Of a DNA stretch of 39,815 nt, positions 1 to 39,815 are shown in pieces (position 1 is the stretch's first letter; each line of letters opens with the position of its first letter). The position numbers were made by a program, and so were the translations under genes. This DNA is from an uncultured Dehalococcoidales bacterium (GTDB lineage: Bacteria; Chloroflexota; Dehalococcoidia; GIF9; AB-539-J10): contig CAZLCQ010000001.1 in the NCBI GenBank assembly GCA_964557995.1, forward strand, positions 1 through 39,815, given 5' to 3'. The notes beneath the pieces were generated by a model. That model worked only from the letters and a program-made list of their open reading frames with translations, searched no databases and was not told the DNA's origin.

Positions 1-452
1 TTCTTCTCCAGAACTCTTATTGAAGCCCCATTATCGATATTTGTCTCAGCCTCGATGTGTTTTACCTCAGGCTGCTGCTTTGCCCATTGGACTATGCCAG
101 CTACCATTTCCGTTGCCAGGCCCTGTCCCTCAAACTCCGGAAGGATAGAATAGCCAACCTCAACCATTCCTCGCTTGTCTGGAGGACCCTTAAAACCAAC
201 ACCCCCACAGAGTATCGGATAATCGTTATCAATTCGAACCGCATACCATGTGAGCCAGCCTTGCCATTCGGGGTGTTCCTCATAAAGTGCGTGGAAATAA
301 CCCAGGACGTCTCTAAGATTGTCCGGGGGCCATGTTTCGGGCACCAGAGCTCCCAGGAGCTTCGAGAGCTTTTCTCTACCTTCAAGTTCAGCTGCTGCCA
401 GCGCTTCTGTTCCCGCGACAAGTTTCAATCTGTCTGTTGTCTGAATTATCAT
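1..452 (-). CDS. GNAT family N-acetyltransferase (RimJ/RimL-like); 3' end runs off the window
   Basis: This ORF is absent from the ORF track because it is open to the window edge. My minus-strand translation from ATG 452..450 reads MIIQTTDRLKLVAGTEALAAAELEGREKLSKLLGALVPETWPPDNLRDVLGYFHALYEEHPEWQGWLTWYAVRIDNDYPILCGGVGFKGPPDKRGMVEVGYSILPEFEGQGLATEMVAGIVQWAKQQPEVKHIEAETNIDNGASIRVLEK. It has a GNAT-type acetyl-CoA loop (FEGQGLAT) and the N..S..VLEK tail. It supersedes the listed overlapping ORFs 57..509(+) and 101..421(-). Confidence 0.7.
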   Translation of the reverse strand, partial: MIIQTTDRLKLVAGTEALAAAELEGREKLSKLLGALVPETWPPDNLRDVLGYFHALYEEHPEWQGWLTWYAVRIDNDYPILCGGVGFKGPPDKRGMVEVGYSILPEFEGQGLATEMVAGIVQWAKQQPEVKHIEAETNIDNGASIRVLEK

Positions 453-779
453 CTTGCCCGTACACACAGTCCGATACGATTAGCTACCCCCGCATTGTCT
501 TGTAGCTAACGCAGGAGTTGCAGGAATCTTTGTCTTGTCTATAGCACAAGGTTTGTTCCGTCATACATTATACGTCAATGTGACGAGGGAAGGTGGCTCT
601 GATTCATCTTTCTCGATTCCCCCGAGGCTCGAACTAGACAGGGCGAGTTTCCCCCCAAAACGGATTGCCAAATTGCGGCATCGATGGTGGCGATATACAA
701 TTGCTGTCAACCAGTCAGTTGTTAGTAGACAGCTGCATGAGTGCCATTTCACAGCACTGATACTAGAGAGGGAGGGAAT

Positions 780-1124
780 ATGCAAGAAATAGTGGCTTAT
801 TGTGGTCTTGCTTGTAATGAATGTCCGGCATATGAAGCAACACAAAGAAATGATAATAAGGCCAGGGCTAAGGTTGCCGAAGAATGGAGTAAACAGTTTC
901 AGCACAACTTCAAGGCCGAAGATATCAATTGCAGCGGGTGCCTAGCAGTCGGTGACGTACAGTTTGGTTATTGCAGTATATGCGATATAAGAAAATGTGG
1001 GTCTGACAGAAAAGTATCGAATTGCGCCTACTGTGCAGAGTACCCATGCGACAAGCTGAACGACTTCCACACCAAAGTCGCTGAGGCCAAGGCTAAGTTG
1101 GAATCTGTCAAGAAGAGAGAATAA
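780..1124 (+). CDS. DUF3795-type cysteine-rich protein
   Basis: Inner ATG of ORF 741..1124, preceded by GGGAGGGA. MQEIVAYCGLACNECPAY plus further C..C / CAYCAEYPC clusters are typical of DUF3795. Confidence 0.6.
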   Translation: MQEIVAYCGLACNECPAYEATQRNDNKARAKVAEEWSKQFQHNFKAEDINCSGCLAVGDVQFGYCSICDIRKCGSDRKVSNCAYCAEYPCDKLNDFHTKVAEAKAKLESVKKRE

Positions 1125-1195
1125 CAACGCTGCCCACTCCAACTTTGAGAGGGGCGCTACTGTACTCCAATACCTTCTTCAGCAGCAACGAGAAG

Positions 1196-1756
1196 TCATC
1201 TCGTTGACGCGCGCTTAAGCCGTCTCTTCCACTGCTTTCGGAACTTGTTGACTTTGGGGGAAATCACCACCTGGCAGTATGATTGGTCTGGATGGCGCAA
1301 AAAGTATTCCCGGTGGTAGTCTTCTGCCGGATAGAATTGGTCCAGCGGCACAACCTGTGTCACGATCGGTTTCTTCCATAGGCGGGCTTCATCGAGGTCT
1401 TGGATAACCGCTTCAGCGATAGCTCTCTGCTGATCGTCGTGATAGAAGATGGCGGAACGGTACTGTGTGCCCACATCCGCGCCCTGCCGGTTCAACGTGG
1501 TCGCATCATGTGCGGAGAAGAAAATCTGGAGAATTTCCCGATAGGAGATCTTGCCACGATTGAAGGCCAACTGAAGCGCCTCGGCGTGGCCGGTGGTACC
1601 GGCGCATACCTCCTGATAGGTCGGATTGGTGGTAGTGCCGCCTGTGTAGCCGGAGGTCACATGCTCAACCCCATCCACCTCCCTGAAGATCGCTTCCAGG
1701 CACCAGAAGCAGCCGCCGGCAAGTGTGGCGACTTCTGTTCCGGCACTTTCGGTCAT
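1196..1756 (-). CDS. msrA: peptide-methionine (S)-S-oxide reductase
   Basis: GGCFWC active-site motif and overall MsrA-like sequence. I prefer the inner start MTESAG at 1756 because it forms an ATGA overlap with the msrB stop (1753..1755), which suggests translational coupling. Confidence 0.9.
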   Translation of the reverse strand: MTESAGTEVATLAGGCFWCLEAIFREVDGVEHVTSGYTGGTTTNPTYQEVCAGTTGHAEALQLAFNRGKISYREILQIFFSAHDATTLNRQGADVGTQYRSAIFYHDDQQRAIAEAVIQDLDEARLWKKPIVTQVVPLDQFYPAEDYHREYFLRHPDQSYCQVVISPKVNKFRKQWKRRLKRASTR

Positions 1757-2202
1757 AGCTTGTTCTCTGGAGCGAACTTCAGCGCAATGCCGTCTATGCA
1801 ATAGCGTTTGCCAGTGGGAAGCGGCCCATCATCAAAAACGTGACCGAGATGGGCACCGCACCTGGCGCACAGCACCTCCGTCCGTAGCCTGCCCTCACTT
1901 GTATCAGGTTGCTGTGCCACGTTGAGTGGCGATATTGGTTCATAGTAACTGGGCCAACCCGTCCCTGAATTGAACTTGGTGGAACTGCGAAAGAGGTCAG
2001 TGCCACAACGGACGCAGCGGAAAATGCCAAGCTCGTGGATCTGGTCAAATGTACAGGTGCCCGGAACTTCAGTCCCTTTCCTGGTGGTGATTTCGTACTG
2101 GTCTGCAGTCAATAATTTCTTCCATTCTGCATCTGTTTTCTCTATCTTCTCTACCGTCACCACCTTGTTCTGTTTGGCATCATAAATCCGAACGGTCGCC
2201 AT
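1753..2202 (-). CDS. msrB: peptide-methionine (R)-S-oxide reductase
   Basis: 149 aa with CVRCG and CARCG zinc CxxC pairs and the RYCIDG catalytic region, typical of MsrB. Confidence 0.9.
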   Translation of the reverse strand: MATVRIYDAKQNKVVTVEKIEKTDAEWKKLLTADQYEITTRKGTEVPGTCTFDQIHELGIFRCVRCGTDLFRSSTKFNSGTGWPSYYEPISPLNVAQQPDTSEGRLRTEVLCARCGAHLGHVFDDGPLPTGKRYCIDGIALKFAPENKL

Positions 2203-2234
2203 ATGATCACCTCGTCTGCGGACTTCCTCGAGTC

Positions 2235-2261
2235 ATTATAACACGGCAGACAACGTGTAAA
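2235..2261 (-). promoter_or_regulatory. candidate promoter of msrB-msrA (extended -10)
   Basis: The minus strand reads TTTACA-N15-TATAAT with TGT immediately 5' of the -10 (TGTTATAAT). It lies about 35 nt upstream of the msrB ATG. The spacer is short, so the call relies on the extended -10. Confidence 0.35.
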
Positions 2262-2353
2262 CGCGAAAACCAACAAGTGGCGGGCCCGGGTTGACTCAAC
2301 TCTTTGGTTCCCCAAGCCCGTTACACATTGTGAGGATATGTTCAGTCGCGCCT

Positions 2354-2983
2354 CTACTGTTTGACTGCATATGCGATCATCATGTTGCGCGTCCTGAGTC
2401 CTTCTGCGTAGGTAATGCAGAGGTCCGAGAAGCCAGCTGCTTCAAACATGGCTCGCACATCGGGTTCGCTCCAGGTTTGATGACCAAATCGTTCAATCTC
2501 CTTCGAACGGTCAACTCCATCTTCAGCGTGCCACTCGATACTGATGACTGCTCTGCCGGCAGGGCGTAGCACTCGATAGATTTCTTTCAGTGTGTCAGAA
2601 GGCTTGGACAACCAAGGAAAAACACCCATACATGTAGCGACACTAAACTTGTTGTCTTCCCAGGGGAGCTGCGATGCTTCACCACACACGAATCGCGCGG
2701 TCCCTGCCATCACACGGTTCTTGTTCTTCTTGGTTGCCAGTGCGACCGAAGGCTCAGAAATATCTAAACCGGCAACACTATGGACATGTGAAGCATAGAT
2801 CTTCAAGAAGAAGCCGTTTCCACAGGCAACTTCAAGAAGGTCATCTTCTGGCTTTAGCTCCAGCACTCTGGCCACATTTTCATATATGGGCTTGTGTCCC
2901 CTGTTCATGGACTTGAAATCGAGCCATCGGTCAAATCTTCTAGGCAATAATCGCCGTAATGCTTCTCCTACTGGCAGACTCAT
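2354..2983 (-). CDS. class I SAM-dependent methyltransferase
   Basis: SAM-binding motif I LLEVACGNGFF and a Methyltransf_11-like layout. I chose the inner ATG at 2983 because AAGGAGGTGA lies 6 nt upstream. The track ORF extends to 3034. Confidence 0.75.
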   Translation of the reverse strand: MSLPVGEALRRLLPRRFDRWLDFKSMNRGHKPIYENVARVLELKPEDDLLEVACGNGFFLKIYASHVHSVAGLDISEPSVALATKKNKNRVMAGTARFVCGEASQLPWEDNKFSVATCMGVFPWLSKPSDTLKEIYRVLRPAGRAVISIEWHAEDGVDRSKEIERFGHQTWSEPDVRAMFEAAGFSDLCITYAEGLRTRNMMIAYAVKQ

Positions 2984-3081
2984 TCTTCTCACCTCCTTCT
3001 GTACGACCCTTTGCTCTGCCCTTCGCTCCTGCATGATACTACAAAAGGTCGGATCCCGTCAGGCGTCCGCATCTGAAATTA

Positions 3082-3110
3082 TTGACATCGTATGCGTTGT
3101 AGTCTATCGT
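3082..3110 (+). promoter_or_regulatory. candidate sigma70-type promoter for the PH/SHOCT gene
   Basis: TTGACA (3082..3087)-N17-TATCGT (3105..3110), about 100 nt upstream of ATG 3212. Confidence 0.35.
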
Positions 3111-3211
3111 TAATGCAAAGATGGGAGCGAATGAGGCGAAATAGCCTCAGGGGAAAGGTCGCCCTTTTAAGTAGTCCAATTACTTGTTGTGGCCACTATT
3201 AGGAGGCTCCG

Positions 3212-3718
3212 ATGCACGCAGAAGGCAAGACGATAAGAGTCCCCGGCGCTGTGAAGAAGCTGTTGTTGGCGGACGAACAAGTCTTAGCAATCATAAAGCA
3301 GTCGAGGCTGAAGGCTGCTATCACACCCGACTCCATCATAGTCACCGACCAGAGAATAATCAGGTACTCCCCATCAGCCCTGGGATTGCACAAGGAGATT
3401 GAAGACTACAGATATGAAGATATAGCCAATCTCAAAGTCGATAAGGGGATTCTGTTTGCTACCATCACCGCAAGGCGACGATTCATGAGCCAGGACCTAG
3501 TCCTGGACAAGCTCTTAAAAGATCAGGCGGATTACATCTCCAGGGTCATTCAGGAGAAACTAAGGGGAATGAGTGGCGCAACCACATCCCCAGGCACAAC
3601 CAATCAGCAGACTCCTCCAAGTTCGCCAGAGGATTCTCTTCAGGTCCTGAAGCTCCGCTTTGCCAGAGGGGAAATCACTAAGGAACAATTCGAAGAAATG
3701 AAGAGCACGTTGGAGTAG
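3212..3718 (+). CDS. bacterial PH-domain-like protein with C-terminal SHOCT domain
   Basis: AGGAGG lies 5 nt upstream of the ATG. The N-terminal part (IIVTDQRIIRYSP...YEDIANLKVDKGILFATI) resembles bPH/YdbT-type PH domains. The C-terminus LKLRFARGEITKEQFEEMKSTLE is a SHOCT-like motif. The two are joined by a T/P/S-rich linker. Confidence 0.55.
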   Translation: MHAEGKTIRVPGAVKKLLLADEQVLAIIKQSRLKAAITPDSIIVTDQRIIRYSPSALGLHKEIEDYRYEDIANLKVDKGILFATITARRRFMSQDLVLDKLLKDQADYISRVIQEKLRGMSGATTSPGTTNQQTPPSSPEDSLQVLKLRFARGEITKEQFEEMKSTLE

Positions 3719-3852
3719 ATCTAGCTGATGCCCTGATTGTCCTCTGTCCTGATCTGCTTAGCTATCGAACACTGTTGGCGTGAGAGCGGCGCCGTACAGT
3801 CGCCAGCTTTCTTGGGTCACAATACGACGGAACTTGCCTTTGTCTGCGTGGT

Positions 3853-5706
3853 TCATTGTTTGGCGGTAATGTAGTTGATCACCTCTTGTATTCGTACCGA
3901 TGAACCAACATCTTTGTTGAGCACACATCGTTTTTCACATTCCGTTAATGACGCTTTGCTCAGGCTGTCTCCAGTGAGGAATTGCCTGGCAACCTTTACG
4001 GCCCCTGCGAAATTGCCCACAGTGACCCGTCTCATGATGCCGCGAATATCCCAGGCCGCATTTGTGGAACACTGCGGATTTTCACAATACTGACATCTGG
4101 AGGCTTCACGCATGATTGCCCGCGTTTCTTCCGGATACCCTTCATAGAGGCTCTCTGCCCTAAATGGCTTATCCACCACCCTGACATAATTCTTCATACT
4201 GGGTTGATACCTGAACGGCTCAAGCTTCAGTCTCTTGAGCACTGCGTTTGCAGCACTTATGCCAGATGTGGTCACCGTCGGGGTACCGGTCCCCATCACA
4301 GTAGACTCGCCGCAGCAGAACAGATTATCCCATTCACTTCTGGTATGCAGCCTGTGCAACATGTGCTGGCCCAGCATTTGTTTAGGTCCGGCTACGGCAC
4401 CGCCATTCTTAAGCGTGTATCGTTCTATGGTTCTCGGTGTGGCAACTTCAGCATAGCGTACGCCATCCGTGAATCCAGGAAACCTCTTTTCTAGTACCGC
4501 AATCAACCGCGCTTTCTCCTTCCCCTTCTTGGAAAGATAATCGTCTGTGTCTTCATAATTCCAATCTGCAAATGTCGGCCCGATGGCAACAACAACATGA
4601 CCGTTTTCATCGCATAAGGTCCTGTCGTCGATACTCAGAATATAGGCGGTCACTTCACTTTCATCAAGCAAATCCGGATTTCCCACCAGCATTTCAATTG
4701 GCGCTGTATCTTCCGGAATAACTCGCTTATCTATATGGGCATATAATACAACGCTGGGATGGGTGGGCACTTGATTTGCCGCCCAGTCCATTCTTTGAGC
4801 TGTCAAATGTGTTCTATCGATCAATTTCCCGTACAAATTCCACACTGTCCCCGAATAAACGAGATTGTCTGCATATATATTATTGCCGCTATTCAGTTCT
4901 ACCCCCGAAGGATGATCGCCGTTAAACAGAATTCTTACTACTTCATTCTCAAGTAGCATATCCCCGCCATTTTCTTCTATGGCTTTCTCCAGCTTCCCCG
5001 GTAGAAAAAGCGTGGAACCGGCCGGATAGTAACTTCCTCCGACATGATTATCCACAAACATGACCGCAGCCAGGACGGCTGGAGACTCTTCTACCGTGGC
5101 ATAACAGTAAGTGGAGGTAAGCTTATCGAAGAACTTAAATATCTCTGGATCGGAAAAATATTCATTCAACAAGTCCTTTGCACTCTTATCAAGATAGCTC
5201 AGGAACCGAGCATAGGACTCTGGATGCCGTAAGAAGCCTTTTGATGATTCGTCTGGATCCGTTTCATCGGGGGTGGTATAACTCGGGCTCTCCACCATCA
5301 CATGTCTGTACATTGTCTCAAGGTCATGATAGAACCTCTTTATACTTTCCCTTTCAGAGGGGAACACTTCCGCCAGTTCCTCAGCAAACATCTCAACATC
5401 TGCCCAGAATCTTATTCTCCTACCCTTGAAATTCACGCAGTACAGCAAACCATGCTTAATAACGTCGATCGGCTCCTCCAGGCAGTTGAAGACAAAGCGA
5501 TGAGCATTGAATCCCTGCTCTCCAAAGCCATAGAGCATGGCAGCCCCCTGGTCAAAGATAATGTTGTTTCGTTTGAAGATCCCACAGGAACCGCCCGGCT
5601 CGTAGTTCTTATCAACCACGGCCACACGCAGGCCTCTCTTAGCAAGCAGACTGGCAGCGGCTAAGCCGGATAACCCTGCGCCGATTACTACTACATCGTA
5701 TCGCAT
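3853..5706 (-). CDS. FAD-dependent oxidoreductase of the phytoene desaturase (CrtI/CrtN/CrtP/CrtD) family with a C-terminal GltD-like Cys-rich extension
   Basis: The inner start MRYDVVVIGAGLSGLAAASLLAKRGLRVAVVDKN (GxGxxG dinucleotide fold) is preceded by GAGGAG. The C-proximal GESTVMGTGTPTVTTSG matches the family's FAD-contact end. The last ~85 aa (RCQYCENPQCS...ECEKRCVLNK) are extra. Confidence 0.7.
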   Translation of the reverse strand: MRYDVVVIGAGLSGLAAASLLAKRGLRVAVVDKNYEPGGSCGIFKRNNIIFDQGAAMLYGFGEQGFNAHRFVFNCLEEPIDVIKHGLLYCVNFKGRRIRFWADVEMFAEELAEVFPSERESIKRFYHDLETMYRHVMVESPSYTTPDETDPDESSKGFLRHPESYARFLSYLDKSAKDLLNEYFSDPEIFKFFDKLTSTYCYATVEESPAVLAAVMFVDNHVGGSYYPAGSTLFLPGKLEKAIEENGGDMLLENEVVRILFNGDHPSGVELNSGNNIYADNLVYSGTVWNLYGKLIDRTHLTAQRMDWAANQVPTHPSVVLYAHIDKRVIPEDTAPIEMLVGNPDLLDESEVTAYILSIDDRTLCDENGHVVVAIGPTFADWNYEDTDDYLSKKGKEKARLIAVLEKRFPGFTDGVRYAEVATPRTIERYTLKNGGAVAGPKQMLGQHMLHRLHTRSEWDNLFCCGESTVMGTGTPTVTTSGISAANAVLKRLKLEPFRYQPSMKNYVRVVDKPFRAESLYEGYPEETRAIMREASRCQYCENPQCSTNAAWDIRGIMRRVTVGNFAGAVKVARQFLTGDSLSKASLTECEKRCVLNKDVGSSVRIQEVINYITAKQ

Positions 5707-5895
5707 GATATATCTCCTCAAAAAATGTGGCGGGAGCTCCTGCTCTTTATCAATTGTCGCCCGCAAAAAACTTCATCTAATTGTATCAGAAGCCGTTCAA
5801 ACAGCAGTACAACCATGGTTTGACGCGAAATACAGCAATCTGCGCAGAATTGGTATTAGTGCGCGCAAATGAATCTTTATACCCGGGTCCCGTCC

Positions 5896-6381
5896 TCAAT
5901 CTCGATTGTATCTCTCATACATTCTTTCCAGTCTCATCCTGTTATAGCGCTGGGCGATAATGCAGGGCATATTGGTCGCAAGCCCGTAAGCCACCATGAT
6001 CAGCCCAATCCACCATTCGTTCCAGACGAAGAAGATGAGCGCAAAAAGAAGAATGACCCAATGGGTGAACTCGGCCCGACATGTCTCCAAGATATGTCTT
6101 TCTAAATATGCTGCGTCGGCGTTCTCCAAATGCTTCTTCTTGAATCCACCTTTGAATACGGCGACACCGTCTGGCAGAAGCCGCTTCCATTTCTTGACTT
6201 TGAGAGCAGATTTGTAGGTTTTCCCGCCCTTTTCCCAAATCCGCTGCCTGTAGAGCCATGATTGTGGATTGAACAAGTTCGGCCCGATCCTCGGGGTTGA
6301 CATGCCAACGCCCAAGTGTATGACTAGCCAAACCGTAATATTGATGACTATTGCCCACGGACCAGACAGATGAAAGATCAT
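5896..6381 (-). CDS. crtO: CrtO-like membrane acyltransferase (glycosyl-4,4'-diaponeurosporenoate acyltransferase family)
   Basis: 161 aa. The segment ETCRAEFTHWVILLF...NMPCIIAQRYNRMRL closely parallels what I recall of S. aureus CrtO (ETKRAELIHWISILP...NVPIIIVQRYNRPRL). ATGA start/stop overlap with the upstream GT2 gene. Confidence 0.65.
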   Translation of the reverse strand: MIFHLSGPWAIVINITVWLVIHLGVGMSTPRIGPNLFNPQSWLYRQRIWEKGGKTYKSALKVKKWKRLLPDGVAVFKGGFKKKHLENADAAYLERHILETCRAEFTHWVILLFALIFFVWNEWWIGLIMVAYGLATNMPCIIAQRYNRMRLERMYERYNRD

Positions 6382-7547
6382 GGCGCTTGCGCTTTGTCTT
6401 TCAGGCTAATTGCTATGCCCTTCCATCTAACGCTTCTCCTGATGGAAATCAGAAAAATCGAGCGAAAGAAAACCCCTACGAAGAATATTAGCGAAATCGG
6501 GAATAGAAGCGCAGTATAGAACTTGAACGTACCAACTCGGAAGGCCATCCACTGGACCTGAATGGCACAGGCTAGATATGCCAGCGTCCACCACATGATA
6601 GCAGTATTCTGCATGCTCCATACCGCTCCAATTGCTAATACTGTCGCACTTATGCCACTGCCGATCCATGCAATAGTCACCACAAGCAAGGGAATGTGGG
6701 CCATGCGAGCTCCGGAGGCGAAACCCTTGCTCCACCCGTCTACCAGTTCTCTTATGCCGTTAGGATACATACGAAAGGAAATCGTACCCTGCCCGCCATA
6801 GCAGTGAATCGGGAGATTGCACTTCTTTAGTTTCTCTCCGAGGGCAAGATCCTCTACTACCTCGCCTTTCACAGCAATATGACCGCCGCTTTCGAAGTAG
6901 TATTCTTTTCTCATGACGACACATGGACCGAACAGTCCAATCGGCCTGATACGGCTACCCATTACTGTGAAAGGTCCCATTGCGCCCATCATGATTATGT
7001 TGAAGAACACAGAGAGCTGCTCGTAAAGTCTCCTGGTTCTGTGGTATGGCTGTAATGAAACGATACCGTCTGTTTCGAGGTATGTATCTACTATGGCTCT
7101 CAGGCCACCTTTCTCAACACATGTGTCTGCGTCCAGGAAGATGAGTATATCCCCCCTTGCCAGCTGGGCGCCTTGATAGCATGCCCAGGGCTTCCCGACC
7201 CAGCCTTCAGGCAGGGGTGCTGAGTCGAGGACTGTCACTCCTTCTCCCTTGGCGACTTCTTTAGTTTCGTCTTCGCATTGACCGACAACGACGATGATTT
7301 CATCGGGGATATAATCACCATTTCGCAGGGATGTCAGGAGAACAGGTAGTGAGTCTGCCTCATTGCGAGCCGGTATTATTACGGATATGCTCGGACGCCG
7401 CTCCGTGCCTCCCCTGTGGCTCCTTGTGCAGCGTGGAATACGGAACAGGAAGAAGAAACCGAAGAGCCAGAATATGGCTTGGATAACGAAGTAAGTTATG
7501 TCCATGAATGTTTGCCGCTGATTATAGGTGATCGGTATGCCTGGCAC
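6378..7547 (-). CDS. crtQ: CrtQ-like family-2 glycosyltransferase (4,4'-diaponeurosporenoate glycosyltransferase family)
   Basis: [47 protein letters not shown] and VRWKGIAIS match recalled S. aureus CrtQ blocks ([56 protein letters not shown]). The start is uncertain: GTG 7547 or ATG 7505. Confidence 0.65.
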   Translation of the reverse strand: [389 protein letters not shown]

Positions 7548-7820
7548 AAGACTTAATGTAGCGTCAGGGAGTCAGGAAGCCCTGCACTGCCACGCTTCAA
7601 CCAATATTGGCATCATATTCGAACCAGATATCAGGATTGCCGTTTACGATTATAGTATTGACTGGCGATTCCTTAAGCGACACAGTGGGGCAGTCTTTTC
7701 TTGAAGAGTGAATACAAACTGCCTGACTGCGAATTTCATGCAGTGTTGGACAAACATGGGGCTCTAGACATACACTTCATTGGAAGAAGCTTTTCTTCGT
7801 TCAGTATTAAGGAGTAGTAG

Positions 7821-8594
7821 ATGCTGATCGATGCTCACTGTCACCTGGATAGATATAGAGAGAATCTGGCGTATGCATTGGAGCAAATAAGACAGCACAG
7901 AATTTTCACAATCACTAATTCCATGGATCTCCCCTCGTACCAGCAAAACGTGAAGATAGCTGCCACTTCCGACCTCATCTTACCTGTTTTCGGTATCCAT
8001 CCCTGGAATGCTTCCGAGTACGTCGGTTGTCTCGACGATTCGGATGGGCCTATTACTGAGAGTCCCATGATCGGGGAGATTGGCCTGGATTATTACTTCG
8101 TTAACGAAACATCGCGATACGACGACCAGAGGAGAGTATTTGAGCACTTCCTCAGAGCGGCGAGCAGGCAAAGGAAAATTGTCATCGTACACACCAAGGG
8201 CGCGGAAAGCGAAACCCTTCAGCTCTTAGAGAAGTACAACATGGAGCGCGTAGTTATCCACTGGTACTCGGGCCCGTGGCAAGTTCTTGAGGCAATGGTA
8301 GAGCATGGATTCTACTTCACCATTGGAGTTGAAGTGCTGCTTTCACGGCATATCCAGCATATTGCAGAATACTTGCCGGCAGAGTTGATCCTTACAGAAA
8401 CGGACAACCCTGGAGGAAACGAGTCACTCACTGGAAATGTCGGGACCCCAACGCTAGTCAAGGATGTTATCGGAAAGCTGGCAGAAATTAGAGGGACTTC
8501 TGATCAGGTCATCATAACCACGGTGCAGAATAACTTGATCGGGCTTGGAGACAATGATCCCTGGTTAGCACGACTACAAGGCTCTACCGGCTAG
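7821..8594 (+). CDS. TatD family metal-dependent hydrolase
   Basis: MLIDAHCHLD N-terminus, later HxxG/HWYSG and ETDNP motifs. AAGGAG lies upstream of the start. Confidence 0.85.
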   Translation: MLIDAHCHLDRYRENLAYALEQIRQHRIFTITNSMDLPSYQQNVKIAATSDLILPVFGIHPWNASEYVGCLDDSDGPITESPMIGEIGLDYYFVNETSRYDDQRRVFEHFLRAASRQRKIVIVHTKGAESETLQLLEKYNMERVVIHWYSGPWQVLEAMVEHGFYFTIGVEVLLSRHIQHIAEYLPAELILTETDNPGGNESLTGNVGTPTLVKDVIGKLAEIRGTSDQVIITTVQNNLIGLGDNDPWLARLQGSTG

Positions 8595-8761
8595 GGAACA
8601 ACGTTGTTATATAACTCCCTATAGGCAGAGCAGCATAAGTGACCAGTCGTCTTAGCTGAGCGGTGGTGACCAAAGGGAGTGGCCTCGAATGGCGGGGCTT
8701 GTCTTGGGCCTGCAATACGAAGTATAATTGACTACTAATCCCTACAACAAAAAGGGGCAAC

Positions 8762-9694
8762 ATGGCGGATTATGCCTTTTTCCAGAAGCAATTCATGCCA
8801 CTATCCGAAGCCAAGATCGGAGTCCTGACCCATGCCCTCCACTACGGCACCGCTTGCTTTGAAGGCATTCGCGGTAACTGGGATGACAAGCAGAGGAGAT
8901 TTTGCCTTTTCAGGATCCAGGACCACTATAAGCGAATGCTTGACGGCTGCCGTATCCTGAAGATGAATCTTCCCTACTCCGTTAATAAGCTCTGCCATTT
9001 AACCGCGGAGCTTGTGGAGAGAAGCGGCTATCAGGAAGACGTGTATATCCGCCCCCTGGCTTACAAGAGCTCCGAGGCTGTAGGGGTCCGTCTGCACAAC
9101 CTGGACGATGATTTCCTCGTTATCGTGACCACGCTCCCACCTTACCTGGATGTCGAAAATGGCGTTCGTTGCTGCACTTCATCTTGGCGTCGGGTTGATG
9201 ATACCATGATTCCGCCACGGGGCAAGATCTGTGGCATCTATGTGAACAGCGCACTGGCTAAGACGGAAGCCTGCGAAAACGGCTTTGATGAAGCAATATT
9301 GCTGACTCAGGACGGACATGTCTCGGAGGGCAGCGGCGAGAATATCTTTCTCGTGTTAGGGGGTAAACTGACAACTCCACCCTCCTCCGATAACATCCTC
9401 ATGGGCATCACCAGGGACACGGTCATTAAATTGGCCAGAAATGAGTTGGGGATAGATACCATTGAGCGGCAGGTTGACAGAAGCGAACTTTATGTGGCTG
9501 AGGAATGCTTCTTCACCGGGACAGCAGCCAACGTGGCACCCGTATTGGAAATCGACCGCCGTACGATAGGCACCGGGAAGATCGGCAAAGTGACTGCCAA
9601 ACTACAAAAGCTCTTTGCCGAAGTGATGGTGGGAAGGAATGCCAAATACCGTGAGTGGTATTGCCTGGTTTCCACTAGAGCAGGGAAGGCATAA
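8762..9694 (+). CDS. ilvE: branched-chain amino acid aminotransferase (fold type IV)
   Basis: 310 aa. The CFEGIRG, YIRPL and GENIF..G.L.TP blocks are typical of IlvE. Confidence 0.85.
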   Translation: MADYAFFQKQFMPLSEAKIGVLTHALHYGTACFEGIRGNWDDKQRRFCLFRIQDHYKRMLDGCRILKMNLPYSVNKLCHLTAELVERSGYQEDVYIRPLAYKSSEAVGVRLHNLDDDFLVIVTTLPPYLDVENGVRCCTSSWRRVDDTMIPPRGKICGIYVNSALAKTEACENGFDEAILLTQDGHVSEGSGENIFLVLGGKLTTPPSSDNILMGITRDTVIKLARNELGIDTIERQVDRSELYVAEECFFTGTAANVAPVLEIDRRTIGTGKIGKVTAKLQKLFAEVMVGRNAKYREWYCLVSTRAGKA

Positions 9695-9703
9695 AGGGAT
9701 TTC

Positions 9704-10276
9704 TCAAACGGGAGCCGCCCCGGGATTTACTTGCAGGGCCTTGAGCAAATAAAGCAGACGGCAACTCTGCTCCAAGACAACAGTATAGTAGTAGGCTTCC
9801 TCTAACAGCTGGCTGGCAGCAAAAGTCCCATGCCCTCGCACCAAAACCACCCTGTGCTCTCTCAGCAACTTGGCCATTTTATCGGCAAGTTCGACCGCCT
9901 TCCCTCCCGACCCTGTACATAATACAGGCACCCTGGATAACAGGGCCCGTCCTTCTATATCGGGGGGCACAATCTCCTTCTCTGTGAACGATAATGCCAC
10001 AGAGTAAGGAGGATGCGCATGTACTACCGCCAATGCCGGGGTGTTCTTGTAGATGCAGCGATGAACCTCCAGCTCCGTAGAAGCCAGGGGTGTGACCCGA
10101 TTATTCTTGCTTATCCCCGTCTCCACCAGGTCCCCCTCTTGAATGTAACCCAGGGCACTGCCTCGATGGGTAATAACGAGACGTTCCCCAAGTTTGACGC
10201 TGAGGTTACCTCCCTGGGGAGAAACCAAACCTTGAGTGAAAAGAGCTTGCCCTACTACTTGGAATTGAGACAGCAC
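9704..10276 (-). CDS. class II aldolase/adducin-domain protein
   Basis: 190 aa. GGNLSVKLGERLVITHRGS and the AVVHAHPPY metal-binding His block are typical of FucA/MtnB-like class II aldolases. GTG start with no clear SD. Confidence 0.7.
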   Translation of the reverse strand: MLSQFQVVGQALFTQGLVSPQGGNLSVKLGERLVITHRGSALGYIQEGDLVETGISKNNRVTPLASTELEVHRCIYKNTPALAVVHAHPPYSVALSFTEKEIVPPDIEGRALLSRVPVLCTGSGGKAVELADKMAKLLREHRVVLVRGHGTFAASQLLEEAYYYTVVLEQSCRLLYLLKALQVNPGAAPV

Positions 10277-10487
10277 CGCATTAACCCGAAATCGAATACC
10301 AGAAGATTGAGACTACGACTCAAAGGCGAAAAGGGGCTGAACTTTTGCTTGAATCCTCCTTCGTCTTTTGCATTCTTGTCGTTGCTTCTTGTATTTCATA
10401 GCTCGCGATATGCAGGGCATTATGGAGTTGACAGTTCACTCCTGCTCTGGCAAAAAAGCGACTCAACTGTCATGGCTCGGCAGACAA

Positions 10488-10745
10488 CTATTTCTTATTC
10501 AGCTTCCTGATCAAGCCAGACTTGAGTCTGGCACCTTTGTTTCTATGAATAATTCCTTTGCTTACTGCCTTATCTACATTACTTACGGCCAGCATCACCT
10601 TCTGCTTTGCCGATTCTTCCCCGGCATCGGCTGAACTTCTGGCCTTAACTATGCCCGTTTTGACACTGCGACGCACCAAGCGGTTCCGCAACCGCTTTCT
10701 CTCTGCTGTTCTGGCCACCTTGTTACCTTGTTTACTAGCTGACAC
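10488..10745 (-). CDS. rpsT: 30S ribosomal protein S20
   Basis: 85 aa, basic. ARTAERKRLRNRLVRRSVKT...IHRNKGARLKSGL is S20-like. The GTG start has GGGGGA upstream and overlaps the relA/spoT stop by 11 nt. Confidence 0.85.
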   Translation of the reverse strand: MSASKQGNKVARTAERKRLRNRLVRRSVKTGIVKARSSADAGEESAKQKVMLAVSNVDKAVSKGIIHRNKGARLKSGLIRKLNKK

Positions 10746-12885
10746 GTATTTCCCCCTTTCTTGTTACGCTCGCTACGTTCCACACCGAGTGGATTCTAGA
10801 CATTATTTTGCTCGCCTGGGCAGCATTCTTCACCTCCAAGGTAAAATGCAGTGTGACGCTATCATCACGGTGATTGTCCATGTTTACCTCGGTGAGGTTC
10901 ACCCCTTCCTCGGCTATAATAGCACTAATATCCCGAACAAGGCCAACCCGGTCCCAAGCATCCACCTGAATCGTCACGGGGTAGACTTGCGCCACGGCAC
11001 CCCACTCCACCTTCACCAACCTCTCTTTTTCGTCCTCGTGGACAATGTTGGGGCAATCTCTGCGGTGGACAGTGATACCTCGACCCTGAGTAATGTACCC
11101 AATAATCTTATCCCCGGGCAAGGGATGACAGCAATTAGCCAAACGTGTAAGCAAGTCACCTACGCCCAAGACGTTAATGCTGACAGGACTGATCTTCCGT
11201 GGAGGCACAACTTCAGGCCCTTCTTCGGTAGGCTCCAATGCCCCGCTCAGTCTAAGCATTATCTGAGAAGCATTGATACTGCCACTGCCTAGGGCAGCAA
11301 AAAGGTCATCTGCACTGTCATAGTCAAGCAGGCGCGCCATCTTGTCGACACCAGGCAAATCGACGCCCAACTTCTTGACCTCTTTGTCCCAGATCTGTTT
11401 GCCAGTTTCAATACTTTGACTTCGTTCCTGTTTAGCAAACCACTGCCGTATCTTGGTTCGTGCGTGAGATGTCTTAATGTAGCCCAACTCAGGATTAAGC
11501 CAGTCCAGGCTCGGCCCTTTGTCCACTTTACTGGCCATGATCTCCACCACATCGCCGTTCTTAAGAGCATAGTTCAAGGGCTGCAGCCTGCCATTCACCT
11601 TTGCACCAATACATCTGTAACCCAAATCCGTATGAATTCGAAACGCAAAATCCAGGGGAGTAGCGCCCCTAGGCAACTCCTTTATCTCTCCTTTTGGAGT
11701 GTAGACAAACACGCGGTCGACAAGAACATCTGTTTTGACAGATTCCAGAAACTCTTCACTATCAAGCTCTTCCCTCCAATCACCAAGCTGTCGCAGCCAA
11801 GCTATCTCATCACTTAGTTTCTCTCCTGCCTTCCCTTCCTTGTAAAGCCAGTGAGCGGCCACCCCGTATTCGTTGATTCGGTGCATATCGTAGGTTCGGA
11901 TCTGTATCTCCAATGGCGTCGTACCCTGGCACATCACTGTAGTATGCAGAGCTTTGTAGCCATTATCCTTGGGATTAGCAATGAAATCGTTGAACTCCTC
12001 AGGTATAGGACGCCAAAGAGTATGGATCACACCTAGCGCCTTATAGCAATCTGAAACCGAGTCCACCAACAAACGTAAAGCAGAAAGGTCATGGATATCC
12101 CCGAAATTCTTGCCCTGTGCATCATATTTGCTGATCTTCTGATATATGCTGTAGATATGCTTCGGCCGCCCATACACTTTGGCTTCTATGCCCGCCTTAT
12201 CTAGCTCCTGGCTTAGGATCCGGCTAGCTTCGTTCACGAAGCCTTCTCTCTCAGCTCGTTTCCCAGCCAGCAGGCGGGCAATCTGATGATAATCACGTGG
12301 TTTTAGATAACGAAAGGCCAAATCCTCTAATTGCCATTTCACCTCCCTCATGCCCAGACGGTGCGCCAAGGGAGCATATATTTCCAGAGTCTCTTGCGCA
12401 ATGGCCCGGCGTTTCTCCGCCGGTAAGGCCCCCAGTGTCCGCATATTATGCAGCCTATCTGCCAGTTTTATAAGAACCACCCTCAGGTCTTCAGCTGTGG
12501 CCAGGAGCATTTTGCGCAAGTTCTCCGCCTGACCCTTCGATCTTGCTTCTCCCGCTCGAGCTCTATTGGCGAGTTTGTTCAGCTTAGTGACTCCATCAAC
12601 CAGTTTGACTACCGGCAAATCAAATTTGGCTCCTATCTCTTCCAGAGATATTCCACAGTCCTCGGGGACATCGTGCAACAAGGCAGCAGCTAACGTTTCA
12701 GCATCGAGGTATAGCTCAGCTAAAATCATAGCTGCATTCAAAGGATGCTCCAAATAAGGCCCTCCTGTCCTGCGCACTTGTCCCCGGTGAGCCTTGGCAG
12801 CAAATTCGTAGGCCTTCTTGACCAGAGCTATCTTATCCTCAGGCAGATAGCTACTGGCCAATTCTATGAGTTTCTTGTCGTTCAT
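10735..12885 (-). CDS. relA: bifunctional (p)ppGpp synthetase/hydrolase (RelA/SpoT homologue)
   Basis: 716 aa. HD hydrolase block (HRGQVRRTGGPYLEHPL, LLHDVPED), RelA/SpoT synthetase block, and TGS and C-terminal ACT-like regions. Confidence 0.95.
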   Translation of the reverse strand: MNDKKLIELASSYLPEDKIALVKKAYEFAAKAHRGQVRRTGGPYLEHPLNAAMILAELYLDAETLAAALLHDVPEDCGISLEEIGAKFDLPVVKLVDGVTKLNKLANRARAGEARSKGQAENLRKMLLATAEDLRVVLIKLADRLHNMRTLGALPAEKRRAIAQETLEIYAPLAHRLGMREVKWQLEDLAFRYLKPRDYHQIARLLAGKRAEREGFVNEASRILSQELDKAGIEAKVYGRPKHIYSIYQKISKYDAQGKNFGDIHDLSALRLLVDSVSDCYKALGVIHTLWRPIPEEFNDFIANPKDNGYKALHTTVMCQGTTPLEIQIRTYDMHRINEYGVAAHWLYKEGKAGEKLSDEIAWLRQLGDWREELDSEEFLESVKTDVLVDRVFVYTPKGEIKELPRGATPLDFAFRIHTDLGYRCIGAKVNGRLQPLNYALKNGDVVEIMASKVDKGPSLDWLNPELGYIKTSHARTKIRQWFAKQERSQSIETGKQIWDKEVKKLGVDLPGVDKMARLLDYDSADDLFAALGSGSINASQIMLRLSGALEPTEEGPEVVPPRKISPVSINVLGVGDLLTRLANCCHPLPGDKIIGYITQGRGITVHRRDCPNIVHEDEKERLVKVEWGAVAQVYPVTIQVDAWDRVGLVRDISAIIAEEGVNLTEVNMDNHRDDSVTLHFTLEVKNAAQASKIMSRIHSVWNVASVTRKGEIRVS

Positions 12886-12965
12886 CTAATTCATAATACT
12901 CAAATAGCGAACCTAACGCAAACAAGTGAATATGGTAAACTAGGGAATAGAGAAGGAGTATATCG

Positions 12966-14225
12966 GTGCACAAAGCACCTCGTGGGACATTCGACATCCT
13001 GCCAGAAGAGCATGCCTACTGGAAGTACGTAGAAGAGAAGGCTGCTTCATTATGCCGGCTCTATGGTTACCAGCCACTGAGCACACCAATATTCGAAGAT
13101 GCTCAGATCTTCACCAAAACTGTGGCTGGGGGGACAGATATCGTCGACAAGGAAATGTATATCTTTGCAGACAAGAGCGGGCAAGAATTGGCGCTGAGGG
13201 CCGAGGGGACAGCCCCGGTCTGCCGGGCCTATCTCGAGCACGGGTTATTCAACTCACCTCAACCCGTGAAGCTTTACTACATCGGACCAGCGTTCAGATA
13301 TGAGCGCCCCCAGTCAGGGAGATATCGCCAGCATCACCAATTCGGCTTTGAGGCTTTGGGCGAGGCCGACCCTGCCCTTGATGCTGAAGTAATTGAAATG
13401 GCCAGTCACTTCTTTCATTCACTGGGATTATCTCAGTTCATTATTCAACTCAACAGCATTGGCTGCAAGGTTTGTCGCCCCGGATATTTAGAAGTACTGA
13501 AACAGCATTATTCAGACTACATAGACCGCCTCTGCCCTGACTGCAAAATCAGGCTGGTCAAGAATCCGCTACGCCTGCTCGACTGCAAGAAGACCCCTTG
13601 CCAGGAAGTAGCTGAAACCGCACCACAAATTACCGATTATCTCTGCCGTGAATGCCAGCTCCACTTCCAAAGTGTCCGAACATATTTGGGCGTAGTGGGC
13701 ATTCCCTTTCGATTGAACCCCAGATTGGTCCGTGGGTTGGACTATTACACCAGGACAGTGTTCGAGGTTGAACCTCGAGCCAATGGAGGCCAAAGCGCCC
13801 TTGGCGGAGGTGGTCGTTATGATAACCTCATAGAGGAACTAGGAGGGAAATCTACTCCAGCGGTGGGCTTTGCAACCGGGCTGGAAAGAATAATATTGAA
13901 TCTGAAGAAACAGAAGCTGGACATTCCACCGTTGCCCAGACCTGCTGTTTTCATCGCCTACTTGTCAGGAGAAGCCAAGACCGAGGCGCTCAAGCTTGCC
14001 TCGGAGCTACGTGAAGCTGGCATTGCCCTTATCATGGCTACGGGTGACAAGAGCCTGAAGGGGCAGATGAGGCAAGCTGATTCCTTGGGTACTGCCTACG
14101 CCCTCATCCTCGGGCAACAGGAGATCAGTCAGCGCAACGTGGTGTGGCGCGACATGAGAAGTGGCGAACAGAAAACTATCTCCTTAGCTGAAATAGCCAG
14201 ATTGCTCGAGCAGCTCAGAATATGA
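12966..14225 (+). CDS. hisS: histidine--tRNA ligase
   Basis: 419 aa. APRGTFDILP N-terminus, class II aaRS motifs (YYIGPAFRYERPQSGRYRQHHQ, GGGGRYD). GAAGGAG lies upstream of the GTG start. Confidence 0.95.
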   Translation: MHKAPRGTFDILPEEHAYWKYVEEKAASLCRLYGYQPLSTPIFEDAQIFTKTVAGGTDIVDKEMYIFADKSGQELALRAEGTAPVCRAYLEHGLFNSPQPVKLYYIGPAFRYERPQSGRYRQHHQFGFEALGEADPALDAEVIEMASHFFHSLGLSQFIIQLNSIGCKVCRPGYLEVLKQHYSDYIDRLCPDCKIRLVKNPLRLLDCKKTPCQEVAETAPQITDYLCRECQLHFQSVRTYLGVVGIPFRLNPRLVRGLDYYTRTVFEVEPRANGGQSALGGGGRYDNLIEELGGKSTPAVGFATGLERIILNLKKQKLDIPPLPRPAVFIAYLSGEAKTEALKLASELREAGIALIMATGDKSLKGQMRQADSLGTAYALILGQQEISQRNVVWRDMRSGEQKTISLAEIARLLEQLRI

Positions 14226-14324
14226 TATAATATAGTGTGCTAGTAATCTCACATGGAAACCTAGATCTTTCCCCTAATAGTCTGATTCAGCACTTCAGCA
14301 AATGTACTCGGAAACAAACTACCT

Positions 14325-16247
14325 ATGCCTCAAAATGACGTAAATAACCAGGCAAAGTCGGAATATACTGCCAAAGACATCCAGATCCTAGATGAACTTA
14401 AGGCCGTACGCTTACGCCCGGGCATGTACATTGGCGGCACCGACAAGTACGGACTGCACCAAATCCTGTACGAGATAGTGTACAACAGCATAGACGAAGC
14501 CATGGCCGGCTGCTGCAGCCGAATTGAAATAGAAATACACGAAGATAACAGCGTCACTGTGACTGACAATGGACGAGGTATCCCCACGGAAAGCATCCCG
14601 GGACAAGAGATCACGGCGCTAGAAGCAGTGATGACTCGCCTGCACGCCGGAGCCAAGTTTAGCAATCATGTCTATGGTGTATCCAGTGGTCTCCATGGGG
14701 TTGGCGCTTCAGTGGTAAATGCCCTGTCTTCCTGGCTCAAAGCCGAGGTTAAACGCCAGGGCAAGATCTACTACCAGGAATACAAGGAGGGGGTACCCGA
14801 GCATAGAATACAGATTATTGGCGACACACAGGACACAGGCACTTCGATATCCTACCTGGCTGATAAAGAAATATTCGAGAGCATTGACTACGATTTCGAC
14901 ATGGCCTGCCAGCGCCTGAGGGAACTGGCTTACCTGAACAAAGGAGTAGAAATCGCTATCAAAGACGAGAGAGCCGATCAAGAAAAAGCGTTCTACTTCG
15001 ATGGGGGAATAGCTAGTTACATTCGCCGCCTCAACAAGAATAGAGGTCTTGTTCACCCCTACCCCATCTACACCTCCACCATGACAGATAGCACCGTAAT
15101 CGAAGTAGCTCTGCAATATAATGATAGCTTCACCGAGTCCACTCTCTCTTTCGCTAACTGTGTGAATACTCGAGACGGAGGCAGCCACCTTACCGGCTTC
15201 CGCTCAGCACTGACTCGAGTTCTTAACGATTATGCCCGGAATTCGAAGTTTTTGAAGGATGCTGACCCCAACCTAACCGGGGAAGACGTGCGCGAAGGGG
15301 CAATAGCTATCATCAGTGTAAAACTGCCGCAGCCCCAATTTGAGGGACAAACCAAGGCCAGGCTCGGCAACCCCGAGGTAAAAAGCCATGTTGAATCTGC
15401 TGTGGCCAGCAGCCTGTCCCTTTACCTGGAGCAACACCCCAACGAGGCTAAGGCAATCATAGAGAAGTGCCTCACCGCTGCCAGAGCCAGAGAGGCAGCT
15501 CGCAAAGCCCGCGACCTCGTTCTGAAGAAGACTGGATTCGAAACATCAACGCTGCCCGGGAAATTAGCCGATTGCTCCGACAAAGAGCCAGCAAAATGTG
15601 AGATCTACCTGGTTGAAGGTGACTCAGCAGGCGGCTCAGCTAAGCAAGGGCGAGACCGCCGCTTTCAGGCTATTCTCCCTCTTAGAGGCAAAATACTAAA
15701 CGTAGAGAAAGCTGCCAAAGACAAGATTCTGGAACATGCAGAGTTACGGGCCATAGTCACAGCGCTCAAAGCAAGTGCTGACGAACAATTTGATAGCTCT
15801 AAACTTCGCTACCACCGAATAATCATCATGACCGATGCTGACGTTGACGGCTCGCACATCCGCACTCTGCTGCTCACTTTCTTCTACCGCCATATGACCG
15901 AGCTAGTCAACCAGGGCTACCTCTACATCGCCCAACCACCGCTTTACCGACTCAAATCCGGTAAACAGGAGTTCTGGCTTTACTCTGATCAGGAAAAAGA
16001 GGAGAAACTCAAAGGACTGAAAGCGGACAAAGCAGAGATTCAAAGATATAAAGGGCTGGGAGAGATGACGCCTCAGCAACTATGGGAGACAACCATGGAT
16101 CCTGCTACCAGAACCCTCCTCAGAGTACAGGCAGAAGACGCCATAGCCGCAGACGCGGCTTTCCGTATGCTCATGGGCGATGAGGTTTTGCCTCGCAAGA
16201 GATTCATCCAGGCCCACGCTCAAAGCGTCAGAAACCTTGATGTTTAG
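14325..16247 (+). CDS. gyrB: DNA gyrase subunit B
   Basis: 640 aa. GHKL ATPase (LEAVRLRPGMYIGGT, DNGRGIP), Toprim (EIYLVEGDSAGGSAKQGRDR, PLRGKILNVEKA) and the IMTDADVDGSHI block. Confidence 0.97.
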   Translation: MPQNDVNNQAKSEYTAKDIQILDELKAVRLRPGMYIGGTDKYGLHQILYEIVYNSIDEAMAGCCSRIEIEIHEDNSVTVTDNGRGIPTESIPGQEITALEAVMTRLHAGAKFSNHVYGVSSGLHGVGASVVNALSSWLKAEVKRQGKIYYQEYKEGVPEHRIQIIGDTQDTGTSISYLADKEIFESIDYDFDMACQRLRELAYLNKGVEIAIKDERADQEKAFYFDGGIASYIRRLNKNRGLVHPYPIYTSTMTDSTVIEVALQYNDSFTESTLSFANCVNTRDGGSHLTGFRSALTRVLNDYARNSKFLKDADPNLTGEDVREGAIAIISVKLPQPQFEGQTKARLGNPEVKSHVESAVASSLSLYLEQHPNEAKAIIEKCLTAARAREAARKARDLVLKKTGFETSTLPGKLADCSDKEPAKCEIYLVEGDSAGGSAKQGRDRRFQAILPLRGKILNVEKAAKDKILEHAELRAIVTALKASADEQFDSSKLRYHRIIIMTDADVDGSHIRTLLLTFFYRHMTELVNQGYLYIAQPPLYRLKSGKQEFWLYSDQEKEEKLKGLKADKAEIQRYKGLGEMTPQQLWETTMDPATRTLLRVQAEDAIAADAAFRMLMGDEVLPRKRFIQAHAQSVRNLDV

Positions 16248-16249
16248 CC

Positions 16250-16267
16250 GTCCGGCTTCCCCCGGAC
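16250..16267 (+). terminator. GC hairpin just after the gyrB stop (no T-tract)
   Basis: GTCCGG-cttccc-CCGGAC begins 3 nt after the TAG. It lacks a U-tract, so its function as an intrinsic terminator is uncertain. Confidence 0.3.
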
Positions 16268-16371
16268 CCAAGTGGGTGTGTGATATGGGGAGAATTCGCC
16301 AGGGAATCCCGACAATGGCAATAAATAATGGGTTGTACGGAATTCTTTCCGCATAGTCATTATTAGAAGCC

Positions 16372-17022
16372 GTGGATGAGCGTCAGATGGCTAACTCGAC
16401 AGGCACACCGTCAACAATCTCAGAATCGATACTTAGTTTGTGCCGCTCGCTATGTGGTTCACAGGAGCCTGCGTATGTAAAGCATAGCCCAGAGTCGTAT
16501 GCTCAGGTTAATGAGTGCTTTCCTGCCGTCGACAGAAAAGTACAGGAATGTGGTGGAAAAGTCCACTATGGATGGCAACTTTGGGAATGGTCCGGTGTCT
16601 TGCTTGAAGCTGAGTTTCACGCGGTTTGGCTCAGCCCAGAAAATGAGCTATTGGACATAACCCCCAAGCCTTTCAAGGTTGAGAAGATACTATTCTTGCC
16701 CGATCCCAGCATGAGAGACGAGGGGAAACAGGTTAACAATATCCGTGTCCCACTTGCTGACAATCCAGTAACGCGGGATTTTATCGGCATATGTGACGCG
16801 ATATTTCGGATTCAGAACAAGGGTGATAAAGCCCATCAGTTTGAAATCTCTCTTGAAGGGTCCGAAGCTCAATTGCATCAGTGGTTACAAGAGACGAAGT
16901 TATTGACGCTTCAGCTGCTCGAATCTGGTCTAAACCGCAACAGTCCCTGCCCATGTAATAGCGGGAAAAAATACAAAGCATGTCACGGTAGGAAACTGGA
17001 GAAAAAGCTTGCTAGAGTCTAA
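16372..17022 (+). CDS. hypothetical protein with C-terminal SEC-C metal-binding motif
   Basis: 216 aa. The C-terminus SPCPCNSGKKYKACHG is a canonical SEC-C (CxC...C.H) motif. I do not recognise the N-terminal ~180 aa. Confidence 0.6.
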   Translation: MDERQMANSTGTPSTISESILSLCRSLCGSQEPAYVKHSPESYAQVNECFPAVDRKVQECGGKVHYGWQLWEWSGVLLEAEFHAVWLSPENELLDITPKPFKVEKILFLPDPSMRDEGKQVNNIRVPLADNPVTRDFIGICDAIFRIQNKGDKAHQFEISLEGSEAQLHQWLQETKLLTLQLLESGLNRNSPCPCNSGKKYKACHGRKLEKKLARV

Positions 17023-17049
17023 TAGTCCTGCTTCTAACAACTCCTTGCA

Positions 17050-17070
17050 GCCGACGCGTAACCGCGCGGC
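17050..17070. terminator. GC-rich hairpin between the convergent SEC-C gene and nadD
   Basis: GCCG-a-CGCG-taac-CGCG-CGGC. It sits symmetrically between two convergent stop codons and has no T-tract on either side. Confidence 0.3.
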
Positions 17071-17086
17071 TGAGCCCGAGCGTTAG

Positions 17087-17692
17087 TTATCTGACAGATG
17101 TCGAATATATCTTTTGTTCGGTTATGTATTTTTCTACCCCAGGGGGCACCAGGTAACGAACGGACAGCCCTCGAGCTATGCGCTGGCGGATTTCTGAAGA
17201 GCTAATCCCGATTACAGGCATATGAAGCTGAATGACCCTCTCCAGTAGTCCGGGTATCGCTTCCTCTAAGTGCCTCAAATCTCTTGAGCCCAGCCTTGGG
17301 GGAACCACCAGTCGGCAGAGTTGAATTACCTTCCGCGGTTCCTTCCACAAAGCCAGTTCGGCCAATGTATCACGCCCAAGGATAAAGAAAAGACTTGTTT
17401 CGCTGCTCAGTTGGTCTTGCAGAGATTCCAGAGTATCCACGGTGCAGGATGGACCGGTGCGATCCACCTCAAGAGTGTTAAGCTTGAAATAGGGATTATC
17501 CGCTATGGCACGATGGACCATCTCCACCCTGTGGACTGCCGGCGTAATATCACGATCTTGCTTGAGCCAGGGCCGCCCGGCAGGCACGAACAGGACTTCG
17601 GCCAGCCCCAGCTTCATCCTTGCTTCTTCAGCGATAATCAGGTGACCTACATGGATAGGGTCAAACGTGCCACCAAGAACCCCTATGTTCAC
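17087..17692 (-). CDS. nadD: nicotinate-nucleotide adenylyltransferase
   Basis: GGTFDPIHVGHL (HxGH) N-terminus and ISSSEIRQR C-proximal motif. Confidence 0.9.
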   Translation of the reverse strand: MNIGVLGGTFDPIHVGHLIIAEEARMKLGLAEVLFVPAGRPWLKQDRDITPAVHRVEMVHRAIADNPYFKLNTLEVDRTGPSCTVDTLESLQDQLSSETSLFFILGRDTLAELALWKEPRKVIQLCRLVVPPRLGSRDLRHLEEAIPGLLERVIQLHMPVIGISSSEIRQRIARGLSVRYLVPPGVEKYITEQKIYSTSVR

Positions 17693-17696
17693 TTCT

Positions 17697-18767
17697 TTAC
17701 TTTCTCGGCTTGGGGCGGAATACCGCTATCTGAGGCCGGGCAATCATTTCCTCTTCCCGGCTCGCCTGCTCCACCATTTCCACGGCTTTCCTGGTCAATT
17801 CTAACACGGCTTCGCCGCTCACTGCAGAGATGAAGAATACGGGCACCCCAACCTTGGCAAAGCATTGTTGCATCGCAGGTAGAGAAGCCTGGACCTCAGG
17901 CAAATCTACCTTGCTTACCGCCACGATTCTCGCCTTGTGCGATAAGTCTTTGTATAGGGCTATCTCTCTGTCCAACGTGCCGAGGTCATCAACAACACTG
18001 GGCGAACTGCCATCCAACAAATAAATCAGCAGCTTGGTCCTCTCCGTATGGCGCAGGAAATCGTTCCCCAATCCCTTACCTGAATGAGCGCCTTCGACAA
18101 GGCCAGGGATTTCGGCAACAACGAAGTCTCTTCTATCGCCTGGCATGACTCCTAGAACCGGTTGGCGGGTGGTAAACGGGTAACCGGCAATTTCGGGTTT
18201 GGCTCTCGATATGACAGATAGTAAAGTGGATTTCCCCGAGTTGGCAGGTCCGACAATACAGATATCTGTGATGAGTTTCACCTCCAGGATAATGTCCCGT
18301 TTCTCTCCTGATTGACCCTTGCCGGCAATCCTAGGAGCTTGATTGACCGCTGTGGCAAAACGCGCATTGCCCAGCCCTCCTCGACCTCCCTTAGCCGCCA
18401 AAGCTCTTTGCCCTGGTGCCCTCAAATCCGCCAGAAGTGTGTCTTCCCCTGATTTAGCCCTAGTGAAAACCATTGTACCCGCAGGCACTGAAATACCCAG
18501 ATCCTTCCCTTTCCTGCCCCGCCTCCGGGAGCGTTCACCTCGATGACCGTCCCCAGCTGCAAAGTCTTCCCTTCGTCTAAGCAAACTCAAGTCAGTCAGG
18601 TTCGGATCGCATATAATAATCACATTCCCACCCTCTCCCCCATCCCCACCATCCGGCCCACCAAAAGGAATATACTTCTCCCTCCGAAAGCTGATGCATC
18701 CATACCCACCACATCCGCCAACAACCCCAATTCCCTTTCTGTATATCATTAGTTGATAACTTACCAT
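17697..18767 (-). CDS. obg: GTPase Obg/CgtA
   Basis: Gly-rich Obg fold (GGCGGYGCISFRREKYIPFGGPDGGDGGEGGNV), then G1 GPANSGKST, G3 DIPG-like EIPGLVEGA and NKVD-like SKVD. There is no C-terminal extension domain. Confidence 0.9.
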   Translation of the reverse strand: MVSYQLMIYRKGIGVVGGCGGYGCISFRREKYIPFGGPDGGDGGEGGNVIIICDPNLTDLSLLRRREDFAAGDGHRGERSRRRGRKGKDLGISVPAGTMVFTRAKSGEDTLLADLRAPGQRALAAKGGRGGLGNARFATAVNQAPRIAGKGQSGEKRDIILEVKLITDICIVGPANSGKSTLLSVISRAKPEIAGYPFTTRQPVLGVMPGDRRDFVVAEIPGLVEGAHSGKGLGNDFLRHTERTKLLIYLLDGSSPSVVDDLGTLDREIALYKDLSHKARIVAVSKVDLPEVQASLPAMQQCFAKVGVPVFFISAVSGEAVLELTRKAVEMVEQASREEEMIARPQIAVFRPKPRK

Positions 18768-18885
18768 ATAGCTAATTAGATTAATAGGTGTATATTAACT
18801 ACTATAAGCGATATCGTTGTATGGGAACTGAAACGGTTGGGGAGACTAGGACTGATGGGGCAAACAGGACAGAATAAGCAACAAT

Positions 18886-18894
18886 CTATCCACA
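18886..18894 (+). promoter_or_regulatory. single DnaA-box-like 9-mer (CTATCCACA)
   Basis: It matches 8 of 9 positions of TTATCCACA. It lies in the 141-nt obg/dnaA spacer next to an AT-rich stretch (18768..18830). I found only one such box. Confidence 0.3.
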
Positions 18895-18908
18895 AATTAT
18901 CACTAGGT

Positions 18909-20288
18909 CTACAGAGTTTGGCATGCCTTATTATGATTTTGCTGAGAACTAAGGCTCTCCCTAATACCCGCGATCTGGTCACAAAGATGTGGATTAGTGC
19001 TCAATGCGCTAGCTATTTTCTCGTACCCGTGAAGGATTGTGGCATGGTTTCTACCGCCCAGTTCTTTACCGATTTCGGACAGAGAGCAACTATAGCCTTC
19101 GCGTAAGAGATAGATGGCTACGTGTCGTGCCAGTGTAGTTTTCTTGTCTCTCTTCTTGTTAGTCAGCTCTTCTGCTGGAATGCTGAAATAGTCAGCTACC
19201 GTCCTTAATAGCTGCTTTATGTCTTGTTTTGACGTCATGCTTGTTAACAAATTGTTGACTGTTTGAGGAGTGATCTCGGCTCCACTTAGCTTAGCCTGGG
19301 CAGTTAAATATACCAGAGCACCTTCAAGCTGGCGGACATTCTCGCATACTCTCTCTGCGACAATAGACAGCACCCCTTCGAGTTCTGAAGTCATTGGTCT
19401 CTCAGCTTTAGCCCGTAGGATGTTCAGGCGTGTTTCAAAGTCAGGGGGGCGTAGGTCCACGACAAGTCCGCCCTCAAGGCGTGACTTCAGCTTGTTGCTA
19501 AGCGGACGCATATTTTGGGGACCACAGTCGCAGGTGATGACGATTTGTCGGCAATCGCTGTACAGCTCGTTGAAGGTGTGGAAGAAACACTGTAATGTCT
19601 GTTTCTTGTCGAGCAGAAAATGAACATCGTCGAACAGAAAGACATGGATGTTTCTGAATTTGCTGCGGAACTTGTCCACCTGTTTCTCTCTCACCGCTAG
19701 TATGAAGTCGTTGGCGAATTGCTCTGCGGTAACATAGGCTGCTTGCAGCCCATTGTTTGTTGTTAAGTGGCCGATCGCATGTAGTAAGTGAGTCTTACCT
19801 TGCCCTGTGGCGCTATGAATTAAGAGAGGGTTGTAACTAGTTCCGGGATTTTCGGCCACCTCCACAGCGGCGGCATAAGCTAGACGATTAGAGTCGCTGA
19901 CAACAAAGTTGTCGAAGGTATACTTTGGATTAAACCTGTAGTGCGTGGCTTTGCTGCTTGTTCCACCATCGGTTTGAGCGAACAAAGGGCTGGTCGGCGG
20001 CTGTTCGCGATTGCAGACCTCGAAACGGACGTCCATATCCTTACCGGTAATATCAACCAAGGTCTTCCTTACCAGCGGATAAAGGCGCTTGGATAGCCAT
20101 TCGGCGACAAAGACGTTAGGCACACCGACCACAAATACATTGTCACGGCAATTCAAACCGTGGCTATCACCGAGCCAGGTTGTGTAATTTGCCTTACTGA
20201 TCTGAATTTGCAGCTTGCCGAGGGCACTCTGCCAAATATCTCTTGCTGATTCCAACGTATCCCTATTCCCAACAACGCTCAACCACAA
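18909..20288 (-). CDS. dnaA: chromosomal replication initiator protein DnaA
   Basis: 459 aa. AAA+ Walker A (GQGKTHLLHAIG), Walker B (FLFDDVHF), and a C-terminal domain IV HTH (LARHVAIYLLRE...GGRNHATILHGYEKI). TTG start. Confidence 0.95.
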   Translation of the reverse strand: MWLSVVGNRDTLESARDIWQSALGKLQIQISKANYTTWLGDSHGLNCRDNVFVVGVPNVFVAEWLSKRLYPLVRKTLVDITGKDMDVRFEVCNREQPPTSPLFAQTDGGTSSKATHYRFNPKYTFDNFVVSDSNRLAYAAAVEVAENPGTSYNPLLIHSATGQGKTHLLHAIGHLTTNNGLQAAYVTAEQFANDFILAVREKQVDKFRSKFRNIHVFLFDDVHFLLDKKQTLQCFFHTFNELYSDCRQIVITCDCGPQNMRPLSNKLKSRLEGGLVVDLRPPDFETRLNILRAKAERPMTSELEGVLSIVAERVCENVRQLEGALVYLTAQAKLSGAEITPQTVNNLLTSMTSKQDIKQLLRTVADYFSIPAEELTNKKRDKKTTLARHVAIYLLREGYSCSLSEIGKELGGRNHATILHGYEKIASALSTNPHLCDQIAGIRESLSSQQNHNKACQTL

Positions 20289-20436
20289 AGATGGCCGAAA
20301 AAAGTATCGAGGAGCGATTAAGATCTAAGAACTTGCCAGTTGCAAATAGTAACCAGTTACAGAATATCAGGTCTGATAAGACCTTCGCTAGGCAATGTTT
20401 GACATAATTAGGAAATTAATAAAAAATGGTTCGACT

Positions 20437-21381
20437 ATGACAATCCGTACCGTTTTTATGGGCACGCCGCAGTTTGCTGTGACCGTACTGGAATCTTTGC
20501 TCCGCAGTTCCTACCGGGTCGTTGCTGTGTATACTCAGCCCGACAAAGCCGCTGGCAGGGGGCGCCCAGTCGTTTTTTCTCCGGTGAAGAAACTGGCGCT
20601 GGAGCGACAAATACCGGTCATTCAACCCGAGACTTTCAGGTCAAGCGAGGTGGCGAAGGGGCTGGCCAGCTTGCAGCCCGAACTCATAGTTGTGGCTGCC
20701 TTCGGTTCTGTTCTTCCCCAGGGAGTGCTGTCCTTGCCCAGATTTGGCTGTCTTAACGTCCATGCTTCATTATTGCCACGGCATCGAGGTCCGTCTCCAG
20801 TTGCCAATACCATTCTGTGTGGAGATGAACTTACTGGTGTTACCATAATGTTGATGGACGCTGGGCTTGATACCGGACCGATTCTAGCCCAGGAAAAGGT
20901 GGGGACCTCCTGTACGGATACCACGGGCTCGCTCGGCGCTAAGCTGGCTGATGTAGGAGCCAGGCTTCTACTGCAGACCCTGCCCAGATGGCTCGGGGGC
21001 GACCTTAAACCACAAGCTCAGCATGAGTCTGAGGCTACCTACAGCAAGTTGATAACCAGTAAAGATGCCGAGATTGATTGGGGCCTTTCCGCGCTGGAGC
21101 TCTGGCGGAGGATAAGAGCATACAATCCCTGGCCAAGCTGCTATACATGGTTTAGGGGAAAACGGCTAAAAATCCATAGCGCTGTTCCTCTTCCGCATGG
21201 AAACAACGGAGAGATAGGGGAAGTAATTGCCTTGGCACAACAGCCTGAGATTGGCGTGGTCACTAAGAAAGGTATTTTAGGACTCTGCCAGGTTCAGCTG
21301 GAAGGGAAACGCGAAATGCCGGCAACCCACTTTGTCCGCGGAAAAAGAGATTTCATTGGTTGCATTCTGGGGCGGAGGTAA
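20437..21381 (+). CDS. fmt: methionyl-tRNA formyltransferase
   Basis: VFMGTPQFAV N-terminus and HASLLPRHRGPSP catalytic block. I prefer the inner ATG (MTIRTVFMG) over track start 20395. Confidence 0.9.
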   Translation: MTIRTVFMGTPQFAVTVLESLLRSSYRVVAVYTQPDKAAGRGRPVVFSPVKKLALERQIPVIQPETFRSSEVAKGLASLQPELIVVAAFGSVLPQGVLSLPRFGCLNVHASLLPRHRGPSPVANTILCGDELTGVTIMLMDAGLDTGPILAQEKVGTSCTDTTGSLGAKLADVGARLLLQTLPRWLGGDLKPQAQHESEATYSKLITSKDAEIDWGLSALELWRRIRAYNPWPSCYTWFRGKRLKIHSAVPLPHGNNGEIGEVIALAQQPEIGVVTKKGILGLCQVQLEGKREMPATHFVRGKRDFIGCILGRR

Positions 21382-21799
21382 CTTCTCTGGCCAGCATCAT
21401 TCTGCAGATACTTCGACACAATCGGGGATAGTACCCAAGACAGCACCCAATGCACCAATTATGTCGTTCCTGTCATAAGTATCGACATGCAGTTGGCCTC
21501 TGCCACCACTTACGGCAGCAGGCTGAGGAATGCCCTGCAGGACCCAAAGGACAAAGCTCAGGAAGTGTAGGACTGGTTTGTGTAGATCTACGGGGAAGAA
21601 ACTGAGTATCTACTCGTTGCAAGCTGGAGCCCTTCTCCCATCAATGGAGGGAATTAATGCGATGCGTTTACACCAGGGTCTGTGACTCCTTGTCTGGGTC
21701 TCGGAGATCTACCTGTGGCGAGCAGTTGGTACTTTGGCATGTTGCTCGTGTAAGATTATCACCTGCCAGCCGTAGAGTATAGCAACGGGCTGGAGAATC

Positions 21800-23026
21800 C
21801 TAGGCTGCTATGTAGTAGATGAACACGACGACCGCCTCTATCGCCAACAGCGGAGGCAGTAGAAGCTTATATACTTTGGCGAAGCTAGCCTTGAAGTACT
21901 CGGTCGATAGTATAAGGCAAAGATGGAGAGGGGAGAGCAGAACCCCCACATATCCACTCATGTAGGCCAGCATAAGAGCATAGCCATTGACCTGTGAGCC
22001 GAGCGCTATGAAGGGGACCAACAACGGAAGGCTAATGCCGACAAACCCCATGCTAATGCCCGTGGCAAAGCCCATCAGGAAAGGCAGGAACGCTAGGAGG
22101 ACTGGGGTAGGCATTCCTATGTACTGCATGTCTGAAAACAGGCTGTAGGCAGCGCCCGCACCTTCTATCGTCGCCTTGAATAGCATCACGGCATATAACA
22201 GAAACAGGATTTGGAGATTGGCCCCATATTTCAGTGCAATTTTCAATTCCGGCCATTTAGCTCTCTGTTGACAAGCCAGTAGGGCTAGTGCGAGAGGAAA
22301 CGCTATCACCGCATCCAGCCCCGCCAGGACTAGTCCTACTATTAAGAGGATCGGCCAGGAAGTCCTCAAAAGGTTATGGACTATACTTCTCTTTGACGTT
22401 TTCCCTTTTGGTTCGTATCTCTTATTCGGCTTAAGCATCCGGTAACTAGAGACGGTTCCGAGTGCGATGACTAAAGCCGTCATAGGTAAAAGTGTCAGTG
22501 TTACGGAAGAAAGCTGGACAGATAGTATTACACTGGTCGCTATGATCGCTGGATATACTGGCAGGGAAGTCTCCCATATGTGTCTGAACCAGTAATTTAT
22601 GAATGTTACCCGTTCAGGTGCCAGGCCCATTCTGTCCGCTAGATCCCTTAGGGCGGTAGCCGAAACTAGGGCTCCAGCCGGCATGGGAACCAGTCCTATC
22701 GTAGCAGGAACAAGGTGCATAGCGAGTCTGGGGCCAAGTCTCTCCATGGTGGCCGCGAGGCTCGTGAGCAAGCCCTTCACCTCCATGAGACGACTCAAAG
22801 CCAGCGCACTGGCAACGACTACCAGCAGTGTCAGGGTCTGGCGATCTATTAGGGTGTCAAACATGTGCTCGGGCAGGGAGCGTGGAGGCAGGAGCAGCAA
22901 CGCAACGGCAAGACTTCCTGCGAAGATGGCCAGACCTGGACGGACCTTGAGCCTGATCAGAATTAGAATACCGGCAATAGAGGCCAGCAAAGCCACAGAC
23001 GGGCTTACCATCTCAGCATGCCTCAC
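21800..23026 (-). CDS. polytopic membrane protein, DUF401/TIGR00529-like putative transporter
   Basis: 408 aa, about 10-12 hydrophobic helices and a central basic loop (KPNKRYEPKGKTSKR). The family assignment is from memory of the general layout only. An alternative ATG start at 23011 has GAGG upstream. Confidence 0.45.
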   Translation of the reverse strand: MRHAEMVSPSVALLASIAGILILIRLKVRPGLAIFAGSLAVALLLLPPRSLPEHMFDTLIDRQTLTLLVVVASALALSRLMEVKGLLTSLAATMERLGPRLAMHLVPATIGLVPMPAGALVSATALRDLADRMGLAPERVTFINYWFRHIWETSLPVYPAIIATSVILSVQLSSVTLTLLPMTALVIALGTVSSYRMLKPNKRYEPKGKTSKRSIVHNLLRTSWPILLIVGLVLAGLDAVIAFPLALALLACQQRAKWPELKIALKYGANLQILFLLYAVMLFKATIEGAGAAYSLFSDMQYIGMPTPVLLAFLPFLMGFATGISMGFVGISLPLLVPFIALGSQVNGYALMLAYMSGYVGVLLSPLHLCLILSTEYFKASFAKVYKLLLPPLLAIEAVVVFIYYIAA

Positions 23027-23292
23027 TTCTCATCAGGCGGAGACTGTTTGTTGACACACGAGTCATACATTGATGTTCAGAGACTCTGTTCCTTGTACAG
23101 CTGTCCGCCGCAGAGGAGTAGCGGGGGCTAAGTATTTCTGGACTGGGTTGCCGCCTCGAAGTACAAGAGTTCATATTCACCTTGTCTGGCGATGAACGTG
23201 TTAACAAAATTCGCCTTGGCTTACAGGCAGCGATGAGCCGCGCACAATCAGCGAAAGCTAATTAGACTGCCAGACACTTGTGAAGTTGCAGT

Positions 23293-23967
23293 TCAGTCGA
23301 AACCGAGCCAGGTAGTCACATTCTTGATGGGCTCGCGTTCACTCTCCAATTCGTTGGCAGGGAAATCCCAGTCAGGATAACCAATGGCTATGGCGGCTAT
23401 TATCCGCTTGGACTCTGGTATGTGGCCGTATTTTCTTAGCACCTCGGGATACATCGTCCCCTGGTCCTCGATGCAGGTCCCCAGACCGAAATGCAGCGCA
23501 GTAAGACAGATCGTCTGTATCACAGCCCCAATGTCGAGCAGTGGGCCACTTTCGCTCAGACAGCGATCGGTGGTTAAGATGATCGCGGCCGGCGCATCGA
23601 AGTAACGAAAGCCGCGCTCCAACCATTTGGCCCTTTTCTCTTTGTCTTCCCTGGGTATGTCCATAAGCTGGAAAAGCTGCTTGGCAAGATCTACCTGGCG
23701 CTGGCGGTAAATGCTCTCTTTCGGCCAGCTGGTAACCACGTGCTCAGGGTTAGGCGGCACTCCAGACCTGAGCAGGTCAAGGTTGCTCCGTCTCACATTC
23801 TCCAGCACCTCCCCGGTGAGCAGAGTAAACTCCCAGGGCTGGGTATTCATAGCAGACGGGGCACGGCTCGCCAATTCCAGTATCTGCTCCAAAACCTGTT
23901 TGGGCACAGGGTCAGGCTTGTAGCCCCTGACACTCTTACGCTTCTTTACAGCTTCGATGACATCCAT
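23293..23967 (-). CDS. nitroreductase family protein
   Basis: 224 aa. The N-terminus KRKSVRGY and SAMNTQPW are classic nitroreductase FMN-binding signatures. AAGGAG lies upstream of the start. Confidence 0.85.
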   Translation of the reverse strand: MDVIEAVKKRKSVRGYKPDPVPKQVLEQILELASRAPSAMNTQPWEFTLLTGEVLENVRRSNLDLLRSGVPPNPEHVVTSWPKESIYRQRQVDLAKQLFQLMDIPREDKEKRAKWLERGFRYFDAPAAIILTTDRCLSESGPLLDIGAVIQTICLTALHFGLGTCIEDQGTMYPEVLRKYGHIPESKRIIAAIAIGYPDWDFPANELESEREPIKNVTTWLGFD

Positions 23968-23996
23968 AAATTCGCTCCTTTTCCGTAGCAGTGATA

Positions 23997-25256
23997 TTAC
24001 GGGGTAGTGGTTATGGGCTCGGATTCATAAATCCTTTCCTCTGCCAACTCTTCCTCACTGAGAGGAACGTCGCCTTCAACATCTCTGCCTTCGATTCCTT
24101 TCGCCAGGATTTCTTTATAGTATTCATGCTGGATTATTAAGTTCATGATTTCGCTGCTACCGGTCCAGATCATGGCAAGCCTGGCTTCCCTGAGTGCACG
24201 TTCCACCGGATAGACATTGGTATACCCAATGCCGCCGAGTATCTGCATGGCATCATTCACCACTTCCCAATATGTTTGGGTAGCCAGTTTCTTCGTCTCC
24301 GACACCAGTCTCCTTTGATAAGCGGAAGTACCCACTCCATCATCAATAGTCTTGGCCACGGCGTATGCCAGGGCACTCACAGCGTCGAGCTTGGTGATGC
24401 AGTCGGCTATCCTGAAGCTCACTCCTTCAAAACTCCGTATGGTCTGGCCGAAAGCCTTCCGTTTGTTGGCATACCGGGCGGCCAATTCCAGAATAGCTCT
24501 GGAGCCAGCCACTCCGCCTGAGAGCAGTCTTTCCGGCACCATCAGTTTGTAGAATAGCTTTGCCCCTTCGTTTTCCTTCCCCACCAGATTCTCCTCTGGC
24601 ACCGGTACATCGCGGAAGACCAATCTACCTGTACCAGTCCCCCGGGAGCCCATTAAGCCGTAGACATGCTTTACCTCCACTCCCATATCTCTCTCGACAA
24701 TGAAGGCACTGAGCGAGTCTCGGCCAGCTCCGGGGTTGGTGACAGCAAATACAAGGAAGAAATCGGCACCTTCAGAGCCAACGACAAAGCGCTTCTGTCC
24801 AGTAAGGTAATAATGGTTTCCTTTCTTTCTAGCAACAGTGGTGGCACCAAAAAAATCAGAGCCGCCTCTGGGCTCGGTGAGTGCCTCGCCAGCCCACTGT
24901 CTACCGGCGATCAATGGTTTGAGATACTTCTCTTTCTGAGCCTCGGTCCCAAACACGTTTAAGCCTTCTCCAACGATGGAGGTAACCGAGACGAGACAGG
25001 TGAAAGGTACTCCGAGCTTCATCGTCTCACCTACCTCGATGAGCTCGTCAACCCATTTCAGGTCTCTACCGCCATATTTCTTGGGGAATCTGACGCCTAG
25101 CAGGTTTCTCTTGCCGGCTTCTTTGACGAATTCGTCAGGGAACTTGATCTTGTCCGCATCCATATCCAGCAGAAGCTGCCGTGGTATGCTCTTGACCAGG
25201 TCCTGAACCTCTTGTCTGAATTTTCTGCGCTCTTCCGTTAAGAATACCTCTAACAT
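23997..25256 (-). CDS. acyl-CoA dehydrogenase family protein
   Basis: ACAD middle and C-terminal blocks (ALTEPRGGSDF, QILGGIGYT, EIMNLII). I chose the inner ATG (MLEVFLTEE) because GGAGGAGGGA lies upstream. There is a ~35-aa acidic C-terminal tail. Confidence 0.85.
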   Translation of the reverse strand: MLEVFLTEERRKFRQEVQDLVKSIPRQLLLDMDADKIKFPDEFVKEAGKRNLLGVRFPKKYGGRDLKWVDELIEVGETMKLGVPFTCLVSVTSIVGEGLNVFGTEAQKEKYLKPLIAGRQWAGEALTEPRGGSDFFGATTVARKKGNHYYLTGQKRFVVGSEGADFFLVFAVTNPGAGRDSLSAFIVERDMGVEVKHVYGLMGSRGTGTGRLVFRDVPVPEENLVGKENEGAKLFYKLMVPERLLSGGVAGSRAILELAARYANKRKAFGQTIRSFEGVSFRIADCITKLDAVSALAYAVAKTIDDGVGTSAYQRRLVSETKKLATQTYWEVVNDAMQILGGIGYTNVYPVERALREARLAMIWTGSSEIMNLIIQHEYYKEILAKGIEGRDVEGDVPLSEEELAEERIYESEPITTTP

Positions 25257-25561
25257 TCCCTCCTCCTTTTCGCTGCAATATGCGGGGTTCACCATCCCGG
25301 GCTAGCCTACATAACGACGGTCTAGTTTCCCAGGATTCAGGTGAATAGTATAGCACGTGTCAAACTGTGCCAGAACGGGCTATTCTTTGGCGAAGGAAGT
25401 GAATTCTGCTGCATTCGGTCTGCCCATCGACTGGAAAGTCATGAGTCAGCTTTCGACAACCGTTAGTGAGATTAACTCGTAGAGCTGGTGAAGATTGAGC
25501 TTACTGCGGAACAAGGAAAGAGTGGATTGAACCCTCTAATCTTTGATCGAGTTGACTCTGG

Positions 25562-26215
25562 CTAATGGGCTTTGAGAACTAGAGCACCAACAGGGCAAAC
25601 GGAGACGCACTCACTACAATCCTGGCAACGGGACCTGCCCACAGGTTCATCCCCAAACGTGGTGACCATCCTATGGAACCCACGGTGGGCAAAGCCGATG
25701 ACTCCTTTGCCCGGTTTTTGCTGGCATACCCAGACGCATCTGCCACAGAGCACGCACTTATTGGGGTCATAAATGAATAGCGGGCTGCTGGAGTCTATTG
25801 GTAGTTCGGGCAGGATCTTCCGGAACCTTTTTGTCTTGAGCTTCACCCGGAGATGCTTGGCTATCCTCTGAAGTTCACAAGACCCATTTGCCAGACAATG
25901 GGCACAATCCACAGGGTGACTGGCCAGGAGCAGTTCCAGAGCAGTGCGGGCAAGTCTCATTGCTTTTGGTCCGAGAGTATTGACTACCATCCCCTCTGCC
26001 ACTGGCGTAGTGCAGGCTGCAACCGGATTATCCTTGCCTTCTATCTCAACAAAACAGAGACGACAAGAGGCAAAAGGCTCGCTCCTTTCCCGAATAGCAC
26101 AGAGATTGGGGATATAGATGTCATTGTCCAGAGCTGCCCACAGGAGCTTTTCACCGTGGGCAGCTCTTACTTTCTTGCCATCAATCGTCAGAGAGACTTT
26201 TTTGACTTTGGCCAG
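25562..26215 (-). CDS. stand-alone 2Fe-2S plus 3x[4Fe-4S] protein resembling the N-terminal electron-transfer module of NuoG / formate dehydrogenase alpha / [FeFe]-hydrogenase
   Basis: The track ORF (25562..26002) contains H-x3-C-x2-C-x5-C (HPVDCAHCLANGSC) and two C-x2-C-x2-C-x3-C motifs. The same frame stays open upstream and encodes LAKVKKVSLTIDGKKV...NLCAIRERSEPFASCRLCFVEIEGKDNPVAAC, a plant-type 2Fe-2S domain (C-x11-C-x2-C-x13-C). The only SD-positioned start is CTG 26215..26213, with GGGGGAG upstream. Confidence 0.7.
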   Translation of the reverse strand: MAKVKKVSLTIDGKKVRAAHGEKLLWAALDNDIYIPNLCAIRERSEPFASCRLCFVEIEGKDNPVAACTTPVAEGMVVNTLGPKAMRLARTALELLLASHPVDCAHCLANGSCELQRIAKHLRVKLKTKRFRKILPELPIDSSSPLFIYDPNKCVLCGRCVWVCQQKPGKGVIGFAHRGFHRMVTTFGDEPVGRSRCQDCSECVSVCPVGALVLKAH

Positions 26216-26295
26216 TACTCTCTCCCCCTTGTTCTCTCCTCAAGGGAGAGGACATTTCAGGCTGGGAGTCACCTTGCTGACCCTGTTTAAATCGT

Positions 26296-28059
26296 TTAGA
26301 AAAGCCCTTGTACCTTGCCGGTCTTGGTATCAACATCCACCCTTCTGAAGGCTGGATCGGAGCTGGTGCCTGGCATAAGGCTGATTGTTCCGGCGCAGGG
26401 GCAGAGGAATTTCGCCCCGGAATAAATCAACACATCGCGGATGGGCAGGGTCCATCCCTTGGGGACGCCCTTAAGGGTTGGGTCATGCGTCAGGCTCAGG
26501 TGGGTCTTCACCATCATGGTAGTATATTCATCATATTTAGAATCGGCCTCAAACATCTTGGCCTTGGCCGCGGCATCAGGTGTCCATGACACGCCATCGG
26601 CTCCATATACCACTTTAGCAATCTTGTCCACCCGCTCTCGCAGCTTCATTTCTGAGGGGTAAAGGAATTTGAAATCGTTCTTCTGTTCACAAGCTTCCAT
26701 AACCGCGTCGGCAAGCTCCAGGGCGCCATCACCACCCTTGAGCCAGTGTTCGCTGAGCGCACAGCGTGCCCCGGCAGCCTCGGCAGCCTTGCGCACCATG
26801 GCAATCTCTTCCTTAGTGTCGGTGTAGAAGGAGTTAATGCACACCACGGGATTGATCCCTGATGTCCTGATGGTGTTTATGTGGTGCAGCATATTGGGAA
26901 GGCCTTTCTCCAGAAGTCCCAGGTCTTCCTTAGTGTAGGACTCGGGCAGGGGCAGACCAGCCACTACCTTGGGGCCGCCACCATGCATCTTCAGTGCCCT
27001 GATGGTGGTGGTAAGTACCGACACATGCGGCTTGAGACCGCTATAGCGACACTTGACATTCCAGAACTTCTCGAAACCGATGTCTGCAGCAAAGCCGCTC
27101 TCAGTAACATGGTAATCAAACATCTTCAGCCCGATGCGGTCGCCGATGATGGAGGATTGTCCCACGGCGATGTTGGCAAAGGGGCCGGCATGTACCAGGC
27201 AAGGCTGATATTCCGCGGTGCACATCAGGGTGGGGTTGATTGTATTGCGCATCCAGGCAGTCATAGCGCCTCCCACTTCCAGATCGCCGGTAGTAACAGG
27301 CTTGCCCTCCCTGTCAAAAGCTACGGTAATTTCGTTCATCCTTTTGCGCAAGTCCGTCAGGTCCGTGACAATAGATAACATAGCCATAAGCTCTGAGCTC
27401 ACCGCAATACCGAACTTGGACTGCATGGTATATCCGTCCATGCGACCACCGAGGCCTATTACGATGTTCCGCAGGCTCTGGGCGCAGAAGTCCATGATCC
27501 AACCCATTTCGACTCTGGTAGGATCGATGTTCAGTCGTCGCATACGGGTCCGCTTGGCCAGTTCCTCGTCGCCATAATTGCGTTCGTGCTGCATTCTGGC
27601 GGTAAGCGCCACCATGGCCAGATTGTGGGCATTCATTATATCGTTGATGTCCCCGGTAAGCCCCAAAGAGAATTCGGTCATGGGAATAAGCAGCGCATTG
27701 CCACCACCAGCAGCAGTACCCTTGATATTCATACTCGGACCACCGGAAGGCTGACGTATACAACCGCCGACATTCTTACCCCGTTTGCCCATACCTTCCA
27801 ATATGCCCATGGTAGTGGTCGTCTTCCCCTCGCCCAGAGGGGTAGGGGTTATGGCAGTTACCTCAACATATTTGCCGTCCGGCTTGCCCTTGAGGCGCTC
27901 AATAATCTTCAGGAAATCGAGCCTGCACAGTCTCCCGTAAGGAATAATCTCATCCTTTTGCAGGTTCAATCTGTCCCGCCACTCATCAGTGGTTGGCATG
28001 TTTCCTTCGGCAGCTTCCGCAATCTGCCAATCTTTCAGTTTTGTCGCATCATAAGCCAC
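26296..28059 (-). CDS. fhs: formate--tetrahydrofolate ligase
   Basis: 587 aa. [13 protein letters not shown]-loop and FTHFS blocks throughout. GTG start with AAAGGAGGT upstream. Confidence 0.95.
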
Positions 28060-28088
28060 GGTAACCTCCTTTGTCGTTTATTAATCTA

Positions 28089-28997
28089 TTATTTTCTCAT
28101 ACGCTCAGCCCTGCGCTCGGCTGCTACTACTGTATTGACCATAAGCATGGTGATAGTCATGGGGCCAACCCCTCCGGGCACCGGGGTAATAGCGCTGGCT
28201 TTCTCTTTAACCGTCTCGAACTCTACATCCCCCCTGAGGTCAGCGACCTGCTTACTGGGGTCCTTCTTGCTGGGTTTCCATCCCACTCGGTTCACGCCAA
28301 CATCAATAACCACGGCTCCCTCTTTTACCATATCTGCTTTAATCACTTCAGGAGAGCCCATTGCGGCGACCAGGATATCCGCCTGTCTGGTGATCTCGGC
28401 CATGTTCTTGGTGCCGGTATGTACGACTGTCACGGTGGCATTGCCACGCTTGTTTTTCTGTACCAGCATAGCCATGAGAGGCTTGCCTACTATGTTGCTT
28501 CGACCGCATATGACCACATGCTTGCCTTCAGGAGGATTGCCGCTACGTATCATCAACTCCACTGCGCCATGCGGCGTGCAGGGCATGAAATACGGGTCTC
28601 CGATGAGCATTTTGCCCACGTTGACCGGGTGAAAGCCATCCACGTCTTTAACCGGATCGATAAGGTTCAGCACCTTATCGGCGTTGATGTGCTTTGGCAA
28701 TGGCAGTTGAACAAGTATGCCATCGACATGCTCGGCTTTGTTCATTTCTCCCACCTTGGAGAGGAGCTCCTCTTCTGAGGCACTCTCAGGCAGAACAATA
28801 GTCTGCGACCACACACCTATCTCTTCTGCTGCCTTTTCCTTGCCCGAGACATAGGAAACAGACGCCGGGTCCTCTCCCACGCGAATCATGACCAGGCCCG
28901 GCGTCACGCTTTGTTCTTTGAGTTTGGATACTTGCTCCGTCAGTTCAGCTCTGATCTCCTTTGCCACTTCATTTCCTGAGATTATCTTTGCCGTCAT
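28089..28997 (-). CDS. folD: bifunctional methylene-THF dehydrogenase / methenyl-THF cyclohydrolase
   Basis: 302 aa. The VGEDPASVSYV, LVQLPLP, GRSNIVGKP and PGGVGPMT motifs are typical of FolD. Confidence 0.95.
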   Translation of the reverse strand: MTAKIISGNEVAKEIRAELTEQVSKLKEQSVTPGLVMIRVGEDPASVSYVSGKEKAAEEIGVWSQTIVLPESASEEELLSKVGEMNKAEHVDGILVQLPLPKHINADKVLNLIDPVKDVDGFHPVNVGKMLIGDPYFMPCTPHGAVELMIRSGNPPEGKHVVICGRSNIVGKPLMAMLVQKNKRGNATVTVVHTGTKNMAEITRQADILVAAMGSPEVIKADMVKEGAVVIDVGVNRVGWKPSKKDPSKQVADLRGDVEFETVKEKASAITPVPGGVGPMTITMLMVNTVVAAERRAERMRK

Positions 28998-29010
28998 CTA
29001 GATCTCCCTC

Positions 29011-29811
29011 CTAATTCTTAACTTGCCGATTTATCGATAAGCCCGGCTCAACAGCGCTCAGGTGCGCTGCAATATCCTGCACTCGGCCAATGACCTCCGA
29101 ACTGGCCTTCGAGAGAGGGAAATGGCCAAGACCAGCTTCTATTACGCTCTGGTCGTACGGAATGAAGCCCAGGAATTCGAAATCTGGCATGGCTGAAACG
29201 AGAAGATCCCTGTCTTGCTCACCTCGAATCTTGTTAGCTACCACCGCGATGTTTGCCAAACCTATATCCTGGGCCAGTTCTCTTATCCTGTAGGCTGTTT
29301 CAATACTGGCTTTGCCTGGCTCAACCACAATAATCATCTTGTCCACGGCTCTCGCTGTCGCTCGCCCCAGATGCTCAATGCCGGCCTCCATGTCTATTAT
29401 GACTACTTCATTTCTCTTGAGAAGTATGTGGGCGACCAGGGCCTCGAGAAGGGCGTTTTCAGGACAATAACAGCCGCTCCCACCCTTCTTCAACCGCCCC
29501 ATCACCATCAATTTGATTCCATTATGCTCGACCCAGTACTTCTCCGGTATATCATCAACCCTGGGATTTAGTTTGAAGTAGGGCGCTGCCTGACCAGGAC
29601 GCACGCCTGTCCTTTCTTCGATCAGGTCTGCCATCTCAGATATTGGGGTCATCCTCTCGGAGTGAGGAAAGCCGAGGCCAGCGGCCAGGGTAGCATTTGG
29701 GTCGGCATCGATGGCCAGAACAGAAAGACCGGACTGACTAAGTACGGTGGAAAGCAGAGAGACCAGCATTGTCTTGCCTACCCCGCCTTTGCCACTAACC
29801 GCGATTTTCAT
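29011..29811 (-). CDS. cooC: CooC/AcsF-type Ni-insertion ATPase (CO dehydrogenase maturation factor family)
   Basis: Deviant Walker A at the N-terminus (KIAVSGKGGVGKT) and the CooC-specific CxC motif (GSGCYCPEN). Confidence 0.8.
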   Translation of the reverse strand: MKIAVSGKGGVGKTMLVSLLSTVLSQSGLSVLAIDADPNATLAAGLGFPHSERMTPISEMADLIEERTGVRPGQAAPYFKLNPRVDDIPEKYWVEHNGIKLMVMGRLKKGGSGCYCPENALLEALVAHILLKRNEVVIIDMEAGIEHLGRATARAVDKMIIVVEPGKASIETAYRIRELAQDIGLANIAVVANKIRGEQDRDLLVSAMPDFEFLGFIPYDQSVIEAGLGHFPLSKASSEVIGRVQDIAAHLSAVEPGLSINRQVKN

Positions 29812-29978
29812 TCCAGGCTAGGAATTATATACTGTACAAACGAGAGAAATCAAGACCGCGACACCTATTGGTTTGCGTCGCCCACAGAAGGCGACAACAG
29901 CTCGACAGAGGACTTCTGCAGGACCGCGATGGGTCAGCCTGTACCGGGTTGCCTCCTCGCTTCCGCGGCTATTCACGA

Positions 29979-30008
29979 TTGTCCGCACAAAACGAACGGT
30001 GATAGAAT
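29979..30008 (+). promoter_or_regulatory. candidate promoter of the LOG-family gene (extended -10)
   Basis: TTGTCC (29979..29984)-N18-TAGAAT (30003..30008) with TGA immediately upstream of the -10 (TGATAGAAT). It lies about 70 nt upstream of ATG 30082. Confidence 0.4.
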
Positions 30009-30081
30009 ACAATATCAAGGCTGCACCGGCCGATATGTTCGGTTCATCTTGATGCCACGTGTGCTTTCTGAGGGAGGCGAT

Positions 30082-30765
30082 ATGCCGTACGAATATGAAA
30101 TAAATGAACTCGCCAAGGAAGAATCATGGCGGATGTTTCGAATAATAGGCGAATTCGTAGAGGGTTTTGATAACCTCTCAGGTATTGAGCCGGCAGTGAC
30201 CATATATGGTTCGGCCAGACTGAAAGCGGGTGACGAGCTATATGCAGCGACGGAAGAAATAGCCTATCGGCTTGGACAATTGGGCTTCTCAATTGTGACT
30301 GGTGGAGGCCCAGGCGTAATGGAAGCTGCCAACAAAGGTGCAGGAAAGGCTGGTGTCACGTCGGTCGGACTGAATATCTCTCTTCCCCACGAACAGGTCC
30401 CTAATACTTATGCCACGAAATCGATAACGTTCAGTCACTTCTTTACTCGCAAAGTCATGCTGGTGAAATATGCCGTGGCCTTTGTCATAATGCCAGGTGG
30501 CCTGGGCACGCTTGATGAGGTGACAGAGGTACTAACCCTGATGCAGACCCACAAGATAAAACCCTTCCCCGTAATACTGTTCCACGGCGAATTCTGGGAT
30601 GGATTTCTGGATTGGCTGCGGGCCGCTGTCTTATCGCGGAAGTATATCTCCAAGAAAGATTTCGACCTATTAAGGGTCTTGGATCACCCTGATGAGGTGG
30701 TTGAGGCTATACAGAGGTGGTATGTTAGACATGAAGTTGTCGGCAGGAAAGCCCTGCGCAGGTGA
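30082..30765 (+). CDS. LOG family (TIGR00730) Rossmann-fold protein, putative nucleotide 5'-monophosphate nucleosidase
   Basis: GGGPGVMEAANKGA and PGGLGTLDEV signatures. I chose the ATG with GAGGGAGG upstream. The 5' part of track ORF 29662..30765 is antisense to cooC and I reject it. Confidence 0.85.
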   Translation: MPYEYEINELAKEESWRMFRIIGEFVEGFDNLSGIEPAVTIYGSARLKAGDELYAATEEIAYRLGQLGFSIVTGGGPGVMEAANKGAGKAGVTSVGLNISLPHEQVPNTYATKSITFSHFFTRKVMLVKYAVAFVIMPGGLGTLDEVTEVLTLMQTHKIKPFPVILFHGEFWDGFLDWLRAAVLSRKYISKKDFDLLRVLDHPDEVVEAIQRWYVRHEVVGRKALRR

Positions 30766-30797
30766 GTGCCACTCGCCCTTGAGCTTTTGTTTTTTGG
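30761..30797 (+). terminator. possible intrinsic terminator after the LOG gene
   Basis: GGTGAG-tgcca-CTCGCC (includes one G-T pair and spans the TGA stop), followed 7 nt later by TTTTGTTTTTT. The geometry is imperfect. Confidence 0.3.
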
Positions 30798-30890
30798 CGT
30801 GATGTTGAGGTGGATATGCCACCCGGTCGTCGTTTCGACACCTGACATGTGTGATCGGTGCGGGAGGTCTGAACCGCCCTCTTTGTCAGC

Positions 30891-30920
30891 TTGACATCGC
30901 GCAATTTGGGGTGCTAGAAT
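30891..30920 (+). promoter_or_regulatory. strong sigma70-type promoter of rplU-rpmA-rpmE
   Basis: TTGACA (30891..30896)-N18-TAGAAT (30915..30920) with TGC directly upstream (TGCTAGAAT, extended -10). Confidence 0.6.
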
Positions 30921-30946
30921 GCTCTGTTCCGTACGGGGGTGAGAAG

Positions 30947-31261
30947 ATTTACGCGATTGTCGAAGTAGCTGGCAAGCAGTACAAGGTGGCTCCGAAGCAA
31001 GCAATAGAAGTCGAGCGTTTGGGTGTACCTGAAGGCGAGACTGTCGAGTTTGATAGAGTATTGTTTATTGGGGGGGACGGGGACACTCTTGTGGGGAATC
31101 CGATTATCAAGGGTGCCAAGGTTGTGGCTACGTGTCTGGGCGAAGCTAAGGGAGAAAAGGTTATCGTATTTAGATATAAGTCTAAAGTCCGCTATCGCAC
31201 GAAGAAGGGACATCGCCAGGCTCACACTAAAATATTGGTGAATGAGATTATCAAGGATTAA
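30947..31261 (+). CDS. rplU: 50S ribosomal protein L21
   Basis: (M/I)[13 protein letters not shown]... is the universal L21 N-terminus. I propose ATT at 30947 as the start, with GGGGGTGA 7 nt upstream. The canonical in-frame GTGs at 30851 and 30911 lie upstream of or inside the promoter and lack an SD. Confidence 0.8.
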
Positions 31262-31272
31262 GGAGAACAGGC

Positions 31273-31524
31273 ATGGCACATAAGAAGGGTGGTGGCAGCT
31301 CGAGTTATGGGCGAGACAGTGTAGCTAAGCGTCTGGGAGTTAAGAAGTACGGAGGAGAACAAGTCCGCGCCGGAGCTATTTTGGTGCGGCAACGCGGGAC
31401 TCGTATACTGGCGGGAGACAATGTAGGCCTGGGCAGAGACTATACACTCTTTGCCTTGATAGATGGCCACGTTAAATATGAGCCGGCAACCAGATACAAG
31501 AAGAAGGTGAGCGTTTACAAATGA
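31273..31524 (+). CDS. rpmA: 50S ribosomal protein L27
   Basis: [11 protein letters not shown]-terminus with no propeptide. AAGGAG lies upstream of the start. Confidence 0.95.
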
Positions 31525-31724
31525 AATCGAAAGTCCATCCTAAGTATTACGATAATGCTAAGGTGACTTGTCTTTGCGGTAACACTTTCACCATCGGCTC
31601 GACTAAGCCAGAAATCAGGGTAGAAATATGCGGTAAATGCCACCCCTTTTATACTGGCGAACAAAGGATAGTTGACTCGCTGGGAAGGGTGGAACGCTTC
31701 AAGAAACGATACAAGGTCAAGTAG
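31521..31724 (+). CDS. rpmE: 50S ribosomal protein L31 (Zn-ribbon type)
   Basis: [10 protein letters not shown]...CLCG...[14 protein letters not shown] overlap with the rpmA stop. Confidence 0.95.
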
Positions 31725-31942
31725 GATACATTCAGGTTTCTATCTCCCGTTGTGACAAGATCTATTGAACCCGGATAGTCCTCCGCTTCGAACATTACAT
31801 TGGGAAACTGGAAAGTCACCAAGCGCTAGTCTAAGAGACAAACTTTATATTTTCAGCTGTTTCTATCATAATACTATTAGGGATTTCTCATGCTGGACAA
31901 TTACGGCCTTCGATTTGAACAACTAGGGAGAATAAGGTATTA

Positions 31943-32857
31943 ATGGCAGGGACTTTTCATTACGGCGGCCAGGCAGTCATTGACGGGGTGATGATCCGGG
32001 GCAAGGAAGGCGTGGCCATATCTGTGCGTCAGCCCGATGGACAGTTGAACGTGGTGAAGCAGCCTCTGGCCAGCATCTACAAAGGGCGTCTCAGAGAGAT
32101 TCCTCTGATCAGAGGAATCATCGCTCTCATTGAAACCTTGGTCCTGGGCACACAGTCATTACTTCACTCTGCTCAGGTTGCCGCAACCGAGGAGGTGGGA
32201 GAGAAGATACCTGCAGCGGTCTTATGGGGTACGGTGGCGGCGAGTCTGGCTTTGGGTGTAGCCCTCTTCTTCATGGTTCCTCTCTTTGCCACGCGCTACC
32301 TTATAGACCCTTATATAGAATCTGGTTTGTTGAGCAATATCTTTGAGGGACTTATCCGTATGGGGATTTTCATCGCTTACCTCAAGTTAATGAGTCTAAT
32401 ACCTGATATTAGAAAGGTCTTCGCATACCATGGAGCTGAGCATAAAACGGTGAATGCCTATGAGGCAGGCGTTCCTCTGGATGTGGAGTCGGTTAAGATG
32501 TACTCTACTGCTCATGCTCGCTGCGGCACCGCCTTTCTATTCATTGTTCTGATCGTAGCTATTTTCGTCTTCGCCCTCGTTGGTCAGCCAAGTTTGTGGA
32601 TACGCATACTGTCTCGCATAGCCCTCATCCCGGTTATTGCGATTATTAGCTATGAAATCATGAAATTCGGAGCAAGCCACAGTACGAACCCCGTAGTCCG
32701 AATACTGTTGGCTCCGGGGCTGCTGTTGCAAGCTATGACGACCAGAGAACCCGACGACAGTCAGATAGAGACTGCCATAGCGGCATTAAATGAGGTCATG
32801 AGCATGGACCAGACTGCTATTACCATCGTCGATACGAACGAACCATTGACAGAATAG
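31943..32857 (+). CDS. DUF1385 family membrane protein
   Basis: 304 aa. N-terminus YGGQAVIDGVMIRG and the YHGAEHK motif, with TM helices. As I recall, DUF1385 commonly sits next to rpmE. Confidence 0.75.
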   Translation: MAGTFHYGGQAVIDGVMIRGKEGVAISVRQPDGQLNVVKQPLASIYKGRLREIPLIRGIIALIETLVLGTQSLLHSAQVAATEEVGEKIPAAVLWGTVAASLALGVALFFMVPLFATRYLIDPYIESGLLSNIFEGLIRMGIFIAYLKLMSLIPDIRKVFAYHGAEHKTVNAYEAGVPLDVESVKMYSTAHARCGTAFLFIVLIVAIFVFALVGQPSLWIRILSRIALIPVIAIISYEIMKFGASHSTNPVVRILLAPGLLLQAMTTREPDDSQIETAIAALNEVMSMDQTAITIVDTNEPLTE

Positions 32858-32874
32858 TACTGATCTGGTATTAT
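32846..32874 (+). promoter_or_regulatory. near-consensus sigma70 promoter overlapping the DUF1385 stop codon
   Basis: TTGACA (32846..32851)-N17-TATTAT (32869..32874) with TGG directly upstream of the -10 (TGGTATTAT). It would start transcription near 32881. Confidence 0.6.
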
Positions 32875-32880
32875 ATAAGG

Positions 32881-33009
32881 TAGCCACTGACCTTCCAGGC
32901 AGTGAGCGAGCGAATCGGATAGTTGTAAGTCCGCTTGGATCGGCGGTGACCGAGACGGACAACAGAAGTTGTTTGAATAACCCTCTCGGTTATAACGAGA
33001 GGGTTTTTT
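32881..33009 (+). ncRNA. candidate cis-regulatory leader RNA (attenuator, possibly a pan-motif instance) upstream of the pantothenate operon
   Basis: No ORF is present.
- P1 hairpin, 32883..32907: G83-C07 and C84-G06, bulged A32905, then C85-G04 through G89-C00, bulged A32890, then C91-G99 and C92-G98, with loop TTCCA.
- P2 hairpin, 32929..32960: GTCCG/CGGAC plus TCGG/CCGA.
- Alternative pairing: 32950..32958 (CCGAGACGG) can pair with 32981..32989 (CCCTCTCGG) at 8 of 9 positions.
- The element ends in a canonical terminator. Confidence 0.5.
32981..33009 (+). terminator. rho-independent terminator
   Basis: CCCTCTCG-gttataa-CGAGAGGG (8 bp, all Watson-Crick) followed by TTTTTT (33004..33009). 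Confidence 0.8.
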
Positions 33010-33982
33010 GTTTGTGGTCATGTTTGGTGCCATAACGGATATCTCGGGAATCAAAGTCGGGCATTATACCGACAAGAAGGCAGCGACCGGCTGCACGGTG
33101 ATACTTTGTGAGCAAGGGGCTGTAGCTGGCGTCGATGTCAGCGGATCATCCCCGGGCACCAGAGAAACAGACTTGCTCCGGCCAGGAAATGCAGTAGAGA
33201 GAGTTCAAGCTATCGTTCTTGGTGGAGGCAGTGCCTTTGGCCTGGACGCTGCTACCGGTGTTATGAGGTATTTGGAGGAGCGAGGATTCGGCTATGAGAC
33301 CAGTGCCGGCAAGGTGCCTATCGTGCCAGCCGCCATTATTTTCGACCTGAACATAGGGGATTCCAAAAGCAGGCCTGGAGCTAACGAGGGTTATCAAGCT
33401 TGCCTGGCTGCTGCCGTTGGCAAGGTAACCGAGGGATGTGTTGGCGCTGGCACCGGGGCAACAGTGGGCAAAATCCTCGGTCTGGACAGAGCAGTCAAAA
33501 GTGGCTTGGGGACTGCCAGTCAAAGAATAGCCAGAGACGTTGTGGTAGCTGCCCTGGTAGTAGTGAATGCCGTTGGAGATGTGATTGAACCTGGAACTGG
33601 GAAGATTCTGGCCGGACCTCGCGGGCCCGACGGGCGTGGATTCTTGTCTACATCTGAGTTATGGAAAGGTGATTTTATGGAAGCAGTTCCGCCCTCCAAT
33701 ACTGTAATCGGCGTAGTGGCTACCGATGCCAAGATAAGTAAGACGGAGGCAAACAAATTGGCTCGCGTGGCACAGGTTGGCATTGCTCGTACCATTGACC
33801 CATGTCACACCATGTATGACGGAGATGCTTTGTTTACGCTCTCTCTAGGAGAGAAGGAAGCTGATCTTAGTGCTCTGGGTGCAGCGGCTGCCGCGGTTGT
33901 TGCCGAGGCCATAGTGAGAGCAGTTCACGAGGCACAGACTCTAGCTGGCGTGCCGGCAGCCAAGGACGTAGGCAAATGTTAA
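33008..33982 (+). CDS. peptidase family S58 / P1 (DmpA/BapA-like aminopeptidase)
   Basis: ITDISGIKVGHYTD N-terminus and the NTVIGVVATDA self-processing/nucleophile block. The start is ambiguous (TTG 33008, GTG 33014 or ATG 33020). The only SD-like GAGGG lies inside the terminator's 3' arm. Confidence 0.75.
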   Translation: MFVVMFGAITDISGIKVGHYTDKKAATGCTVILCEQGAVAGVDVSGSSPGTRETDLLRPGNAVERVQAIVLGGGSAFGLDAATGVMRYLEERGFGYETSAGKVPIVPAAIIFDLNIGDSKSRPGANEGYQACLAAAVGKVTEGCVGAGTGATVGKILGLDRAVKSGLGTASQRIARDVVVAALVVVNAVGDVIEPGTGKILAGPRGPDGRGFLSTSELWKGDFMEAVPPSNTVIGVVATDAKISKTEANKLARVAQVGIARTIDPCHTMYDGDALFTLSLGEKEADLSALGAAAAAVVAEAIVRAVHEAQTLAGVPAAKDVGKC

Positions 33983-34842
33983 AGACAGGCTTTATTGGCG
34001 CGGGAACGACAGGCACTGCTCTGGCAGTAAGGCTTTCTCAGAAGGGATGGCCTGTAGTGGGCGTATCCAGCCGAACTCTGTCCTCAGCAAAGAAACTGGC
34101 CACGCGGGTGTCCGACTGCCAGATTTGCCACACAGATCAGGAATTGGCAGATGTTGCTGAAATGGTGTTCATCACCACCCCTGATGACGTTATAGCTCAG
34201 GTATGCAGCGAAGTTCACTGGCATAAGGGACAGAGTGTCCTGCATTGCAGCGGTGCTCATTCCGTAGATATTCTGGAACCAGCGAAGAAACTCGGGGCTG
34301 CTGTTGGCTCTTTTCATCCTCTGCAGACCTTTGCCGATGCTGCCCGGGCCATAGCAAACTTGCCTGGCTCTACCTTCGGTCTGGAAGCCGAAGAGCCACT
34401 GTTATCAACGCTTAAGGAGTTAACCTCTCTTCTGGATGGCAGCTGGGTGGAGCTCAAGCCCGGGGACAAGGTGCTGTATCACGCAGCGGCAGTCTTCGCC
34501 TGCAATTACCTGGTGACCCTGGTTAAGTTGGCGCTGGACTTATGGAAGGACTTCGGAGTGTCGTCACAAGGGGCGACCAGGGCCCTGCTGCCCTTGCTGA
34601 GAGGGACGCTGAACAACATCGACAGTATTGGCTTGCCTGACTGCCTGACGGGCCCTGTTGCCCGCGGGGACTTGGGCACCATTGAGAGGCACTTGAAGGC
34701 TCTTGATGCCGAGCACTCCTCTCTGCTTAGTACCTATGAAGAGTTAGGGCTTCAGACTATCCCCATTGCTGTGGCCAAAGGCAGGGTCAATGAACAGAGG
34801 GCAGAGGAAATGAGAGCCCTGCTTTCTTTGGGGAGAGAGTAG
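33976..34842 (+). CDS. Rossmann-fold plus DUF2520 oxidoreductase, candidate ketopantoate reductase (PanG-like)
   Basis: [13 protein letters not shown] dinucleotide fold and a C-terminal DUF2520-like half (PLQTF...LTGPVARGD). The start overlaps the S58 stop by 7 nt. The functional call is based on context. Confidence 0.55.
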
Positions 34843-34874
34843 ACAAGGGAACTTTGCGCCTAGGGAGGTACAAA

Positions 34875-35285
34875 ATGAGAACTATGCTGAAAAGTAAAAT
34901 CCACCGAGCCCGGGTTACTCAAGTCGACTTAGATTACGAAGGCAGTATCGCTATTGATCGGTCTCTCATGGAGGCTAGCGACATCTTGCCCTTCGAAAGG
35001 GTGGAAGTGCTAAACGTGAACAATGGAGCCAGGTTCAGCACTTACGCTATCGAAGGTGAAGCGAATTCTGGGATTATTGGTGTCAACGGGGCTGCAGCCA
35101 GGCTGGTGGCCAGGGGCGACATAGTCATCATCCTCTCGTATTGCCATGCTCCTGACGACGAGGCAGTCAATATGACCCCGAGGATAGTTCGTGTGGATAG
35201 TCGAAATAGAATCGTTGAGCCCTTACCTGCGGTTCCTCAATGGGAAGAAATCCAGCAGTCAGTAGCCACCAGGGGCGACTTCTGA
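34875..35285 (+). CDS. panD: aspartate 1-decarboxylase (pyruvoyl-dependent)
   Basis: [25 protein letters not shown], with the Gly-Ser self-cleavage site. I chose the inner ATG, which has GGGAGG upstream. Confidence 0.92.
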
Positions 35286-35343
35286 TTGCCAAATCCCGAC
35301 TACTGAGTTCTGACCGCTGACTACTACTTTAGGAGGTTAGGCC

Positions 35344-36180
35344 ATGAGGGTTACTATCGCTGATATAAGAGAAATGAAGCAAAAGAAAGAGAAGATACCC
35401 ATGCTTACTGCTTATGACTATGTGACGGCCAAGATGGTTGACGAAGCTGGTGTGCCCCTGATCTTGGTCGGGGATAGCTTGGGGATGGTGATGTTGGGCT
35501 ATGAGTCAACCATTCCCGTGACTATCGAGGAGATGATTCATCATACTAAAGCTGTAGTGAGAGGAGCTAAGAGGGCCTTAGTAGTAGGCGACATGCCATT
35601 TATGACCTATCATATCAACATCTCCGACGCTTTGCACAATGCCGCAAGGTTTATTCAGGAAGGGGGTGCGCAAGCGGTGAAACTGGAGGGGGGCGAGATC
35701 GTGGCGGACACGGTTAGACGCCTTGTTGGCTGCGGTATTCCAGTTATGGGTCATATTGGGCTTACACCTCAGTCTATACATCAACTGGGGGGGTTCAAGG
35801 TACGCGGCAAAGGGCTCGACGAGGCTAGGAAGCTGCTCAAAGATGCCCGCATACTGGAGGAAGCTGGAGCTTTTGCTATCGTTCTGGAATGCACTCCGGC
35901 GCCTCTCTCCAGCCTGATTACTCACAAGTTGACTATCCCCACGATTGGTATTGGGGCGGGACCTGATTGTGACGGCCAGGTCCAGGTGATTAGCGATCTT
36001 CTCGGCCTTTATACTGAATTTGTGCCCAAGCATGCCAAACAGTATGCCAGCTTAGCCGGAGAGATCAAGACTGCCGTTTCCAGTTATATAGCTGAAGTTG
36101 AATCTGTCGCTTTTCCCTCTGCACAGCACAGCTACACCATGGATGAGAGCCTGATCAAACAGCTAGAATCTGAAAGCTAA
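35344..36180 (+). CDS. panB: 3-methyl-2-oxobutanoate hydroxymethyltransferase
   Basis: MLTAYDY, LVGDSLGMV and VKLEGG motifs. AGGAGG lies upstream of the start. Confidence 0.95.
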   Translation: MRVTIADIREMKQKKEKIPMLTAYDYVTAKMVDEAGVPLILVGDSLGMVMLGYESTIPVTIEEMIHHTKAVVRGAKRALVVGDMPFMTYHINISDALHNAARFIQEGGAQAVKLEGGEIVADTVRRLVGCGIPVMGHIGLTPQSIHQLGGFKVRGKGLDEARKLLKDARILEEAGAFAIVLECTPAPLSSLITHKLTIPTIGIGAGPDCDGQVQVISDLLGLYTEFVPKHAKQYASLAGEIKTAVSSYIAEVESVAFPSAQHSYTMDESLIKQLESES

Positions 36181-36226
36181 CCGTACGCATGGCAGCCAGG
36201 TTTTTCCAGAAGGCAGTTCTATAGCT

Positions 36227-36247
36227 CCCCTCTTAAGATAAGAGGGG
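36227..36247 (+). other. perfect 9-bp stem / 3-nt loop hairpin in the panB-panC spacer
   Basis: CCCCTCTTA-aga-TAAGAGGGG with no T-tract after it. A related hairpin CCCCCTTA-tcg-TAAGGCGG occurs at about 36391..36409. Confidence 0.5.
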
Positions 36248-36440
36248 CAAGGGGGAGTCATGAAGAAACATCTTCGTCGTGGTTCGGCCACAAAATCAGG
36301 CCCAGGCTGCCTGAGGAGGACCGTCGATGAAGATCGGCTTTCATGGTTGATAGGGAGCGACACGCGGAGATATTCGTAACCCCCTTCGTTCCCCCTTATC
36401 GTAAGGCGGAAACTGCGGGAAGAATCAAACCATTACTGGT

Positions 36441-37274
36441 ATGCAGGTAGTAAGGGCAATTGCCGAGACAAGGGCATTAAGGCAGAAGCTCAGCGGCACC
36501 GTGGGCTTCGTTCCCACTATGGGCTATCTCCATGAAGGCCATCTGGCTCTGGTCAGGTGGGCTAGGAGAGAGAATTCCGCCGTTATTGTCAGCATTTACG
36601 TTAACCCCGCTCAATTCGGCCCCAGGGAGGATTTTGGCGCTTACCCGCGAGACCTCGATCGGGACCTGGAGCTGTTGCAGAGAGAGGGAACGGATATCGT
36701 CTTTGTTCCGCTTGATGAGGAGGTGTACCCACCTGGTTTCAGTAGCTGGGTGGATGTGGGGAAGGTAACCGAGAAACTTGAGGGAGCATCTCGTCCGGGG
36801 CACTTCAGGGGCGTGGCAACTATAGTCGCCAAGCTATTCAACATTGTCCAGCCAACCAGGGCTTACTTCGGGCAGAAAGATGCCCAGCAGGTGGTGGTCG
36901 TCAAGAAAATGGTGGCTGACCTTAATATGGACCTGGAAGTCGTGATTGTGCCGACGGTGAGAGAGAGTGATGGTCTGGCCATGAGTAGTCGTAATACTTA
37001 CCTTAGCCCCAAGGAGCGCCAAGCCGCCACGATATTGTTCAGGGCTCTTGAGTTGGCGCAGCGACTGAGAAGAGGTGGGGAGAAGGACGCGGGAGAGATT
37101 CGCCGACGAATGGCCGCTCTTGTTCAGAAAGAACGTCTGGCCTGCGTTGATTATGTTAGCATCGCTGATGCCGAGACGCTGGAAGAATTGAATTTGCTCG
37201 ACCGCCCGGCGGTGGCTTCCCTGGCGGTCAGGATAGGCAAAACAAGGTTGATAGACAATATGCCGCTGGAATAA
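36441..37274 (+). CDS. panC: pantoate--beta-alanine ligase
   Basis: GFVPTMGYLHEGHLALV (HxGH) and RESDGLAMSSRN motifs. Confidence 0.95.
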   Translation: MQVVRAIAETRALRQKLSGTVGFVPTMGYLHEGHLALVRWARRENSAVIVSIYVNPAQFGPREDFGAYPRDLDRDLELLQREGTDIVFVPLDEEVYPPGFSSWVDVGKVTEKLEGASRPGHFRGVATIVAKLFNIVQPTRAYFGQKDAQQVVVVKKMVADLNMDLEVVIVPTVRESDGLAMSSRNTYLSPKERQAATILFRALELAQRLRRGGEKDAGEIRRRMAALVQKERLACVDYVSIADAETLEELNLLDRPAVASLAVRIGKTRLIDNMPLE

Positions 37275-37403
37275 GGCCTCTTGTAAGACTGATGGGCTCG
37301 TCAGGCCGGTTGTCACGAGGTTCTTGTATTTGGTTGAGTGCACGATGGGTCACGCAGCGTGCATCTGTATAGACTGGGGCGGTTATTATTGAGTCATGAT
37401 GGC

Positions 37404-37432
37404 TTGTCACAAGTGGCAAGAACTTCTATAAT
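37404..37432 (+). promoter_or_regulatory. promoter of the MarR gene with an overlapping inverted repeat (putative operator)
   Basis: TTGTCA (37404..37409)-N17-TATAAT (37427..37432). The imperfect inverted repeat CTTGTCA-caag-TGGCAAG (37403..37420) covers the -35. A second palindrome, TTATC-atga-GATAA, lies in the 5' UTR. Confidence 0.55.
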
Positions 37433-37484
37433 AGACCATGTCTAAAGGGACAAAGTTATCATGAGATAATTAAGGAGGCCACGT

Positions 37485-38027
37485 ATGACGTCAAACGCCA
37501 AAACAGACAAGTTGGTTCTGAAATTATGGTTCGTAACGCACCGAACCCGTGACGTGCTCAGGAACTGTGAGGACAAAGTATTCGGCAAGTATGGGCTTAC
37601 TGCAGAACAGTACGGAGTGCTCGCTGTCATGGAAGTACTGGGTGGTTCCGTGAGGGTAACTGACCTGGCCCGGGGGCTAGGACGCAGCGCGAACAGTGTC
37701 AGTATGATAGTCGATCGCATGGTCAAGGCTGGCCTGGTGCGAAGAGCAAGAGACCGGGGCGACCGCAGGACCGTACGTGTCAGTGTCACCAACAAAGGGG
37801 AGGTTGCCTTTAGACCGGCAACTGTGGCAGGGCTGGAGTTGATCGGGGAAGTCACATCACCGCTGTCAAACGAGGACAAGCGTACCTTTGTCAGGCTGCA
37901 CGAAATAGTAAGAAACAAGGCACTTCAATATTTGAACCCCGAAGGGGATATAGAAGAAATGAGAAGAAGCGACGTCACGAACCACCCCGATTTGCTCAAG
38001 CGACTGCGTCAATACCTTTCAACCTAG
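37485..38027 (+). CDS. MarR family transcriptional regulator
   Basis: 180 aa. Winged-HTH region LTAEQYGVLAVM...VTDLARGLGRSANSVSMIVDRMVKAGLVRRARDRGDRRTV. AAGGAGG lies upstream of the start. Confidence 0.85.
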   Translation: MTSNAKTDKLVLKLWFVTHRTRDVLRNCEDKVFGKYGLTAEQYGVLAVMEVLGGSVRVTDLARGLGRSANSVSMIVDRMVKAGLVRRARDRGDRRTVRVSVTNKGEVAFRPATVAGLELIGEVTSPLSNEDKRTFVRLHEIVRNKALQYLNPEGDIEEMRRSDVTNHPDLLKRLRQYLST

Positions 38028-38154
38028 CCTGGTGAGAGTTGAGAGACCCCAGCACATTTCAGGTGCTCGCAACGGCATATTGACAGGTTCTGCCCTCGAG
38101 GCTCGAGATAGTGAATTCAATTACAGATAAATACCCCTTGGTTTGTGATTCATT

Positions 38155-39132
38155 TTAACTTGCTTTGTCCTGACCAGTTCTCCTCCTATGCGTGAAGAAC
38201 ATCGCCAGGCCTGCCGCCACCGCTGCTACCCCCACCACTATCCAGGGCCACCAGGGCAGCCCCACGGAGGACGGCACCGTTGTATCTCCCCACATGTTTG
38301 TCTCTGTTGCCTTGACGGTACCTGAAATACCGGGAGAAGTTGATGATATCTCCATTATCACCCCGCTCAGTTTATCCCAGTAGTAGGTAATCTGGGTTTC
38401 AGCCGCCGAAAAGCCTGCATAAACTACTGTTCTGTTTGCTCCCGCATAAGTTCTGGCAGCTTCGCCTTCTATTGCCACATTGCCGTACCCGACTATGTAA
38501 ACTGAGTCTCCTGTTGTTCGGTTGGCGGAAATCACAATTCCTGCCAGCCCTGGGACTTCGCTGCCAGACACAACATCTACAGGTCCGCTGTCGCTTTGTT
38601 CGCTTCCGTTGGAGATGTGCACTGTAGCCCGCACATCGGCGATCGTGCCATTAAGGCCGAGAAACTCCAGCTTCAACCACTCCGGGTATGGCTGGCCAGC
38701 AGGCCAACCGGTAGTATTATACGTAAGTTTTATCCAGTCGCCGGCCTTGATACCCGCATTACCAGCCTCAGCACCCACGAAGTTGGCCGTTATGGAGTAG
38801 TTGCCGTTCATGGTGATGTTGGTTGATGCAGCGTCGACATCAGCAATGGTGTCTACATCGCCAGCCCATTCGACAAACCGGTGACCAGCATCTGGGGTCG
38901 CCACCAGGTCGACTACCGTTTCTGCAGTATAGTTAAACGCGCCTTCTCCAGGCGTGATGACCAAACCACCCTCGGTGCTGTTGATGGAGAGTTCGTACTG
39001 AACCGACGATGTCTCCTCAGAGTCAGTGGTGTTTGTGCTGCTTTCCGCGGCTCTCATGCCGACAGCCGGAGAAGCCGCCATCAATACCAGTGCCAGAATT
39101 GCCGCCAAAGCGAAGATTTTCTTTTGTCCCAT
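38155..39132 (-). CDS. secreted, C-terminally anchored surface protein with a divergent InlB-B-repeat-like domain
   Basis: N-terminal signal peptide (KKIFALAAILALVLMAASPAVG). The domain GGLVITPGEGAFNYTAETVVDLVATPDAGHRFVEWAGDVDTIADVDAASTNITMNGNYSITANF is present. A C-terminal TM helix is followed by the basic tail HRRRTGQDKAS. Confidence 0.7.
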   Translation of the reverse strand: MGQKKIFALAAILALVLMAASPAVGMRAAESSTNTTDSEETSSVQYELSINSTEGGLVITPGEGAFNYTAETVVDLVATPDAGHRFVEWAGDVDTIADVDAASTNITMNGNYSITANFVGAEAGNAGIKAGDWIKLTYNTTGWPAGQPYPEWLKLEFLGLNGTIADVRATVHISNGSEQSDSGPVDVVSGSEVPGLAGIVISANRTTGDSVYIVGYGNVAIEGEAARTYAGANRTVVYAGFSAAETQITYYWDKLSGVIMEISSTSPGISGTVKATETNMWGDTTVPSSVGLPWWPWIVVGVAAVAAGLAMFFTHRRRTGQDKAS

Positions 39133-39180
39133 AGCTCTCTCCTGATCTAATAGCGTAGTTTCCGAAGGATGTTGTTACAT

Positions 39181-39208
39181 ATAATATCACCAGCCGCTGC
39201 GCTGTCAA
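39181..39208 (-). promoter_or_regulatory. promoter of the surface-protein gene (extended -10)
   Basis: The minus strand reads TTGACA-N16-TATTAT with TGA directly upstream of the -10. It lies about 45 nt upstream of the ATG, which has AGGAGAGAG as its SD. Confidence 0.55.
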
Positions 39209-39463
39209 GCGTTTATCAGGCATTTCGGGGGGTAAGAATAAGACCTGTTCCCAAGAAACCAGTGCCTCGCTTTGGCATGCGCCTTGTGACTTCTAACCCT
39301 ATTATGTATACCACCCAACTTACTCATCGCTTAGATTCCGTGGTCTTCTCCTATCAGGGGAGAGAACTATGGCCGGCAGGGGAATATTGACAGATTCTAT
39401 CCTCGGGAACTGAAAATGCTGGAACTTGGCTACAAATAAATAGCAATGGCTTCCACGGCTCAT

Positions 39464-39492
39464 TTGACAACCGAAAAGGGCTATTGTATAAT
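39464..39492 (+). promoter_or_regulatory. perfect consensus sigma70 promoter driving the 23S rRNA gene
   Basis: TTGACA (39464..39469)-N17-TATAAT (39487..39492), about 80 nt upstream of the mature 23S 5' end. Confidence 0.7.
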
Positions 39493-39571
39493 TGCCACAC
39501 TCCTCAACGGAGATCATTTTCGCACGTTAACAAGTGAATAGGTTTTGTGTTCTGTCTGGCGTGAGTCAAGG

Positions 39572-39815
<244 letters not shown>

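Follow-up and report, generated by a model that had tools for sequence, protein, structure and literature searches.

The pantothenate operon and its leader

The window (the whole stretch of 39,815 nucleotides that was analysed, from an uncultured Dehalococcoidales bacterium) carries a pantothenate operon whose 5' leader is a real regulatory leader RNA: a promoter, two hairpins with bulged A residues (a tandem pan motif) and an intrinsic terminator are followed, in that order, by the genes for an S58 peptidase and a DUF2520 protein and by panD, panB and panC (Table 1). A promoter-to-terminator leader ahead of these genes had been proposed in a sequence-only reading of the same DNA; every sequence feature listed there is present where it was placed, and the whole architecture is kept in 49 Dehalococcoidia species genomes, the synteny of pan leader and S58 operon holding in all Dehalococcoidia loci examined.

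Table 1. Features of the pantothenate operon and its leader (positions in the window)
Feature	Position	Strand	Remarks
Sigma-70-type promoter	32846..32874	+	11/12 consensus matches, TG extension
-35 box TTGACA	32846-32851	+	followed by a 17-nt spacer
Extended -10, TGg-TATTAT	32866-32874	+	TG 32866-32867, TATTAT 32869-32874
Pan hairpin 1 (P1)	32882..32908	+	Rfam pan model positions 1-28
Linker 1	32909..32929	+	length and sequence vary; alignment indels of 0-30 nt
Pan hairpin 2 (P2)	32930..32959	+	Rfam pan model positions 60-88
Proposed antiterminator	32949..32990	+	ACCGAGA 32949-32955 with UCUCGGU 32984-32990
Intrinsic terminator	32979..33013	+	stem 32979-32988 with 32996-33005, loop 32989-32995, tail T6 GTTT
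S58 amidohydrolase (DmpA/NylC/ThnT-like, self-processing)	33014..33982	+	PF03576, E=4e-53
Operon remainder after S58	33976..37274	+	DUF2520, panD, panB, panC
Rossmann/DUF2520 oxidoreductase	33976-34842	+	second operon gene
panD	34854-35285	+	probable start ATG 34875
panB	35344-36180	+	operon gene
panC	36441-37274	+	operon gene

The near-consensus promoter (TTGACA-17-TATTAT plus TG) is the top match in 7 kb. As had been seen, it overlaps the end of the DUF1385 gene, whose stop codon (TAG, 32855-32857) falls inside the promoter spacer; the predicted transcription start, at about 32880-32882, lies at the foot of hairpin 1. A TTGAC[AG]-17/18-TAnnnT promoter is retained in 48 of the 49 related genomes. 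Its distance to the first column of the leader alignment is fixed at 1-6 nt, with a single genome outside the range 3-6 nt, and the promoter accompanies the pan operon even in loci with a different upstream gene.

The terminator, formerly placed at 32981..33009, has a 10-bp stem (6 of the pairs G-C) and a 7-nt loop, and its T-run is kept in 46 of 49 species. The SD-like GAGGG that had been located inside the stem does lie there, in the 3' arm (32999-33003), 10 nt upstream of GTG 33014. This GTG is probably the start of the S58 gene, and not TTG 33008; it is ATG in relatives, where the homologues are 320-322 aa long.

The interval between promoter and terminator had also been called highly structured and devoid of ORFs. 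The first description holds: the predicted fold is better than 200 of 200 shuffles (z=-4.2). The second needs amending, since a mechanical 29-aa ORF with a GTG start does exist (32946-33035, + strand), but it is judged non-coding because its reading frame differs from that of the S58 gene, whose 5' end it overlaps, and because the leader in which it begins is not of constant length among relatives. A leader peptide or other coding reading was rejected: only mechanical ORFs are present, and the linker indels among relatives are not multiples of 3. The purine-rich AGGAG in linker 2 of relatives (AGAAG in the window) was considered as a ribosome-binding site and discarded, a TTG following at once with too short a spacing. 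For a T-box or leader attenuator there are zero Rfam matches even at E<=10.

Two tandem pan hairpins

Hairpin 1 pairs G32883-C32907, C32884-G32906, C32885-G32904 through G32889-C32900, C32891-G32899 and C32892-G32898: 2-3 outer pairs, a bulged A32905, a 5-bp helix, a bulged A32890, 2-3 inner pairs and the loop UUCCA, with both bulges exactly as claimed. Hairpin 2 shares this anatomy (A32939 and A32955 bulged on opposite strands, loop GCGG at 32943-32946); in each hairpin two bulged A residues flank a 5-bp helix. The 3' strand of hairpin 2 (32949-32958) is the strand able to switch partners, and it contains, at 32950-32958, the 9-mer CCGAGACGG that had been described as sequestered in this hairpin.

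The suspicion that hairpin 1 is the pan motif was supported by the Rfam scan; what it left out is that hairpin 2 is a second, tandem pan hairpin, and the better conserved of the two. Such pairs are typical of the pan family, although single hairpins occur as well. The pan model RF01749 matches end to end (model positions 1-92 of 92, covering 32882-32962 and both hairpins); its E value is 0.021 in the scan of the whole window against all 4227 Rfam families and 1.6e-4 locally, in the 301-nt region. The score of 34.6 bits is 1.6 bits short of the gathering score of 36.2, an operational threshold and no biological feature; the shortfall comes from hairpin 1, in which CC/GG replaces the consensus UC/GA. 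Eleven of the 20 orthologous leaders scanned pass the threshold, at 36.4-54 bits. At gathering thresholds the whole-window scan returns 23S rRNA alone; pan appears at E-value thresholds only, and there RF01749 is the only sub-threshold match at E<=0.5 across the whole window. (Matches to PyrR, ncr1575, LhrC, the L10 leader and the psbA 3'UTR, at E 0.6-5 and far below their gathering scores, were rejected because all are driven by the terminator hairpin.) The Rfam threshold thus misses true pan motifs in this abundant uncultured lineage.

The leader is a further instance of the known orphan pan class and adds no new class. The Dehalococcoides members of the pan seed (NC_002936, NC_007356, NC_009455; RF01749; Weinberg et al. 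2010, PMC2864571) likewise have two tandem hairpins, each with two bulged A residues, and likewise lie in the 5' leader of a pantothenate operon with a DUF2520 gene; the gene that follows the seed motif encodes a product 60% identical to the DUF2520 protein of the window. The hairpin cores are almost identical, nearly base for base: UGCCACCGACC..GGCGGUGAGC in the Dehalococcoides seed versus AGCCACUGACC..GGCAGUGAGC in the window for hairpin 1, and CCGCUUGGAUCG..CGGCCGAGACGG versus CCGCUUGGAUCG..UGACCGAGACGG for hairpin 2. Two further differences set the window apart: 1) its first operon gene encodes an S58 amidohydrolase, a gene that the Dehalococcoides operons lack; 2) its terminator is canonical and U-tailed, with a 5' arm (UCUCGG) that is the perfect complement of CCGAGA, whereas the downstream hairpin of D. 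mccartyi has CUUCGG and no clean U-tract.

Conservation and covariation

Across the 49 species, 95% of alignment cells pair, against 32-45% in slid controls, and 13 pairs change on both sides, a number reached by 0 of 500 shuffles. RNAalifold independently recovers the same three helices and also predicts the bulged A residues, which are kept in the alignment. Covariation, which the sequence-only reading had proposed as a check, is unevenly spread: hairpin 1 (5 of 11 pairs changing on both sides, e.g., U-A in 26 sequences versus C-G in 19) and the terminator (7 of 10 pairs) covary; the nearly invariant hairpin 2 does so only at its outermost pair (U-A in 24, G-C in 8) and its innermost pair (G-U in 18, G-C in 17, A-U in 10); the antiterminator, among these 49 species, does not covary, because both of its strands are invariant. 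(Loop-loop kissing between the two hairpins was considered and rejected: the loops are non-complementary and vary freely.)

A proposed alternative partner for hairpin 2

It was correctly noted that 8 of the 9 positions of the 9-mer can pair with CCCUCUCGG (32981-32989), the mismatch being C32956 x C32983. The proposed antiterminator helix could be extended in either of two ways: by pairing of G32957 and G32958 with C32982 and C32981 beyond this C x C mismatch, or by stacking of a small hairpin (32956-32975). The putative logic of anti-antiterminator, antiterminator and terminator that had been read into this arrangement is supported by complementary segments conserved in 46-48 of 49 species and by a predicted flip of the fold. 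The 3' arm of hairpin 2 is the best duplex partner of the terminator 5' arm, at the same site, in 46 of 49 species, and the core pairs of the antiterminator form in 96-100% of species. Taken by itself, the single sequence of the window gives no significant complementarity (9.6% of 2000 dinucleotide shuffles of the leader yield an equal or better duplex at some position), and conservation of the antiterminator could in part be a side effect of keeping hairpin 2 and the SD-like 3' arm. Within the terminator core, G-U wobbles placed in the 3' arm account for about 30 alignment cells, versus about 4 cells that vary in the 5' arm; low variability is to be expected of a strand that has to pair with two partners.

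The balance between the two states was followed by folding, in all cases with equilibrium nearest-neighbour models at 37 C, which do not describe kinetics. In transcripts cut before the 3' arm of the terminator, the best hairpin-2 and antiterminator folds differ by 0.36 kcal/mol on average, a predicted two-state balance; at full length the terminator fold is favoured by about 7.5 kcal/mol on average. In the window ensemble, hairpin 2 has a probability of 1.0 up to transcript end 32985, the antiterminator 0.96-0.97 at ends 32990-33000 (0.85 at the endpoint defined by the alignment), and the terminator 1.0 from 33003 on. Across species, the antiterminator exceeds 0.5 at the decision point in 27 of 49 while hairpin 2 is predicted to be retained in 17 of 49; in the full-length transcript the terminator has a probability above 0.9 in 46 of 49. 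(A hairpin of CGGAU 32916-32920 with GUCCG 32929-32933, which would sequester the 5' arm of hairpin 2, appears in the antiterminator-state fold of the window; it is absent in L001, L002 and more distant clades and is therefore not a conserved part of the system.)

Related leaders and related mechanisms

The panBCD leader of Bacillus subtilis, a member of the pan seed, likewise has tandem hairpins followed by an intrinsic terminator, ahead of an operon that consists of panB-panC-panD only. Here too the 3' strand of hairpin 2, together with its tail, can pair with the terminator 5' arm (ACAGAGGGAU with AUCCUUCUCGU, -10.9 kcal/mol), a duplex also seen when the truncated transcript is folded; B. 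subtilis uses the outer stem of hairpin 2 and a GAGGG tail, the window the inner CCGAGA. No experimental data on the B. subtilis panB leader were found in the literature searched.

A pattern scan of metagenomes extends the comparison. Of the 120 matches listed, 52 were kept by a filter that asks for CGCY before TGGATC; the other 68 are chance or coding matches, e.g., a conserved PEP carboxylase motif. Among the matches listed, at least 43 of the 52 pan hairpins lie directly upstream of pan genes and at least 35 are followed by a terminator. The cognate terminators among these matches pair with the 3' strand of their hairpin better than do 500 generic terminators (-11.0 versus -8.3 kcal/mol; KS p=4e-6), and outside the Dehalococcoidia type the complementarity of hairpin and terminator in the matches listed is modest (median percentile 0.24).

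Two well-known systems invite comparison. In PyrR attenuation of the Bacillus pyr operons a protein-stabilised anti-antiterminator is used: binding favours the terminator, and the biosynthetic operon is turned off by its end product. The PyrR binding hairpin likewise lies upstream of an antiterminator/terminator pair, but its sequence and anatomy are unrelated to pan, and we know of no binding protein for pan. (Membership of the PyrR family was rejected: with a gathering score of 54, the Rfam PyrR model gives no more than 22 bits, and these are due to the terminator.) The NAD+-I (nadA) riboswitch, with small tandem bulged stem-loops before cofactor-biosynthesis genes and a terminator as expression platform, is the nearest in shape to pan among transcriptional OFF riboswitches; pan differs from these in that three obvious ligands have proved negative. 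An antiterminator of the BglG/LicT RAT type, in which the protein-binding hairpin shares nucleotides with the terminator 5' arm and binding therefore prevents termination, does not fit: the terminator stem begins at 32979, past the end of hairpin 2 at 32959. Effector binding would accordingly be expected to favour termination, since hairpin 2 and the terminator are complementary and not overlapping.

A proposed OFF switch and its effector

Transcription would start at ~32881, and hairpins 1 and 2 would fold first. With the pathway product plentiful, an effector would bind both bulged-A hairpins and lock hairpin 2; the terminator would then fold unopposed, RNA polymerase would stop about 130 nt in, and the operon would be off. 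Without effector, the newly made terminator 5' arm would invade hairpin 2 to form the antiterminator, which would delay terminator folding and let polymerase read into the operon; it would also free the SD-like GAGGG of the terminator 3' arm. A pan leader with a conditional terminator, worked by an effector as an OFF switch, is in our judgment the probable explanation; we infer conditional termination, its direction (binding favouring termination) and the identity of the effector. For the last, a trans-acting and probably dimeric protein that reports pantothenate or CoA status is a candidate that comes near to an even bet. In the literature searched, no pan ligand, binding protein or tested mechanism was found beyond the 2010 paper and one automated Paenibacillus annotation.

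What else might the leader be? It could be a true riboswitch, departing from the OFF switch just described in the identity of the effector only: the tandem bulged-A hairpins would bind a small molecule of the pantothenate/CoA pathway without protein, stabilising hairpin 2 and leading to termination. The expression platform has the classic transcriptional OFF layout, the motif occurs, across phyla, exclusively with genes for pantothenate biosynthesis (PMC2864571), and the loci examined show no dedicated regulator gene in constant company with it: its neighbours code for enzymes and for a MarR-type DNA-binding protein. According to a review of 2022, no CoA riboswitch is known, a gap that the review finds surprising. 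Against this stand the discoverers' own preference for a protein partner (the simple structure and paired arrangement suggested a dimeric protein site to Weinberg et al. 2010) and their in-line probing of a Geobacter single-hairpin pan RNA, which did not change with 1 mM pantothenate, CoA or beta-alanine (PMC2864571); just these three ligands were tried, on one construct that the authors caution may have been faulty. Much of the conservation, moreover, falls on paired nucleotides of a hairpin of some 30 nt, while the loops are free and the linkers vary, a pattern that fits protein recognition at least as well. We regard a riboswitch as possible but unlikely, and the name as not established for the pan leader. 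A narrower form, in which the tandem hairpins are an RNA-only sensor of a metabolite outside the 2010 set (pantoate, 4'-phosphopantothenate, 4'-phosphopantetheine or acyl-CoA), is more doubtful still; if true, the clean, finely balanced leader would lend itself at once to in vitro assays of the CoA-pathway riboswitch that has long been missing.

That control is mainly translational is decidedly improbable; in this reading termination would hardly be regulated, GAGGG would be hidden by the terminator-like hairpin, and the pan hairpins would obstruct the ribosome. The GAGGG is well placed for it, and the pan motif can work through the ribosome-binding site, given that a single pan hairpin abuts the DUF2520 ATG, with no terminator, in at least 11 metagenome loci; that the D. 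mccartyi hairpin has no clean U-tract also points this way. The window and 46 of 49 relatives nevertheless have a canonical stem and U-run, and distant relatives have a separate G-rich SD-like element past the U-run and outside the hairpin, so that SD sequestration is not the conserved feature; the two modes are in any case not mutually exclusive. Least credible of all, and very improbable indeed, is that there is no switch: the terminator would end the upstream ribosomal-protein/DUF1385 transcript or constitutively damp the pan promoter, and the hairpins would be elements of stability or processing. Upstream read-through transcripts would indeed also end at this terminator, because the promoter overlaps the end of the DUF1385 gene, and the energetic lead of the full-length terminator fold and the lack of covariation in the antiterminator are likewise in keeping with a fixed terminator. 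Yet the leader travels with the pan operon and not with DUF1385: several loci in which the sequence examined holds no detectable upstream DUF1385 or ribosomal-protein homologue keep promoter, hairpins and terminator. In several phyla the motif to which the hairpins belong is tied to pan genes, and a terminator that separates a strong conserved promoter from the one operon it serves makes no sense unless it is conditional.

An orphan motif and its regulon

The pan motif has been an orphan since 2010, and reviews single out CoA as a cofactor surprisingly without a known riboswitch. The proposed OFF switch is specific and testable, with named nucleotides, and seems to apply also to B. subtilis, where genetics is easy; it comes with a large aligned set of leaders (49 species genomes and at least 52 metagenome hairpins), a set that shows a conserved promoter, tandem hairpins and terminator. 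The regulon itself gains two members: the DUF2520 oxidoreductase, met with repeatedly across phyla, and the S58 amidohydrolase, a relative of the pantetheinyl-cleaving ThnT. Their presence sharpens guesses at the signal that is sensed. The DUF2520 oxidoreductase, for which neither NCBIfam nor PDB supplied a functional name, is probably the ketopantoate reductase. A second novel reading concerns the S58 gene, which may encode a ThnT-like pantetheine amidohydrolase and so add a salvage step to the pan regulon.

A conserved leader ahead of the pan operon

All the elements that the sequence-only reading had listed between the DUF1385 gene and the pan operon are present on a reading of 32700-33200, and they are collected with the genes that follow in the table. 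The promoter is the best promoter-like site within the surrounding 7 kb and holds the DUF1385 stop codon (TAG, 32855-32857) in its spacer; the predicted transcript, from about 32881, begins with hairpin 1. The leader is as highly structured as had been claimed: its 135 nt fold at -52.6 kcal/mol (z = -4.2), and none of 200 dinucleotide shuffles folds as well.

Elements of the leader and the operon downstream (+ strand; gene assignments from Pfam)
Feature	Position	Remarks
Promoter	32846-32874	TTGACA-17 nt-TATTAT with TG extension; 11 of 12 consensus positions match
Hairpin 1	32882-32908	bulged A32890 and A32905
Linker, hairpin 1 to hairpin 2		21 nt
Hairpin 2	32930-32959	two bulged A on opposite strands, A32939 and A32955
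Terminator	32979-33005	10-bp stem, then T6 GTTT
S58 peptidase	33014-33982
Rossmann/DUF2520 oxidoreductase	33976-34842
panD	34854-35285
panB	35344-36180
panC	36441-37274

A genome scan returned 80 loci; the leader set is made up of species-level Dehalococcoidia genomes (related loci L001-L046, L050, L052 and L059), and all 49 carry a common leader. The gene order S58, DUF2520, panD, panB, panC is kept in them wherever the contig is long enough, the promoter is retained in 48 with unchanged spacing to hairpin 1, and 46 have a T-run after the terminator. In several leader-bearing loci no homologue of DUF1385 or of a ribosomal protein was detected in the available upstream sequence; since these loci keep the leader, it belongs to the pan operon and not to the upstream gene.

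The alignment of these 49 leaders bears out the three helices: 95% of their cells pair, and sliding the 3' partners by 1-3 columns lowers this to 32-45%; two-sided changes affect 13 pairs, a number reached by none of 500 shuffles; and RNAalifold, supplied with no structure, recovers all three helices, bulged A residues included. Covariation in relatives, proposed as a check on both hairpins and on the putative antiterminator (the pairing of the hairpin 2 3' strand with the terminator 5' arm), is unevenly spread. It is plain in hairpin 1 (5 of 11 pairs, one of which is U-A in 26 sequences and C-G in 19) and in the terminator (7 of 10); hairpin 2 is nearly invariant and varies only in its outermost pair (U-A in 24, G-C in 8) and its innermost (G-U in 18, G-C in 17, A-U in 10); and the antiterminator shows none in the 49 species, because both of its strands are invariant.

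Identity as a tandem pan motif

Rfam curated thresholds admit a single match in the whole window, the start of a 23S rRNA gene. With E-value reporting, the pan model (RF01749) matches 32882-32962 over 92 of 92 model positions, both hairpins included, scoring 34.6 bits where the gathering score is 36.2 (E = 1.6e-4 for a 301-nt region); over the whole window its E-value is 0.021 and, the rRNA apart, it is the sole match at E <= 0.5. The suspected pan identity is thus upheld by an end-to-end match, though one below the gathering score. The shortfall arises mainly because hairpin 1 has CC/GG as its inner pairs in place of the consensus UC/GA; 11 of 20 orthologous leaders scanned pass the gathering score, at 36.4-54 bits. 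Because the match spans both hairpins, these are, as judged from the covariance model, the two halves of one tandem pan motif: hairpin 1 had been rightly suspected of being a pan hairpin, and hairpin 2 is the second half of the motif, more than an accessory helix.

As first described, a pan hairpin is a stem carrying a conserved pair of bulged A residues; most occur as tandem copies, and they precede panB, panC or panD in members of three phyla (Weinberg et al. 2010, PMC2864571). The window's leader is a new, sub-threshold member of this orphan motif. Cultured relatives of its lineage are already present in the pan seed alignment: the supplementary alignment of PMC2864571 holds three Dehalococcoides leaders whose hairpin cores match the window's, and the gene downstream of these seed leaders shares 60% identity with the DUF2520 protein of the window.

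Hairpin 2, proposed antiterminator and terminator

The 3' strand of hairpin 2 contains ACCGAGA (32949-32955), complementary to UCUCGGU (32984-32990) in the 5' arm of the terminator. Each core pair of the antiterminator is present in 96-100% of the 49 species, and in 46 of them the terminator 5' arm finds its best duplex partner in the 3' arm of hairpin 2. Within the core of the terminator, G-U wobble makes the 3' arm drift in about 30 alignment cells, as against changes in about 4 for the 5' arm, as would be expected if the 5' arm had to suit two partners. For the window sequence taken singly, an equally good duplex arises somewhere in 9.6% of shuffled leaders. One position of the proposed antiterminator, 32956 x 32983 (alignment columns 102 and 136), is a C x C or C x U mismatch in 49 of 49 species, with conserved pairs on either side.

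In transcripts ending before the terminator 3' arm (the decision point), the best hairpin 2 and best antiterminator folds differ by a mean of only 0.36 kcal/mol. In an equilibrium model, on which every folding result here is based, the window's hairpin 2 stands at a probability of 1.0 for transcript ends up to 32985, the antiterminator at 0.96-0.97 for ends at 32990-33000, and hairpin 2 together with the terminator at about 1.0 from 33003 on. Across the 49 species the antiterminator exceeds 0.5 at the decision point in 27 and hairpin 2 does so in 17; in 46 the full-length fold is dominated by the terminator. This modelled succession and the conserved complementarity favour the terminator/antiterminator arrangement first proposed, and it is fairly probable that the leader switches transcription OFF in an effector-dependent manner, with hairpin 2 as anti-antiterminator.

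The pan family and its expression platforms

Terminators are annotated after several pan members, that of B. subtilis included (PMC2864571). A truncated B. subtilis leader, like the window's, is predicted to fold into an antiterminator, formed there by the outer 3' strand of hairpin 2 and the tail instead of ACCGAGA. A metagenome scan for the hairpin 2 pattern yielded at least 52 genuine hairpins; among the matches listed, 43 of the 52 stand directly upstream of pan genes (PanB 17, DUF2520 12, S58 6, PanC 6, PanD 2) and 35 are followed by a predicted terminator. Also among the matches listed, the hairpin 3' strand forms a stronger duplex with its cognate terminator (-11.0 kcal/mol) than with generic ones (-8.3 kcal/mol; 500 terminators from the same metagenome loci; KS p = 4e-6). 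Window-type leaders lie at the 0.6-2.4 percentile for this pairing, and other types are only modestly enriched.

In at least 11 metagenome loci a single pan hairpin, lacking a terminator, adjoins the ATG of a DUF2520 gene. The hairpin (~25-30 nt) ends 3 nt before the ATG (..GACCGAGACGGAaccATG) in L106, L134, L141, L153, L158, L175, L187, L193 and L194. Its placement points to a translational platform that would occlude the ribosome-binding site. On either platform a stabilised pan hairpin would repress, which fits feedback control of a biosynthetic operon.

What might stabilise it? A dimeric protein-binding site has been suggested for pan, and a Geobacter pan RNA showed no modulation when pantothenate, CoA or beta-alanine was added at 1 mM for in-line probing, with a construct that was possibly inadequate (both PMC2864571); a 2022 review knows of no CoA riboswitch. 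We regard a protein effector as a real prospect, a little short of an even one, and a metabolite as rather unlikely. For the years since 2010 the literature searched contains no ligand, no protein partner and no experiment on any pan leader; in a Paenibacillus transcriptome paper pan appears only as a listed Rfam match, and work from 2024 on the CoA pathway of B. subtilis leaves the motif unmentioned. The window's leader offers a clean assay system.

Genes under probable pan control

The pan regulon gains two members, the S58 amidohydrolase and the DUF2520 oxidoreductase. The first pan-controlled gene encodes, by homology, a self-processing amidohydrolase of the S58 (DmpA/NylC-like) family; Dehalococcoidia metagenome bins supply over 100 homologues at 83-98% identity. 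Its relatives of solved structure are nylon-oligomer amidohydrolases and ThnT (E about 1e-45), which cleaves a pantetheinyl group to cysteamine, and the Asn-Thr self-cleavage site seems to be kept (alignment to 9cxr); a role as a pantetheine or beta-alanyl-amide hydrolase, salvaging pantothenate or beta-alanine, is therefore plausible. Among the loci examined, linkage of S58 to the pan operon is specific to this Dehalococcoidia clade: S58 homologues of other phyla (<62% identity) lie outside a syntenic pan operon, and only in two related loci, L049 and L078, is a single pan gene near. In metagenome locus L171 a Dehalococcoidia-type leader and terminator are followed by a short remnant and then a DUF2520 homologue, ~108 nt past hairpin 2; that lineage has apparently lost its S58 gene by deletion.

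The DUF2520 oxidoreductase occurs also in the operons of the Dehalococcoides seed members. It recurs in pan-motif operons of distant lineages (L106, L134, L153, L158, L175, L187, L193 and L194). No functional name for it was found in NCBIfam or PDB; it probably serves as the ketopantoate reductase of pan-motif-controlled pathways.

Surroundings of the operon

A 23S rRNA gene begins in the window at 39564-39815, and in related locus L015 a 23S gene is likewise placed after the pan operon. The rRNA genes appear to be unlinked, since neither 16S rRNA nor tRNA occurs anywhere in the 39.5 kb upstream of the 23S start. Just downstream of panC lies a MarR-family gene (37485-38027) with a near-consensus promoter of its own (TTGTCA-17-TATAAT, 37404-37432); many related genomes have one or two MarR paralogues at this position. 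Two related genomes have CRISPR repeat arrays at a distance of a few kb from their pan operon (L024, 3655-5012; L039, 6981-7236).
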